Shown here in pieces: positions 1-64,000 of a stretch of 64,000 bases of DNA. Position 1 is the stretch's first letter; each line of letters opens with the position of its first letter. The stretch lies in the NCBI GenBank assembly GCA_963675595.2, contig CAXXLZ010000002.1, forward strand, positions 4,064,001 to 4,128,000. Reading direction: 5' to 3'. The notes beneath the pieces were generated by a model, which had not been told where the DNA came from, made no database searches, and saw nothing but the letters and a program-made list of their open reading frames with translations. The stretch is from Thermodesulfobacteriota bacterium. GTDB lineage: Bacteria; Desulfobacterota; Desulfarculia; JACQYL01. A program made the translations under genes and the position numbers.

Positions 1-338
1 ACAAGCACACGGATCCATGGGGCATCAAAGTATCCACTGTGGAAGTGAAGCACATCGATCTTCCCACGGAAATGCAACGAGCCATGGCTCGGCAGGCGGA
101 GGCGGAGAGGGATCGGCGAGCCAAAGTCATCTCTGCGGAGGCCGAGTTCCAGGCGTCCAAGAAACTCACGGAAGCGGCCGAGATTCTCGGCGCTCACCCC
201 ATGGCGCTTCAACTTCGCTATCTACAGACCCTGACTACCATTGCCGCGGAAAACAATTCCACCACGATCTTCCCCATCCCCATCGAACTTTTTGAACCTT
301 TCAGAAAAATGGTTGCACAGGGAAGCAAAAACGATTAA
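1..338 (+). CDS. SPFH/band-7 (stomatin-like) protein, 5' part outside window
   Basis: Frame open from window start: [21 protein letters not shown]...[18 protein letters not shown]...[10 protein letters not shown], a typical stomatin C-terminus. Confidence 0.9.
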
Positions 339-391
339 TTAAAGAACCCCGATTCAAAACCGAGATCGGCAATACTGAGGAGGACTTGCAA

Positions 392-709
392 GTGTCTGAT
401 AATTTGAGTGCTTTGGATAAGATGACCGTCAAGGATCTGCGAAATCTTGCACTTCAGGTGGGGAACATTCTCGGCGTCCACGCCATGAAGAAAGAAGAAC
501 TGCTGGAAGCCATCAAAGAGGCCAAGGGGATTACCGAGGACAGCACCGTGGACTCCATTCGGGCCGAGGCGAACCGACGCTTGAAGACAAAAATGGGCAC
601 GCTCAGGACCAAGAAAGAAGAAGCGCGGGAAGCGGGCGACAAGAAGACGGTGAAGACCCTTCAACGAAGAATCAACCGACTCAAGAAACGAACCCGCAAA
701 GCGGCCTGA
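392..709 (+). CDS. Small basic protein with Rho_N-like helical domain
   Basis: GAGGAGG SD at 377-383 before GTG 392; LDKMTVKDLRNLA...GVHAMKKEELLEAI resembles Rho_N; basic coiled-coil tail. Confidence 0.7.
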   Translation: MSDNLSALDKMTVKDLRNLALQVGNILGVHAMKKEELLEAIKEAKGITEDSTVDSIRAEANRRLKTKMGTLRTKKEEAREAGDKKTVKTLQRRINRLKKRTRKAA

Positions 710-716
710 CGGGCTG

Positions 717-1277
717 ATGAAGCTTTCTCGCGACGCGGCCGTCGAGCTGCTGAAGAAACATACCAGTCAGGAAAATCTCTATAAGCACGCCGTTGCGACC
801 GAAGCCGTCATGCGGGCTTTGGCGGGTCGAATGGGCGAAGAGCCCGACCATTGGGGCATCGTGGGGCTTCTCCACGATTTGGATTACGACCAGACTAAAG
901 ACTCGCCCGAGCGGCACACTCTGGTGGCCGAGCCCTGGCTCCGGGAGGCGGGCCTGAGTGAAGAGGACATTCGTACGATTCAGGCTCACAACGCGGAAGC
1001 TTTGAACCTGGAGCGGCGGACGCCTATTGAGTTGGCCCTCACGTGCGCCGAGACGATGACCGGCATGGTCATTGCCACGGCGCTGGTCTATCCGGACAAG
1101 CGAATCCGGAGCGTCAAGCCCAAGTCCGTGATCAAGCGGATGAAAGAGAGTCATTTCGCTCGGAGCGTCAATCGGGATCATATCCGGTTGTGCGAAAGCC
1201 TGGGTATGTCGCTGGAGGAATTCACCGTCCTCAGTATCGAGGCCATGAGCGGCGTGTCCGACGTTCTCGGCTTGTGA
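717..1277 (+). CDS. HDIG/HD-domain phosphohydrolase
   Basis: H...GLLHDLD motif, IQAHN, KSVIKRMKESHFARSVNR. Confidence 0.85.
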   Translation: MKLSRDAAVELLKKHTSQENLYKHAVATEAVMRALAGRMGEEPDHWGIVGLLHDLDYDQTKDSPERHTLVAEPWLREAGLSEEDIRTIQAHNAEALNLERRTPIELALTCAETMTGMVIATALVYPDKRIRSVKPKSVIKRMKESHFARSVNRDHIRLCESLGMSLEEFTVLSIEAMSGVSDVLGL

Positions 1278-1756
1278 AGCGCAACGGAACCTCTCTCTTT
1301 TCGGGCTCCCGGATGCCCCCGCCTCCGTAACACGAAGGAAATCTCGGCTCGTGTCGATTCCCATGGAGAGGCCTTCTTTCATGCCGAGCCGGAAAGGCCG
1401 GTCACACTTCATCAACTCACATCCTCCCGGGTTCCCGGGTCGTTCCGTCGGGTCCCACCGTACCCATCACCTTCGTAGACGGAAACGCAGAGGGGCCAAC
1501 CTCAGTTGTGAACTCCCCCATCCGCCCTTCGGCAAACCGTTTGTCCTTTGATCCGTTAATGCCATAGAATAATTAACAGGTTCGAACGGAATCGAGCATC
1601 TTCTCGAGTCCAACAAACGTGTTCGGCCGATCCATACCGATTCCGGGCCCGACGCCCCTTTGCGAAGGCGATGCCGATGAGGGCTCGGACTTGTGTGCGC
1701 ACGATGGAAGCGTGGAGATGGGCGGACGGCCTGTAACGGTTGAGGGGGAATGAAAC

Positions 1757-2260
1757 ATGGCCAAATGGACCCACGTGGGGACAATGCTGGTTTTGTTGTG
1801 CCTGTTCGGCGCCATGGGTTGCGCCCACGGCCTGAAGCAGGATGCCAAAGCCATGGTGGACTTTGAAGGGACTTCTCTCGAAGTGCAACAGTCGCCGGAC
1901 GAATTCATCGGCAGGGTGGTGGAATGGGGCGGGCGTATCATCGAGACGCGGGTCGAGGCCGACGCCACGGAGATCCTGGTGCTGCAATATCCCTTGGGAT
2001 ACGATGACCGGCCGTCGCCGTCGGACGAATACCGGGGGAGGTTCGTGATTCGGTCCGCCGAGTTTCTCGATCCCGCATTGTTGGAAAAGGAAAAACTTGT
2101 GAGCGTCGTGGGCGAATTGACCGAAGTCGTGCCGGCGCTGATCGGAGAAAAGAAGGTGCTTTACCCGGTGCTTCGGCCTTTGGACCTGAAAGTCTGGGAG
2201 CCCGTGAAGGACAACGAGCCGAGAATCCATTTCGGCATTGGAATAGGCACCTGGTTATAG
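1757..2260 (+). CDS. Slp family outer-membrane lipoprotein
   Basis: Lipobox AMGC; WGGRII, GRF...FLDP motifs; C-terminal IHFGIGIG. Confidence 0.85.
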   Translation: MAKWTHVGTMLVLLCLFGAMGCAHGLKQDAKAMVDFEGTSLEVQQSPDEFIGRVVEWGGRIIETRVEADATEILVLQYPLGYDDRPSPSDEYRGRFVIRSAEFLDPALLEKEKLVSVVGELTEVVPALIGEKKVLYPVLRPLDLKVWEPVKDNEPRIHFGIGIGTWL

Positions 2261-2269
2261 GAGGGGGCC

Positions 2270-2803
2270 ATGCAACGATTGGGCGCAATCTTCGCCGCGG
2301 CCGTTCTGCTGTTTGTTCTTGGAGTGGGCTGCTCGGCCGTTTCGAAGGAGCATCGCTTGGAGGCCGAACCGCGGATCCCGTTCAAGGAAACGGCGGCTCA
2401 TCCCGACCGTCATCGAGGGGATATGGTCATCCTGGGCGGGTACATACTCGAAGTGCGGAACGAGCAAGAGGCGACTTTTTTCGTGGTGCTCGAGACTCCC
2501 CTTGATTTCAACGACGAGCCCGGCGAGAAGGACCGATCCGAAGGCCGATTCGTGGTCGAGCATGAGGGGTTCCTCGACCCCGAAATCTATTCCAAAGACC
2601 GCAAGATCACCGTGGCGGGGACGGTGAAAGGGACCGAAAGTGTCCATGTCGGGGAGAAATCCTTGACCGTGCCTTTGGTGGAAAGCCGCCAATTGATTCT
2701 ATGGCCGGTGCGGGAACCCAGAGATTATTACGGTTATCCCGATTATTATTTTCCATACTACTGGGGATATTACGGTTGGCCCTATCCCTACGGGTATTGG
2801 TAA
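2270..2803 (+). CDS. Slp family lipoprotein (tandem paralogue)
   Basis: Lipobox GVGC; LGGYIL, SEGRF...GFLDPEIY, ITVAG; Tyr/Pro/Gly-rich tail. Confidence 0.85.
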   Translation: MQRLGAIFAAAVLLFVLGVGCSAVSKEHRLEAEPRIPFKETAAHPDRHRGDMVILGGYILEVRNEQEATFFVVLETPLDFNDEPGEKDRSEGRFVVEHEGFLDPEIYSKDRKITVAGTVKGTESVHVGEKSLTVPLVESRQLILWPVREPRDYYGYPDYYFPYYWGYYGWPYPYGYW

Positions 2804-2811
2804 ACACGTCG

Positions 2812-4152
2812 TTATCGGCCGGCGGTCTTTTTCTTCCGAAGAACGACGTGCTCCAGAAGAAGCACGGAGACGATCCCCACGACCAGACCGTTTCCCACGA
2901 GCACGCGTAGTGAAAGGGGCAACAGTTGCAGGAAGTTCTCCGGCATGATGGAAGCCGCGGTTCCTAAAAGCAAGGGGACGCCCACCACGTAATAGTCCTT
3001 GGAGGAGACTTCGCGGCCTCCCTTGAATATGATGGACATGCCCACCATGACCTGGGAGCCCATGATGACGAAGAGAGCGGCGCCCACAACCGCCAGGGGG
3101 ATGGAAGCCAACAAGGCCGTGATCTTTCCCGAAAACGCCAACGCCGTGACGAGAAGTCCGCACGCGGTCAAGGGAAAGCGGCTTGCCACTCGCGTGGCGA
3201 ACACCACTCCGGGGCTTACGGCATAACTCACCGTGCCGAGTGAAGGCATGAAACCGGAAAGGATACCGCCGATTCCGGTGAAACCGATGCCCCGATCCAG
3301 TCTTTGTTCCAGGCTGTCGTCTCCCACCACTTCCGCTATGCTGTAGACGCTTCCCACCTCATTGGCGAGCACGGCGAGGTACGCGAAAAGGAACGTGATT
3401 ACGCTCACGGGGTGGAATTGGGGAGCGGGGCCGAGGAGGGGGGTCGGGAGGCTCAACCAGGGGTCGACGGCCAGTGACGTCGGGACTCGAAACTCTCCGA
3501 TGAGGCCCATGAGGCCGGTTCCCACCACGACGGTCCATAAAAAGGAATAGCTTTGATGGACGCCCTTTAAATAGGTTGAAAACAGGATCATGATGAGCAT
3601 CACCAGGATGGATACTCCCATGATCAGCGGCGACCCCGAAGGGTGTTCCGAAGTCTTCCCCAGCACCAGGGGAAGCAGGAACGGGATTAAGGACATGGGG
3701 ATCAAAGCGGTAATCACGCCCACGACGCGGTCGGTGAAAAGTCTCGCGACATGACGAAAGAGACGGGAAAAACCCAGCAGACCGAGCAGCAGACCCCCGC
3801 AAAGGAAGCCGCCGCCGATGGCGGCCGACCCTAAAGGGGCGAGCGTGATCAAGGTGAGCATGACCACGCTGGAGGGACCGTCGATAAGCGGATACCTGTG
3901 GCCCCACAACGTCTGAAACACCATGAGCACGCCTGAAACGAGGAGGATACGGCCCATGAAGGCCGATCGGGCGGCCGTATCGTAGTCCAGCACTCCGGCG
4001 ACCACTCCGGCGGAAACCGTGATGGTGGGCAGAAACAAGAGTGCCCATTGGCTCCCGTAAAGGAGCGTCTTAATGAGCGAGGGACGGTCGTCGACACGGA
4101 AAAGCAGGTCGTACCCGGAAGCCTTGGGAGGCGGAGTCGGAGAAACGGGCAT
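2812..4152 (-). CDS. NCS2 (xanthine/uracil/nucleobase:cation symporter) permease
   Basis: Multi-TM protein; Q...GHRYPL, signature-like SYAVSPGVVFATRVASR, IPLAVVGA. Confidence 0.85.
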   Translation of the reverse strand: MPVSPTPPPKASGYDLLFRVDDRPSLIKTLLYGSQWALLFLPTITVSAGVVAGVLDYDTAARSAFMGRILLVSGVLMVFQTLWGHRYPLIDGPSSVVMLTLITLAPLGSAAIGGGFLCGGLLLGLLGFSRLFRHVARLFTDRVVGVITALIPMSLIPFLLPLVLGKTSEHPSGSPLIMGVSILVMLIMILFSTYLKGVHQSYSFLWTVVVGTGLMGLIGEFRVPTSLAVDPWLSLPTPLLGPAPQFHPVSVITFLFAYLAVLANEVGSVYSIAEVVGDDSLEQRLDRGIGFTGIGGILSGFMPSLGTVSYAVSPGVVFATRVASRFPLTACGLLVTALAFSGKITALLASIPLAVVGAALFVIMGSQVMVGMSIIFKGGREVSSKDYYVVGVPLLLGTAASIMPENFLQLLPLSLRVLVGNGLVVGIVSVLLLEHVVLRKKKTAGR

Positions 4153-4586
4153 GAGAAAGCCGTCGCTTGTGAAAGAAAGTTGAGGTTGTCCCGATCTTTT
4201 CGGTGGAACGCATTTTACTTGAATCGCGGGGGGAACTCAACGAAGGATGACAGCTGCGCGGTACACGTGGGTTTCCCGAAGCGAAATTCAGCGTCTGGGG
4301 GCTTCCGGGTATCAACGAAGGGCCCCCGAGGTGGTCGTGGACTTCTCCACCGGCGGCCCCGCGATGCATGCCCTGTATTCGTCGAGGGAAATCCGGGCGC
4401 CGGCCTCCTTGAAAAGAGGAAGCCTTTAGGATAGGTAACAACCAGCCGTTGGTCGCGGCGGAATATTCCCCACACGGCGTATCCGCGTGACCTTCTTTCT
4501 TTCCACCGTACGGACGCCGTGTTGCGGGAAGGGAGGCTCTTCTTCTCGAATACGGATTTCCCAAGCACCCATGGATATCATAACCT

Positions 4587-5255
4587 ATGGATGTATCCGC
4601 ATTATCTTCGACGCTGCTTGTATGGATCGTTCGGCTGCCCGTGATCTTGTTCGCCATTACGATTCATGAATACGCTCACGGCCGTGTAGCGTATCATTTT
4701 GGAGATCCCACGGCCCACATGGTCGGCAGGTTGTCCTTCAATCCGTTATCGCATCTGGACCCCATGGGCGCCATTTGCTTCCTCCTGCTGGGCTTCGGCT
4801 GGGCCAAACCCGTACCCATCAATCCCAGGTACTTCAGAAATCCGCGGAGAGACGAAGTCTTGGTGTCTCTCGCGGGTCCCGCCTCGAACATCGTTGTGGC
4901 TCTTATCAGCGGTATGCTGCTCAAGATGCTTCCCCTCGACGGTCAGCAATTCCTCATGGTGTTCTCACAAATGGTGGTGTTGAACGTCGCGTTTGCCGTA
5001 TTCAACCTGCTTCCCATACCTCCTCTGGACGGCTCTCATGTGCTCGAAGGGCTGCTTCCGTACCGACAGGCCGTACGTTACAGGGAATTCGCCCGGTACG
5101 GCCCCATGATTCTGCTGGGAATCTTGTTGCTCGACGGTATCGCGCATGTGGGAATATTCAACGCGATCCTGAGCTACCCGGTAATCTACCTGTCTTATCA
5201 GTTTGGAGGAGCCAAGGTGATCGCCGGACTTCACCTTTTGAGTATGCTCAGGTAG
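4587..5255 (+). CDS. Site-2 protease family (peptidase M50)
   Basis: HEYAH zinc motif, AGPASN, FNLLPIPPLDG. Confidence 0.93.
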   Translation: MDVSALSSTLLVWIVRLPVILFAITIHEYAHGRVAYHFGDPTAHMVGRLSFNPLSHLDPMGAICFLLLGFGWAKPVPINPRYFRNPRRDEVLVSLAGPASNIVVALISGMLLKMLPLDGQQFLMVFSQMVVLNVAFAVFNLLPIPPLDGSHVLEGLLPYRQAVRYREFARYGPMILLGILLLDGIAHVGIFNAILSYPVIYLSYQFGGAKVIAGLHLLSMLR

Positions 5256-5329
5256 GAGTGGCACGGAATGGTGTAGCCGGACGAGCAACGGCGGAAAAAC
5301 GGGATTGCTGAAATGGGGGGATCGGGGGA

Positions 5330-5351
5330 GGGGATTCTTTCGGGAATCCCC
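5330..5351. terminator. GC hairpin between convergent M50 and MerR genes
   Basis: GGGGATTCT-TTCG-GGAATCCCC, UUCG loop; no clear U-tract. Confidence 0.4.
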
Positions 5352-5410
5352 CAGCCCCGGTGAGTTACGAGTCGTGGGTGAATACCGATCGCCGGTTCGG
5401 TTGCGCCGTA

Positions 5411-5911
5411 CTAGGATGCCGGGACGACCGGAAGTTTGATGAAACGGCTTTCCACGTTGTGTTCAAGCACGTAATCAGGATCGAAGTCCCGGTTCATGAA
5501 GACCGCACAACGTTCGCACGGACCCGGACACAGGGTTTCGACCTTTTCCCGAACCTTGTAGCAGGGCATATGGGGGTCGGAGAAAGCGGGACACGATTGT
5601 TTCACTTGGCACCCGAACACGTTCCAGCAAGGCGCCATGACCAAGAGATTTTTCAGCCCGGTCAGCGTAAAACCACGTTGGTGAATGAGGTCGTGAATTC
5701 GCTGCACCTGCAGGACTTCGAAATCCGTGTAGAGTCGGTTGTTGGTGTGAGGGTGACGCTGGGGTTTGATGAACCCCTCCTTTTCGTATTCCCGGATGCG
5801 CTTCTGTGAAAGGTTCACCTTTCGGCTCACGTCATTGATCAGGTACACGGGGCTTCTCCTTAGGATATTAATAGCTTGTGTGGAACTCGAGTGACGCGGA
5901 CGGCCCCTCAA
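5411..5911 (-). CDS. MerR-family regulator with Cys-rich C-terminal domain
   Basis: HTH VYLINDVSRKVNLSQKRIREYEKEGFIKPQR..NNRLYT; C-terminus CW-x4-C-x5-CPA...CY...LC-x3-C-x2-C; start codon uncertain. Confidence 0.85.
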   Translation of the reverse strand: MRGRPRHSSSTQAINILRRSPVYLINDVSRKVNLSQKRIREYEKEGFIKPQRHPHTNNRLYTDFEVLQVQRIHDLIHQRGFTLTGLKNLLVMAPCWNVFGCQVKQSCPAFSDPHMPCYKVREKVETLCPGPCERCAVFMNRDFDPDYVLEHNVESRFIKLPVVPAS

Positions 5912-5989
5912 CCGTTGGGGTGATTCCTCGAACGGGCGTACGGATTCCTTACAGCCAACCCGAATGAGGAGACATGCTCCCCCGGAAGC

Positions 5990-5998
5990 TGCTATAAT
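5990..5998 (+). promoter_or_regulatory. Extended -10 element (TGcTATAAT) pointing toward hflX
   Basis: TG at 5990-5991, TATAAT at 5993-5998; overlaps the divergent MerR-type promoter. Confidence 0.5.
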
Positions 5999-6004
5999 GG
6001 TGCT

Positions 6005-6035
6005 ATTCTATACCGTGGCGGGTATACATTGTCAA
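6005..6035 (-). promoter_or_regulatory. MerR-type promoter with 19-bp spacer and dyad operator
   Basis: Minus strand TTGACA (6035-6030), 19 nt, TAGAAT (6010-6005); dyad TATACC-N6-GGTATA at 6009-6026. Confidence 0.7.
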
Positions 6036-6039
6036 AGGT

Positions 6040-6081
6040 AAAAGAAAATCCCCCGGGAGTTTCATGGAAACTCCCGGGGGA
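6040..6081 (-). terminator. Intrinsic terminator (minus strand)
   Basis: Perfect 15-bp stem 6049-6063/6067-6081 followed on the minus strand by TTTTCTTTT. Confidence 0.65.
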
Positions 6082-6293
6082 ACATGAAGAAGGGGAGATA
6101 GGGATTAGCAGAGTTTTTCTCTCTCTGCTGATTAATAAGACCCTGAACCGAAGAAAGGGTTTAATCCATCTGAAAATTCCGATTTTTTTCGTGTCGATCG
6201 GCGGCGCGACGTCCAGGCCGGGACTTGGGCGCGGCGAGAGGCGCTTTCGAAAAGGTTCGGCGAGCATGGATGACATGACCAAAGGAGACTTCC

Positions 6294-7982
6294 ATAGGCA
6301 GAATCAGCGGCAACATTCGGGGCCTTAAACCCCAACAGGTCAAACGTCTCAATCGGTTGCACCAGCGGAGGATTCCTCCGCGGGAGATCGTTTCTCTACA
6401 AGCGGGAAGGGAAATCAGTCTCCTCTCTCACGAGACGGGCAGGCGGGTCGGCCTGCTCATCGATCGCGGGGGCACCGTGGAGTACGTCATTGTCGGCGAC
6501 GCCCATAATCTCATGATCCCTCAATCGGAAAGGCTTCGAAGCGGACTCACCCGCCTCAAGGGGGTCAGGCTGGTCCACACCTTACGAAAAGGGGAGACGC
6601 TCGGCCCCGACGACTTTAACGATTTGGCTCTGCTTCGCCTGGATTTCGTAGCCGGCTTGGAGGTCGACGATCAAGGCGAACCTGCTCGACTCCAAGGGGT
6701 GCACCTCCTGCCTACCGGTCGTGACGGAGACAACCTGGCGCATCTGGGTCCGTTTCCTTTCGGCCGTTCAGTCCATGACATCGACTTCCCTGCGCTCATT
6801 GATTCGTTGGAGGAGGAATTCTCCAAAGCCCAGCGGGTCCTTCGTGTTCACGCCGGAAGAGAAAGAGCTCTCCTGGTGAGCGTGAGCTCTCTTCCCAAAA
6901 CGGAAGTCCAAGACCGCCTGGATGAGCTCGAGGAGCTGGCGGAATCTTGCGGATTGGAGCCGGCGGGGCGGGTGATTCAAACCCGGAGAAGCGGAGAACG
7001 CTCTCCGACCTTGCTGGGTAAGGGCAAACTCTCCGAGATCGTGATTCGGGCCCTGCAAACCGGGGCGGAACTCCTCGTGTTCGACCAGGACTTGAGTCCC
7101 TCACAAGCCAGAGCCCTATCCGGAACCACGGAACTGAAGATCATCGATCGCACGCAGCTTATTTTGGACATCTTTGCCCAGAGGGCGAGGAGCCGGGAAG
7201 GAAAGATTCAGGTGGAGTTGGCGCAGCTCAAGTACATGCTGCCTCACCTGGTGACCAAGAACACGGCCATGAGCCGCCTGACCGGAGGCATCGGAGGGCG
7301 CGGTCCCGGTGAAACCAAGCTGGAAATCAATCGACGCCGGGCACGGGAACGCATCACTTCGTTGCAGCGCGAGCTCGATCTGGTTCGAAAGCAACGCAAG
7401 ACTCAACGCAAGATGCGGCAAAGGAAGGACATGCCCACGGTGGCCATTATCGGGTACACCAACGCGGGAAAGTCTACGCTGTTGAACACGCTGACCAAGA
7501 GCGATATCTTTGTCCAAAATCGTTTATTCGCCACGCTGGATCCCACCAGCAGGCGGCTTAAATTCCCCAAAGACCGGGAGATCATCATCACGGATACCGT
7601 GGGGTTCATCCAGGACCTTCCTCGGGACCTCGTGGAGGCCTTTCGCGCCACGCTGGAACAACTGGAGGAGGCTCACCTGCTTCTGCACGTGGTCGACGTA
7701 TCCAATCCCCACTTCGAACAACATATCCAGGCGGTGAACAAGATACTGCACGATTTGGATCTGGACTTCATTCCGGTGCTCACGGTGTTCAACAAGGAGG
7801 ACCTGGCGCCTCCCGAGTTGGTGGCCGAGCGATGCTTCAAACACCATGCACTGAGCATCTCGGCGAAAGACGAGGCTACACTGGCTCCCCTGGTGGCGGA
7901 AATTGAACGACGCTTATGGCCCGACGAGGAGTCGATTCGGATGAGCCATAGCGGTGAAGGATTGGAAGCGCCGGTGGGGTAA
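6294..7982 (+). CDS. hflX: Ribosome-splitting GTPase HflX (long form), probable AUA start
   Basis: GIGGRGPGETKLE, G1 GYTNAGKS, LFATLD, G3 DTVG, G4 NKED; SD AAGGAG 6282-6287 then ATA 6294; in-frame TGA at 6276. Confidence 0.93.
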   Translation: MGRISGNIRGLKPQQVKRLNRLHQRRIPPREIVSLQAGREISLLSHETGRRVGLLIDRGGTVEYVIVGDAHNLMIPQSERLRSGLTRLKGVRLVHTLRKGETLGPDDFNDLALLRLDFVAGLEVDDQGEPARLQGVHLLPTGRDGDNLAHLGPFPFGRSVHDIDFPALIDSLEEEFSKAQRVLRVHAGRERALLVSVSSLPKTEVQDRLDELEELAESCGLEPAGRVIQTRRSGERSPTLLGKGKLSEIVIRALQTGAELLVFDQDLSPSQARALSGTTELKIIDRTQLILDIFAQRARSREGKIQVELAQLKYMLPHLVTKNTAMSRLTGGIGGRGPGETKLEINRRRARERITSLQRELDLVRKQRKTQRKMRQRKDMPTVAIIGYTNAGKSTLLNTLTKSDIFVQNRLFATLDPTSRRLKFPKDREIIITDTVGFIQDLPRDLVEAFRATLEQLEEAHLLLHVVDVSNPHFEQHIQAVNKILHDLDLDFIPVLTVFNKEDLAPPELVAERCFKHHALSISAKDEATLAPLVAEIERRLWPDEESIRMSHSGEGLEAPVG

Positions 7983-8161
7983 GGGCGCAAAAGCTCCTTT
8001 CAACGTGGTGAGGGAAGGCGTGGTTCGTTTGGACGCGCCTGATGTGGTTGTCGACTCACCGGTACCGACAGGGGGCTACCCACGATTCCGGGGGGGAAAA
8101 GCGGAACGCCCGGCTTAGAAAGCCTCTACAATAATGAAGGGGAACGGAAGGCAATGCAAGA

Positions 8162-10372
8162 ATGATCGAGCGACATTTCGACATCTCGTTCGTAGCGGAT
8201 ATCGCTTTGCGTGAGAAACAGATTCAACAGAACTACAGGCCTATTATAGCGGTTCACAAATGGTTCGCTCGAAGACCCGGCACTCTCTTTCGTGCGTTGC
8301 TGCTGTCTGAATTTCTCGGCAAACCCATATCCGAAGTATTCTATGACTCGAATAATCTTGCGGGAATCAGGGTTGCCGATCCTTTCATGGGAGGAGGAAC
8401 GCCCCTTTTTGAAGCCAATCGGGTCGGGTGCGATATCTTTGGAGTAGACATCAACCCTATGTCTTACTGGATAGTGAAACAGGAGATAGAACACCTTGAC
8501 CTTGAGGGGTATGTTGAATCGGCCGAATGCCTGCGTGTGAAGTTGGAAGAGGATATTGGACGTCTTTACCGGACACGCTGCATGATTTGCGGCTCCGAAG
8601 AGGCACATGTTAAGTATTTTTTATGGGTTAAGGAAATTTCCTGTAAAAGGTGCAACCAGCCAATCGATCTGTTTCCCGGTTATTTGTTGGCGACGGATTC
8701 GAGACATCCTAAGAACGTTATGGTGTGTAAGGCTTGCGGTCAATTGAACGAGACGGCCGACAGAAAAAGGCTTGGCACATGCGGATATTGTGGAGTTAAT
8801 TTGAAGCTCGACGGAGCGGCCAAACGCGGCCGTTGTGAATGCACCCAGTGCGGAACCATTAACACCTATCCCGATAAGACCTTGGGTGCGCCACGGCACA
8901 GGCTTTTCGCAATTGAGTATTTCTGCCGTTCCTGCAAGAACAAACATGTGGGAAGGTTCTTCAAAATGCCCGATTCTCAGGACCTGGATCGGGTGAATGT
9001 GGCAGAAGAAAGATGGAGGAGGACCGTTGCCCGCTTCGCTCCTGATGATGAAATACCATCCGGTGACGAGACCAATCGCCTCCACCGATGGGGATACACT
9101 CGCTATCAAGAGATGTTTAATCCGCGACAGCTTCTCGGCTTGGAGGCATCCGCACAATTGATTGTGGGCACCGAAAACGTGCGTGTTCGGAACGCCCTCG
9201 CAACCAACCTTTCGGATCTACTACGCTATCAGAACATGCTTTGTCGTTACGATTCCACTGCTCTGAAGTCGTTGGATATTTTCTCGGTACACGGCTATCC
9301 GGTGGGTCTCATTCAGTGTGAGTCCAATTTGATTGGAATCTTGGACAACACGAAGAGGACGTGCGTCGGCAGCGGGGGGTGGGCCAACATTATTGAGAAG
9401 TTTCGGAAGGCGAAACGGTATTGCGATCATCCTTTCGAAGTCCGTCACCGGGGTCGAAAGAAGGAAACGATACCAATTAAAGGGGAATGGATAGGTGATC
9501 TTCCGAATGGAGAACACGGGGTCGGTAAAAGACGAGTTGAGTTGTTCTGCGGCGATGCCGCCGAAGTGCGGATTTCGCCCGGCTCTGTGGATGCGGTGTT
9601 TACCGACCCTCCGTACTTTGGAAACGTCCAGTATGCGGAATTGATGGATTTCTGCTATGTGTGGCTTCGCCGTCTGGCTAATGGTGAGGAGCTCACGTTC
9701 AGATCGAGATCGACCAGAAGCCCCCAAGAATTAACCGGCAACGTAGACATGGGAAGGGGTCTGGACCACTTCACACAGGGATTGTCGGCTGTTTTTCTGA
9801 AGATGTCGAGCGCTCTCAAGCCCGGTGCGCCATTGGTCTTCACTTACCATCACAATGACCTCGCAGCCTACCACCCGATCGTGGTAGCGATTCTCGATGC
9901 AGGTCTAACTTGCTCCGCCTCGTTGCCTTGCCCGGCGGAAATGGGTGGGTCAATACACATCAATGGGACGGGTTCGTCCATAATCGATACCGTCTTCGTA
10001 TGCAGAATGAGCGGTTCCATACCACGAAGATGGATAGTCGACTCCGTTGAGGGTGTCGCAGACTTGGTTAGAGATGATCTATCCAAGCTTCGAGACGGGA
10101 ATGTCAAACCAACCGTCGGAGATATCAGGTGCATCGCGTTCGGTCACCTGGTTCGGTTAGCCATATGGAATCTTCGCAGGAACTGGAACAAAGACTTGGA
10201 TGTCGGTAAACGCATTGCGGCGGTTTCCCGCCGGCTCATAGAGTTTGGGGGGTGGCGAGAAGTCGAGCAATGCCTATATGAGTCCGAGAATTCCTCTCTT
10301 GATATGCCGTTGTTCGGTGTGCGAGAGAAATCCTACGAATATGGAATAGCTGATGGCGAAGTATCCTTTTGA
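8162..10372 (+). CDS. DUF1156-type amino-DNA methyltransferase with Zn ribbons
   Basis: HKWFARR N-terminal motif, SAM motif DPFMGGG, catalytic TDPPY, six CxxC pairs, FTYHH. Confidence 0.88.
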   Translation: MIERHFDISFVADIALREKQIQQNYRPIIAVHKWFARRPGTLFRALLLSEFLGKPISEVFYDSNNLAGIRVADPFMGGGTPLFEANRVGCDIFGVDINPMSYWIVKQEIEHLDLEGYVESAECLRVKLEEDIGRLYRTRCMICGSEEAHVKYFLWVKEISCKRCNQPIDLFPGYLLATDSRHPKNVMVCKACGQLNETADRKRLGTCGYCGVNLKLDGAAKRGRCECTQCGTINTYPDKTLGAPRHRLFAIEYFCRSCKNKHVGRFFKMPDSQDLDRVNVAEERWRRTVARFAPDDEIPSGDETNRLHRWGYTRYQEMFNPRQLLGLEASAQLIVGTENVRVRNALATNLSDLLRYQNMLCRYDSTALKSLDIFSVHGYPVGLIQCESNLIGILDNTKRTCVGSGGWANIIEKFRKAKRYCDHPFEVRHRGRKKETIPIKGEWIGDLPNGEHGVGKRRVELFCGDAAEVRISPGSVDAVFTDPPYFGNVQYAELMDFCYVWLRRLANGEELTFRSRSTRSPQELTGNVDMGRGLDHFTQGLSAVFLKMSSALKPGAPLVFTYHHNDLAAYHPIVVAILDAGLTCSASLPCPAEMGGSIHINGTGSSIIDTVFVCRMSGSIPRRWIVDSVEGVADLVRDDLSKLRDGNVKPTVGDIRCIAFGHLVRLAIWNLRRNWNKDLDVGKRIAAVSRRLIEFGGWREVEQCLYESENSSLDMPLFGVREKSYEYGIADGEVSF

Positions 10373-11387
10373 AGCGCCTTTTGAGGAAATTATGAGAGAA
10401 CCGGAGCGCTATGTCGATGCCGTGTTTTCCTGCTTGGAGTCTGAATTTCTTGTCATGCCAAAGGGTGTGGGGTTTGTTGAATATCCGGTTTTCGAAAGAG
10501 GATACGAGGCACTGAAAGCTGCGACTGAAGGTTTTTCAAAACTTGGGCCGGACAAGGTGCTTGCGGTTGCTCTGGCGGAACCGATTTCAATTGTGGTATT
10601 ACGTACCATGCTGGGATTCACTCCGCCGGAATGGGGGTATGTGGCTTCTCAGCAGACCGGAATAGGCGTCAGTCAGGGATTTGTCCGGTCTATTGACAGA
10701 AAGGCGAGGATATCTCCGCAAAACCCTCTCAAAGTCAACTCTTCTACCAAGGAGAGGCTCGAGGCCCTTGTGGAGACCGCCTGTCGCTTGTTGTCCGAAA
10801 GTGTGCCTCAAGTCGGCGTAGACAAACTGCATCGGCTTGACAAAGCGGATACCAGGCGGGGCTTGGAGAGCATTAGAAACATCGCCCGGATGGGAGCACC
10901 TTACGCCATGCTGCTTTATGAGCGCTTCTTGGGTAGGCCCTTCGCCGGTCATCGAGATTCAGTGAGTGAATTAATCGGAGACAGCCTCGAAGCGGCCATA
11001 GAAGAAGTGCTCACTCACGCGGAAATTAGCTACCGCAAGACGAAGCGGGCGGAAAAAATAGAGGGGTTCGACCAGACGCCGGATTTCATCATACCGGACG
11101 AATTCAATCCCCAAATCGTTATTGAGGCGAAAGTCACAGAAGATGACGGCACAGCCAGGGACAAAGTGACTCGCATTCAGCATTTGGGAGAATTGAGCCT
11201 TGCCGGGAAGTCGGGCAAACACCCGAAATATGAGGTGGTCGCCTGCATTGGAGGACGAGGTTTCGGTGTTCGCCGTGAAGACATGAAGAAGCTGATCCTG
11301 GCCACGAGAGGCAAGGTGTTCACACCAAAGACTCTGGATCAACTTGTCGAGCATACGCGTTTGAGAGAGTTTCGAACGAGATACTGA
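10353..11387 (+). CDS. Putative restriction endonuclease (PD-(D/E)xK)
   Basis: E...TPDFIIP...VIEAKVTEDDGTARDK; overlaps the MTase by 20 bp; same lower-GC composition. Confidence 0.7.
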   Translation: MAKYPFEAPFEEIMREPERYVDAVFSCLESEFLVMPKGVGFVEYPVFERGYEALKAATEGFSKLGPDKVLAVALAEPISIVVLRTMLGFTPPEWGYVASQQTGIGVSQGFVRSIDRKARISPQNPLKVNSSTKERLEALVETACRLLSESVPQVGVDKLHRLDKADTRRGLESIRNIARMGAPYAMLLYERFLGRPFAGHRDSVSELIGDSLEAAIEEVLTHAEISYRKTKRAEKIEGFDQTPDFIIPDEFNPQIVIEAKVTEDDGTARDKVTRIQHLGELSLAGKSGKHPKYEVVACIGGRGFGVRREDMKKLILATRGKVFTPKTLDQLVEHTRLREFRTRY

Positions 11388-11592
11388 GCCTCCTTGCTGT
11401 TGTTGCTGCAAGCGCAAAGACTTAAACGACGGGCCGGTTTTGCGTCCTCTGATAAGGGCGGTACCTAAAGGACACACTGAGAAGTCTCTTGCCGTGACCT
11501 TGTGAATGCCACGCATCGTAGGCAAGGTCGGCAAGAGTTGGAAGCCGGAGAACCGCGCTCACAAAGCGGACACAGATTGCTCGTTTGACCCT

Positions 11593-11952
11593 TCATGCCG
11601 CCTCCGTGCTTGTGTTCTTGTGCTCCGCAGGCTCGATTTTCAGCGCGTCCGTGGATTTATCGAAAGTTCCAGTGAAAAGGATGAGTTCGGGATACGGGTC
11701 CAAGGACGAATAGCTTTCGATGGCGATTCCTCGGGCGGCGGCGGCAGAGTGGTCGAACACTCTGAAAAAATAGGCGGCCTCCAACCCTTTCACTCGCTTC
11801 GAGGCGACCCTGAGCCTCAGGAGGGCCTGCGGCTCCCTGCCGAACTCATTCATCAGAGCACAAGACACGGCGCACGAAAGGTTTCGAGTCCGCCTCGGCT
11901 CTTCAGGTTTCATTCGGCCTTCTTCCTTTTTCTTCCAGAACTTCCATCCCAT
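11593..11952 (-). CDS. Hypothetical protein
   Basis: GGAG SD before ATG 11952 (MGWKFWKK...); protein-like FRVFD...YSSLDPYPELILFTG. Confidence 0.65.
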   Translation of the reverse strand: MGWKFWKKKEEGRMKPEEPRRTRNLSCAVSCALMNEFGREPQALLRLRVASKRVKGLEAAYFFRVFDHSAAAARGIAIESYSSLDPYPELILFTGTFDKSTDALKIEPAEHKNTSTEAA

Positions 11953-12340
11953 ATGCATGACTCCGATCACCACCCCGAATTCGACTGAGCCGAATTCCGG
12001 AGAGGGTGGAAGAAAGGGTCGATTCACCGCCGAGCATTCGATCGCGCCGAGCGTTCTTCCGAGGCTCGACCGCTTACGAGAACCCCCTCATCATTCGAGG
12101 GCTTATGGGACGCTCGCTTTTCGACTCCCGTTGGGTGCCTGGTAGTCGCCATCTACCCTTTGGATTACCGCGGAGTCCGTTCCGGGTTGCATCGTTTGGA
12201 CGGTCCTCAACCCGATCTCAGCACCTTTGCGAACGAAGCGGTAATGCCTGAGAGCGAGACGAGAAGCCGCTTCAGCAACGTTCGCCGCCAATGATATCGC
12301 CGGGCCCATCCCAAGCGGTAATCATCCTCGGCATCACGTA

Positions 12341-12356
12341 TTCAAGACCTATGCCA
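12341..12356 (-). promoter_or_regulatory. Possible sigma54 promoter (variant -12)
   Basis: Minus strand TGGCAT-AGGTC-TTGAA; GA instead of GC at -12. Confidence 0.35.
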
Positions 12357-12745
12357 CACCCGGATTCCCTCTCATGAGTGCACGAAGGATGGGGAACGCC
12401 GGTTCAGTTCTTCGTAGTGAATTCCGTAAGTTGCTTCAGATTGGATTTCCGGATGCGGCCTCCGTTCGGCCCTTGGGCGCAGAACGAGCGGAACAAACAA
12501 GAACCTTGAGTTCTTGTCTTCTCGACAAATCCGAAGTGACGCTTCCTGAAATGGATATACCTATACAAATTACTGAAATACCAAGATATATTTGCCTCGT
12601 GGGGCGACCCTGTCAAATCTCCCGACCCTAAGAAGGTCCTGTTTGCCGGGTGGTCGGGCATGTACGGACGATCTTAGGGAATCGTGTTTCAGAGTATCGG
12701 AATTGCGAATTCCGGTCGGAAAAGCCGATGGCGCGGTCTTCTTTG

Positions 12746-12793
12746 CAACCTATTAATATTAATGGCTAAGTAGTGATTGGCATAGCGGTTGCT
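12746..12793 (+). promoter_or_regulatory. Sigma54 promoter with upstream IHF-like site
   Basis: TGGCAT-AGCGG-TTGCT at 12778-12793; 12746-12758 matches WATCAANNNNTTR with one mismatch on the minus strand. Confidence 0.75.
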
Positions 12794-12844
12794 CATTCTC
12801 CGCAACGAAGATTCACGGCGAAGAACTGCACGTGGGAGGAGAGG

Positions 12845-13147
12845 ATGGAGGGGGTGGGCGAAACAGGGATGCGAGACCACCTGGTCACGATCACGGGAGT
12901 GGTGATTCCCATCGAGTGGTCCGATGATCATCAGGTATCCGGGGTTGCAGTGGCGGGTTGGGGCGAGACGGATTACCTGATTCGAAACGACGACATGGGC
13001 AAAGAACTTCTCAAGCTGCTGCACGGTCAGGTGCGGGTTATGGGGGAGGTCACCATGGACGAAGAGGGAAGAAACTGGATTTACGTCCGGTCCTTCCAAA
13101 TCGTGCCTTCAAATTCGGTAGTCCACGTGAATGAGGGTCAGCCGTGA
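12845..13147 (+). CDS. Small hypothetical protein (possible OB-fold), first gene of the KamA operon
   Basis: Beta-rich ITGVVIP...V.GVAV...YLI...GKELLKL..QVRVMGEV; start may instead be 12869. Confidence 0.65.
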   Translation: MEGVGETGMRDHLVTITGVVIPIEWSDDHQVSGVAVAGWGETDYLIRNDDMGKELLKLLHGQVRVMGEVTMDEEGRNWIYVRSFQIVPSNSVVHVNEGQP

Positions 13148-13269
13148 AACGGTACTCGAGCGGGCAACTTGCCCGGTAATCTGCAGTCGGATTTCAATAC
13201 TGAAGAAAACCGAGGCGAGAGATACGGAAACTCTTTTTCATTGATCAATATTCCTAAGGAGCAAGCCCA

Positions 13270-14631
13270 ATGGCTGATGATAATACGGCGAAGCGAACGG
13301 AACCTCCTCACGAACCTTCGGAACCTCCCGGGCGATACTTCACAGGGCATTCCTTTGTGGGAGGGTCCGCCCAGACCGCGTGGAACGTCCCGTTCTTGGA
13401 ACGCGGAATTATTGAATCCGTAAACAACCTGCTGCTTCCTCAGAAACCGAGGAAAGTGGTGCCCCACGCACCACGTTTTGCATGCGGGACTGCGACACAA
13501 AGGTTCCGCAAGCGATTTTATCCCGAAGTTTCCGGCTCCGAGTGGAACGATTGGCACTGGCAACTGAGGAACCGGTTGAGGGGCTATAACGCACTATCGA
13601 GAATATTGAAGCTTTCGGAAGATGAAACCCGAGCGCTGCAGAATGTTAACGGCGGTTTTCCGGTTTCGGTAACGCCGTACTATGCGAGCCTGTTGAGTGC
13701 GAATGATCCGCTCCAGCCTTTGAGGCGTTCGGTGATTCCGGTTTGCGCGGAGCAGGTGCGAGGACCCGGAGAAGCGGACGATCCTCTGGGAGAAGACGGG
13801 CACAGTCCGGTACCCGGCCTGGTGCACCGCTATCCGGATCGGGTGCTGTTCCTGGTGACGAGCTTTTGTTCGACGTTCTGTCGTTATTGTACACGTTCAA
13901 GAATCGTGGGAAGGTCGGGGAATTGCAGTTTTTCGTGGAAGCGGCTCGAAGCGGCCATAGAATATATTGAATCCAGAAAAGAGGTGCGGGACGTTCTCTT
14001 ATCCGGAGGAGACCCGCTGACTTTGTCCGATGAGGCCTTGAGTAAGCTTCTGGAACGACTCAGGCGCATTCCGCATGTGGAAATTATCCGCATCGGCACC
14101 AAAGCGCCGGCTGTAATGCCTCAAAGGGTTACCCCGGCTCTGACACGTATGTTGAAGCGTTTTCATCCTTTATGGATGAGCCTTCACTTTACTCACCCTG
14201 CGGAGATCACCCCGGAAACCGCCCAAGCATGCGGGCGTTTGTCGGATGCGGGTATTCCCCTGGGAAGTCAGACCGTGCTGCTCAAGGGAGTGAACGATTC
14301 CGTGGAAGTAATGACGAAATTGGTGCACGGACTGCTGAGAATTCGGGTAAGACCGTACTACTTGTACCAGTGCGATCCTATTTCCGGGTCGAGTCACTTC
14401 CGTACCGGGGTCGAACAGGGGCTCGCCGTTATCAAGGGGCTCAGAGGGCACACCAGCGGTTATGCCGTGCCCCATTATGTCATCGACGCACCGGGCGGCG
14501 GCGGGAAAATTCCCTTGCTCCCGGACTACGTGGAGGGCAGGGACGGCGACGACCTATTGTTGAGGAACTACGAAGGCAAGACTTACCGTTATCCGGATCC
14601 GGAATCGGTTTCCCTTGGAGGAATGAACTGA
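13270..14631 (+). CDS. KamA-family radical-SAM/PLP 2,3-aminomutase (lysine-type residues)
   Basis: HRYPDR, CSTFCRYC, SGGDPL, QTVLLKGVND, PYYLYQCD, DAPGGGGKIP (PLP Lys); SD TAAGGAG. Confidence 0.92.
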   Translation: MADDNTAKRTEPPHEPSEPPGRYFTGHSFVGGSAQTAWNVPFLERGIIESVNNLLLPQKPRKVVPHAPRFACGTATQRFRKRFYPEVSGSEWNDWHWQLRNRLRGYNALSRILKLSEDETRALQNVNGGFPVSVTPYYASLLSANDPLQPLRRSVIPVCAEQVRGPGEADDPLGEDGHSPVPGLVHRYPDRVLFLVTSFCSTFCRYCTRSRIVGRSGNCSFSWKRLEAAIEYIESRKEVRDVLLSGGDPLTLSDEALSKLLERLRRIPHVEIIRIGTKAPAVMPQRVTPALTRMLKRFHPLWMSLHFTHPAEITPETAQACGRLSDAGIPLGSQTVLLKGVNDSVEVMTKLVHGLLRIRVRPYYLYQCDPISGSSHFRTGVEQGLAVIKGLRGHTSGYAVPHYVIDAPGGGGKIPLLPDYVEGRDGDDLLLRNYEGKTYRYPDPESVSLGGMN

Positions 14632-15692
14632 TGAAAGTGGGAATGACTTACAATCTGAGGGACGACTACCTCGCGTTGGGCTACAGCGAGGTGGAAACCG
14701 CGGAGTTCGACAAGGTTTCCACCATTGAAGCCATTGAGAGAGCGCTCCGAGAACTCGGATACGAGACGGACCGCATCGGACACGTCTGGAACCTGGTGAA
14801 AAGGCTGGCGGCGGGAGACCGTTGGGATATGGTTTTCAACATTGCGGAAGGCCTGTGGGGGTTCGGCCGCGAGGCCCAGGTTCCCGCTTTGCTTGACGCG
14901 TATGGAATACCGTATACTTTTTCGGATCCACTGGTTTTGGCTTTGACCCTTCACAAAGGAATGACCAAATCCGTGTTGAGGGACGGAGGCGTTCCCACGC
15001 CGGATTTCGCCGTGGTGGAGGCGGAGAGCGATCTTATAGAACTTGAGACGAAGTTGGCTTATCCTTTGTTTGCCAAACCCGTGGCGGAGGGGACCGGGAA
15101 GGGAATTACCGTGGCTTCCAAGATCGGTTCTCCCGCCGAACTCTCCGTGGTGTGCCGGGAGCTGATGAACCGGTTCAGACAGCCTGTTCTGGTGGAAACG
15201 TATCTGCCGGGTCGTGAATTTACGGTTGGAATTCTGGGAACGGGTGCGCAGGCCAAGGTCGTGGGCGTCATGGAAATCCTTCTGGAGGACAAAGCGGAGC
15301 CTGAAGCCTACACTTATTTTAACAAAGAAAACTACGAAAGCCTGGTCACCTACAAGCTGGTGGACGACGGACAGGCCCGTTCCGCCGCTAGAACAGCCCT
15401 TCAGGCGTATCGAATCCTTGGATGTCGGGACGCCGGTCGGGTGGACTTGCGAGGCGACTGTTTCGACGTACCCAACTTCATGGAAATCAATCCGTTGGCC
15501 GGGTTACATCCCGTGCATTCGGATCTGCCGATACTGTGCAGGAAAGTGGGCAAGGACTACGTCCGCATGATTGCCGAGATTATGGATTCCGCCGTGCAGA
15601 GGCTGGGGGGCGATGCGACTGTTTCCGCCGCTGCGGGGAAAGGTTCGGAGGTTCATTCCCAAGGGGCGACCCCGGAAGCAATCCACGCCTGA
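14631..15692 (+). CDS. D-Ala-D-Ala-ligase-like ATP-grasp amide ligase 1
   Basis: TGATG coupling to kamA; FNIAEG, IPYTFSD, KPVAEGTGKG, GREFTVG, GRVDLR, MEINPLAG. Confidence 0.88.
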   Translation: MKVGMTYNLRDDYLALGYSEVETAEFDKVSTIEAIERALRELGYETDRIGHVWNLVKRLAAGDRWDMVFNIAEGLWGFGREAQVPALLDAYGIPYTFSDPLVLALTLHKGMTKSVLRDGGVPTPDFAVVEAESDLIELETKLAYPLFAKPVAEGTGKGITVASKIGSPAELSVVCRELMNRFRQPVLVETYLPGREFTVGILGTGAQAKVVGVMEILLEDKAEPEAYTYFNKENYESLVTYKLVDDGQARSAARTALQAYRILGCRDAGRVDLRGDCFDVPNFMEINPLAGLHPVHSDLPILCRKVGKDYVRMIAEIMDSAVQRLGGDATVSAAAGKGSEVHSQGATPEAIHA

Positions 15693-15923
15693 CCCGAAAG
15701 ATTGGACAATTCCGGAGAAGCGCATTCGCAAACAAGTCGCCCTCCGGAATTTGCTTATGTGTGCCCGGGTGCTTGGGACAGGGCGTAGAGCCGACGTCGC
15801 GGGCTCTGATCGATTAAGGGCTTTGCCCTTGGGGCGGCACAGCCCTTTGGCCGCCGCAAACAAAACGGGTCCGATGGGTCCCGTTTTCGAGAGGGTTCGA
15901 GGAGAACCCGGATCGGGTGTGAG

Positions 15924-17006
15924 ATGAAAAACGTGGTGGTGCTGCATTCCGCCGTGTCCAAAGATGCGGGCAAGGATGAACAGGACGTCCTGGAGCAGGC
16001 GAAAGCCGTGTCCGAAGCATTGCGGAGATTAGGATACGAGCACTCGATTCAGCCTTTCGACGGCGATGTGGAGCGACTGGAAGAATGCCTGCAGAGGGTT
16101 CGCGCCGGCTTGGTGTTCAACTTGGTGGAAACCGTTGGGGGAAGCGGACGATTCATTCATTGGGCTCCGGCTTGGCTGGAAAGACGGGGAATTCCGCATA
16201 CGGGTTCTTCCGCGGGGGCGCTTTTCGCCACCTCCAACAAGCTTGAAGCGAAGAATCGCATGAAGGCGGCAGGCCTGCCCACCCCCGGCTGGTACGTGAG
16301 AGGCGAGGGCGGCGACGGGAAGGATTGGAGGCCTGGAAGGTTTATCGTCAAATCCGTTTGGGAACATGCTTCCGTGGGATTGGGGACGGACTCCGTGATC
16401 GAAGCTTTGTCGCCGATTCAACTGACGGAGGCCATGGAGCTTCGTGGAGAGTCTTTAGGCGGGGACTGCTTTGCCGAGCGGTATATCGAGGGCCGGGAGT
16501 TCAACCTTTCGATGCTTACGGGATACGACGGTCCGGTGGTGTTGCCCCCTGCGGAGATCCGTTTCGACGATTATCCCGAAGGAAAGGTTCGGATCGTTGA
16601 TTATCGCGCCAAGTGGGAGGAGGGTTCGTTTGAATTCCACCACACGCCTCGAACCTTTGACCTCGAACCTCACGACGCCGCTTTGGTCGAGAAGCTGAAA
16701 ACACTGGCGGTGGCGTGTTGGAGGCTTTTTGGACTCCAAGGGTATGCCCGGGTGGATTTCAGAGTGGACCTGGAAGGGCGCCCCTCGATTCTCGAAGTGA
16801 ACGCAAACCCGTGCATCGCTCCGGACAGCGGATTCGTGGCCGCCGCATCCAGAGCGGGTATTGATTTTGAGGAAGTGGTTCGGCGCGTGCTGGTCGATTT
16901 GGTGGCGGGAACGCCGAAAGATCGGGGGCTTGAGGGGGAAGCGGCGAGCTCGTGGGCCCTTTCCATGCCAAGCGGGAACGGGGAAACGTTTCCGGCGATG
17001 CTCTAA
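15924..17006 (+). CDS. D-Ala-D-Ala-ligase-like ATP-grasp amide ligase 2
   Basis: FNLVET, IPHTGS, KSVWEHASVG, IEGREFN, YARVDFR, LEVNANP. Confidence 0.88.
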   Translation: MKNVVVLHSAVSKDAGKDEQDVLEQAKAVSEALRRLGYEHSIQPFDGDVERLEECLQRVRAGLVFNLVETVGGSGRFIHWAPAWLERRGIPHTGSSAGALFATSNKLEAKNRMKAAGLPTPGWYVRGEGGDGKDWRPGRFIVKSVWEHASVGLGTDSVIEALSPIQLTEAMELRGESLGGDCFAERYIEGREFNLSMLTGYDGPVVLPPAEIRFDDYPEGKVRIVDYRAKWEEGSFEFHHTPRTFDLEPHDAALVEKLKTLAVACWRLFGLQGYARVDFRVDLEGRPSILEVNANPCIAPDSGFVAAASRAGIDFEEVVRRVLVDLVAGTPKDRGLEGEAASSWALSMPSGNGETFPAML

Positions 17007-17039
17007 ACTCGTACCGGCTTACTCTCGGGCGATAACGTT

Positions 17040-18827
17040 ATGTTCCGAATCCGAAGAATTTTCGATGATTCCCTGGACGTGGATCGAGAAGCCATCCAAC
17101 AGGTCCGGGGAATCCTGAGAAACCAGTTCAGCCAAGTCAGCGTCAAGGAAATCGATAAGCTTCCCCAGCAGTTGCGGAATCCTCTGAAATATCGATTTCG
17201 GTCGATTCTTTTCGTGGCCGAAAAGAACAGGCATAAAGTCAGGGGCTTCGCTCTCCTCATGCATGCCCCGGACCTCAATTTCTGCTATCTGGATTTCATC
17301 TCGGTGGAACCCGGGAAAACGGGTGGAGGCGTTGGGGGAGCGCTCTACGAGCGGGTGAGGGAAGAGGCTTCCACACTGAATTCCAAAGGGCTGTTTTTCG
17401 AATGTCTGCCGGACGAACCGAACCTTTGTGGAATGCCTTCCCTGATACGGCAGAATCGTGCGCGCCTGAAGTTCTATGAGCGGTATGGCGCCCGGCCCAT
17501 CGTGAACACGGAGTACGAACTTCCCCTGAAGTCCGACGACACGTGTCCGCCTCATTTGGTTTTTGATCCTTTGGGGAAGCCGGCGCATCTTTCCAGGGAC
17601 GACGCCCGTAAGACCGTTCGCGCCATCCTGGAAAGAAAATACGGCGCCTATGCGCCTCCCGAGTATATCGACCGGGTCACGGAATCCTTCAAGGACGACC
17701 CGGTGCTTATCAGAGAGCCCAAATACGTAATCCATGAAAAGCCCTTGAGCGGCGGTTCCGTAAGATCGCTGGAACGGACCATCGCTCTGGTATTGACCGA
17801 CCAGCACGAGATTCACCATGTTCATGAACGCGGGTACGTGGAATCTCCGGTTCGAGTGCGTTCCATTCTAAAAGGGCTGGAAGGAATGGAACAAATGATC
17901 GATCGGATTCCCCCGCAACATTTTTCGGAACGGATCATCAAGGAGGTTCACGACGGGGCTTTTGTGGAATATCTCAAAAGGGTCTGCAACCGGATCGAGA
18001 AGGGTCGATCCGTGTACCCTTACGTGTTTCCCATTCGAAACGCGGCCAGGCCTCCCAAGGAACTTCCCATACGCGCCGGATATTATTGCATCGACACGTT
18101 CACGCCTTTGAACAAGCATGCCTACACGGCGGCCAAACGGGCGGTGGACTGCTCCCTGACCGCGGCGCGTGCCGTGCTTCAGGGTTATAGAACGGCTTAC
18201 GCCCTGGTGCGACCGCCCGGGCATCACGCAGAACGTAGATCCTTCGGGGGGTTCTGCTATTTCAACTCCGCGTCGGTGGCCGCTCAATTCCTTTCCGCTC
18301 ACGGGCGCGTAGCGGTGCTGGACATCGATTACCATCACGGCAACGGAACCCAGGACATTTTTTATAACCGTGCGGACGTGCTCACCGTATCGATTCACGG
18401 GGATCCCAGTTTCGCATACCCGTACTTCAGCGGGTTTCGCGATGAAAAAGGAGTGGGCAACGGCAGCGGGTTCAACGTGAACATCCCCCTGGACGAGGAA
18501 GTGGACGGAGAGAAGTACCGAAAATCTTTGAGTGGGGCGTTGAAGCGCATTAACGTCTTTCGTCCGAAATTTCTGGTGGTGAGCCTTGGGCTGGACACGG
18601 CCAAAGGGGACCCTACGGGCTCCTGGTCTCTGAGTCCGGAAGACTTCGAAAAGAACGGGCAAATGATCGGCGCAATGAGGATGCCCACACTGATCGTTCA
18701 GGAAGGCGGATACCGAATTCGCTCTCTTGGGGGCAATGCCAGGCATTTTTTTCTGGGTCTCATTCATGGGGCCGGAGCCCCGGTGACTGTTCCGGCTCGG
18801 AGCAGGACCGGACACGAGCAACTTTAG
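17040..18827 (+). CDS. GNAT domain fused to HDAC/acetylpolyamine amidohydrolase-family deacylase
   Basis: N-terminal GGVGGALY...RLKFYERYG (GNAT); C-terminal RPPGHHA, GGFCYFN, DIDYHHGNGTQ, SLGLD, QEGGY. Confidence 0.88.
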   Translation: MFRIRRIFDDSLDVDREAIQQVRGILRNQFSQVSVKEIDKLPQQLRNPLKYRFRSILFVAEKNRHKVRGFALLMHAPDLNFCYLDFISVEPGKTGGGVGGALYERVREEASTLNSKGLFFECLPDEPNLCGMPSLIRQNRARLKFYERYGARPIVNTEYELPLKSDDTCPPHLVFDPLGKPAHLSRDDARKTVRAILERKYGAYAPPEYIDRVTESFKDDPVLIREPKYVIHEKPLSGGSVRSLERTIALVLTDQHEIHHVHERGYVESPVRVRSILKGLEGMEQMIDRIPPQHFSERIIKEVHDGAFVEYLKRVCNRIEKGRSVYPYVFPIRNAARPPKELPIRAGYYCIDTFTPLNKHAYTAAKRAVDCSLTAARAVLQGYRTAYALVRPPGHHAERRSFGGFCYFNSASVAAQFLSAHGRVAVLDIDYHHGNGTQDIFYNRADVLTVSIHGDPSFAYPYFSGFRDEKGVGNGSGFNVNIPLDEEVDGEKYRKSLSGALKRINVFRPKFLVVSLGLDTAKGDPTGSWSLSPEDFEKNGQMIGAMRMPTLIVQEGGYRIRSLGGNARHFFLGLIHGAGAPVTVPARSRTGHEQL

Positions 18828-18850
18828 CAAGCATTCAGGACGGAAGATTC

Positions 18851-19390
18851 ATGGCGGCGTCAACTGCGGAGATCGCCTTTCGCGAACTCCACGGAGTTGA
18901 AGACATCCAAGCGATCGGACGGATCGTTGAATCCAGCGGACTTTTCTCATCGGAAGAAATACGGATTGCTCAGGAACTGGCTTCCGATCGCCTGCAGAAG
19001 GGGGAAGGGAGCGACTACCGGTTCGTAATAGTGGAGGAGCCTTCCGCGGGCGAGAGTCCGGGCCGCTCTAGAACACAGGGCTACTCCTGCTATGGTCCCG
19101 TGGCGGGAACGCTGTCCAGTTTCGATCTCTACTGGATCGCCGTGGACAAGGAACTTCAAGGCAAGGGGCTTGGGAGAATACTACTGGCCGCTACCGAAAA
19201 GCTCATTTGGGAAGAGGGGGGCTCCCGCATTTATGTCGAGACCTCCTCAACCGCGCCTTACGCCCCGACGCGGGCGTTCTATGAGAAGAACGGCTACGTG
19301 AAGGAAACGGTATTGGAGGATTTCTACCGACCCGGAGATTCCAAGGTGATTTACCTGAAAGTACGGGCCGCCGGCGGCGGGAAAGAGTGA
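18851..19390 (+). CDS. GNAT N-acetyltransferase
   Basis: DLYWIAV..LQGKGLG acetyl-CoA motif, ETSS...TRAFYEKNGY. Confidence 0.9.
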   Translation: MAASTAEIAFRELHGVEDIQAIGRIVESSGLFSSEEIRIAQELASDRLQKGEGSDYRFVIVEEPSAGESPGRSRTQGYSCYGPVAGTLSSFDLYWIAVDKELQGKGLGRILLAATEKLIWEEGGSRIYVETSSTAPYAPTRAFYEKNGYVKETVLEDFYRPGDSKVIYLKVRAAGGGKE

Positions 19391-19404
19391 CCGTTTCAGG
19401 GCAT

Positions 19405-19488
19405 GCATTCACGGGGGGAAGACTTTCGAGAAAGTCTTCCCCGTACCCCCGTTCAAAGCTACTCAAATAGGCCTCATCGCCTTCGCCG
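19405..19488 (+). repeat. REP-like palindromic repeat (family A) between convergent operons
   Basis: Hairpin GGGGAAGACTTTC-GA-GAAAGTCTTCCCC; about 84 bp similar to the reverse complement of 56266-56349. Confidence 0.8.
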
Positions 19489-19518
19489 TCGACGAATCAA
19501 GGCCGGCTCTTCCCGATT

Positions 19519-20466
19519 TCATTTTGCCGCCAAGTACCCTACATATCCCGAGTATAGACCCAGCAGAAGCCCTCCTTCCCATCGCTTCAATAAGAAACCG
19601 GTGCGAGCCAGAGGTAGGATCAGCACGGCCGAGAAGTTGAGCAACACCAAGTCCGCCACGCCGAATTCATGAACGGTCATGGGGTGGATGAGTGCTGCGA
19701 TCCCAAGAATTCCGAGGATATTGAAGACATTCGATCCGACCACGTTTCCCACCGATATATCCGCTTCACCGCGCATGGAAGCCACCAAGGAAGTGGCCAA
19801 TTCGGGAAGGCTGGTTCCCACGGCAACGATGGTCAGAGCGATGACGCTTTGACTGATGCCGAACCTGCCTGCCAGGTCGACCACTCCGACAACGAAAAAG
19901 TGCCCTCCCGCCGCGAGCAGGACGAATCCTCCGGCACAAAAGGCGGCTTCGACCCAGGGTGAGCGGCTCTGCGGGGCGGGGGCGGGCATTTCGAACTCCG
20001 GGGAGTTGTGGGAGCCTCCTCTCTTAGTGGACCGGACGTTAAAAACCGTGTAGGCCCCGAGGCCCATGGTTAGCAAGATTCCGTCGAAACGGCCGAGAAC
20101 CCCGTCCAGAAGCATGAGAGTGAGCCCGAGGGTCACCACGATAACAATGGGTAGCTGCATCCGAATTACGCTCAGGTCCACCGAAAGAGGGCGTAAGACC
20201 GCCGACAGCCCCAAAATCAGGGTGATATTGCAGATATTGGACCCGATGATGTTTCCCAGGGCGATGACGCCGTTGCCGTCGAGCGAAGCCTTCAGGCTCA
20301 CCACCAACTCCGGGCTGCTGGTACCGAAGGAAACGATGGTGAGCCCCACAACCAGTCGTGTGAGCCCCATGCGGAGGGCCAGAGAGGCGCTGCCGCGGAC
20401 CAGCCATTCCGCGCCCAGATACAAGGACGCGATTCCCATCGCGACCTGCAAGGCCGTAACCGCCAT
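19519..20466 (-). CDS. Ca2+/Na+ (CaCA, YrbG-like) antiporter
   Basis: Two alpha repeats GTSSPEL...GNIIGSN and GTSLPEL...GNVVGSN. Confidence 0.92.
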   Translation of the reverse strand: MAVTALQVAMGIASLYLGAEWLVRGSASLALRMGLTRLVVGLTIVSFGTSSPELVVSLKASLDGNGVIALGNIIGSNICNITLILGLSAVLRPLSVDLSVIRMQLPIVIVVTLGLTLMLLDGVLGRFDGILLTMGLGAYTVFNVRSTKRGGSHNSPEFEMPAPAPQSRSPWVEAAFCAGGFVLLAAGGHFFVVGVVDLAGRFGISQSVIALTIVAVGTSLPELATSLVASMRGEADISVGNVVGSNVFNILGILGIAALIHPMTVHEFGVADLVLLNFSAVLILPLARTGFLLKRWEGGLLLGLYSGYVGYLAAK

Positions 20467-20617
20467 TGACGAGTCCTTCGGTGAAGCATGCGAAGCGGTC
20501 ATCCGTGGTAGGGCGTTGATCGTTCGTGCGGAGACCGCTTAGTTGAGTTTGTTCGCACGATTCTTTCGGTTCATGCAATCGTTGCACGGAATGGTCGCGA
20601 ATCCAACCGGCCGGTTC

Positions 20618-22048
20618 TTATCCGTTGGGTGAAACCTTCACTTCGACTTCCACGTCCGGCCACCTTTTTTCTACGGACTGCATGCTGGGCGGGGCTACGA
20701 TCTTGCAGAAAAGAATCGTATCTTCCGTGATTCCGTCCAGATAAATGGGCGTCGTCATCACTGCCAGCCCTTTTGTCTTCTTTTCGGTTTCCGGGGTCAG
20801 CACTTTCACCGACTCAGGATTGAGCCGGATGGAAACCAACTTCAGCCCCGGAGGCAGCTTTCCCAAGACCTGGGCGTGCACCGGGATTTCCTTTTCAATG
20901 ATCTCGCTGAAAGAAAGGGTCACCGACGCCGGTTCGGCGTCCAGTAAGTTGACTCCTCTGGGTAGGTTGATGTTCCTCTCGGTGATGATGAAGGTCTGTT
21001 TGCCGGCCGCGATCTTGGACAGGTCGATGCGTACGCTCAGGTCCGAAGGCTCCAGTCCGTCCAGTTCCGACTTGGGTCCGGCCAGGTGCACGTCGACCTT
21101 ATTGGGTCGATCACCCACCATCACTACGTTTTGAGGGGTTGCCACGAACTCGATGGGAACGGACAATCCTTTCTCACGAATCTCCCCCCCGGAGATGACC
21201 ACGGTGTACCAGAACACAAAGGCCACCATCAGGCTGACGCAGAATTGATAGACCAAAGGCGCTTTACGGGGACCGGAAGGCCTCATGGTGGCGGCATCCT
21301 TCCAGTGATCCGTGATCCATGATCTGAGGGACGGGGTATCCAATACGGGAGAAAATTTGCCGTCCCGGAAGGCGGTTACGGCCCCCCTTTCCTCGGACAC
21401 GGCGATGACCAGGGCGTCGCAGACTTCGGCGAGCCCCATGGCGGCATGGTGCCGGACCCCGAGCTCTCTCGGAAGCAGCCCGCTCTTCGAAACCGGAAGC
21501 CGTCCTGCAAAAGATACCACCTTGCCGCCGTCGATGACCACGGCGCCGTCATGGCCCGGCGAATGGGGATCGAAGAGGCTGACGAGCAAAGGAGAGCTGA
21601 AGGAGGCATTCAGTGCGAATCCTCCCGCGACCCATTGCTTGGTGGACTCTCTGCCGGGAAGCACGATGATGGCGCCCCATTTTCTGCGCGCGAGGGAAAA
21701 GACGACGTCGGCAAGGGCCGGAGCAAGTCCGTCGCTGCCGGCCTGCCTCTCCTTTCCGCCCAAGGAGGCCGCACGTTCGAAAAGCTTACGAATCTCCGGC
21801 TGGAAAATCACGATGAACCCGATCACGGCAACGTGGCTCAGATTCGAGTAAATCCAGCGGACTCCCCGGAAGTCGAACACGTTGGCCAGAATGAATACCG
21901 CCGCGGCGACCAGGGTGCCGTAAAGAATCTTCCATGTTCCCAGACGCCTGAGCGTTCGGTAGGACAAGAGGACCAGAGCCGCGATGATAAAATTGTCCAC
22001 GAGGGCCCGAAACGTGAGAAGCTCTTTGAGAACCTCAAAGGTGAACGT
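20618..22048 (-). CDS. Membrane diadenylate cyclase (CdaA-like) fused to YbbR/CdaR domain
   Basis: TM helices, IVIFQPEIR, HDGA and GVRHHAA motifs, VSEERG, then TM plus YbbR-like repeats; start ACG 22048 (good SD) or GTG 22000. Confidence 0.85.
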   Translation of the reverse strand, partial: TFTFEVLKELLTFRALVDNFIIAALVLLSYRTLRRLGTWKILYGTLVAAAVFILANVFDFRGVRWIYSNLSHVAVIGFIVIFQPEIRKLFERAASLGGKERQAGSDGLAPALADVVFSLARRKWGAIIVLPGRESTKQWVAGGFALNASFSSPLLVSLFDPHSPGHDGAVVIDGGKVVSFAGRLPVSKSGLLPRELGVRHHAAMGLAEVCDALVIAVSEERGAVTAFRDGKFSPVLDTPSLRSWITDHWKDAATMRPSGPRKAPLVYQFCVSLMVAFVFWYTVVISGGEIREKGLSVPIEFVATPQNVVMVGDRPNKVDVHLAGPKSELDGLEPSDLSVRIDLSKIAAGKQTFIITERNINLPRGVNLLDAEPASVTLSFSEIIEKEIPVHAQVLGKLPPGLKLVSIRLNPESVKVLTPETEKKTKGLAVMTTPIYLDGITEDTILFCKIVAPPSMQSVEKRWPDVEVEVKVSPNG

Positions 22049-22266
22049 AGGCCGCTCCTTTCAGTGGGCGGGGAGTTGTGTGTTTGCCGGAATGGGATCG
22101 GTGCCTTTTCATGGAGACGATTTCCCCGAACAAGTGTGGCTTGTTCACACGCCCGCCCGCGGCGGACCTTTGCTCGGCATGGCCTCAACGTCGATTTTGA
22201 ACAATGCCGAGTGCGTGTGGTTTAATGAAACAAATCCGGGGGCGAACCGGTCGAATCCCCTAATTG

Positions 22267-22926
22267 TTATCGCAACCCTTTGATCTTTTTGATGTCCTCG
22301 GTTTTTCCCAACATGATGAGGATGTCGCTGTCCTTGATGACAAAGTCGGCCGGCGGTGCGAGGACGAGCCCTTCGGGCACCAGTTCTTTAACGGCGATAA
22401 CGTGAACGTTGTACTTGGCCCTCAGGTGCAAATCCCGCAGGCTTTTCCCGGTGAAATCTTTGGGCGGCCCGACTTGTATCAGGTCGAAGTCTTCGGACAG
22501 AGGAATGAAATCCAGTACGTTGGGAGTGGACAGCCCTCGAGCCACGCGCATCGCCATGTCTCTTTCCGGATGAATGACTTCGGTGGCGCCCACCTTCTTC
22601 AGAATTTTTTCATGATCTTCGTCCAATGCCTTGGCCAATATTCGTTTGATCCCCATCTCTTGCAGGTAGAGGCATATGAGAATGCTCGTACTGATCCGGG
22701 TTCCGGTGGAGACGATGACCGCGTCCATGACCTCGAGACCAAGAGCCTTCATGGCATCTTTGTCCGTGGCGTCCAGCACAACGGCTTCGGTGCAGTGGGG
22801 GTCTACGGCCTGAATCCGGTTCTTGTCGTAGTCGATGGCCACGGTTTCATGCCCTTCCTCGTACAAAGCCCGGGCCACATGGAAACCGAAATTCCCCAAT
22901 CCGATCACGGCAAATCGTTTCATCAC
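22267..22926 (-). CDS. ktrA: KtrA/KtrC-type RCK regulatory subunit of K+ uptake
   Basis: GLGNFG Rossmann motif, HPERDMA, RCK_C GKSLRDLHLRAKYNV. Confidence 0.88.
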   Translation of the reverse strand: MMKRFAVIGLGNFGFHVARALYEEGHETVAIDYDKNRIQAVDPHCTEAVVLDATDKDAMKALGLEVMDAVIVSTGTRISTSILICLYLQEMGIKRILAKALDEDHEKILKKVGATEVIHPERDMAMRVARGLSTPNVLDFIPLSEDFDLIQVGPPKDFTGKSLRDLHLRAKYNVHVIAVKELVPEGLVLAPPADFVIKDSDILIMLGKTEDIKKIKGLR

Positions 22927-22935
22927 CTTCCCCTT

Positions 22936-24321
22936 TCAACCAATCATCATGTTTTCTTCCGCGTATTCCACTCCGCCTGTGACTCCCCCTCCAACCAGGA
23001 TGTAGGAGAAAGTCAGCACGCCCACACGACCGATCATCATAAGCAGGATGATCCAAAGCTTGCCCCAGTTTCCCAACTCTCCCGTTGTTCCCGTGGAGAG
23101 GCCTACGGTTCCGAAAGCGGACGCGGTCTCGAACAGGTAGGAAAGGAACTCCCTTTGGCGGGACGGTTGTATGGAGAGGTCCCACACGTGTTCAAGCAAC
23201 AGCATGAACGACACCAGCCCAACGATGGCTATGGAAACCAGGATGAGGGAGTAGCTTTTGGATACGGTTTCCACCGGGATGCTTTTTCTGAAAAGGTTCA
23301 CCCTCTTTCTTCTGCGAATTCTGGTCCAAGTCGAGGTGCACACCAAGGCGAGGGTTGTGGTCTTCACTCCTCCGCCGCAAGACCCGGGAGACGCTCCAAA
23401 AAACATGAGGACGATAAACACGAGAAGGGTGGCGTCGTGCAGCCCGGCGATGTCTACGGTGTTGAAACCCGCGGTTCGGCAGGTGATCGATTGGAAAACG
23501 GACACCAGAATCCGCTCATGAATCGGGGCGTTCAGAAGAGCCCCTTCCGCCTCCAGAAGCTGGAAGAGAACCGCGCCTCCCAAAATAAGCACTCCCGTTG
23601 TGACCAGCACCGTCTTGCTCTGGACCGACAGCCTCGGCCGGTTCGGACCCTTGTGAGTCGCGTACAGAAAAAGCTCGTAGATCAGTGGAAACCCGATGCC
23701 GCCCAAGACGATTAAACCGCAAATCGTAAGATTGAGAGGCAAGTTCCCGCTGTCCGCGGTGAGACTGTTATGGAACAGAGAGAAGCCCGCGTTACAGAAA
23801 GCGGAGATGGAGTGGAACAGGGAGAGGTAGAGGGCTTTGCCCCAGGAATATTGTCCCTGCCAGTGAAGAAAAAGAAAGACGGTGCCCAATATCTCCGTTG
23901 CGGCGGTAAACAGGAAGATGGTCTTTACCAATTTCAGAATGTCTTCTCGGGGGGTGTGAGCGAAGACTTCCTGAAGGACCCTGCGGTGACGAAAAGAGAT
24001 TGAACGGCCGAGCACACCGAAAAGAATCACCGAAACGGTCATGACTCCCAGTCCGCCGATCTGTATCAGAACGAGAATCACGTTTTGTCCGAATCCGGTG
24101 AAATAAGTTCCCGTGTCCAAGACCGTCAATCCGGTCACGCAGACTGCCGATGTGGCCGTGAACAGGGCATCCACAAGGGATATGGCCCCGCTTGTCGTGG
24201 CCGCGGGCAACAGCAGAAGACCGAATCCGGCGAGAATCAATGCGGCGAAGCTGGAAAAGATCAGCAGCGCAGGATGCATCCTGAGCAATCTTGGAGCCGG
24301 AGATTTCGAAACCGCGCTCAT
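22936..24321 (-). CDS. ktrB: KtrB/TrkH-family K+ translocating subunit
   Basis: Four pore loops CVTGL, CNAGF, RTAGF, GTVGL; GASPGSCGGGVKTTT. Confidence 0.9.
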   Translation of the reverse strand: MSAVSKSPAPRLLRMHPALLIFSSFAALILAGFGLLLLPAATTSGAISLVDALFTATSAVCVTGLTVLDTGTYFTGFGQNVILVLIQIGGLGVMTVSVILFGVLGRSISFRHRRVLQEVFAHTPREDILKLVKTIFLFTAATEILGTVFLFLHWQGQYSWGKALYLSLFHSISAFCNAGFSLFHNSLTADSGNLPLNLTICGLIVLGGIGFPLIYELFLYATHKGPNRPRLSVQSKTVLVTTGVLILGGAVLFQLLEAEGALLNAPIHERILVSVFQSITCRTAGFNTVDIAGLHDATLLVFIVLMFFGASPGSCGGGVKTTTLALVCTSTWTRIRRRKRVNLFRKSIPVETVSKSYSLILVSIAIVGLVSFMLLLEHVWDLSIQPSRQREFLSYLFETASAFGTVGLSTGTTGELGNWGKLWIILLMMIGRVGVLTFSYILVGGGVTGGVEYAEENMMIG

Positions 24322-24520
24322 AGTACTTTGAATACTCCTGATTTGGCCGGTTAAATGGATAGGGACATGGTGCGGGAAAATGCTCCGACTTTCAAAGCCC
24401 GGCGTCTATGCCTTGGGCGAAATGTCGGGGCTGAATGAGTCCAACCGCCTCGGGCCCGATGGGACGTGGAACCTCCATATCTGTCGCGATCCGTGGGTCA
24501 TGATGATCCCGCTTCAGCAG

Positions 24521-26071
24521 TTATGGCTCTCCCAAGTTGGTACCGCCGTGTTGGGCCCGCATTTCTTTCGATCGACAGAGGTATCCAGCCGATATCTTCC
24601 AAACGTCCGATCCTATCTTTGCGAAGCCCACTAGAATCACGAGGAATTCAAGCCTGCCGAGGAACATGCCGATGATCTCGGCCCAAAGAACCCCGACGGG
24701 GGCCTGCGCGGAAGTGACGCCCAAAGATAGCCCCACCGTTCCCACGGCGGAAGCGAACTCAAACAGGGATTCTTTGAATCCGTATCCGTGCGCGGCCAGA
24801 ATCATGCCGCCCAGGAACCAGGTCATCAGATAAAGAAATACGAATACTCCTACCTGCCTTACGCGCAGATCGCTCAGATAGATTCGCTCTTCCCCCTGCC
24901 ATATGGACTGGGCCGCGACGGCGTTCCGCGGTACGAACGCTTTCCTGATTTCCCAAATAAGGGACATGACCAGCGTGTGTATCCGGTACTGCTTGATCCC
25001 CCCTGCGGTCGAGCATGTACCGCCTCCCACAAGCATCAGACCGACAAGCAGCAGAAGTCCGAACCCGTTCCAGTTTTCATAGTCGACCGTTGTGAAACCC
25101 GTCGAAGTGAGTGCGGCAACAGTCTCAAAAACGGCAACACGGAGGTCCTTTGCCAAGCTCGGATACAGCCCTCGGCAAGTCAGCAACCAGACGGAAGCGA
25201 TGGCCGCGGGAAGGAGAAACGCCAGAAGATGGAGTTCTCCGTTCTTGAACACCGGACGGAACCTTCCGCGCAACAGCAACCAGGCGGTCGAAAAGCTGAG
25301 ACTGCCCAGGAGCATCAGAGGGATGGTTACGGCCTCAATAGCAGGTGAATCCCAAAAGCCGATGCTCTGGGGACGAGTGGAAAAGCCTCCGGTGGACAAA
25401 GCGGCGAAGCCGTGATTGACGGCGTCGAAAGTGGACATGCCGGAGAGTCGAAGCGCTGCGATGCCTACCACGGCATAGCCGACATAAATGGTGGTAACAA
25501 GCTTGGCCGAGCGGCGGACACTCGGGACCAGCAGTTCACCGCGGCCTTCGGCCGTGGACAGGCCGGGACCGGGAGGACCGGTGATGGCGGAAAGCATGAT
25601 GATGGCAAGCCCCGCTCCTCCTGCGAATTGCATGATACTTCTCCAGAGAAGGATCGCATGGCCGGCGTTGGTTATGTCCACTACGGAGAGCCCGGTTGTC
25701 GTCCACCCGCTGACGGATTCGAACAGGGCGTTCGTAAAATCGATATCCAGAGAATACATGAAAGGATAGGCGGAGAACAGGAAGACAAGGCACCAGCTCA
25801 GCAGGACAATGACGCCGCCTTCCTGCACGGTGAGTGCGTCCGACGATTGAGGCCGGAGCGTTTTCCACAACAGGATGCCGCCGAGAACTAGGGTTAGGGC
25901 CGGAGCGAGAAAGCCGAAAGCGTATACCCGCTCCTCGGGCCGGATCAGCAGAACCGTGAGTGGAGTGAGCATGAGCAGTCCGCAAAGCGCCAGGATGATT
26001 CCTGTGTAGGAAAGGATGCACCGGTAATTCCGGATGAGCTCTTCCGCCTCTCGAACGATCCCGGATTTCAT
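24521..26071 (-). CDS. trkH: TrkH K+ uptake membrane protein
   Basis: Pore loops TTTGL, STGGF, TSTGF, GTVGL; STAGGIK; MFLGRLE. Confidence 0.9.
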   Translation of the reverse strand: MKSGIVREAEELIRNYRCILSYTGIILALCGLLMLTPLTVLLIRPEERVYAFGFLAPALTLVLGGILLWKTLRPQSSDALTVQEGGVIVLLSWCLVFLFSAYPFMYSLDIDFTNALFESVSGWTTTGLSVVDITNAGHAILLWRSIMQFAGGAGLAIIMLSAITGPPGPGLSTAEGRGELLVPSVRRSAKLVTTIYVGYAVVGIAALRLSGMSTFDAVNHGFAALSTGGFSTRPQSIGFWDSPAIEAVTIPLMLLGSLSFSTAWLLLRGRFRPVFKNGELHLLAFLLPAAIASVWLLTCRGLYPSLAKDLRVAVFETVAALTSTGFTTVDYENWNGFGLLLLVGLMLVGGGTCSTAGGIKQYRIHTLVMSLIWEIRKAFVPRNAVAAQSIWQGEERIYLSDLRVRQVGVFVFLYLMTWFLGGMILAAHGYGFKESLFEFASAVGTVGLSLGVTSAQAPVGVLWAEIIGMFLGRLEFLVILVGFAKIGSDVWKISAGYLCRSKEMRAQHGGTNLGEP

Positions 26072-26279
26072 GGCAGATGCGTGGCCGTCGGTATGGATTT
26101 CAGCGATCTCACCGGACTACCGCAATCGGTGGTGAACGAGTGTACGAAGCCGCCCCTTGCCGGGGAAATCGCCGCTTTCAGGAAACGGTCTTGCCCGTTC
26201 ACCCCATCCGTTGACGGGAGGGCTTGTCCGGTTTGCGAAAAGAAGCGTGGTTGTCGAATGGAACTCATGGTTCGTGAGG

Positions 26280-26936
26280 TCATTTCCCCGTGAAAATACT
26301 CAACACGGGGCCGTGGTTTTCCGGGAGAGTGATCAATACAAGGCGGTCGCCGGCCAGCAGCCTGCTCGGTCCCCTGGGCACGATGGGTTCTCCGTCTCGC
26401 ACGATGACTCCCACCAAGGCGTTTTCAGGTAGAACGATTTCGTAAAGATGTTTTCCCACCACAGGGGACGTGGATCGCAGCACGAGCTCCGTGATATTGA
26501 CCTTGCCCTCGCTCGCGGGAATCAGATTCGTGACTTCTTCAAGAGAGGCGCGCTGAGCGATCAGACGGCTGATGATTTGGGTTGTGGAAAAACAGGTAAC
26601 CCCAAGCTTCTTGAATATTTGTTCGTTTTCCGGATCATTGACCAAAGCTACCGCCCTGGGCACCTCGAATAGGATCGAAGCCAACTGGCAGGCAACGAGA
26701 TTGTCCTGGTCATTGGGGAGCGCCGAGATAAGAATATCCGCTCCCGTTGCCCCGGCCTCCTTCAGCAGACGAGGGTCGCTGCCGTCCCCATGGACGACGG
26801 CGGCGTTCATCCTCTTTGAGAATCGGACGCATTCTTCGAGAATGGGATTGATGATCGTAACGGAGTACCCTTTGGCGAGATATTCTTTGGAGAGAAAGTA
26901 AGCCGGCTTCCCTTGTCCGATGACAATCACTTTCAT
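26280..26936 (-). CDS. trkA: TrkA-type RCK protein (N and C domains)
   Basis: HGDGS, DQDNL, SPVVGK..I.LP...G..LLAGD; ATGA coupling to the upstream gene. Confidence 0.85.
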   Translation of the reverse strand: MKVIVIGQGKPAYFLSKEYLAKGYSVTIINPILEECVRFSKRMNAAVVHGDGSDPRLLKEAGATGADILISALPNDQDNLVACQLASILFEVPRAVALVNDPENEQIFKKLGVTCFSTTQIISRLIAQRASLEEVTNLIPASEGKVNITELVLRSTSPVVGKHLYEIVLPENALVGVIVRDGEPIVPRGPSRLLAGDRLVLITLPENHGPVLSIFTGK

Positions 26937-27385
26937 GGAGTACACGGCTCCGCTTCAGCGGTCATTGCCGGTCTTTCGACCGCATCGAGAAAAGATTCAA
27001 CAGCAATTGAATTGGGACAGATCACGCGAATGCCAAGACGTTCATAAACCTCTTTTCGTTTAGGATCATAGACTTGGGCCAAGACCAGGGGAACCGAGAA
27101 CACGCGTTCCGCTACTTGAGCCACCATGAGGTTTACATTGTCCTCTTGCGTGGTCGCGATGCATACGTCCGCTTGGTGCAATTTGGCCTGTTTGAGCACC
27201 GAAAGCTCCGTGGCGTTCCCCTCGATTCGGAATCCTCCGAACTCGGCCGTCAGGCCGTCGAAAGCTTGTTCCCGTCTGTCGATGACCACCACGCTGTGTC
27301 CGTTTCCGCTCAGCCGGTTGGCGACACGCGATCCAATCCGTCCACAGCCTACCACAACCACGTAAAGGGCTTCCGATTTTACCAT
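26933..27385 (-). CDS. TrkA N-terminal (NAD-binding) domain-only protein
   Basis: VVGCGRIG, EGNATE, EDNVNLM. Confidence 0.85.
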   Translation of the reverse strand: MVKSEALYVVVVGCGRIGSRVANRLSGNGHSVVVIDRREQAFDGLTAEFGGFRIEGNATELSVLKQAKLHQADVCIATTQEDNVNLMVAQVAERVFSVPLVLAQVYDPKRKEVYERLGIRVICPNSIAVESFLDAVERPAMTAEAEPCTP

Positions 27386-27678
27386 GCCGAAACACCGCTC
27401 CGCCCGGGAATCGCACGCTGGGCCTGCCATAGTGCAGGTTCACTTCAGAATTGTCCGGCAAGACTCGCGGGTCGGATCAATTTCCGGTACGAATCGGCAA
27501 GGGTTCCAACTCCTGTGCGCGATTCCCACGAGTCTCCACGAGTACTCCAAGGAGGTTATATGCCTCGGTCTTTCCCGGATCAAGTCCCGCAGCGTGAGGG
27601 GGCGGGAAAGGGCGGTGGACGCCCCCGAATGAGCACCGCTCTCCACAGGATCGAAACAACGAGTCGTCCTGAGGCTGG

Positions 27679-28245
27679 TTATTTCTTCTTGAAAATGGCA
27701 CGCCATCCGGTTGGCGGGGACATCATGGGACGATAAATCTTACTCACATCCCCGGCGCTTTCCGTGATGTAAAAGGCATCGGGTTCCACTTTTCGAACGA
27801 CGGACAAAATGGTCTTCAAGTCTCGTCTCCGACAAACGACGTAGAGCTGTTTCACCGGACCGGACAGACCTTCCCCCTGGAAGGAGGTGACTGCGAAGCC
27901 TGCGGTGCGGATTTCCTCCGCCAGACGGTTACCGGGTTTCGTGCTCACAATTCGCAAAATGGTGGCGCCCATGGCTACGCGGCGTTCGATCATGATCCCC
28001 ACCACATTGCCCGTGGAGAATCCGAGAGCGTAGAAGACACCCAGGATGGGCTGGGACTGGATCTTCTGGATCACCGTCGTAATTACCGATAGCCAGATGC
28101 TGATTTCGACGAATCCCAAGAAGAACGCCGCCTTGGTTCGGCCGTGTACGATGCTGATGGTGCGCAGCGTGCCCAGAGTGACGTCTACGACACGCGCCGC
28201 GAAGATTCCGAAAGCAATAAGTGCGGTTCCCAGATAAGTTTCCAT
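27679..28245 (-). CDS. UPF0316/DUF2179-type membrane protein
   Basis: ARVVDVTLGTLRTI, GFVEISIW, YALGFSTGNVVG, C-terminal ACT-like domain with PDAFY. Confidence 0.8.
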   Translation of the reverse strand: METYLGTALIAFGIFAARVVDVTLGTLRTISIVHGRTKAAFFLGFVEISIWLSVITTVIQKIQSQPILGVFYALGFSTGNVVGIMIERRVAMGATILRIVSTKPGNRLAEEIRTAGFAVTSFQGEGLSGPVKQLYVVCRRRDLKTILSVVRKVEPDAFYITESAGDVSKIYRPMMSPPTGWRAIFKKK

Positions 28246-28336
28246 GTCGGCAATCCGTACCAAGGCTTTTGTCGGGGATCAAGCCGTGCTTCGGCGGACA
28301 TCGAATCGCGGTATGCTTGTTCCGAAGGACTCGTGC

Positions 28337-28915
28337 CTAAGCACGGGATTTGGGACGCGGTTTGCCTACGGGAGAAGCACCGTCGGAAGGCGTCGCGACC
28401 TTGTGAAGCAGTAATGCCTCTTTCCGCTTTCGGGATCTCCCTCTGCGCAGCGTGGAGATGAACAGCAGGAGTCCAACGAGTTCCGGGAGCAGGACCGAGA
28501 GCGCAAAGCTCTCAGGCTCGTGATCCAACCGCCACAGCCAATTTTCGATGGGGCCGGTGAAGACGCGTTCGGGAACGTCGAATCCAAATCCCAAGAGGGG
28601 CCAGAACAGAGTCCTGGGTTGCGTGAACATCCAGTCGAGAACCAAATGTCCCGGAGTGGCCAAGGCCCACGGCCAAAATACGCGGAGCCGGGTTGCGCAT
28701 ACACCGCACCATGCCAGGCTGAAAAGAAGCGTGTGGCCCCAGAGTCGACCGGAAGGTTCCGAAGTCCAGCCCAGAAAACGGATGGGTTTGTCCAGGAGAT
28801 CGGGCAATACGGCGCAGAAAGCCACGCAGGCCATGGCGCGGAACGTCTCGCCGTTTACCGGGAGATATCGTTCGGCGGTCGCGACGCTGATCCCCACATG
28901 TCCGAAAAGGAGCAT
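28337..28915 (-). CDS. YdjM-like membrane metal-dependent hydrolase
   Basis: GH...LPDLLDK...HT...HLVLD...WP motif set. Confidence 0.78.
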   Translation of the reverse strand: MLLFGHVGISVATAERYLPVNGETFRAMACVAFCAVLPDLLDKPIRFLGWTSEPSGRLWGHTLLFSLAWCGVCATRLRVFWPWALATPGHLVLDWMFTQPRTLFWPLLGFGFDVPERVFTGPIENWLWRLDHEPESFALSVLLPELVGLLLFISTLRRGRSRKRKEALLLHKVATPSDGASPVGKPRPKSRA

Positions 28916-28961
28916 AGGGTCGCCTCTCTATCGCTTCCGAGTCATCAGCTCTCTCCGAGCG

Positions 28962-29312
28962 TCAGTTCACCTTGTCATGAGACACTCGCATGGATCTGCT
29001 TTCGATCTCGGCGGCCTTTTCGTTGAGCCAGCGTGCCAAAGAGCGGGCCACGCCGGGGGTCAGGTAGAGACCGAAAAACACCCTGCGGTGAATGGCGTCC
29101 TTGCCTTCCTGAGCCAGCAATTCTCCCAGTGTGCCGTCGGGATTGACCCTGAAGCGGTGTTTCTCCGGAATCCCGGCTCGCTCGTGGTAGACATTGGCCA
29201 GAACCATTCCTTCGGCCGTAACGCCGCCGACGGCTCCGCTGATGGGAATCACTTCGTAATCCGGGGAAAGGTCGTATTCGAAAGTCACGCTGTTTGACAT
29301 AATTTCGGCCAT
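28962..29312 (-). CDS. Hypothetical protein
   Basis: GGAG SD before ATG 29312; protein-like SPDY...GAVGG...ER.GIP...LARWL. Confidence 0.6.
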   Translation of the reverse strand: MAEIMSNSVTFEYDLSPDYEVIPISGAVGGVTAEGMVLANVYHERAGIPEKHRFRVNPDGTLGELLAQEGKDAIHRRVFFGLYLTPGVARSLARWLNEKAAEIESRSMRVSHDKVN

Positions 29313-30475
29313 GGCATGCTCCAAATGTATCCGAGGTTGGGGACTTGTTTCCGGTTGGCGGCACATTGATCGTTTGTTCCGAAGGAACGTTTAAGAACTC
29401 GTGGCGCTTCCTCTCCCCCGGCCGCTGAAGAAAGCCGCAGGGGGCACAAATCGTCGTGCTCGATGCGGGAGACGAATAGTGAAGGACCCGGCAGCGAGGA
29501 ATGCATGCGACGAATCGATCGGAGTTTCCTTGATCCCTCGAAAAAGTACAAGAGGTTTCTCGTCCGAAGTCTTGGGGCGGTCACGCTTACTTGGACTCCG
29601 AGGACGTGCGCACCGGCATGCACGCCCGCGTCGCACACAGGCGGAAGTTTTTCGAATCAGCGGTTATTCGCCCTTTGATCATGCCGAACGTACTCCGCGG
29701 AGGCTGCTGTTGCGGGCATAATGCGCCGGGGAAAGGGGGAATGCATTCTCGGGACCGCCTGGAAAAGGCATTCGGCAACATTGTTGAAGGTTGTCCGACA
29801 AAATCTGCGCAGGTCGAGTTTTGTGGTCGCCTGATCCCGGTGAGGTTACCGGCATCCCAAGGCTAGTAGTGCTCCGCAGGTCCGGAACTTACGAAGTGGG
29901 GGGCCGAGCTCTTTTTGATAAGGGCATTCAGCGGTACGGCCGATGAGCATAATTGAAAGACCGACCACCGGGACCTCCGTGGATTGAACTTTCCATGTTT
30001 GCGCTCTATAGTTGTTTACTGAAGGAAGTTTCGTGTCATTCGGCAAACGCTTCATAACTGTATTTCGGGGGTGGTTCTAAACACATAGGTGCGGCGAGTA
30101 TCTCTTTTGATTCCTAATCGATATCCCATGACGAATATTATTGAAACTAAAAAGTCGTCTTTATTATGGATCGGAAAATACTCAGGTGCAAAGTCGGAAA
30201 GAGGCGACTTAATCGGATGAAAATCGTGCTCTCCTTTGCTTGGCCGCCTTTCAAAGCGGCTTCCATGACCTTCGGCGTGTTCACGGCGCAGGAAACGGGA
30301 TAAAATGCCTGTACGTCGAATACCCTACCGGCGTGTCGACAGACCGTGACTCTCGCCCATACTCGCGGCAATTTATTTCGGCTAAAACGACGAGCGGAGG
30401 CTCGTCGATCCTCAGGGGCCCCTTCGCCCCTACCCGAATCAATCGTCTGCTAACTTCCATGGAGCCTACCGGGCC

Positions 30476-33319
30476 GTGACGGATACTCTAAATCGGATAG
30501 AAGCGGAGCAGATCAAGGTCATCTACTCCCAGAGTGGAACGGCCATTGTCGGCAACCTTTTGTCGAGCACGTTGTTGGGCTTGATTCAATGGGGCGTCGT
30601 CGACACTTTTACGATCGTAGCTTGGGTCGCCTGCGTCTACATTGTCACCATTGCCAGATTGTCCCTCTACCTCCTGTATCGGCGGGTTGCTCCACCGGAG
30701 AGGTCGATCGGGATTTGGGGCCGGTGGTATCTGGCGTTGCTGCTCCTGAGCGGATGCGTTTGGGGTGTGTCCAGTTTGATACTGTTCCCCTCGCAATCGC
30801 CTTTGAACAGTGTCTTGATGGTCATGTGGTTCATAGGCATCGGCAGCGCCGGAGGCATCAGTGCGTATTTGGTCTACATGCCGGCCCTGTTGGTGCATTT
30901 CATTCCGGTAGTCCTTCCCGGCGCGGTAAGGCTGTTTGTTATCGGGGACCGTTTTCATTCCGCCATCGGCGCCGCGGTGATCATGTACTGTTTCGTCCTG
31001 CTTTCGGCATCTCGGCGTATCAACAGGTCAATGGTCAAAGCGATCAAGACCAATCTGGAGCTGCAGATCGAGATTGCGGAACGGGCAAAGGCCGAACAGG
31101 CCATGGCGGAGAGTCACCGCCGGCTTGAGCTGATCACCGACAATATTCCGGCCTGCATCGCTCAAGTCGACGCGACGGAATTGAAATACCAATTCGTCAA
31201 CCGCCGACATCTGGAAAGAATGGGCCGTTCTCGATCCGAAGTCATTGGGAAACATGTCGCCGAAATTCTCGGACCGGCGAAGTTTGAATTCGCCAAGCCT
31301 TACATCGACAAAGCTCTGTCCGGCTCCCCCGCTTCTTATGTCAACCGGTTTATGCTTCAAGGAGAACCAAGCTGGGTCAACGTCAATTACGTGCCCAATG
31401 TCGATGAGTCGGGAAGCGTGCGGGGTATCGTGGTGTTGACGCACGACATCACGGAGACCAAAAAAATCGAGGAGGCCCTCAGGCAAAGCGAAAACGATCT
31501 CAAGAAGCTGTACATGGAAGCCAATCAAGCGCGAGAGCTGTATCGCTCCTTGTTGGAGTCGACACCTGATTCCATCGTCATTTACGACATGCAAGGGCGG
31601 GTGACCTTTGTGAACGAAGCCTTTGTGCGGACGTTCGGCTGGCGACTGGATGAACTCGCCGGGGGCGTACCATACACGCCGGAGTCCGAACGCGAAGTCA
31701 CCTCGGCAAGAGTCAGGGATGTGGTGGAGTATGGGATACCTGTCAGTCACTTTGAAACGAAACGGCTGACCAAGGACGGCAGCTTGGTGGATGTCAGTAT
31801 CAGTGCCTCGAGGTTCTACGATCATGTGGGAAACTCCTCGGGGATGCTCGTTATCTTGAGAGACATGTCCTCCAACGTACGCATGCAGAAGCAGTTGGAG
31901 GAGGCCAAAAATGCGGCGGAGGCGGCGAGCAAGGCCAAGAGTACCTTTCTGGCCAATATGAGCCATGAGCTTCGCACGCCGCTCAATGTCATCCTCGGGT
32001 TTTCTCAATTAATGTCTAGGGCTCCTCGTCTTCCGGCCGAACAGCGGGCCAATCTCGAAACCATCAGTCGAAGCGGCGAGCATCTGCTCTCACTGATCAA
32101 CGATGTGCTGGAGTTTTCAAAAATTGAGGCGGGCAGATTGGAGCTTCATCTCGAGAACTTCGACCTAAACCATCTGATCCGAGAGCTTGATGAGATGTTT
32201 CGCTTACGTGCTCGAGAGAAAGGCCTCTACCTGGATATGGAGCTGGAAGCCCATGTGCCTCGTCACATTCGGGCGGATCAGAGAAAGCTCCGGCAGGTCC
32301 TTATCAACCTGCTCGGGAACGCCGTCAAGTTTACCGACGTGGGAGGAGTGACTCTCCGGGTGACCCGTGAGGCGGAACAAGACGGCCACGACGGTGTGCG
32401 GTTCGACGTGGCCGATACCGGGAGGGGCATCGGGGAGGATGAACAGTCCAAAGTATTCGAGTCCTTTTTTCAGGCGGGAGAGAAGCAAAGCGGCCGGCAG
32501 GGAACCGGGTTGGGACTTCCCATTAGCGAGAGATTTGTTCAAATGATGGGAGGACGTCTTACTCTGGAAAGCGAAGTCGGCAGGGGTACAAGGTTTTCAT
32601 TTTGTATTCCGGTGAAAGGATTGACCCCATCCGATGCCGTATCATCAAGAGAAACGTCCCGGGTGGTGGGATTGGAGGAGGGCCAACCCGAATTCCGACT
32701 CTTGGTGGTGGAAGACAATGACCATAGCCGTGTCCTCCTGGTCAGGTTGCTTCAAAGTGTGGGGTTTTCGGTGGAAGAGGCGCGAGACGGCCAAGAGGCG
32801 GTTGCGGTCTGGGAAAGGATGCAGCCTCATCTGATCTGGATGGACATGCGTATGCCGGTGATGGACGGATACGAAGCGACCAAGCGGATCAAGTCGTCGC
32901 CGGGAGGTGCCGACACGATCGTTATCGCTTTGACCGCAAGCGCTTTTGAGGAAGACCGAATGAAAGTCATGGCTCACGGCTGTGACGATTTCGTTCGAAA
33001 GCCTTTCAGAGAGCACGAGATCTTCGAGGTGCTGTCAAAACATCTGGGCGTGAAATTCATTTCGGAAACCAGGAGCGAAGGGGGGCGCGGCAAAGCCGCA
33101 GCGTCGGTCCAAGAGCTACGGCGTGCTCTTAACGATCTGTCCGAGGATCAGAGGAATGATCTGAGAACCGCCGCTTATGGGGTTGATTTTGATCATGCTT
33201 TGGCGGCCTTGGAAAGAATTCGATTCGACAACGGAGTCTTGGCGGATGCTTTGACGGACTTGGTGGTCGAATATCAGTTCGACATCTTACAAGAGTTGTT
33301 CGAGGGAGTGGACAGGTGA
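30476..33319 (+). CDS. Hybrid sensor kinase (TM region, 2 PAS, HisKA, HATPase, REC)
   Basis: FLANMSHELRTPL, NLLGNAVKFT, DTGRG, GTGLGL, WMDMRMP. Confidence 0.93.
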   Translation: MTDTLNRIEAEQIKVIYSQSGTAIVGNLLSSTLLGLIQWGVVDTFTIVAWVACVYIVTIARLSLYLLYRRVAPPERSIGIWGRWYLALLLLSGCVWGVSSLILFPSQSPLNSVLMVMWFIGIGSAGGISAYLVYMPALLVHFIPVVLPGAVRLFVIGDRFHSAIGAAVIMYCFVLLSASRRINRSMVKAIKTNLELQIEIAERAKAEQAMAESHRRLELITDNIPACIAQVDATELKYQFVNRRHLERMGRSRSEVIGKHVAEILGPAKFEFAKPYIDKALSGSPASYVNRFMLQGEPSWVNVNYVPNVDESGSVRGIVVLTHDITETKKIEEALRQSENDLKKLYMEANQARELYRSLLESTPDSIVIYDMQGRVTFVNEAFVRTFGWRLDELAGGVPYTPESEREVTSARVRDVVEYGIPVSHFETKRLTKDGSLVDVSISASRFYDHVGNSSGMLVILRDMSSNVRMQKQLEEAKNAAEAASKAKSTFLANMSHELRTPLNVILGFSQLMSRAPRLPAEQRANLETISRSGEHLLSLINDVLEFSKIEAGRLELHLENFDLNHLIRELDEMFRLRAREKGLYLDMELEAHVPRHIRADQRKLRQVLINLLGNAVKFTDVGGVTLRVTREAEQDGHDGVRFDVADTGRGIGEDEQSKVFESFFQAGEKQSGRQGTGLGLPISERFVQMMGGRLTLESEVGRGTRFSFCIPVKGLTPSDAVSSRETSRVVGLEEGQPEFRLLVVEDNDHSRVLLVRLLQSVGFSVEEARDGQEAVAVWERMQPHLIWMDMRMPVMDGYEATKRIKSSPGGADTIVIALTASAFEEDRMKVMAHGCDDFVRKPFREHEIFEVLSKHLGVKFISETRSEGGRGKAAASVQELRRALNDLSEDQRNDLRTAAYGVDFDHALAALERIRFDNGVLADALTDLVVEYQFDILQELFEGVDR

Positions 33320-34281
33320 TGGAAATCAAGCAGCCTCGTGAAAACATATTGATTGTCGATGATACTCCTGAGAATCTTACCGTATTACGTCAGATTCTGA
33401 CGGAACACGGCTATCGGGTGCGGCCCGCGCTTAGCGGAGAAATTGCCCTGAAAACCGCTCAGGCCGACCTGCCCGACCTCATCTTGTTGGATATTCTGAT
33501 GCCCGGGATGGACGGGTATGAAGTGTGTGGAAAGTTCAAAGCGGAGGAGCGGACCAGGGATATTCCCATCATTTTTATCAGCGCTCTCAATGAAATTGAG
33601 GACAAGATGAAGGCCTTCTCAGGGGGTGGCGTGGACTACATCTCCAAGCCTTTTCACGCGGAAGAAATCCTGGCCCGGGTCGGCACTCACCTGACTTTGC
33701 GCTCCCAGCAAAAGGCGTTGACCTTGCAGAATGAAGAACTGAGAGAAAAAAACGCCCTGATCAAAGAGCAGGCGGAAAAACTAAAAATGCTGGCCTCAAG
33801 AGATTTTCTCACCGGCCTGTCCAATCGCAGGGATTTTCTGGAAAAAGCGCATCAGGAAGAGAGACGCTACAAGAGGACTGAGAGAACTTTTGCCTTTATC
33901 CTGCTTGATATCGATCATTTCAAGGAGGTCAACGATACTCACGGACATGAATGCGGCGACGCGGTGCTTGTCGGAGTAGCGCGGTCTCTCGAGAAGGCGC
34001 TTCGTGGGCAGGATGTGGTCGCCCGCTGGGGCGGAGAGGAGTTCATCTGTCTTCTTCCGGAAACCGGTCTGGAGGGTGCCCGGAATGTTGCGGAGAAGAT
34101 AAGACGGTCTTCGGAAGCCGCCGTCCATAGATGCAACAGCAGGGAAATCTCGATAACCGTCACTCTGGGAGGGAGCGTCTACAACGGGGAATGCTCGATG
34201 GAAGAATGCATCGGTCGGGCGGACAGGGCTCTCTACAGAGGAAAACAACAAGGCCGCAATCGGGTCGAGTTCGAGAAATAA
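33316..34281 (+). CDS. REC-GGDEF diguanylate cyclase
   Basis: LLDILMP receiver, DIDHFK.VND..GH, I-site RGQD, GGEEF. Confidence 0.93.
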   Translation: MMEIKQPRENILIVDDTPENLTVLRQILTEHGYRVRPALSGEIALKTAQADLPDLILLDILMPGMDGYEVCGKFKAEERTRDIPIIFISALNEIEDKMKAFSGGGVDYISKPFHAEEILARVGTHLTLRSQQKALTLQNEELREKNALIKEQAEKLKMLASRDFLTGLSNRRDFLEKAHQEERRYKRTERTFAFILLDIDHFKEVNDTHGHECGDAVLVGVARSLEKALRGQDVVARWGGEEFICLLPETGLEGARNVAEKIRRSSEAAVHRCNSREISITVTLGGSVYNGECSMEECIGRADRALYRGKQQGRNRVEFEK

Positions 34282-34542
34282 CCGTGTTGACCGGCCGGCG
34301 AAGAGGGTGAGCCACATCAGGAAACGGCCTGCCGAAGAAGTCGATTTCATAGTGGATTCTCGAATCGCGGCAAATCTTGGACATACTCGTGCGGCAATGG
34401 TCTTAGTGACTTCTTTTTCGGCAAAGCATTTTGGTGTAAGTGGAGGCGCCGGAGGAGTCAGTTCGAACCTTTGGTGCATCTTGTCGGGGAAAAACCCACT
34501 GAATGAAACAGAATATTTCTTTGCTTGGTTGAGGAATGGATG

Positions 34543-36567
34543 ATGCACGGGCGCAACTCAATCTTTTTGGCGCGGGTCGCGGTTCTCTTGGCGATTTTCA
34601 TTACGGCCGCACCGGGCATGTCGGCAGGTGCGTCGCCGCAGTTGGGTGATAGTGATGTGCCGGCGCCGCCGTATGCGACCTCCGGCATTCCCGTCTCGGA
34701 ACAGAGCAACGATACCGAACCATCGCCATCGGTCGAGAAGACCGCGCGGGCGGAGGAGCAGGAGGAGTTGCTGGAACTGCTGGCGGTATTGGAGCAAGAG
34801 ACGGAGATCGCCACCAAGACGAGAATGAACAGCGACTACGTGCCTGGAATGGTCACCGTGCTTCACGGTGAGCAACTCGAAGCTCTGGGCGTTCATACGG
34901 TGGCGGAAGCCTTGACCATGGTGCCCGGTATCCAGTTATCACGTGTTTTTTCCGGAGAACCATCGGTCAAAATCCGGGGAATCGCCTTTCCGTTCAACTC
35001 CGGCAATATCAAGGTCATGCTCAATTCCATCGCACTGAGCCGTGAGAGTTCCGGGATCAATTCATCGGTTCTGCTGACCCCGGTGGCCCAGGTCGACAGG
35101 ATAGAAATTGTTCGAGGTCCCGGCTCGAGCCTTTACGGGGATTTCGCTCTGTCGGGCGTGGTGAATATTATCACGAAAAACGCGGGGGGCCGTGTGTTCG
35201 CCCGCGCCGGCAGTGATCACTCCAAAGGAGGTGGCGGTCACTACGCCTATCATGACGATGAGATTCCATTCGGCGTCGGCTTGAATGTCTCCTTGGTCGA
35301 TGACGGCGAGAACGCCGTCTCCTTGGAGAGGGACCCCGACGAACAACGATTTACGGGTGTTTTCAAACTGGATTACCGGGATTTTGCTTTTACGGCTGAA
35401 GGTGTCCGACGCAGTGTGGACTTGAGAAATAGGGACTCATCGGATGACGACAGGCCCGGTGCCCCTCGGACGACGACCTCTCAACGAGAGGAATCGTGGG
35501 CTATAGAAGGCCGGCAGACCATTGAGCTCGGGCGCTTCGCCGACATTGAGCCCTACATTACGTACCTGCGGAACGACCGGAATGCTGAAGTGCCTTTGAG
35601 CGAGTTCCGGGGAGACCGTGTGGAGGCGGGATTTGATGCGAACTGGTCGCCATGGACCTCTCACCAACTGCACTTCGGATTTTCATATACGTATTCCGAT
35701 ATCGATGATGCGGCCAATCGGGTGCCGGGAGACGCGCCCTTGGAAGTCTCAGGGGTCAATCGCAGGAATTTTTCCCTGAGCGTCCAGGATCAGGCGGCTC
35801 TAACGGACCGGTTCTCGTTGACTCTCGGACTTCGTTTCGACGACTACGACGACGTGGGCAACCTTCTGACACCGAGAATCGCAGGCGTGTATCGTCTTGG
35901 GGAACATCATGTAATCAAAGCTCAATATTCCGAGAGTTTTCGGGCTCCCACTTTCTGGGAGCTTTACGCCACCGGCCGAGCGAACGAAAACCTCGACTTC
36001 GAGGTGATCAAGACCACGGAATTGGCCTACGTGTATCGGCGGCCGAATGCCGTGGGCCGATTGACCCTCTACTACTCCAGAATTGACGATGGAATTTACA
36101 GAGATGCAGGCGGCGGTTACACCAACTCTGTTGGAATCGAGTCGAAGGGAATAGAAGTGGAATGGGAACAGCGACTCGGCGACGGATTTCGTTGGCTGGC
36201 CAATATTTCCTATGTCGATGCCCGGGACGGGCGCTCGGGACCGTCGGCCGACGACCAGAGCCTGGGAGTCGCCGACTGGCTCGGCAACCTTGTCTTTTTC
36301 CTGCAGCCTCTTCCCGAGTACATGGTGACCGGGCGTTTTCTGTATGTTGGGGACCGTCATACATTGGACGGCTGGATCGAAGGGTATGAGAGCCTTGATC
36401 TCACTGTTTCCCGTATGGACCTTTGGGTAAAGGGGCTCACGGCTCGAATCGGCGTCAAAGACCTGTTTGACCACACAATCAAGTACGTAACCAGTCGGCC
36501 CAACGGTTTGACGGAAGACGAATTCCCCGGCCGCACCTTTTGGCTCCAGGTATCGTACGATTTATAG
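34543..36567 (+). CDS. TonB-dependent receptor
   Basis: Signal peptide; plug DRIEIVRGPGSSLYG..ALSGVVNIITK; C-terminal GRTFWLQVSYDL. Confidence 0.9.
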   Translation: MHGRNSIFLARVAVLLAIFITAAPGMSAGASPQLGDSDVPAPPYATSGIPVSEQSNDTEPSPSVEKTARAEEQEELLELLAVLEQETEIATKTRMNSDYVPGMVTVLHGEQLEALGVHTVAEALTMVPGIQLSRVFSGEPSVKIRGIAFPFNSGNIKVMLNSIALSRESSGINSSVLLTPVAQVDRIEIVRGPGSSLYGDFALSGVVNIITKNAGGRVFARAGSDHSKGGGGHYAYHDDEIPFGVGLNVSLVDDGENAVSLERDPDEQRFTGVFKLDYRDFAFTAEGVRRSVDLRNRDSSDDDRPGAPRTTTSQREESWAIEGRQTIELGRFADIEPYITYLRNDRNAEVPLSEFRGDRVEAGFDANWSPWTSHQLHFGFSYTYSDIDDAANRVPGDAPLEVSGVNRRNFSLSVQDQAALTDRFSLTLGLRFDDYDDVGNLLTPRIAGVYRLGEHHVIKAQYSESFRAPTFWELYATGRANENLDFEVIKTTELAYVYRRPNAVGRLTLYYSRIDDGIYRDAGGGYTNSVGIESKGIEVEWEQRLGDGFRWLANISYVDARDGRSGPSADDQSLGVADWLGNLVFFLQPLPEYMVTGRFLYVGDRHTLDGWIEGYESLDLTVSRMDLWVKGLTARIGVKDLFDHTIKYVTSRPNGLTEDEFPGRTFWLQVSYDL

Positions 36568-36584
36568 TCAGGATTTCGGATTCC

Positions 36585-37187
36585 GTGACCCGTCTTAAAT
36601 TCATACAGCGAAGGCACCCTTGCGTGATCGCCGTTTGTGCGTTCATGCTTGCCGGCTTCGCTGTTTCGGCCGCCGGCCCTTCCCATTCAGGGGATTTTAC
36701 CGATCGAAGAATCACCACCGGCGCCAGGATCTTTCGTGCGCTTCTGGCGGCCGATGTGGACATTACCCGGAAGACCGGCAGGGACGGCAGCCTCAGGCTA
36801 TGTCTGCTTTATGTCGATGACACCGGCAATGCGGAGAAGGCTGCGGAAGTACTTCGGAACCGAGACGATTCCCGTATTCGAAAAATGAATGTGCGCGTAG
36901 AGATTATCCCATTTGCACGATTTGTCGCCAACGGGGCGACCGGATTTGCAGGCGTTTTTCTTACCCAGGCGTTAAGCGACGAGAAGCTCGGGAAACTTAT
37001 CGCTTACGCCAAAAAACACAAGATAGCGGTCTTTTCGCCCCTTGAGGGCGACGTGGAGCGGGGGGTGTTGGGCGGTATTGCGGTGGAAGCCCGGGTCCGC
37101 CCTTACCTCAACATGAAGGCCTTACATGATACGGGCGTCACATTGAAATCCTTCTTTGTGAGAGTGGCCAAACAGTATGAAAAATAA
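36585..37187 (+). CDS. YfiR/HmsC-like periplasmic protein
   Basis: Signal peptide; LRLCLL, GDVERGVLGGI..RVRPYLN..AL...L..FF.RVAK; located between TonB receptor and kinase. Confidence 0.7.
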   Translation: MTRLKFIQRRHPCVIAVCAFMLAGFAVSAAGPSHSGDFTDRRITTGARIFRALLAADVDITRKTGRDGSLRLCLLYVDDTGNAEKAAEVLRNRDDSRIRKMNVRVEIIPFARFVANGATGFAGVFLTQALSDEKLGKLIAYAKKHKIAVFSPLEGDVERGVLGGIAVEARVRPYLNMKALHDTGVTLKSFFVRVAKQYEK

Positions 37188-39219
37188 GCCTGAGAGCGGG
37201 ATCCGGGGTTACGGGACTTATGTGATCGTGAGTCTCGCCTTCTTGGCTTTGCTGGGCAGCCTGCAGGCTTTGATATGGTTGTACTGGGACACGGTACTCG
37301 AGCCTCGTTTGCGGAGGGAAGCGGCGTCCCAGGCCGATGTACTGGCCCATTCCCAGGCGGCCAGGTTGGCGGACGCCTTGGTTGTGGCCGATCCGGTTCA
37401 ACGACTTCAGTCACTCCGAGAAACGATCGCCGAAGCTCTTTTGTTCACGGGCCCACAAACCAACCAACCGCTGTTCTTAGGCCTGAGCCTGGAGATCGAC
37501 TACGATGTGGTTTCCGCGCCTGCCGGGAGTTTGAACCTTGTCCACGGCATAAGTTATTGCTCGGACTGCTTCCTCTCCGAAGTAGCCCTCTACTCGCCCC
37601 GCTCCGATGAACTGCTCGGTATCGCTCGATTCCGCGTGAATAACGATCTGTTCCGAAACCTGAGTAAGGATGTCAAGAAGACGCTTTTTACCCAATCACA
37701 TGTTGGGATCGTCTTGTTGCTCTCGGCATGGGGCTTCGTCCTTATATTGATCAGGGAAATCAACCGCTCACGCCGGCAGGCCGAAGCAGCCAATCGAGCC
37801 AAAAGCACGTTTCTAGCCAATATGAGCCATGAACTCAGGACGCCCCTGAACGCCATCATCGGATTCTCCGAACTGATGCAACGGGATCCCGACTTTTCAC
37901 CAAAACACAGAGAAAACCTCTCAGTCATAAACCGGAGTGGCAACTACCTCCTCGAACTCATCAATGATGTCTTGGAGTTGTCCAGGATTGAGGCCGCCCA
38001 GATCCATCTGAACGAAACCACCTTCGACATCTATGAGATGTTGGACGGTGTTGTGAAGATGATGCGTCTTCGCGTTGAAAAAAAGAATCTACGTTTCATT
38101 TTTGAACGCATGGAAGATATCCCGCGCTATGTCAGAACGGATGAAAGAAAATTAAGGCAGATTCTACTGAATCTATTGGGAAACGCCATCAAGTTTACGG
38201 AACAAGGATGCGTCGTCCTGCGAGTGAGTCGGGAAGATGGTGAGTCCGATCCGAGTAGTGAGCTTCTGATTCTTCGTTTCGAGGTGGAGGATACCGGCCC
38301 TGGAATTCCGTCCGAGGAGCGCAATAGAATCTTCGATGCATTCACTCAGGCTCGAAGCGGCTACGACAAAAAGGAAGGAGCCGGTCTAGGTCTGACGATA
38401 AGTCGCCAGTTTGTTGAAAATCTGGGCGGTGAAATCAGTGTGGACAGCTCCGTCGGTGCGGGGACGGTTTTCAGATTCACCATACGGGCGGTGTCCGCCG
38501 CAGCCTCCACCGTGGAGGCCCATCGGGAGGCACGTACCGTTATCGGCTTGAAACATCAAACCGGAAGCGGGAACGATCAACCCTACCGGATACTGGTGGT
38601 GGATGATCATGAGGAGAACAGGTCGCTTCTCCGGATGCTGCTGGAACCGGTCGGCTTCCTGGTGAGAACAGCCGAAAACGGCCGGCAGGCCGTTGATATC
38701 GACGACACATGGAAGCCGGACCTGATTTGGATGGACATGCGGATGCCTGTGATGGACGGTTACGAGGCAACAAAAAGAATCCGCAAAACGGAGCGAGAGA
38801 GAGGACGTAACCGCCCGATCATTATCGCACTCACGGCCGGCGCGTTCAGGGAGGACCGCGATGCGGTCCTTGCGGCCGGTTGCGATGACTTTGTCCGTCG
38901 TCCTTTTCGCGAGTCCGAGATATGGGAGAAGATGCATAAGCATCTCGGCGTGGAGTTCGTTTACGGCGAGCCGGAGAGTCAGGAATCGGAGCAGACCCTC
39001 GATGATAATACCATCACCGAAAGCGTTGACTCTTTGTCCGCGGACCTACGACTTGATTTCAAGAACGCAGTGGAATCCATAGATTTCGAGAAAGCCATGG
39101 TTGTCATCGGACGGATTCAAAAAGAAGATGAACGCCTTGCCTCCTTTTTGAAGGAACTGGTCAATGCCTACCAATTCGATGTCTTACAAAGACTTTTTGA
39201 AATGGAAAGACGGAATTAG
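37177..39219 (+). CDS. Hybrid sensor kinase (periplasmic sensor, HisKA, HATPase, REC)
   Basis: Two TM segments, FLANMSHELRTPL, NLLGNAIKFT, GAGLGL, WMDMRMP. Confidence 0.92.
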   Translation: MKNKPESGIRGYGTYVIVSLAFLALLGSLQALIWLYWDTVLEPRLRREAASQADVLAHSQAARLADALVVADPVQRLQSLRETIAEALLFTGPQTNQPLFLGLSLEIDYDVVSAPAGSLNLVHGISYCSDCFLSEVALYSPRSDELLGIARFRVNNDLFRNLSKDVKKTLFTQSHVGIVLLLSAWGFVLILIREINRSRRQAEAANRAKSTFLANMSHELRTPLNAIIGFSELMQRDPDFSPKHRENLSVINRSGNYLLELINDVLELSRIEAAQIHLNETTFDIYEMLDGVVKMMRLRVEKKNLRFIFERMEDIPRYVRTDERKLRQILLNLLGNAIKFTEQGCVVLRVSREDGESDPSSELLILRFEVEDTGPGIPSEERNRIFDAFTQARSGYDKKEGAGLGLTISRQFVENLGGEISVDSSVGAGTVFRFTIRAVSAAASTVEAHREARTVIGLKHQTGSGNDQPYRILVVDDHEENRSLLRMLLEPVGFLVRTAENGRQAVDIDDTWKPDLIWMDMRMPVMDGYEATKRIRKTERERGRNRPIIIALTAGAFREDRDAVLAAGCDDFVRRPFRESEIWEKMHKHLGVEFVYGEPESQESEQTLDDNTITESVDSLSADLRLDFKNAVESIDFEKAMVVIGRIQKEDERLASFLKELVNAYQFDVLQRLFEMERRN

Positions 39220-39318
39220 CGTCTAAGCGGCATCCTGTTTTTTGTGGACCTGTCAAATGGTTACGCTATTTATAACCATCCGTATCTTTTCAATTTATTT
39301 GCTTTCGAGCTCATTCGG

Positions 39319-39372
39319 TCATTTATGATAATGATCATAAATGATGCAAATCAATTGAGAATAGTTTTGATT
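39319..39372. promoter_or_regulatory. AT-rich palindrome / Fur-box-like sequence between convergent genes
   Basis: TCATTTATGAT-AATG-ATCATAAATGA (perfect 11-4-11, contains GATAATGAT); weaker TTGAGAATAGTTTTGA downstream. Confidence 0.35.
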
Positions 39373-39380
39373 CAACCCCT

Positions 39381-41837
39381 TCAGAAGACTCTATGGCGGA
39401 GCTTCCAGAGCGCGAGTCCCATGGACAGAACCATGAGAAGAATCATGCCCCATTCCGACAGGGTGGGCACGGAGGCGACGGCAGGCCCGGTCCGGCGCGC
39501 GCCGATGCCGCCCGGGTCAACGGTCTCGCCGTTTGCGATGCCGTCCTGATCCCCTTCGCCCCCGTCCGTCAGGATGAGCACAAAGGTGTTGTCCCCGTCA
39601 TTCAGCCCCCCCACGTTGGCGTAGGGGGTGTAAGCGCCGGTTTCTTCGTCGAACTTGTAAAAGGTGGAGCCCACGGGAATGCTTCCGGTCATGGTGAACG
39701 CGATGCGGACCGTGCCTCCCACGGGAACGTTGACGACCTTGAAGTCCATGATCCCCCAGGGGAAGTCCGTGCTGGGGGGCGGGGTCCCGCCGGGGTCTTG
39801 ACTGTTCATGTAAAGGATGTAGGGACCTCCCTCGCTCCTCTCGATCTGCATTTCCCAGCCCGCCGCCGGCCCGTCGATGAAATGGGAATCGAAGGAACCC
39901 TGCACCACGGTGCAGGTCTTGTCGGCAATGCTGATGGTTCCGGTCCGGGGTTGATTGGGGTAGCCGTTTTCCGTGATGCGGTAGGTCACCGCGCCGTTCC
40001 CGGTTCCGGAGGCTTCGCCGGTGAGGATGATCCATTCGGCGTTTGAAGCGGCGGTCCAAGGACACCTTTCGGGGATCGTCACATCCATGGTCAAGTTGTT
40101 CGTTGCATCCGGTCCGTGCTGGGGATTCTCGGGATCGATGACTGCCGTGCAGGCGCTCCACAGGGCGTAGAGAGTCCGATCGGCTGCAGGCATGTTGAAC
40201 GTGTCCCCCGGGTCGTACGCGCTTCCGCCCCCGCCCTCCTCGGTGTTCCATTCTTTGAAACCGTAACCGGATTTCTCCATCGTGCCCGGTTCGGGCACGG
40301 TGACCGTATCTCCTGCCTCGTAGGCTTTGGCGTCCGTGGGAGCGGTCCCGCCCGTATTGCCGTTGCCGTCGTAAGTGACCGTGTAGGTGGGTACAAAATT
40401 AGCGGTGACCGTGGCCGAGCCCGTCAGGGTCAACGTGGTGGCGGGGTCGGACGCGTCGCCGAAGGCCGCATTTTCGGCCGGGTCGGCTGTCCAGTTGACA
40501 AAGGCATAGCCGGACGTAGATGTTCCCGTAATGTCTTGAGTGGCGCCCGCGTCCAGAATGGTCTTTGTTCCCGAGGCGGGCACGGTCGTACCCCCTGCGT
40601 CCGGGTCCTTGGCCATGGTGAGGGCCACCTTAACGGTTAGTGTGCCGTTGACATAAGTGATATCGTAGTTGGCAAGTCCTGTTCCCTGTGCGTTGGAAGC
40701 TTCAATGTCATACGTTCCCGGCGATGCATCAGCTGCCGCGCCGGTACTTGTCAATGTAACGGATGTGATGGAATCACCGTTGACAAGTCCTGAGTCTGTG
40801 AATTCCGTCCCCGCAAATGTCAATGTCGTGCCTTGGACTTTGGAGGTATTATCCGCCGTGATCGTCAGGGCTTTCTCCGTTACCGTCAAGTCTCCAGCTG
40901 AGTAAGTTATAGAATAATTTGAAGATGTAAACGTCCCTCCGGTGGCGGAACTGATGCCGATTACATCGCTGTACGTGCCTACAGTGTCCGATGCCTCATT
41001 CCCGCCCGAATACGCAACGGATACACTTCCGATGGTCTCCGAACCTGCCAGTCCGTTTGAAGTAAACGCCGTGTATCCTGTTCCATCGTTCAGGGTTGTT
41101 CCGTACTCTTTGCTCCCTGCGGTAGCCGTTACGAGCAAATTCTCGGGATTAATATCCGCCTTGGCGGAGGCGGTTGTTGAAGAAAGAGAAAATTTGCCCG
41201 AATCATTACCTGACAATGAAATATCGGTGATGACAACATTTATGTCATTGCCGACATTTTCACCGTCGAAAACAGCGGCGGAATAGGTGGCTGAAACATC
41301 ATAGGCTGTAAAGATATTCTGCAGGTCCAAATCAGCCGTTGCAGTTGTTGTGCCGTCATAGGCTTTGTCGTGGGCAACTGCAATCGCGGTCAGCCGTACT
41401 TGAGCGTCACCGGTTATCTCGCCGGTATTGGAGATTGTCGTGCCGCCCACGCCCATATCAATGGTCTTGATTCCGCTGTTTCCGGCCGTCAGGTTGTTCG
41501 TGGCGTTCGAACCGGTCATGGACTGAGCTGTTCCATCGAGAATGACCGTGCCGGTTCCGGCGTTGAAGGTCCCGGAGTTGCTCCAGTCGCCCGCGCACTG
41601 AATGATACCCGCTCCCGATGTCAACGTTCCGTTGGCCTGAACAGCGATGCCGCCCGCGCCCACATCGAGGGTGTTGTCGCCCACGGAAAGCGTCGAACCG
41701 GTGGTCCCGTCCCCGATGGTGAGCTTGTCGCATGCCGTGTCGCACGAAAGGGTCAACTGGGCGGCTCCCAGCGCCGTTCCGGCCATCAGGACAGCAGTCG
41801 CGATTACCATACCGCTCCAAAGGGATATTTTTCTCAT
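39381..41837 (-). CDS. Secreted multidomain surface protein (YDG, MBG x2, InlB-B/Flg_new-like repeats, BACON-like, choice-of-anchor-like) with IPTL-CTERM
   Basis: Signal peptide and SD AAGGAG; DKAYDG; SK.YG...NY.ITY..G.LTV twice; YTVTYDGNG...LYALW; VPTLSEWGMILL followed by TM and basic tail. Confidence 0.82.
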   Translation of the reverse strand: MRKISLWSGMVIATAVLMAGTALGAAQLTLSCDTACDKLTIGDGTTGSTLSVGDNTLDVGAGGIAVQANGTLTSGAGIIQCAGDWSNSGTFNAGTGTVILDGTAQSMTGSNATNNLTAGNSGIKTIDMGVGGTTISNTGEITGDAQVRLTAIAVAHDKAYDGTTTATADLDLQNIFTAYDVSATYSAAVFDGENVGNDINVVITDISLSGNDSGKFSLSSTTASAKADINPENLLVTATAGSKEYGTTLNDGTGYTAFTSNGLAGSETIGSVSVAYSGGNEASDTVGTYSDVIGISSATGGTFTSSNYSITYSAGDLTVTEKALTITADNTSKVQGTTLTFAGTEFTDSGLVNGDSITSVTLTSTGAAADASPGTYDIEASNAQGTGLANYDITYVNGTLTVKVALTMAKDPDAGGTTVPASGTKTILDAGATQDITGTSTSGYAFVNWTADPAENAAFGDASDPATTLTLTGSATVTANFVPTYTVTYDGNGNTGGTAPTDAKAYEAGDTVTVPEPGTMEKSGYGFKEWNTEEGGGGSAYDPGDTFNMPAADRTLYALWSACTAVIDPENPQHGPDATNNLTMDVTIPERCPWTAASNAEWIILTGEASGTGNGAVTYRITENGYPNQPRTGTISIADKTCTVVQGSFDSHFIDGPAAGWEMQIERSEGGPYILYMNSQDPGGTPPPSTDFPWGIMDFKVVNVPVGGTVRIAFTMTGSIPVGSTFYKFDEETGAYTPYANVGGLNDGDNTFVLILTDGGEGDQDGIANGETVDPGGIGARRTGPAVASVPTLSEWGMILLMVLSMGLALWKLRHRVF

Positions 41838-41851
41838 GGGGATTTCTCCTT

Positions 41852-42109
41852 AGAGCCCGAAAAACCCGCAATTGGATGGCCAAACATACCGAGGAGATCG
41901 AGCTTTTCCATCTGCCTGCTTACAGCCCTGACCGAAACCCGGATGAGTTGCTTAGCCGTGACGTCACAAGTAATACCGCCCGAAAGAGAACAGTCGGGAA
42001 CCTCAAAGGCGTTATGAGGATCATCCGGAGTCACCTCTGGAAACAACAGTGGCGGCCTGAACTCTTCCGGAGCTTCTTCAAGAAGCAACAGGCTGCTTAC
42101 GCTGCATAA
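41852..42109 (+). pseudogene. IS630-family transposase C-terminal remnant
   Basis: IELFHLPAYSPDRNPDE (LP.YSPELNP.E motif), ...SFFK...YAA end; N-terminus missing. Confidence 0.8.
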
Positions 42110-42217
42110 ATACTAATCGATTTTCGTGTTTTGATTTTGGGTTGAGGTTTCAATTCGATCCGGTGGATCGCGCCGATGCGTCTGTTGCATTGGGGAGGTA
42201 TGGAATCTGTTCCTACC

Positions 42218-42368
42218 AGGCTGTTGAAGAACGCGATCTGCGGCGTTGCGCTTCATCCCTCGTCACTGCGACGTACTCTATGTACGTCTCATTCCTCAGG
42301 ATTTGCGCGCCTTGCATCTCATCGTTTTTCAGCAGCCTGCCGCAACCGGCTTTTTTCAACGGGCTGCT
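42218..42368. repeat. Palindromic MITE/REP-like repeat (family B), target of the IS110
   Basis: Terminal IR AGGCTGTTGAAGAACG / CGTTTTTCAGCAGCCT (42218-42338) plus an extra end TTTTTTCAACGGGCTGCT; internally deleted copy at 60281-60335. Confidence 0.82.
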
Positions 42369-42446
42369 GATATGGCTGCACACGTCAATAGGGCGCAGCA
42401 TTCTTCCGCCCCTTGTAGCGTTGGGGTATGGCTACCATTTATGGAA

Positions 42447-42641
42447 CTTCAACCTGCGGACAGAGGCGGAACCTGCATAGCGACGGTGGATCATGCTGAT
42501 ATTCGCGGGTTGGTTACCGCCGGACTTGGTTCGTCGCGGAGCTGCCTCTTTCTAGAGACGAGGGTTCGGCAGATGCCAGATCTCCTATCAGGTCACGAGG
42601 ATTCTCCTTACCGCGGTTGCGCCCCTGCTCACAGGTTGAAG
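42447..42641 (-). ncRNA. Predicted bridge RNA / seekRNA of the IS110
   Basis: Closed by CTTCAACCTG/CAGGTTGAAG and a longer outer stem; two internal-loop domains carrying donor-matching (ATATCAG) and target-matching (CCTGAT, TCTCTAG) segments. Confidence 0.72.
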
Positions 42642-42707
42642 CCGGTGTTTTTCCCTTTTACAGTGCCGTCCTCCTTCCAAATCGAACGATATGGTGTTGA
42701 TGTGAGG

Positions 42708-43814
42708 CTAAGCGGCAACGGGAACCTCTCTGGCGATCGCCCACAGAAAGGCGGCCATCTCCCTTGCAATGGCCGTGACGGCCACTTGCGACGGCTTACC
42801 CCGGGCCATCAGCCGGTGGTACCGGCCGCACAGACGCAGCTGGGCCTTCCAGCCGATCTTGCAGACCTCGGACGGCGCCTCCTCCCGCCGATCCCTCAGC
42901 CTGCGGCCCACTCGGGGCGGATAGCGATAGGTCCAGGCCCCCTGGATCAATACCCGGCGCGCATGTCCGTTGCCGGACTTGGTAATGCCTCCTTGTTTGC
43001 GCCGTCCTCCGCTGGAACTCTCCGAGGGGACCAAACCCAGATACGCCGTCAACTGCCCGGGCTCATCAAATCGCGTCATGTCGCCCACTTCGGCCACCAC
43101 AGTGACGGCCACGATCAACGACACGCCTCGCATCGATTGGAAGGCCTCCACGACCGGTTTCATAGGCCAGTGCTCCACCTGCTCGCCAATCTGCTCCACC
43201 AATCGCGCCACCCGGCGCTCGCACTCTTCAATGGTGTCGATATACTCCTGAAAAACGATCTGCTGGGCCGGGTGTTCAAACGACTGGTCCGAAAGCCACC
43301 TCCGGTGGGCCCGGCTCCACTTCCGCGGCCCGCCGTACTTCCGACCGTGGCGCAGCAAAAAGGCGTTGAGCCGCTGTTTGGCCTTTCGCTCCGAGCTCTT
43401 GGCATCCTCCCGGGCCCTGGTCAAATCCCGTATCGCCTCGTCCTCCACACGGGGAACATACACCCCCGTGAGTTCTCCAGCCCGATGAAGACGAGCCAGG
43501 GTGACCGCATCCCGTCGATCCGTCTTGATCCGATCGCCGGCTCGTTGGGGCGTCAGCGAGGGCGCCACGACCGTGCAATGGATTCCCCGGGCATGCAGGT
43601 GCCGGTAAAGAACATAGCCGCACGGGCCGGCTTCGTAGACCACCCGAAGCCGATCCTTCTTGTAGCCCAGCCGGCGAATCAATCGATCCACATCCGACGG
43701 CTCCCCGTTGATCTTGCCGTAAGATCGGACTTCTCCATCACGGGACCCTTCGGCCAGGGCAACGTCTATCGATTTCTGGTGAACATCCAATCCAACAAAG
43801 ATAAAATCGGTCAT
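42708..43814 (-). CDS. IS110-family DEDD recombinase/transposase
   Basis: GLDVHQ, YEAG, KTDRRDA (DEDD), GLVPSESSSGG (catalytic Ser loop), TAIARE; SD AAGGAGG. Confidence 0.95.
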   Translation of the reverse strand: MTDFIFVGLDVHQKSIDVALAEGSRDGEVRSYGKINGEPSDVDRLIRRLGYKKDRLRVVYEAGPCGYVLYRHLHARGIHCTVVAPSLTPQRAGDRIKTDRRDAVTLARLHRAGELTGVYVPRVEDEAIRDLTRAREDAKSSERKAKQRLNAFLLRHGRKYGGPRKWSRAHRRWLSDQSFEHPAQQIVFQEYIDTIEECERRVARLVEQIGEQVEHWPMKPVVEAFQSMRGVSLIVAVTVVAEVGDMTRFDEPGQLTAYLGLVPSESSSGGRRKQGGITKSGNGHARRVLIQGAWTYRYPPRVGRRLRDRREEAPSEVCKIGWKAQLRLCGRYHRLMARGKPSQVAVTAIAREMAAFLWAIAREVPVAA

Positions 43815-43918
43815 GGCCTGCCTCCTTGGTGTTGGTTCTGTGGGCGTGGTGATTACTCGCACCATAACCCAACAACGCAGGAGACGGGCCTACTTTCCTG
43901 CACGTGCAGCCATTATGT

Positions 43919-46084
43919 CTACAGATCATCCACCCGTATATGGCCCGGATTCTGCGGGCCGTTCGAACTCTGGTCATTCAGGGTGCAGGCGTTTCCGTAA
44001 AAGCGGATACAATATGCGTTGTTCCCGTGGTTGATCCAACGCCCGTCCGCGCCGATGTCCAGTGCTCCGCCCAGCAGCAGGTCATGCGTCCAGCCTGAGA
44101 GGTCAACGGAGCCCCTGGTGATGGTCAGGGCAGTGGCCACGGTGACATCCGATCCGGTGTTGATGTCCAGTATGTCGTCAGACGCGTCCTTGTTCAGGGT
44201 CAGGGACTTAAAATTCCAGGCGCCGCTGCCGCTCAAAGAGCTGGTTAAAGGACCCGAAAATACGACCTCTGAATCGTCGGCGCAGGTCAGGGTTCCGGAG
44301 TTGTTCAGATTTCCCTGCACGGTCAGGTCGGTGCCGTCGCCATTGGCAATGGTCAGGGTAACACCGGAATCAATGGTCAAATCCCCGTTGACGCTGAGGG
44401 CTCCTCCTGTTGTTTTTATACCCGATCCACTGACGGCAAGATGATGACAGGTACCGGCGAATATCGCCTGATCCGCATCCCGTTGATAGGTGAGAGTACC
44501 GCCGGATACATTCAAGGTTCCGCTTCCGGCTGTTGCCCCGGAAATGGTGATTGCGCTTGAAGTGGTTTCGATGGATGTTGTGCCGGTCACATTGACGTTT
44601 CCATTTTGACTTTCAAAATTCACATCTCCGCTGTCAGTCACTATTCGGACTCCGGCGAGCGTGATATCGTCACTCTGGGCAACAAGCTGAATCCTGCTGG
44701 AACCTGTCGCGATAAGCGCTCCGTTATTGCTCTCGCCGTTACCGGTAATGCTTATCTCGCCCGTTTTGGCGATGATTGCGGAATCGGTATCCGTGAAACG
44801 AGCCAGACCGCCGTCCTCCAGGGCGAAAGAAGCGACGGCATAAGCGTCGTCTATGTCCGGATCGTTACTGGTCGTGGACGCATCGGGGATCAGTACATCG
44901 TCCGCTTCGTCGGGAATGCTGCCGTCCTGCCAGTTGAGTGCCTCCTGCCAGTTGCTGCTCGCCTGTCCGGTCCACAGCCCGGGCCTCCCATTGACCGTCA
45001 GTTGTCGGGAAACCGGGAGAGCGGGGTTATAGGTATCGTCTCCAGCCTGGGAGGCCGTAATATTTGCCGTTCCCACGTCGATGATGTGAATTTTCCCGCT
45101 TAGTATGGTAGCCACACTAGTGTTGTCACCGGAATAGCTTACTGGAAGACTTGAACTGGCGGTTGCTCCGGGAGCAAAATCAGCGTCTCCAAAAGTCTTG
45201 GCTGGAAGTTCGCCAAAGGTGATGGTTTGGTCGGCTTTGGTTGTGGTCTGGGACTGGTATGAGGTGTAGGCGCCTGTACCGGCTTCATTTTCTCCGCGGA
45301 TACGAATATAATACGTTGTATTTGGCGAAAGCCCGGTTACAGTGGTGCTGCCGGATGAAATTTCAGTTCCGCTCTTGACTACATTGGTGAAAGCCGTATT
45401 TGTACTTACCTGATAATCCCAGTCGGTAATGCGATAATTGTTGTCACTGGTTTTGTTTATAATGAAAGAACTGCTTGCCGCGCTGGATACGGAGAAGGAG
45501 GGATTTACCGGAATGGAATAGTTCCACCAGATAGCCATTTCGACTCTATAGTCATCATCAGTGGTAGTCCCTGATTTCACATAACCACTGCAGGTTCCGC
45601 TGCTGCAGGCGCCGTAGAACCCTGTCCATAAGTTTCTGCTGTTCCCGCTGATATTGGTATCAATGTTTTCATAACTAGCAAAATCGTCATCTCCACCGTT
45701 ATTTGTGCAATTTGGAGCATCATCATTCTCCCATCCAGAAATAAGAATATACAGATCATCGGCATTATCAAGTATTTTTCCCGTCCAGATTGTATCAAGC
45801 GAGCAATGCCACCATCTACCTGATTCATAATCGTCGGAGTTGTTATAGCAGAGTAGGCCCGAATAAGTGCCGGAGGAAGATAATTTATACTGCAATGTCC
45901 ACGCAAGCTCTTCATCACCATTTTCACCGCCACTGACATTGGCATAGAAATCATCGGTCCTTATTGCATAATCAATATAGACTGCGGCCCGACATGTATT
46001 GCCAAACGCCATTGCAAGCACACATGTAAAGAGTACGCTCAGAAATTTCAATGAGGTCTTCATTTTATTCTCCGTATATTTCAT
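43919..46084 (-). CDS. Large secreted protein (N-terminal globular domain, FN3, Ig-like, beta-helix-like C-terminus)
   Basis: Signal peptide; VTGLSPNTTYYIRIRGEN (FN3); KADQTITF...ASSSLPVSY (Ig-like); WTG..SSNW...NW; Gly/Thr-rich repeats. Confidence 0.78.
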   Translation of the reverse strand: MKYTENKMKTSLKFLSVLFTCVLAMAFGNTCRAAVYIDYAIRTDDFYANVSGGENGDEELAWTLQYKLSSSGTYSGLLCYNNSDDYESGRWWHCSLDTIWTGKILDNADDLYILISGWENDDAPNCTNNGGDDDFASYENIDTNISGNSRNLWTGFYGACSSGTCSGYVKSGTTTDDDYRVEMAIWWNYSIPVNPSFSVSSAASSSFIINKTSDNNYRITDWDYQVSTNTAFTNVVKSGTEISSGSTTVTGLSPNTTYYIRIRGENEAGTGAYTSYQSQTTTKADQTITFGELPAKTFGDADFAPGATASSSLPVSYSGDNTSVATILSGKIHIIDVGTANITASQAGDDTYNPALPVSRQLTVNGRPGLWTGQASSNWQEALNWQDGSIPDEADDVLIPDASTTSNDPDIDDAYAVASFALEDGGLARFTDTDSAIIAKTGEISITGNGESNNGALIATGSSRIQLVAQSDDITLAGVRIVTDSGDVNFESQNGNVNVTGTTSIETTSSAITISGATAGSGTLNVSGGTLTYQRDADQAIFAGTCHHLAVSGSGIKTTGGALSVNGDLTIDSGVTLTIANGDGTDLTVQGNLNNSGTLTCADDSEVVFSGPLTSSLSGSGAWNFKSLTLNKDASDDILDINTGSDVTVATALTITRGSVDLSGWTHDLLLGGALDIGADGRWINHGNNAYCIRFYGNACTLNDQSSNGPQNPGHIRVDDL

Positions 46085-46255
46085 CGAAGTTTCTTTTGGT
46101 ATCTCAGCCTGATCCGCAGGAGGGCTGTTCCTGTCTGTTTTATTTCTTAACGAATATGGGATGCATTAATGCTGCATGGCCGGCGGGTGCTGAAATCAGA
46201 AAACTTGATGGTAATGGTACCATATCTTATTGAAATTTAAAGGTAATTTTAAAAA

Positions 46256-46304
46256 AGGACGAGCAAGCCATTATTGAGGACGAATCAGCATTATGGAAGG
46301 ACGA
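46256..46304 (-). promoter_or_regulatory. Triple direct repeat, probable LytTR operator
   Basis: AGGACGA at 46256, 46277 and 46298 (21-bp period) upstream of the 46084 gene; possible TGgTACCAT extended -10 downstream. Confidence 0.68.
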
Positions 46305-46410
46305 AACGTGAGATTAAAGAAGGTGGGAAACAGCGCCGGCAATATTTTTTTAGTTTTCAGGGGAAGAAAAAACAGCGTAAGAGAAAGTCGGTCCCCGCTC
46401 AGAGGATTGT

Positions 46411-48498
46411 TCAGTCTTCAGGAGGGTTCGCGGGAAGGACAAGCGAAGCCTTGACCCATCCGTTGATTTCTTCGAGTTCGAAACGAAAATCAGGTCCGTA
46501 AACCAGGCCCAGGCGTTCGCGCAGATTGGCCAGACCAAGACCGGTGGAGTCTTTCCGGCTTTCAACAAGCCGACCGGTATTGCTCACAATGATTTCCAGC
46601 CGGTCATCATGCAGGTCGGCCTCGATAACCAATCCGAGAATATCCGGGCTGGTCATTCGGCCATATTTGATCGCATTTTCCACAAGGGGCTGGAGAATGA
46701 GGTCGGGAACCGGAATTTCCCCGGTGTCCGGATTGATATTCATTTCCACGGCAAGCTGTCCCTGAAATCTCACTTCTTCAACGGCCAAATAAGAGCGCAC
46801 TGTTTTAAGCTCCATGTGCAGGGGCAGCAGCATTTCATCTCTAGGATTTAATGTGTCGCGCAGATGCCCGGAAAGCTTTCTGATTAGATCTCCTATTTTT
46901 TCAGGAGAACGCCTTGCAAACACGTCAATGGTGTTCAGGACATTGAAAAGAAAATGAGGATTGAGCTGGTAGCGCAGAGTCCTGAATCTCGCTTCCAGAA
47001 GCAGCTTCTCGGCTTCACGGGCCCTTTCCCGATCTTTGGCGGCCTGTTTTTCAGCGGTAATGTCCGACATGATTCCCTGCAAGATTCTTGTCTGCCCTGA
47101 GGCATCGTATTCTTCCACCGCCCTTACCCGGCAATCTCTTATTCCGCCGTCCAGGCCCCTGAGCCTGAACTCGAAATTGGCAAGGCGACCGGTAGCATGG
47201 AGTATTTCCATGGCCCTGGACCTCGCATCCGGGTCAACATAGAAATCATCGGCACTGACGTTCAGCAGGTCGTCACTACTTCCGGCTCCCAGAATGCGGA
47301 GCATGGCCGGGTTGGCCGAAATGATTTTTCCGTTTCTGTCGGTCTGAAATATCCCCTCTGCCGCTGTTTCAAAAATATTTCTGTATTTGGCCTCACTGGC
47401 CTGCAGAATCCGGTTTTGAGACTCGATCCGCGAGGCCATGCTGTTCAGGCCGGAGGCGAGTTCCGCGATATCGGCGCTCGAAACCTTTCCAGTTCTGACA
47501 TTGTAATCGCCGTCGCCAAACCTGCGCACCATATCCAGGCATGAACCGATTCCTGACATGAGCGGCCTGACTGTCAGACCGGACAAAAACCAGACAAAGA
47601 CAAAAAGCGCAGAGGCGATAATCATCACCGTATATCGGACGCTCTTGATTGGTCTGAGAATATCGGTCAGGGGTCTGTCCACCACAATCACCCACCTGGG
47701 GTTGTCCATCCAAAGGCAGGCAGCCATGCGCTGCTGATTGTCCCTTTTGTAGCTCACAATTCCCCTGCCGGTCTCAAAATCCGGAACAACATCCGGAACG
47801 TCCGGTTTCTTGTACGGTGTTTTGATAACCAGGGTAAAATTATGACCGGCGTATTTGTTCAAATCCAGCTGCGGCGAGAAAACAAATACATCATCCCTTG
47901 AATCTGATTCAGTGTCCGCCCCAAAAAAATTTCCAAACCACTGCACATCAATAATCAAACGCAGCACTGCCTCGACTTTTTGTCCAATCAGGACCGGAAC
48001 TGATATGGCCACAATGGGCCGGCCGCTGGACACGGCCATGAAAGCCCCCTTGATCCCGGTCATGTTGTCCAGTGCCTTTAGAAAATCCTCCCTCCGACTG
48101 ACTACCTCCCGCATTTCCACAAGCCCGATGCGCTCCGGTATGGAAGAGGCGATGCACTCGGCATTTCTATCCATCAGGTTCAGGGTCTGAAGAATGGAAT
48201 CGCTTTTGACAAAGACCGCAAAGGCCTGGTTGAGCTTTTTCACCTTTTCCGGGTCGTGCGGGTTTTCGACCACTTCCCGCACATAAGGAGAAAGGCTCCA
48301 GGAGTGCACCCTCTGAGTAAGCAGATCAAAGCGCAGCCGAATACGGGAGCGCACAACGGCGGCTTCATGCTCCAGGGATCTTCGGGCCGAACCGATCAGC
48401 TTCTCCCTGGCCACATGATAGATGGACAGGCTGGAAAGACTCACGCTCAGGGCGACAATCACTCCGAGAATGATAATGATTATTTTCCTGAGCTTCAT
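46411..48498 (-). CDS. LytS-type sensor kinase (Cache, HAMP, PAS)
   Basis: LRYQLNPHFLFNVLN, LQPLVENAIKYG, TGLGLANLRERL. Confidence 0.92.
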   Translation of the reverse strand: MKLRKIIIIILGVIVALSVSLSSLSIYHVAREKLIGSARRSLEHEAAVVRSRIRLRFDLLTQRVHSWSLSPYVREVVENPHDPEKVKKLNQAFAVFVKSDSILQTLNLMDRNAECIASSIPERIGLVEMREVVSRREDFLKALDNMTGIKGAFMAVSSGRPIVAISVPVLIGQKVEAVLRLIIDVQWFGNFFGADTESDSRDDVFVFSPQLDLNKYAGHNFTLVIKTPYKKPDVPDVVPDFETGRGIVSYKRDNQQRMAACLWMDNPRWVIVVDRPLTDILRPIKSVRYTVMIIASALFVFVWFLSGLTVRPLMSGIGSCLDMVRRFGDGDYNVRTGKVSSADIAELASGLNSMASRIESQNRILQASEAKYRNIFETAAEGIFQTDRNGKIISANPAMLRILGAGSSDDLLNVSADDFYVDPDARSRAMEILHATGRLANFEFRLRGLDGGIRDCRVRAVEEYDASGQTRILQGIMSDITAEKQAAKDRERAREAEKLLLEARFRTLRYQLNPHFLFNVLNTIDVFARRSPEKIGDLIRKLSGHLRDTLNPRDEMLLPLHMELKTVRSYLAVEEVRFQGQLAVEMNINPDTGEIPVPDLILQPLVENAIKYGRMTSPDILGLVIEADLHDDRLEIIVSNTGRLVESRKDSTGLGLANLRERLGLVYGPDFRFELEEINGWVKASLVLPANPPED

Positions 48499-48520
48499 GC
48501 CGGATAATTGCGAAATTGCA

Positions 48521-49297
48521 TCATGATAAGGGGTAAATACTGAGCAGATGCCTTTTCAGGTTGTCGGCGGCGGCTCTGCCGAGAAGCAGTGATGCGTCTG
48601 TATTGCTGAACTCAAGCTGCTGATTTCCCGATTCATTGTGCAGACTTTTAATCAGGGAGGTGTTTATTATCGTGGAGCGGTCAACACGCAGAAAAGGAAG
48701 AGAGCCGAGGCGTTCTTCCCATAACTTCATGGAATATCTGCTCTTAAGCAGTCGGGCCTGATCAACGCACATGACTTCGCTGTAATTTCTGGCAGCCCTG
48801 ATCCAGATGATGGAATCGACCCGGACCATGGTCAGGCTTCTTTCAGGACAGAGAAGAATCTGGTCGGTGAGTTCCAACGTCCCGGAAAATTTCGTGGTTC
48901 CGCTCCCAAAGCCCTTGTTTTGTCCTGCCAGAAGTCTCTGCACGGATTTCCCCAGTCGCGCGGGATCAATGGGCTTCAGAAGATAATCCAAGGCGTTGAC
49001 CTCAAAGGCGCGCAGGGCAAAATGATCATAGGCCGTCACGAAAACGACATCAGGCACATGTTCAATACCGTCAAGCACGTCAAATCCGGTTCCCTGCCGG
49101 AGCTGAATGTCCAGAAATACGGCATCCGGCTTGAGCGTGTTTATCTTTTCCCGGGCTTCGGACACGCTCGCGGCTTCGCCAATGATTTGCACCTGCTCAT
49201 AATCAGAGAACAGATCAATCATGTTCTCTCTGGCCCAGTATTCATCGTCAACGATAAGAGCTGTGATTGATGTTTTGCTTTTTGACATATCTTGCAT
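48521..49297 (-). CDS. LytTR-family response regulator
   Basis: IVDDE, FLDIQL, FVTAYD, DYLLKP, FLRVDRSTIIN; start 49297 or 49288. Confidence 0.92.
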   Translation of the reverse strand: MQDMSKSKTSITALIVDDEYWARENMIDLFSDYEQVQIIGEAASVSEAREKINTLKPDAVFLDIQLRQGTGFDVLDGIEHVPDVVFVTAYDHFALRAFEVNALDYLLKPIDPARLGKSVQRLLAGQNKGFGSGTTKFSGTLELTDQILLCPERSLTMVRVDSIIWIRAARNYSEVMCVDQARLLKSRYSMKLWEERLGSLPFLRVDRSTIINTSLIKSLHNESGNQQLEFSNTDASLLLGRAAADNLKRHLLSIYPLS

Positions 49298-49622
49298 GTA
49301 TTGCGAGGTATTCCTCAAGTTCAGGTTAAGTGGAGCCATATTCATCTTTGCCGATATAAATTGTCGACTTCTCAAAACCTTTGCGAATATCTTCCAAGAA
49401 TCCTTGGCTATGTCCTGTTTCTTCAAATTAAGTCATAATGAGGCCATCGGCAGGAGTGTTCCCATAATTTCGCCTTATCAGTCTGAAAATTACAGGTTTC
49501 CATTCAGGTACGAATCGACTTCTCCTTATCCTCGGCGGTGAAATGCCGGCCAAGGCGCCCAGCTTTCGTCCCTTTTCCAATGCGAGGTCGGCCGCGGTGA
49601 AGAGACCTCGGAATGAATTCCT

Positions 49623-51233
49623 TCAGTAGGCTTCGTAAGGTGCTTCAAACCATCGGTACAGGTCGTAGTTCGCCTCGGTTCCGTCGGCGTAGGTCAACGT
49701 GGCGACGCCCCGGCTTTCCGTGGCGAAGGAAGCCGAAAGACGAACCCCCAGGCCTCCGATATCGTACGTGTCCACCCCATCACTGAAATCGTCGTCCAAG
49801 AAGCCGTGATACGTCTTGCCGTCGGGGGATACGATGATCAGGACGGCCCCCGTCGTATAGGTCTGGCAGTAGAAATTCATGGAAGCGCCGCTTTGCCCGG
49901 AAGGCACGTCTTTCCAAATGCCTTCGGGAGTCGTAGACGGGGCGGCGCCTCCGATTTCATCGGCTCCGATGTCGATCCCGCTGCCTTGGGGCCTCGGAGC
50001 GCCGTCGAAATCCTCGGTGAGACCCGGAACGTCCAGCCCCTGATCCACCACGGAGGTGGGGGAAACAGCCAGATGAAGGTTTCCGGCGGAAGGGTTCAGG
50101 AACCAGGACGCTTGGGCGTCGGTAACGTTGTGGGACACCTCGGCTTCGGCCTCTTCACGTTGGGTGATGCTGCGGTTGGTGAGGTTGTTGGCGATCAGAA
50201 CACCGGTCGTGGTGGAGAACCGGTATTCAACGGCGTTGGGGTGGCTGTGTTCCATGAACAAGGTATTGTTGTAAACCTGAGCTCCCGGGGCGGATTCCAG
50301 ACCGATTCCCACGTCGGCGAACCCTTCCGAAGAATCATGATAGATCATGTTGTTCCGGATGATGCCTCCTTGGTGTCCCATGTCGCCTAATCCGAATCCG
50401 ATACCCCGATCGCAGTTGATGATGACGTTTCGTTCCACCAGAGTGCCCCTGGAACCGTTCCAGAAGTGCACGGCGTGCTCCGCCACGTCCACGGAAGGGC
50501 TTCGGATGTTTCGGAAGGTATTTCCCCGCACGGTCCAGTCGGCTCCGTGATGCACGTCGATGCCCCCGATATAGTCCTGGGGGCCCAGACCCGACGGAGA
50601 CGTGTACTCCAACAGGCAGTCTTCCACCAGCCCGTTGTCGGAGCCGACACCGGGGGCCCCCTCCGCGTCGTAGGAGCCTTTGATCATCTGCTCAAAGGTG
50701 TCGATGATGCGGACGTTCCGGATCGTCGCATAATCGGCGTCCAGTTCACCGTGAACTTGAATACCGTGATTGGCCACCTTGCCGATGGTGAGGTCTTCAA
50801 GCGTGAAGTGTGAACCGGCCACTTCGAATGCGTGGGGGACACCCCCTTGCATTCCTTGACCTTGAATCAGCACGGCATCGCGATTGCCGGAGACTCCGCG
50901 TACGGTAACTCCGTCGGCGGAAACCCACAGTTGGCTGTCGAGGGTATAGACGCCGTCGCCCACGAGGATCGTGGCGGGGCCCCCCGCGTTGGCCGAGGAA
51001 ACCGCGTCCGCCAGTTCCTCGACGGTGGTCACGGTTACCGAGCTTTCCGTGCCGTTTGTGAAGTCGACTGCCGCCGGTCCGCTCGCCGAGCCGTCGGAAT
51101 GTGTATTATGGGTCGGTTGCGGGAAGGAGGCGCTGGAACGGCGGTCGCTGAAAGTCGAGTCGCCCCGGACCGCCGGCGGACCCGAAAAGACATAACCAAC
51201 CAATAATACGAAGACAATGGTTGCAGAGCGCAT
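49623..51233 (-). CDS. Secreted right-handed beta-helix protein (pectate-lyase-like fold) with choice-of-anchor-Q-like segment
   Basis: Signal peptide; repeated V..N.I.N/GI..G motifs; LHL...S.VVDQG...DFDG.PR...DIGADE; extra C-terminal domain. Confidence 0.75.
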   Translation of the reverse strand: MRSATIVFVLLVGYVFSGPPAVRGDSTFSDRRSSASFPQPTHNTHSDGSASGPAAVDFTNGTESSVTVTTVEELADAVSSANAGGPATILVGDGVYTLDSQLWVSADGVTVRGVSGNRDAVLIQGQGMQGGVPHAFEVAGSHFTLEDLTIGKVANHGIQVHGELDADYATIRNVRIIDTFEQMIKGSYDAEGAPGVGSDNGLVEDCLLEYTSPSGLGPQDYIGGIDVHHGADWTVRGNTFRNIRSPSVDVAEHAVHFWNGSRGTLVERNVIINCDRGIGFGLGDMGHQGGIIRNNMIYHDSSEGFADVGIGLESAPGAQVYNNTLFMEHSHPNAVEYRFSTTTGVLIANNLTNRSITQREEAEAEVSHNVTDAQASWFLNPSAGNLHLAVSPTSVVDQGLDVPGLTEDFDGAPRPQGSGIDIGADEIGGAAPSTTPEGIWKDVPSGQSGASMNFYCQTYTTGAVLIIVSPDGKTYHGFLDDDFSDGVDTYDIGGLGVRLSASFATESRGVATLTYADGTEANYDLYRWFEAPYEAY

Positions 51234-51319
51234 TGAGACTCCCGTTGTCGAGAGAGTGCAGGGTGAAACGTGGATTCCGGAGCTCAAGCCCCATCAGGCG
51301 TCGGCAAGGTCTCCGTGTG

Positions 51320-52930
51320 TTACTCATTCGGAAACGCGAGGGACACTTGAGCGGTGATCGCCCCCAATCCGGGAATGCTCGCGATCAGCAGGCCGTGGAT
51401 CGAGTCGGACAACTGAAGCGTAAGGCTTCCCCCTTTTCCAAGTACGTCGTTCTCCGCCGACACACCGTCGGAGTAATCTCCGTCCAAGAAAGCCGCATAG
51501 AGGCCGGCGGTGAGGACGACAACGGCACATGACCCGGCGGCGTATTTCTGGACATACAGGTTCACGGAGCCGTCCGGGGACTTCCAGATGCCGTCGTCGG
51601 GGACGCCCGAAGGGACCGGGCCCGGCGAGCCCTCGGGTTCAACCACGAGCAGATGGGATCCGGAAACCGCCGGAACGGTCAGGAGTCCGTCCGCATCCGC
51701 GGTAATGAGCGCACCCGTCCCCTGAGAATCGTCCAGCCAATAACGATAGGAACCTCCCGGTGTCACAAGGAAGTGCTGAAGCCGTCGAAGAGTCACATCC
51801 GCGGTTCCGGTCCCTTCGATGCGAACTTCGTAATGGTCGGTCTGGTCCAAAATGGACGAAGGGTCCCAACCAAAGGAATACAAGTCGTTGATTCCGCCGC
51901 AGGTGTATTCGGTGCAGCTTCCCCAAGGGTCCACAGTTGCGTTGTTTGCGATGCCGTAACCACTGCGGTTTGTAAACGCCAAGAAGCTTTGATTGCGCCG
52001 AAAGTTCCACATCCAGTTCATTTGTACAAACGCAGCGTCCGAGTGTTCTCCGTTATGCCTGAAATAGAAAAAACCTCTCCTTTGGGCGTCGAGCACGGGA
52101 CGCATCAAGTCGCCACCCGATGCGAGAGGCACGGTGGTGTCTCCCGTTCCCGCCGTAATGTTGATGAAGGGCGTCTCCCATGAGGCATCCCTGTAATTCT
52201 GAAGCCACCAGCTCAAGTTCGAATAATCCCTTGCAGGATAGGCCGCGCGGTCTTCTCCGGTGATGATCACGTTGTCCGAAGAGGAACCGACGATGTCGTT
52301 TTCGAACTGCTCCTGGAGCGGACCGACCGGAGGCGTGAATCGAGCGAAGCCCGAGTGAGCGTGGATGGCCGCGAAGACCTCGGGGTGCCTCACCCCGAGC
52401 TGCCATGCCCCGGTGCCGCCGATGCTGTGACCGAACAGGTACACTCGGTCGGGATCGATGGTGACTCCCGGAAGCTCATCGGAGATCAGCGACGACCGAA
52501 CGACCTCGTCCACGATATCCATTACCGCCTCATGGGCCCACATATGGCATTCCCCGTCCCATCGGGTACCGAACCACCAGTCGTCCTCATTGCCCGTGGA
52601 AGGTTTGTACTGGAAATAAAGCATAACAAAGTCGTACGCCTCGGGAACGTAGGAGGCCATCTCTTCCTGGCGAGCGAAGCTGCCACCCCACTCGTGGACC
52701 TGCACCAGAAGGGGCATGTTCGATGCGGCGGCGCCGTATAGGGAGAGTCGAAAGGACAACGTCTCGGTTTGACCCTTGTGCCCGACGATACTGCGATCGA
52801 TTTCGCTCGTATGCGTGGGCGATCGCATGGAGTAGGTGTACCTGTTGAAAATGCTTTGAGCATGCCCCGACGAGGAGCACAGAAGAAAGAAAGTGAGCGC
52901 GAAAAACACACGTGCCGTCAAGTTTGTCAT
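51320..52930 (-). CDS. Secreted alpha/beta hydrolase (esterase/peptidase-like)
   Basis: Signal peptide and SD GGAGG; DPDRVYLFGHSIGGTGA nucleophile elbow, G..DTTVP, GEH; same C-terminal domain as its neighbour. Confidence 0.78.
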   Translation of the reverse strand: MTNLTARVFFALTFFLLCSSSGHAQSIFNRYTYSMRSPTHTSEIDRSIVGHKGQTETLSFRLSLYGAAASNMPLLVQVHEWGGSFARQEEMASYVPEAYDFVMLYFQYKPSTGNEDDWWFGTRWDGECHMWAHEAVMDIVDEVVRSSLISDELPGVTIDPDRVYLFGHSIGGTGAWQLGVRHPEVFAAIHAHSGFARFTPPVGPLQEQFENDIVGSSSDNVIITGEDRAAYPARDYSNLSWWLQNYRDASWETPFINITAGTGDTTVPLASGGDLMRPVLDAQRRGFFYFRHNGEHSDAAFVQMNWMWNFRRNQSFLAFTNRSGYGIANNATVDPWGSCTEYTCGGINDLYSFGWDPSSILDQTDHYEVRIEGTGTADVTLRRLQHFLVTPGGSYRYWLDDSQGTGALITADADGLLTVPAVSGSHLLVVEPEGSPGPVPSGVPDDGIWKSPDGSVNLYVQKYAAGSCAVVVLTAGLYAAFLDGDYSDGVSAENDVLGKGGSLTLQLSDSIHGLLIASIPGLGAITAQVSLAFPNE

Positions 52931-53859
52931 GGCGTCCTCCGCATTTCGTGCCGAGATTCTCGGGAGAGCCGCGATCCCCAGTTCCAGATGATTCATGAAT
53001 CCGGTTCAACCGGTTGCGGCGGCTTCTTTTTCCATGAACCGTCGGGTACCGGCAAGAAAAAGTGAACGACGGGCAACGGTCGCCTTCGGCCCGGAAACCG
53101 TATCGGATGGTGAGGACGAGCCGGCGAAAGAAGGGGAGAAATCGTGTAGGCATCAACGGCCGGCCCGAAGCCCGAAGTCCCCGAAGCTCTCCGAGTATAT
53201 TCATCCACGGGGGAATTCGTCGATTGTAGAAGCAGGCCATAGTGCCCGCTGAAAAGAAGGTCGAAGACACCCCTTTGTATTATGCGGCCGTTTTGTGAAC
53301 GCGCCCGAAATCGTTTCCCTCTACCAAATTACCTCGCGGGTCAATTCATCGTCAAATCATCCATCTTGATGCCGGGTGACGAACGAAGGAACGAAACGTC
53401 AAGCTTGAAGAGGAATCCGCAAATCCCATGGAATTGCCGGTGCGCCTCCTTGCACTCTTTCCTTTACACGACGGACGGTGAGGCAAGGGCGGCGCCGGAG
53501 GAAGCGGATTTCGGTCGGTTTCCCTCAAGGGGGTCTGATGTTCTCATTCCATCACGAGACGCAATTTCAAAGGATTCCCGGCGGTTCGGCAGGTTCGAAG
53601 TGAATCGAACTCCGATTGAAAGGATCGATAAGAGCGGGGGATTGTCCTCGTAAGACAAGGGACGGCATGTTGAGGGTTCTTCCTGATCGGACAAAGCAGA
53701 CATGGGTTTCCCCCATTTTGTGAGCGGGGTATCTTCCCAGTTACAGGAATTACTCCTGCTTCAAAAATAAGTGTTCTTCCGGATGTTGCCTCGCATGAAC
53801 CCGTGGTAGATAGATCACCCAGGAGGATAGGCCATCGTCGAAAAGATGTTGGTAAGGCA

Positions 53860-54180
53860 ATACCTTATCATTATATCATGTGTGAGTGTCTTATTCGGAT
53901 AAATCCGAATAGATTAGAAATATATAATATCTAATCAATATAGAATGGTACATAACGGCAAAATAAATTTGTTTATGCATAATTAGTTATTAATTAACAT
54001 ATATTATATGTGATACATGTCATCTTATATTAAGAAATCAATGATGTTGGGATTAAAATATACTATTATAAGTTACACTTATAAAGTGTTTATTGCTGAT
54101 TAATAAATAGAATGCGTATCAGTTATGATAGGTGAATTGCAATACCGTATACGTTGAAATTCACCGGGTTGGTATAATGA
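53860..54180. promoter_or_regulatory. Very AT-rich divergent control region with perfect palindromes and an extended -10
   Basis: TATTCGGAT-AA-ATCCGAATA 53892-53911; TTATAAGT-TAC-ACTTATAA 54066-54084; TGgTATAAT about 54170-54178. Confidence 0.55.
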
Positions 54181-54581
54181 CGTCCCATGAAAGCCATCCT
54201 TGTGATGCCTTTCATGGGAATTGAACATGATAAGCAGGATGACGCTTAACCGGAATTATAGAACGCCGAGGATCGCCGACCGGCCTTATCTATGTAGGTT
54301 GCAGTTCGGGAAAACGGCCATGCGTTCCCCGAAGGAATGATCCGGTTCTCCCTCCACAGCCAAACCGGCAACGATGAGTTGCCTTGGTCGCTAAGAGCGT
54401 CGAACGAGCCCGACGGCACATTGGGTAACGGCACAACGGACCCGGCGAAAGCCCGACGCAGCAGCACCCCTCAAATCTACGGAAAAGCCCGACAGGCGGG
54501 TACCGTCCAAGTTGGAACCGTGTTCCTTGTTTCGGCGTTCAACTCGGGTTTCTGTTTCAAACAACACAGAGGAGGGAAGAG

Positions 54582-55067
54582 ATGGGTGGAATCGCGTTCT
54601 TTTTTGTCGGGGCCGTACTTTTTGTGACTGCTTTGATGATGATGGGGAAAGCCGAGCCGAAGAGTGTCGGCATCTTTCATGGGCTTGTCGGGATTCTGAT
54701 GCTGGCCATGGTAATCAAGCTGTTCTTTGTTCCGCCTTATGATTATTTTACCGCCACTATTTTACTGCTGTTCATATTTACCTATATTCCCGTATGTGCG
54801 TCCTTCACATTCGGTCTGGACAGTAAAGCATTGGGCTGGTATTGTCTTGTTGTCGCATTAGCTACTATTCCGGTAGGCATGCATATATTCGGCGTCGCCT
54901 CCAAGACTAGTATCCTGCTTTGGATCTACGGCGGTTTGTGGTTTTGTTTTTTTCTCCTTATGGGATTGGGCAGAACGGGTCTGGCCAAGTTCGTCAGCTA
55001 CTATACGTTGGTGGTATCGGTATTGGCACTGGTTCCCGGTTATCTCATGATCATAGAGAAATGGTAG
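54582..55067 (+). CDS. AmiS/UreI-family urea/amide channel
   Basis: VGAVLFV, LLFIFTY, LGWYCL.VA, W..YG.LW, PGYL; about six TM; SD GAGGAGG. Confidence 0.85.
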   Translation: MGGIAFFFVGAVLFVTALMMMGKAEPKSVGIFHGLVGILMLAMVIKLFFVPPYDYFTATILLLFIFTYIPVCASFTFGLDSKALGWYCLVVALATIPVGMHIFGVASKTSILLWIYGGLWFCFFLLMGLGRTGLAKFVSYYTLVVSVLALVPGYLMIIEKW

Positions 55068-55314
55068 CGGGCTCCGCAAACATATTTGGCGGCATCGCTT
55101 CTTTTGACTCGTCACTGGGGCGTGTTTCCCGTACGATTTTTCCCGAGATTTGCACGCCGCATATCGTCGTCTTTCGCTGGCCTTTGGAAGCCGGACATTC
55201 TTGACGGGCCGGTACGCATCACATCCCACAGTGGAAAGGATGATTTGTAGGAATCCCGACGGAGTGTTCCGGGATACGTTGGCCCCAACGTAAGGCGGTA
55301 CTCCCCCTTACCTT

Positions 55315-55361
55315 AGCCCCTGTGGAAAGAGGCGGTCTCTTTCTACAGGGGCTCTTTTTTT
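55315..55361 (+). terminator. Intrinsic terminator
   Basis: AGCCCCTGTGGAAAGAG-GCGGT-CTCTTTCTACAGGGGCT followed by C and T7. Confidence 0.75.
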
Positions 55362-56157
55362 GCCAAATGTGTGTGGTCCGCCGGACACCGATCGGAGGAG
55401 AGCATGGGATACCCGTTGACCACGGAAAGGCGGCCATAACGCCTTCTTTGGGCGGTCCCGCAAGCGGCGGGATATTGGGGAGCCGAAATCGCTTCGGACA
55501 CGGGCATGAAGCAAGTGGACCTCGGCAAAGAGACATGCCGAACGACCTTGGATGTCGGTGGACGCCTGCATATCGACCGGTTTGGCCCGACTCTATCGGA
55601 TGCAGGCCCATCATATCCGCTGATGCTTACGCAATTCTTTGAGAGGATGAAAGTCACGGGCTTTTCTTATAGCGAATCGCGAAAGTATTACAAAGTGATT
55701 GTCGATGGTTTTTGGCCCTTCCTTGTTTACGTCTCATCTTGTTTTCTCGGCTTCATCAATTTCTTCTCTCACCGATGCAGGGCGGTGCCTTAATAGCCCG
55801 ATTCACCTTGCGTGCGGACCGTTGGAAGGGAAATCAAAAAGAAGGTTATGTCGGAAATGATGTAATGAAAAATTAATTATCTTCAGCTTACGTTTGATTT
55901 GCCGATGACATCTTTGCCGAAAAGACTTTGAAACCGGGTTTGTTTGTGGCATATTTTTTCGAAGAGGCATTCTCTGTATGTTTTGTTGGCCAAAACAACA
56001 TATTAGAGGATGTCTCCGTTTTTATGCCATTTATGAAGACGGTTTCGGTGGAAACACGATCAGACGACCTGAGCCGGATTTGACCTTTCGGATCACCCGG
56101 CCGGCGGCATTGAGTGGATCCTATGGCGTCGCCCCATAGTGCGCATTCAGGGGGTAT

Positions 56158-56193
56158 CCGAGGGAACCCTTTTCGAAAAAAGGGTTCCCTCGG
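56158..56193. repeat. Perfect REP-like hairpin
   Basis: CCGAGGGAACCCTTTT-CGAA-AAAAGGGTTCCCTCGG. Confidence 0.65.
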
Positions 56194-56265
56194 GCTCCTT
56201 CCGATTCAGAAAATGGGGGGATCGTTGGAGTTACGCGAGGAGACCTATTTCCGCCTCAGCCTCTC

Positions 56266-56349
56266 CGCCGAAGGCGGTGAGGCCTGTTTGAAGACCTTTG
56301 GATGGGGGTACGGGGGAAGACTTTCTCGAAAGTCTTCCCCCGTGAATGC
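56266..56349 (-). repeat. REP-like palindromic repeat (family A), second copy
   Basis: Reverse complement of 19405-19488 with a few substitutions. Confidence 0.8.
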
Positions 56350-56436
56350 TTGTGCCCCATAAGCACGGCGGCATGCTCCAAGAAAGTCCCCGCCCGCGGT
56401 TGGCCTATTTTTCTCCTATAAGCGAACGGAGCGTGT

Positions 56437-59400
56437 ATGAGCATTTCGCGGCGAAACTTCATGAAGATCGCGGCCGGTTCGTTGGCGGGTGCCGCCATCA
56501 TCGGCCTTGATGTGGATCTGAAACCGATTCGATCCTACGCTAAATTCACAAAGATTCGTTTCGCCAAAGAGACCACCAGCGTCTGCTGTTACTGCGCCGT
56601 GGGCTGCGGGCTCATTGTGCACACGGACCGCACGGGGGCCGGCAGGGTTGTGAACATCGAGGGCGACCCCGATCATCCCATTAATGAGGGCGCCTTGTGT
56701 TCGAAAGGCGCGGCATTAACCCAGCTCGTCAATAACCGGGATCGTCTCACCAAACCCCTGTACCGTGCTCCCTACGGCAGCGAATGGGAGGAAATTTCCT
56801 GGAACAGGGCGCTTTCCATGATTGCGGAGCGAGTCAAGAGGAGTAGGGACGCCGGTTTCGTCCACAAGAACGAAAAGGGGCAAGTGGTGAACCGGACCGA
56901 GGGCATCGCGCATGTGGGGAGCGCCGCCCTGGACAATGAAGAGTGCTGGGCTCTCCAGGGCATGATGCGGGCTTTAGGGCTCGTATATATTGAGCATCAG
57001 GCCCGGATTTGACACAGCGCTACTGTTGCGGCTCTGGCAGAGTCGTTCGGACGCGGCGCCATGACCAATCACTGGATCGACATCAGGAACAGTGACTGCA
57101 TTCTCGTCATGGGCTCCAACCCGGCTGAGAATCACCCCTTATCGTTCAAATGGGTGAACGAAGCCAAGCGTCGTGGGGCCAAGCTGATCAGCGTGGACCC
57201 ACGATTTACGCGCACCTCTTCCCTGGCGGATTTCTACGCTTCCCTGAGATCCGGAACGGACATTGCTCTTCTGGGAGGCATGATCAAGTACATCCTCGAA
57301 AATGAGAGGTACTCGAAGGAGTATGTGGCGGAATACACCAACGCGAGCTTCATTCTTACCGAGAAGTATGATTTCAAAGACGGCTTGTTCGCCGGGTACG
57401 ATCCCGAAACCCGGAAATATGATAAAAACGCTTGGGCTTTCGTCAGGGACGACGAAGGAAGACCCGAACAGGACAAGACCCTGAAACACCCCCGATGTGT
57501 GTTTCAACAACTGAAGAGGCACTTCAACCGGTATGATGCGGACAAAGTATCCGCCACCACGGGTACTCCAAGGGACGACCTGCTCAAGGTGTATGAGATG
57601 TACTCGGCCACGGGGAAGAGAGGCAAGGCCGGCACTATTTTATATGCCATGGGATGGACACAGCATACGGTGGGAGTTCAGAATATCCGGGCCATGGCCA
57701 TTATCCAGCTTCTTCTGGGAAACATGGGTGTGGCCGGCGGAGGCGTCAACGCCCTTCGAGGGGAGTCCAACGTGCAGGGCTCTACGGACCATTGCCTTCT
57801 GTTTCATATTCTGCCCGGTTATCTGAAGACGCCCACAGCATCGCAGGATTCACTGGAAATGTATAACTCCGAATGCACGCCCGCCTCCGGCGATCCTATG
57901 AGTGCCAACTGGTGGAGTAACTACCCCAAGTACTCGGTGAGCCTGCTTAAATCCTTTTTCGGAGGGTCCGCCACGTCGGAAAACGGGTTCGGGTACGAGT
58001 GGCTGCCCAAACTGGACGACGGAAAGTCCTACTCGTGGCTGGATATTTTCGACGCCATGTACAGGGGGGAATTCACCGGGTTCTTCGCTTGGGGACAGAA
58101 TCCCGCGTGCTCGGGCGCCAACGCCAACAAGGTCCGGGAGGGGTTCGCCAAACTGGACTGGCTGGTGAATGTGAATATTTTCGACAACGAAACCGGGTCC
58201 TTCTGGCAAGGTCCGGGTATGAATCCAAAGAAGATCAGGACCGAAGTCTTCATGCTTCCATGCGCCGTATCCGTAGAAAAGGAAGGTTCCATTACCAACA
58301 GCGGACGGTGGATGCAGTGGCGGTACAAAGCGACGGATCCGCCGGTGGACGCCCGATCCGACGGTGACATCATGATGGATCTGTTCGACAGGATTCGGTG
58401 GTTGTATCGAATGGAAGTCGCCCGAGACCTACCGAGCGTCGCACCGGAAGCCATCCTCAATTTCAAATGGGATTATATCGTCGACGGTGCGTTCGATGCA
58501 CACAAGGCGGCCAAAGAAATTAACGGGTTCTTTCTTGAAGATAAGACGGTGAGGGGCAAGAGCTTCAAAAAAGGCGATCCGGTACCCAGCTTCGGTTACC
58601 TGCAGGACGACGGTTCAACCAGTTGCGGTAACTGGCTCTACTGCGGTTCGTACAATGGCGAGGGCAACAAGGCGGCCCGGCGCAAGAGGGAAACCTCGGG
58701 TATCGGCCTTAATCCCGAATGGTCCTGGTGCTGGCCGATGAACCGAAGAATCCTCTACAATCGCGCCTCCGTGGACCTTTCCGGCAGACCTTGGGATCCC
58801 GAGCATCCGGTGATTGAGTGGGATCAGGGTCTTGAGCAAGGACAAGGCGCATGGAAGGGAGACGTTCCCGACGGCGGGTGGCCGCCTTTGCGTAACGCGG
58901 ACGGTACGCTCAATCCCAACGGCAGGTACCCGTTTATCATGAAGCGGGAAGGGCTTGCCCACATATTCGGGCCCGGAAGAGCCGACGGCCCGTTCCCGGA
59001 GCACTATGAACCCCTCGAGTGCCCTGTGAGCGAAAACCCGTTTTCTTCACAGCTCCTTAATCCGGTAAACCACCTGTTCGAATCGGACATGGATATGTTC
59101 AAGTCGTGTGATCCGCGATACCCTTTGGTGGCTACCACATACCGCGTTACGGAGCATTGGCAGACCGGCGTCATGACCCGGTGGCAGGATTGGCTCCTCG
59201 AGATGCAGCCTCAGATGTTCGTGGAGATGAGCCGGGAGCTTGCTCGGCTGCTGGAAATCAAAGAGGGAGAAGACGTCCTGGTGGAATCGGCCAGAGGACA
59301 AGTCCGGGCCAAGGCCGTGGTCACGCTTCGATTTCGTCCTTTCAACATCCAGGGCAGGACCATCCATCAGGTGGGAATGCCGTGGCATTTCGGATGGGTG

Positions 59401-59511
59401 CACCCGAAGAACGGCGGAGATTCGGCCAACCTGCTTACGCCGTCGGTGGGCGATCCCAATACACGCATACCCGAAACCAAAGCGTTCATGGTCAATATCC
59501 GGAAACCGTGA
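56437..59511 (+). CDS. fdhA: Formate dehydrogenase alpha subunit (Mo/W-bisPGD), selenocysteine-containing, Tat-exported
   Basis: SRRNFMK; CCYCAVGC...C; in-frame TGA 57010-57012 in HQARI-U-HSATVAALAESFGRGAMTNHW joins the two listed ORFs. Confidence 0.95.
57013..57046 (+). promoter_or_regulatory. Bacterial SECIS element
   Basis: Hairpin GCGGCTCT-GGC-AGAGTCGT at 57028-57046 with a G-starting loop about 24 nt after the UGA. Confidence 0.8.
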
Positions 59512-59523
59512 GGGAGTGAGCCG

Positions 59524-60273
59524 ATGAGCAAAGCGTTTTTCATAGATACCACACTGTGCATCGGTTGCCGCGCCTGCCAGGTCGCCTGCAAACAATGGAA
59601 CCAGTTGCCCGGGCTGAAGACCGCCAACTATGGTGTTTATCAGAATCCGCCGGATCTGACCTTCGAGACGTATAAGGTGGTACGGTTCAACGAAGAGTCG
59701 GGGCCGGACGGGAAACCCCGTTGGTTCTATTTTCCGGATCAGTGCCGCCACTGTATCGAGCCGGGATGTCTTCTGGAAAGTTATGCCGTTCCCAACAGCA
59801 TTTTCATTGACAGCCTCACCGGAGCGGTCCTGTTTACGGACAAGTTGAGAGGGGTTTCCTTCGATGATGTGAGGGGCGGCTGCCCTTACGACATCCCGCG
59901 GAAAGAAAAGGAAACCGGGTATATGTCCAAGTGCACCATGTGCGCGGAACGGGTGTACAATGGTCTGCTTCCGGCCTGCGTAAAAACGTGTCCCTCGGGA
60001 GCCATGGCTTTCGGTGATATGGATCAGATGGTCGCCAAGGCTCTCGATCGACTGAAGAAGGTGAGGACCGTCCATCCGAAAGCGCAGGTTTTGGACTTGA
60101 ACGATGTTCGCGTGTTTTACTTGGTAGCGGACGAACCCAAAAAGTACCATGTGTTCGCCGATGCACGTCCGACGACCGGCTTCATGGACCGCAAGACGGC
60201 CATGAGGAAGATCGGACGCTCCTTGAAGGAACTTGCCCTGCAAAGGCGATACATGCACGGTATGGATGTTTAG
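59524..60273 (+). CDS. fdhB: Formate dehydrogenase beta (Fe-S) subunit
   Basis: CIGCRACQVAC, CRHC...C, CPYDIP, CTMC...PACVKTCP. Confidence 0.92.
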   Translation: MSKAFFIDTTLCIGCRACQVACKQWNQLPGLKTANYGVYQNPPDLTFETYKVVRFNEESGPDGKPRWFYFPDQCRHCIEPGCLLESYAVPNSIFIDSLTGAVLFTDKLRGVSFDDVRGGCPYDIPRKEKETGYMSKCTMCAERVYNGLLPACVKTCPSGAMAFGDMDQMVAKALDRLKKVRTVHPKAQVLDLNDVRVFYLVADEPKKYHVFADARPTTGFMDRKTAMRKIGRSLKELALQRRYMHGMDV

Positions 60274-60335
60274 ACATAATGGCTGCTGAAGAACGATGAG
60301 ATGCAAGGCGCGCGGATCGCGTTCTTCAACAGCCT
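60271..60335 (+). mobile_element. IS110 left-end scar fused to an internally deleted family-B repeat
   Basis: TAGACATAATGGCTGC (60271-60286) is identical to the IS left junction (43921-43906, minus strand); 60281-60335 consists of the two ends of the 42218 repeat. Confidence 0.75.
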
Positions 60336-60355
60336 GAGGCTTGCCGGAACACGCC

Positions 60356-61180
60356 ATGACCCTCGACCTGATACCTCACATCGATAGAATGATTTGCCGG
60401 CGTCCGGCGATGAAAGGAATTCTCGAAGCCTACCGTGAGCTGGTGCATATTATGAACGAGGTCGGGCCCGCGTCGGTCCGGATTGAAACGCGCTCCAACA
60501 GCGCCAACGAGAAGGAAAACGGATCGCCTTTGTTCAGCAGAAAGGATTTGCCCGTCGATCCGGACCATGCGTCGGAAACGTTGTCCCGTTTCTTCGAGAG
60601 GTTGTCCCGTTCGGAAAGGCGGGACAAACATGCTCTGAGAGCCGCCTGGCAGGCATCCAGGCAATCCCCGGGATGGTCCAAGATGATCCTACGGGCCGCC
60701 CTCGCGGGAGACGAAACCGCCCTCGGCCGAGCGGCGGAACAGGTGGGACTGGAGCCCAAGACCCTCGAGTTTCTTGGGCTAAGCGCGTTGGGCCCGTCCC
60801 TGACCGCCCTCCGCGAGGAATTTCATCGGAGAGTGAATACACGAGCATGGTCTCGAGGATACTGCCCTTTGTGCGGGTCGCAGCCGGACATGGCCCATCT
60901 GGACAAATTCGGCAAGCGTCGGCTGTATTGCGGACTCTGCGGAACGGAGTGGTCGTATCCACGCATGAAATGCCCTTTCTGCAGCAATACGGAATCTAAA
61001 ACATTAGGGTACTTTGTGGATGAGGAGTCGGGGGCGTTGCGGGTGGACTTCTGCGACAAGTGCACACGGTATATCAAGACAGTGGATGCCCGACTCCTTG
61101 AGGAGCTCACCCCCATGGAAGTGGAGCGATTGGGCGGCATCCATTTGGATTTCGTGGCCTACGAACACGGCTACACGTAA
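60356..61180 (+). CDS. fdhE: Formate dehydrogenase accessory protein FdhE
   Basis: W.RGYCPLCGS.P, R.LYCGLCGTEW..R..CPFC, C..C..YIK. Confidence 0.9.
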   Translation: MTLDLIPHIDRMICRRPAMKGILEAYRELVHIMNEVGPASVRIETRSNSANEKENGSPLFSRKDLPVDPDHASETLSRFFERLSRSERRDKHALRAAWQASRQSPGWSKMILRAALAGDETALGRAAEQVGLEPKTLEFLGLSALGPSLTALREEFHRRVNTRAWSRGYCPLCGSQPDMAHLDKFGKRRLYCGLCGTEWSYPRMKCPFCSNTESKTLGYFVDEESGALRVDFCDKCTRYIKTVDARLLEELTPMEVERLGGIHLDFVAYEHGYT

Positions 61181-61708
61181 TAATACGGAGGCCGCGTGCG
61201 CACTTATTCGCCTATCCGCTTCTCTTTGTTCACCTCGGCTTTCGAGCCCGCAGCCTCACCCAAGAACCCGACTCAAAGGTTTCCGGATACTCTGCTCAAG
61301 CTCTCCAACACCCCGGACGGGCATCCTCATCGGGTCCCACGCAATGATCCTTCAGGCTATAGGGATCATCCTGATTTTAAGGAAGTTGTTCATATTAATA
61401 TTTAAATTCAATAAGTTATGTTGTCTTGATAGATATTTCGATTCCAGTGGAATATAAGGGTGTCGGAGATTCCGTGGACATACGTAAACGGCGAGCCGGA
61501 GAGCGGACGCCCATCGGACTGCTGAGAGACGTCGTCTGCGACGTTGCGCTTTCCCCCCTCGTACTGCGCGCCGTACTCCATGCACTTTTCCCCTCTCGGG
61601 ATTCGTGCGCCCCGCGTGTCATCGTTTTTCACCGATCCGTGTCTATCGCCCTTTTTTGATGGGCCGCCGGCCTGGAAATTAGGGCGCGGTATGGAGGACC
61701 GTAGAGAA

Positions 61709-64000
61709 ATGCCCGACCGTATTTCGTCATCCGCCGGCGGCGGACCGAAGCTTAAGTTGCATCATAAGCTGGCGATCATCTTCTGTCTGTTTGCCGTGCT
61801 CATTTCCGGACTGACCACCTATTTCTTGTATCGCACTGCGCTTAAACAGGTCATGGAGGACATTCGCCACAGACTGCACGATATCGTGGCCATTGCACCC
61901 GCCGCCATCGACGCGGAATTGCTCGCCGGTCTGACGGAGCCGGGGCAGGAAGGATCGTCCGAATATCTGGCCGTGCGGAAAGTGTTGCAGACCATCCGGG
62001 ATTCTTCGACGGACATCCATTTCATTTACACCATGCGTTCGGGCCCCGACGGAGAAATTCTGTTCGTAGTCGATGCGGAAACCAATCCGGACGAGATCGC
62101 TCATCTGGGGGAGGAATACACGGAAGCCGGCGATGCGCTGCGAGCTAATTTCGCCCATTTGGACCGGCCGCTGGTTGAAAAGGACGTCTACGTCGACAAT
62201 TGGGGCACCTGGCTGTCCGGTTATGCGCCCATTACGGCTTCCGACGGAAGCCGGGTCGGCGTGTTGGGCGTGGATATCGCGGCGGACACAATTACGGCTT
62301 ACAGACGCCGTCTGTTGGGTCTGGCGTTGGGAGTTTTTGCTTTGACCCTGCCCCTGACCCTGATTCTCGGCTATGTTATCGGCCTTCGTTTGGCTCGGCC
62401 CATCGTGACGATTCAGCAGGGTGCCGAGCGGATCGGCCGAGGCGACCTGGATGCCGCCATCGACATCGAACGTAGTGATGAAATCGGGGCTTTGGCGACT
62501 TCGTTCAATGAAATGGCGCGAAACCTTAAGGAGAGCAGAGCCGACCTGAACGCCATGATGGAAGATTATCGGGACTTGTTCGACAACGCGGTGGAAGGCA
62601 TCTACCGGAGCACGTTCCAGGGACGTTTCACCGCGGCCAATCAGGCCCTGATCCGAATGTTGGGTTATGATTCTCTCGATGATCTGACCGCCCATGTGAC
62701 CGACATCGGAACGCAGATCTACGACCGGACCGAGGATCGGGAAGCGTTCAAGGAACGGCTCGGTAGAGACGGCCGGGTTGAAAATTTGGAAGTCCGTCTG
62801 AAACGGAAAGACGGAAGCGTATTCCGGGTCGACTTGACCGCTCAGGTGGTGCGGCGGGGTCAGGAACCGCCGTTCATCGAAGGCATGGTTTTGGACATCA
62901 CCCAGCGTTTGGAGAAAGACCGGGCCGAAAGGGAGCGGCGGGCGGCCGAGGCGGCGTCCAAAGCCAAGAGCGAGTTCCTGGCGAATATGAGTCACGAAAT
63001 CCGAACTCCTTTGGGCGCGGTTATGGGGCTGACCGATCTGGTCATGAAAACCGATCTGGACGAAAAACAATTTCAGTATTTGGGTAAGATCAAGTCCTCG
63101 TCCCGCACGCTGTTGGCGGTCATCAACGACATTCTGGACATCTCCAAAATCGAGTCGGGTCACATGGAACTGGAGGAAACCCCGTTTTCTCTGTATGAAG
63201 TCATAGCCAACCTGACGGAAATGTTTGCCTACAAGGCTCACGAAAAGGATATTGAATTCATGGCGGCCATTGATCCCGCCGTGCCTGCCGATTTGATCGG
63301 CGACCCCACACGATTGGGGCAGGTCCTGATCAACCTGACCGGCAACGCGATGAAATTCACGGAGCAAGGCGAGATTCTGGTTTCGGTTTCGTTGGAGCGT
63401 CCTTTGTCGGAAGCGGCCGACGATCCGGTTTGCCTTCGTTTTTCGGTCAAGGACACCGGTGCGGGCATCCCGCCGGACCGGTTGGAGCATATTTTCGAGA
63501 GCTTTGCGCAGGCCGACAGTTCCATCACCCGCCGGCACGGGGGCACCGGCCTGGGTCTGACCATCTGCCGCGAACTGACTCGGCTCATGGGAGGCGACAT
63601 TCGAGTCGAAAGCGAACCGGGCCGCGGCAGCGAATTTTCGTTTACGGCCGAGTTTCAGCGCCGGTGGCCGGAACAACGAAGCGACGGGGCACCTCCCTTG
63701 GACCTCCGGGGTCTGCGTGTTCTGGTCGTGGACGACAACAGCACCAGCCGGGAGATTTTGAGCAGCTTCCTTACCTCGTTTCACATGGATGCGGTAGCGG
63801 TGGGGTCCGGCAAGGAAGCCGTCGATCTCATCGAAAAGGAGGGACGGGAGTTCGACCTGATCCTCATGGATTGGAAAATGCCGGGCATGAACGGCCTGGA
63901 AGCCGCCGGAATCATCAAACGCAAGTTCAGCCGCGATCGGCTGCCCATTGTGTGCATGGTGTCGGCCTATGGTCGCAAAGACCTGCTGTCCACTGCGGAA
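61709..64000 (+). CDS. Hybrid sensor kinase (Cache-like, HAMP, PAS, HisKA, HATPase, REC), truncated by window end; absent from the ORF track
   Basis: Open frame MPDRISS...WGTWLSGYAPI...KSEFLANMSHEIRTPL...NLTGNAMKFT...GGTGLGL...LMDWKMP. Confidence 0.9.
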   Translation, partial: MPDRISSSAGGGPKLKLHHKLAIIFCLFAVLISGLTTYFLYRTALKQVMEDIRHRLHDIVAIAPAAIDAELLAGLTEPGQEGSSEYLAVRKVLQTIRDSSTDIHFIYTMRSGPDGEILFVVDAETNPDEIAHLGEEYTEAGDALRANFAHLDRPLVEKDVYVDNWGTWLSGYAPITASDGSRVGVLGVDIAADTITAYRRRLLGLALGVFALTLPLTLILGYVIGLRLARPIVTIQQGAERIGRGDLDAAIDIERSDEIGALATSFNEMARNLKESRADLNAMMEDYRDLFDNAVEGIYRSTFQGRFTAANQALIRMLGYDSLDDLTAHVTDIGTQIYDRTEDREAFKERLGRDGRVENLEVRLKRKDGSVFRVDLTAQVVRRGQEPPFIEGMVLDITQRLEKDRAERERRAAEAASKAKSEFLANMSHEIRTPLGAVMGLTDLVMKTDLDEKQFQYLGKIKSSSRTLLAVINDILDISKIESGHMELEETPFSLYEVIANLTEMFAYKAHEKDIEFMAAIDPAVPADLIGDPTRLGQVLINLTGNAMKFTEQGEILVSVSLERPLSEAADDPVCLRFSVKDTGAGIPPDRLEHIFESFAQADSSITRRHGGTGLGLTICRELTRLMGGDIRVESEPGRGSEFSFTAEFQRRWPEQRSDGAPPLDLRGLRVLVVDDNSTSREILSSFLTSFHMDAVAVGSGKEAVDLIEKEGREFDLILMDWKMPGMNGLEAAGIIKRKFSRDRLPIVCMVSAYGRKDLLSTAE

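Follow-up and report, generated by a model that had tools for sequence, protein, structure and literature searches.

The window analysed here is a stretch of 64,000 nucleotides from a Thermodesulfobacteriota bacterium (contig CAXXLZ010000002.1, positions 4,064,001 to 4,128,000), and all coordinates below refer to it. A 1552-bp element of the IS110 family, IS1111 group, lies at 42369-43920 and consists of a single transposase gene, inverted repeats near both ends, and a long non-coding region after the gene that is predicted to encode a guide RNA. By IS1111 convention, the left-end AG (CT on the plus strand, 43919-43920) is counted inside the element. The features are listed below; sense refers to the minus strand.

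42214-42368, no strand assigned: host repeat of about 150 nt (BLAST), with the window copy inserted at its end (…TTCAACGGGCTG-CT)
42369-43920, minus strand: whole insertion sequence, 1552 bp, from five copies of the same length and an empty-site contig
42372-42381, minus strand: right subterminal inverted repeat, sense GTGCAGCCAT, followed by a 3-nt extension, ATC
42383-42388, minus strand: TTGACG, a -35-like hexamer at the right end; candidate promoter with CATAAT solely on the circle junction
42440-42645, minus strand: predicted guide RNA (bridge RNA or long seekRNA), an outer stem enclosing target and donor domains (alignment, RNAalifold)
42486-42504, minus strand: putative donor loop 3' strand, with AUAUCAG at 42496-42502, identical to the final 5 nt at the right end with AG added
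42520-42531, minus strand: putative 5' strand of the donor loop (AACCAAGUCCGG), with partial complementarity to AG and the left-end ACAT
42549-42559, minus strand: putative 3' strand of the target loop (GUCUCUAGAAA), which runs in the sense of the left flank, the AG, and the element's first base
42585-42596, minus strand: putative 5' strand of the target loop (GUGACCUGAUAG), which complements the target on the sense strand
42708-43814, minus strand: gene for the 368-aa transposase, which has a RuvC-like DEDD domain and, at its C-terminus, a Ser domain (GLVPSESSSG) (Pfam, NCBIfam)
43904-43913, minus strand: left subterminal inverted repeat, sense ATGGCTGCAC, matching 42372-42381 perfectly over 10 bp in inverted orientation
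43912-43917, minus strand: CATAAT, a -10-like hexamer in the left end (from the sequence)
43914-43920, minus strand: left terminal extension of 7 nt, sense AGACATA; TAG/ACATAATGG is kept in relatives

The junctions read ...ACGGGCTG-CT-GATATGG (42367-42369) and CATTATGT-CT-ACAGATC (43919-43921), and all coordinates and strings given in an earlier note on this DNA are present in the sequence. The 10-bp subterminal repeats described there are perfect, with 3 nt and 7 nt (the CT counted) outside them. According to the IS1111 rule, as given in the available text of Siddiquee et al. (2024; PMC11187229), the extensions are 7 nt on the left and 3 nt on the right; those of this element, with ends set by the five copies and the empty site, are AGACATA (7) and ATC (3; 42369-42371). 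At 10 bp, the inverted repeat is slightly short compared with the usual 11-13 bp; in relatives it spans 11-15 bp in the same place, including the left-end position that corresponds to 43904-43913. The non-coding DNA amounts to 339 nt after the stop codon (42369-42707) versus 106 nt before the start codon. Judging from the sequence, the subterminal repeats, the extensions, the downstream non-coding region, and the C-terminal motif of the transposase place the element in the IS1111 group. The IS110 group proper (IS621-like), in which the RNA and the long non-coding region precede the gene and inverted repeats are absent or very short, was ruled out because the predicted RNA lies downstream of the gene and the inverted repeat is 10 bp long.

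The transposase has significant matches to PF01548 (E = 5e-17) and PF02371 (E = 3.3e-22) in Pfam and scores 277 bits against the NCBIfam model NF033542 ("IS110 family RNA-guided transposase"; cut-off 140). Among the transposases of 40 relatives, D10, E61, D99, and D102 are invariant, as are G260, P263, and G269 of the C-terminal motif, with L259, L261, S267, and S268 invariant or nearly so. The string GLVPSESSSG in the translation fits the IS1111 C-terminal motif GL-P----S(t)G. These domains and residues bear out the claim of an intact DEDD/Ser recombinase. The transposases of relatives are 368-372 aa long, and the family is large and mostly metagenomic (E <= 1e-40 in 7997 of the 8000 candidates scored).

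We found five copies of the element in the genome, each exactly 1552 bp long, with 98-100% identity that breaks down exactly at the element ends and with an open reading frame in all five. Public contigs (two runs from one sample) show the empty site, in which 42366 is joined to 43919 and 1552 bases are skipped; a single CT remains there, two letters that fit either side. This mapping of copies and empty sites, which the earlier note had proposed, confirms the ends and with them its description of a complete IS1111-type IS110 element. The host repeat has 169 BLAST hits in the genome, four of the five copies are located at one of its ends, and a contig from a second organism carries a copy at another repeat end. 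The element is complete and recently mobile. A decayed or immobile relic that has lost its RNA function would agree with the site of the window copy, which matches its guides only in part; given five copies at 98-100% identity with every frame open, presence/absence polymorphism exactly at the predicted ends, and the second organism's copy at a different repeat end, we regard such a relic as hardly credible. On the plus strand of the window, the right junction is CT in all five copies, and the left junction is CT, AT, AT, AT, and TT. The CT reported at both junctions is thus correct for the window copy and does not extend to the other four.

The structured nature of the 3' region is evident from its relatives. 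In an alignment of 45 relatives, compensatory changes were found in 34 of the 44 pairs predicted by RNAalifold. For 22 pairs set by hand, 95.5% of the cells are paired versus 87.5% after shuffling (0/500 shuffles as high) and only 34-48% after sliding the partners, with double changes in 14 of the 22. The stems proposed in the earlier note are therefore backed by covariation, and the covariance model of the 3' end that it called for (R1) finds a match downstream of the transposase, on the same strand, in 85 of 92 sources. Among these are 36 of the 43 relatives left out of model building, and all seven misses are cut contigs with 158 nt or fewer after the stop codon. The RNA core of the element itself (42478-42616) scores 128.6 bits. 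An Rfam search of the element gave no match, and a DNA search of the genome found no stand-alone copies of the RNA gene. In the family alignment, the variable loop strands lie, hypervariable, between conserved stems. Taken together, these patterns support the prediction that the 3' non-coding end encodes a conserved structured RNA with two loops.

The first loop appears to carry the information on the target. Its 5' strand spans the crossover dinucleotide together with the final base of the left flank and the right flank. Read as reverse complements, 42587-42594 gives GACCTGAT and 42552-42558 gives TCTCTAG. The loop assignments and registers claimed in the earlier note are those seen across the family. 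Agreement between the 5' strand and the reverse-complemented right flank was found at 189 of 301 positions (92.5 when shuffled), and between the 3' strand and the left flank at 110 of 217 (67.6 when shuffled). None of 10000 shuffles reached either value, such that the loop-flank covariation test suggested earlier is positive on both strands. This signal persists once duplicate guides are removed and is confined to roughly 3 bases of one flank and 5-7 of the opposite one. For the 3' strand, it resides in the 3 flank bases adjoining AG, where GAG/CAG variants covary in relatives L064, L073, and L076, and in 43 of 45 sequences both strands call for the same base at the flank position they share. 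The guide-flank match is poor in L040, L056, and L084. Within the genome, the 5' strand matches 6 contiguous bases of the target in copies 2, 3, and 5, and in copy 5 the guide GUU replaces GAU and the junction TT replaces AT. The flanks of the window copy match its own guides at 5/9 (5' strand) and 6/9 (3' strand) positions. Because this site is only a partial match, the claim that the element matches its own target is weaker for the window copy than for copies 2-5. Sequence comparison thus shows both strands of loop 1 changing with their flanks from one relative to the next.

The possibility that the 3' region is instead a DNA or mRNA element (a recombinase site, terminator, or stability element), with loop-flank matches arising by chance, was also weighed. 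None of the listed runs is RNA, a sigma-70 scan found no minus-strand promoter ahead of it within the element, and the single-sequence fold is weak (MFE -118 kcal/mol, z -2.23, with 2/100 shuffles equally good). Such an element would, however, leave unexplained the compensatory changes, the loop-flank agreement that beats 10000/10000 shuffles, the hypervariable loop strands between conserved stems, and the same architecture seen by experiment in IS1111-group relatives; we thus consider it very improbable and retain the interpretation of a guide RNA.

At the crossover, the target-loop 5' strand calls for AT, not the CT of the target proposed in the earlier note (approximately CCTG-CT-AGAGA); the ideal site reads approximately (TG)ACCTG-AT-AGA on the plus strand. 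In 43 of 45 sequences, the junction has the base that the guide specifies for the second crossover position (CU-AG in 28, UU-AA in 15), and near-identical elements with an AU guide are found at both AT and AG sites. The left end of the element is always AG, and AG also stands in the target-loop 3' strand and the donor loop. The base adjoining the shared A follows the target-loop 5' strand (AG, AA, or AT), and this agreement extends to copies 2-5. Just one base is always common to element and target. It is possible, albeit doubtful, that the core of this IS1111 subfamily is in effect a single base, the second target base being free and set only by the target-loop 5' strand. If the second crossover base is free, both strands would be exchanged on the same side of it, and the target-loop 3' strand would then match, through its AGA, the product junction rather than the target, similar to a built-in handshake guide.

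For loop 2, ATATCAG (the reverse complement of 42496-42502) reproduces the right end and the following AG exactly over 7 nt, as had been claimed. ATATC occurs in 43 of 45 aligned donor loops; L094 has ATAGC in both the donor loop and the right end, and the two disagree in L086 and L062. The count of 5/9 reported for the donor-loop 5' strand against the left end is correct and the register is the same across the family, but the match is weak and the family offers little variation. Three of the four relatives with the left end ACAG have C at the matching donor-loop position. With so little variation at the element ends, only one or two events speak for covariation of the donor loop, and it is only partly shown that the donor loop would read the joined element ends.

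Alternatively, the RNA may act as a seekRNA only, with loop 1 selecting the target, the second domain serving as a scaffold for protein binding, and the recombinase reading the ends via the subterminal inverted repeats. An 82-nt short seekRNA was reported to be sufficient for the movement of ISEc11 (PMC11187229, available text), so the second domain may be dispensable in IS1111 elements. The 5/9 match of the 5' strand and the loops out of step with the right end in L086 and L062 are in line with this, and with near-invariant ends the conservation of AUAUCAG could stem from protein or structural constraint. We nevertheless consider this unlikely, since the exact 7-nt right end plus AG sits in an internal loop built like loop 1 and flanked by covarying stems, the loop and right end both read ATAGC in L094, and the complementary C is found in three of the four relatives with ACAG ends. 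Donor-matching loops were also reported in the IS1111 elements inspected by Durrant et al. (2024; PMC11208160), according to the portion of that paper available.

On this basis, we assign a probability of roughly 0.85 to the reading that this is an RNA-guided IS1111-group insertion sequence with a two-loop guide and the following life cycle. The element would excise as a circle, and its joined ends would create a promoter (TTGACG and CATAAT with a spacer of 17) driving both the transposase gene and the non-coding 3' region. Relatives retain TTGACA ahead of the right inverted repeat, and a circle-junction promoter is known for ISEc11 (PMC11187229, available text). The 3' region would give a structured RNA of about 200 nt that is bound by the DEDD/Ser recombinase. 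In the sense of the element, covariation shows that the 5' strand of loop 1 pairs with the top strand, from the left-flank base next to the crossover through the crossover itself and 5-7 bases into the right flank, and that its 3' strand pairs with the bottom strand (about 3 left-flank bases and AG). Loop 2 would read the joined ends likewise, its 3' strand through ATATC plus AG and its 5' strand as an imperfect complement of AG plus ACAT. The guides would aim at approximately TCT-AT-CAGGT in the sense of the element (ACCTG-AT-AGA on the plus strand), and the element would have inserted after T-A at the ends of the ~150-nt host repeat, with duplication limited to the shared base or bases.

Among known systems, the elements ISEc11, ISKpn4, ISPa11, and ISPst6, as described in the available text of Siddiquee et al. 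(2024; PMC11187229), resemble this element in having subterminal repeats with 7- and 3-nt extensions, a long non-coding region downstream of the transposase, the GL-P----SG motif, no target duplication, and a circle-junction promoter (a candidate here). Their seekRNAs likewise place the top-strand match 5' of the bottom-strand match, and the two overlap in the target. Compared with that description, the transposase is longer (368 aa vs. 330-350 aa quoted for the IS1111 family), the inverted repeat is shorter (10 bp vs. the usual 11-13), the target is the end of a ~150-nt host repeat, and the element is known from sequence alone.

The bridge RNA of IS621 (Durrant et al., 2024; PMC11208160) also has target and donor loops that read both strands around a crossover dinucleotide, and the available portions of PMC11208160 and PMC13626964 describe a DEDD and Ser recombinase, a repeat-element target, and a circular intermediate as found or proposed here. 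The protein is only distantly related to IS621 (E = 5.5e-07) and ISCro4 (E = 3.7e-08), with partial alignments. Unlike IS621 as described in these sources, the element has long inverted repeats, its RNA would lie 3' rather than 5' of the gene with the order of guide strands reversed, and the second crossover base follows the target-loop 5' strand (AG, AA, AT) while AG is constant at its own end.

ISSso6 ("IS110-like element ISSso6 family transposase", from Shigella/E. coli plasmids) shares 49% aa identity over 98% of the protein. It has the same predicted RNA downstream of the gene (94.2 bits with R1), an identical right end ...GTCATATC with AG in the adjoining flank, and TTGACA just ahead of the inverted repeat. 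It differs in its loop sequences, flanks, and left extension (AGGCAGT vs. AGACATA). ISPpu9 of Pseudomonas putida is similar by description, namely, an IS110-family element that inserts into repetitive extragenic palindromes and has a gene for a small RNA after its transposase gene (PMC12288879, available text); stand-alone copies of the RNA gene are described there, in contrast to the genome studied here.

The class of bridge RNAs and seekRNAs has been known since 2024, and it is well supported that this element adds a member rather than a new kind of system. With the principle already published, the main finding would not surprise a specialist. Its value is that of a natural and well-resolved example of an IS1111-type RNA-guided recombinase, with exact ends, an empty site, and five copies, including a guide variant within one genome whose junction changed alongside. 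The family supplies recombinase/RNA pairs with differing natural targets for genome-engineering screens, and the alignment and model define the programmable loop positions (2 within the crossover, flanked by about 3 to one side and 5-7 to the other). The free second crossover base is the only point that could alter current understanding; if true, IS1111-type recombinases would need no fixed dinucleotide core, unlike IS621.

The earlier note placed an IS1111-type element in the window and proposed the mapping of its genomic copies and empty sites; this gave five full-length copies and one empty site.

Features of the element and its surroundings (window coordinates)
42369-43920, minus strand: IS1111-type insertion sequence of the IS110 family (the window copy, copy 1 of five)
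42708-43814, minus strand: transposase gene, 368 codons
about 42440-42645, minus strand: candidate guide RNA, with loop 1 (target loop) and loop 2 (probable donor loop)
43919-46084, minus strand: 721-aa open reading frame, with a TAG stop that adjoins the element
42214-42366: host repeat, about 150 nt

In the organism's own genome (6.79 Mb, three contigs), a DNA search returned 44 matches. Five are full-length copies (98-100% identity), and the remaining 39 cover only the first 63-78 query bases, which are left flank. In an alignment, the five copies match one another between GATATGG... and ...CATTATGTCT (window plus strand) and diverge beyond; each is exactly 1552 bp long, and the transposase frame is open in all of them. 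The empty site was found in a public contig (two runs of one sample) that fuses 42366 to 43919 with 1552 bases left out and reads GGGCTG-CT-ACAGATC, where the two letters CT at the joint are assignable to either side. This contig runs 482 bases into the right flank with three differences, and the unique right side carries the result because the shorter side consists of 30 letters within a repeat. A third run, labelled as another organism, has a contig with the element fused to the opposite end of the host repeat. The copies with fixed ends and the empty site therefore establish that the element is real, is bounded as the earlier note had it, and is recently mobile.

In sense orientation (window minus strand), the ends are AGACATA-ATGGCTGCAC on the left and GTGCAGCCAT-ATC on the right. 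The subterminal inverted repeat is 10 bp and perfect, and its extensions of 7 and 3 nt are exactly those stated for the IS1111 family by Siddiquee et al. (2024; PMC11187229), who also list a downstream non-coding region, the motif GL-P----S(t)G, and no target duplication among the marks of this family. Joining of the ends would give the circle junction ...CCATATC-AG-ACATAATGG..., in which TTGACG lies 17 nt from CATAAT. TTGACA is kept at the corresponding place in relatives, and a junction promoter of comparable kind was described for ISEc11 (Siddiquee et al., PMC11187229).

The transposase matches both IS110-family domains in Pfam (PF01548, E 5e-17; PF02371, E 3.3e-22) and NCBIfam NF033542, 'IS110 family RNA-guided transposase' (score 277 bits, cut-off 140). 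The recombinase motifs were described earlier as intact; accordingly, D10, E61, D99, and D102 are invariant in a protein alignment of the element with 39 relatives, and GLVPSESSSG is present. The gene is preceded by 106 nt and followed by 339 nt of non-coding sequence. The protein is only a distant relative of the solved recombinases of IS621 (E 5.5e-07) and ISCro4 (E 3.7e-08); its identity is 49% to plasmid genes with an ISSso6 family annotation and 48% to the ISEc45 family. At least 7997 protein relatives, among 8000 candidates scored, were found at E <= 1e-40. The closest non-self relatives have 90%, 88%, and 81% identity, and nearly all relatives are on short metagenome contigs. A single-protein search of genome contigs yielded only three loci (49-59% identity); together with 80 loci from metagenome contigs, these are the relatives retrieved for comparison (49-63% amino-acid identity). 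An order-wide search of five genomes, a sample too small to describe distribution, found the element in the window's own genome only.

When folded alone, the 342-nt 3' region does only marginally better than its shuffles (z -2.23). This single-sequence score is weak, and the RNA reading rests instead on comparison with relatives. No Rfam match was found at E <= 1 in window 41500-44800, so the RNA is without a curated family. In an alignment of this region from the window copy and 44 loci of relatives (262 columns), RNAalifold predicted 44 pairs, 34 of which retain pairing via two-sided changes. The five helices bounding both loops were assigned 22 pairs manually; pairing holds in 95.5% of their cells, compared with 87.5% for shuffled partners (0 of 500 as high) and 34-48% when partners are slid; double changes occur in 14 of the 22 pairs. 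These covarying helices are those drawn previously from the single sequence (GGAG/CUCC, CCUC/GAGG, GAG/CUC, GCGACG/CGUCGC, and GCGG/CCGC, within a long outer stem).

The earlier note had also proposed a covariance model of the 3' end. Such a model, built from homologues on a 140-position RNA core, matches 85 of 92 sources, always on the transposase strand and 3' of the gene: all five own copies, the 44 relatives from which it was built, and 36 of 43 further loci. In the seven misses (L033, L041, L043, L050, L087, L088, and L101), at most 158 nt follow the stop codon. Scores are 94.2 bits for ISSso6, 96.2 bits for an Azospirillum plasmid element, 38.4 bits for a Klebsiella plasmid element, and 35.7 bits for ISEc45. 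In a simple consensus scan for sigma-70 sites, no promoter preceded the RNA on the minus strand, where one may still exist. Of the five runs in which the sequence occurs, none is recorded as RNA, which weighs neither for nor against expression. By analogy with the family, transcription would run from the circle-junction promoter through the transposase gene and be followed by processing to the RNA.

Both strands of loop 1 are hypervariable in the alignment and are flanked by conserved stems. The 5' strand corresponds to the reverse complement of the right flank including the crossover bases, with, for example, 9/9 matches in L052, L099, and L111 and 8/9 in L047 and L114. Across 43 loci, which are not independent events because related elements share targets (guide diversity is nevertheless large), 189 of 301 flank positions match, compared with 92.5 at random, and 0 of 10000 shuffles reach this value. 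It is the five flank bases adjoining the crossover, together with the second crossover base, that carry the signal. The 3' strand corresponds to the sense of the left flank plus AG; for 31 loci, 110 of 217 positions match versus 67.6 (0 of 10000 shuffles as high), and the signal comes from the three bases adjoining AG. Both results survive removal of duplicate guides. The automatic count is off by one base for the window copy, L032, and L044, such that the match is understated. Poor fits to the flanks were seen in L040, L056, and L084, and in L109 at the crossover base.

The target stretches read by the two strands overlap: the 5'-strand base past the crossover complement pairs with the 3'-strand base before AG in 43 of 45 sequences, with G-C and A-U variants among them (the register of the window copy, L032, and L044 was set by eye for this tally and those of the crossover, and is our choice). 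In IS1111 seekRNAs, the top-strand match lies 5' of the bottom-strand match and the two overlap in the target, in reverse of the IS110 order (PMC11187229); the guide strands of this element have the IS1111 order. The proposed covariation of loop bases with flanking targets is thus seen in both strands.

The CT core reported earlier for both junctions, as in IS621, is not general among copies and relatives. In sense orientation, the left junction is invariably T/G/C-AG-ACATA, and the 3' strands of both loops invariably have AG. The right junction is AG, AA, or AT and tracks the 5' strand of loop 1: of 45 sequences, 28 combine CU with AG, 15 combine UU with AA, and two are exceptions; in the own genome, three copies combine AU with AT and one combines UU with AA. 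Near-identical elements sharing an AU guide occupy AT sites (copies 2-4) as well as AG sites (the window copy and the contig of run X5). Empty repeat ends in this genome have A, G, T, or C at the variable junction base, including the unoccupied CCTGATAGG. Because empty ends vary and the same guide occurs at AT and AG, these observations favour, as less than proof, a variable base that comes from the target over one carried by the element. In the simplest reading, which adopts the IS1111 convention, AG is counted as part of the element, the target gives A-N, and A alone is always shared. In IS621, cleavage adjoins the CT core, with handshake guides (PMC13626964); single-base sharing may reflect a different cleavage geometry.

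Within the own genome, copies 1-4 have UGACCUGAU as the 5' strand of loop 1, and copy 5 has UGACCUGUU.

Right flanks of the five copies, reverse-complemented and compared with each copy's own 5'-strand guide
Two of copies 2-4: right flank ..CAGCCTGAT, 6 contiguous matches
One of copies 2-4: right flank ..CAGGCTGAT, 5 contiguous matches
Copy 5: right flank ..CAGCCTGTT, 6 contiguous matches
Window copy: right flank ..CGGGCTGCT, 5/9 matches

The single guide change of copy 5 is thus mirrored at its own junction. For the 3' strand, UCUCUAG, agreement with the left flanks extends over a run of 3-4 contiguous bases up to and including the crossover AG. This run is CTAG in three copies and TAG in the other two (the window copy and copy 5); the window copy scores 6/9 in total. 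Given guide matches of 5/9 and 6/9, the site occupied by the window copy is therefore a partial match. The target proposed earlier, CCTG-CT-AGAGA at the end of the host repeat, was right in substance; the loop specifies AT, and about three of the AGAGA bases matter. Copy 5 (G000:C2:4494743-4496315, locus L005 on a contig of the same genome; 98% identity) has six changes in the approximately 200-nt RNA, two of them at guide positions. Its 3'-strand guide, UCUGUAG, agrees over 7 nt with the window copy's left flank, a closer fit than that of the guide carried by the window copy itself. This better fit rests on one base and may reflect either guidance in trans or chance.

The host repeat has 169 BLAST hits in the genome (e.g., G000:C2:378014-378171), 125 of which span at least 100 nt, and four of the five element copies are at one of its ends. 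The repeat has inverted ends, ...TTCAAC(A/G)G(C/G)CTG-NT-A..., and a central hairpin, GACGTAC...GTACGTC. Its copy in the window has no Rfam match; REP-like and MITE-like sequences are the candidates. An empty repeat end near G000:C2 378014 (...CAGCCTGATAGGGAC) fits the CCUGAUAGG of the loop at 9/9, so good targets are still free in the genome, in which there are five ten-base ideal sites (ACCTGATAGA). The 8-mers CCTGATAG (130 sites) and CCTGGTAG (180 sites) show no concentration in the host repeat, whose ends vary too much for so simple a count. Three metagenome relatives from other samples (L062, L103, and L113; 56-59% identity) have flanks of AGCCCGTTGG or AGCAGGCTG(C/T)TGAA(A/G)AAGTC, which are repeat ends of the same kind as in the genome of the element. 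Judging from these flanks, both the repeat family and its role as an insertion target seem to extend beyond one organism.

For loop 2, the exact donor-right match reported earlier was found again: the 3' strand contains AUAUCAG (42496-42502), in which the final five bases of the right end are followed by AG. Of the 45 aligned sequences, 43 have ATATC. L094 has ATAGC in loop 2 and at the right end alike, L086 has ATAGC at the right end with loop 2 unchanged, and L062 has a change in loop 2 with the end unchanged. The 5' strand, AACCAAGUCCGG, is an imperfect complement of AG plus ACAT (5/9); the donor-left match proposed earlier is in the register of the family, and the match itself is imperfect. 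Where the left end is ACAG, three of four relatives have the complementary C in the 5' strand of loop 2, and these relatives are mutually related. Conservation is far higher in loop 2 than in loop 1, which would be expected of a loop that reads conserved ends. A direct test has low power. Given this low power and the 82-nt short RNA that is enough for movement of ISEc11 (PMC11187229), we put the probability that loop 2 binds the donor at about two in three; the target-guiding role of loop 1 is held with much higher confidence.

The site is flanked by two large repetitive proteins of secreted or surface type, 39381-41837 and 43919-46084 (both minus strand). The former has a hydrophobic C-terminal stretch (...VPTLSEWGMILLMVLSMGLALWKLRHRVF), which we take to resemble a C-terminal sorting signal. 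The latter is the 721-aa frame; the AG of its stop codon is the crossover dinucleotide, and the frame is not disrupted because its end is identical in the occupied and empty sites. A 584-aa open frame (42246-44000, plus strand) is antisense across the entire transposase gene; it is most likely a codon-usage by-product of a G+C-rich gene rather than a gene.

The mechanism itself was established by work on bridge RNAs (Durrant et al., 2024; PMC11208160) and seekRNAs (Siddiquee et al., 2024; PMC11187229). Durrant et al. predicted a bridge RNA in the right end of 93.0% of ISfinder IS1111 elements, and NCBI annotation already labels the protein family as RNA-guided. We saw no name for the element in the source records (ISfinder lay outside this search), which give relatives as 'transposase' or 'IS110 family transposase'. 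ISSso6 has the same RNA by the covariance model and the same end architecture, and published seekRNA folds or tables of predicted bridge RNAs may already contain this subfamily or ISSso6. Overall, the observation made from the sequence is confirmed, and its interpretation, once amended, is supported. The principle has already been published; the gain is a usable model of the family and one mechanistic detail, which concerns the crossover.
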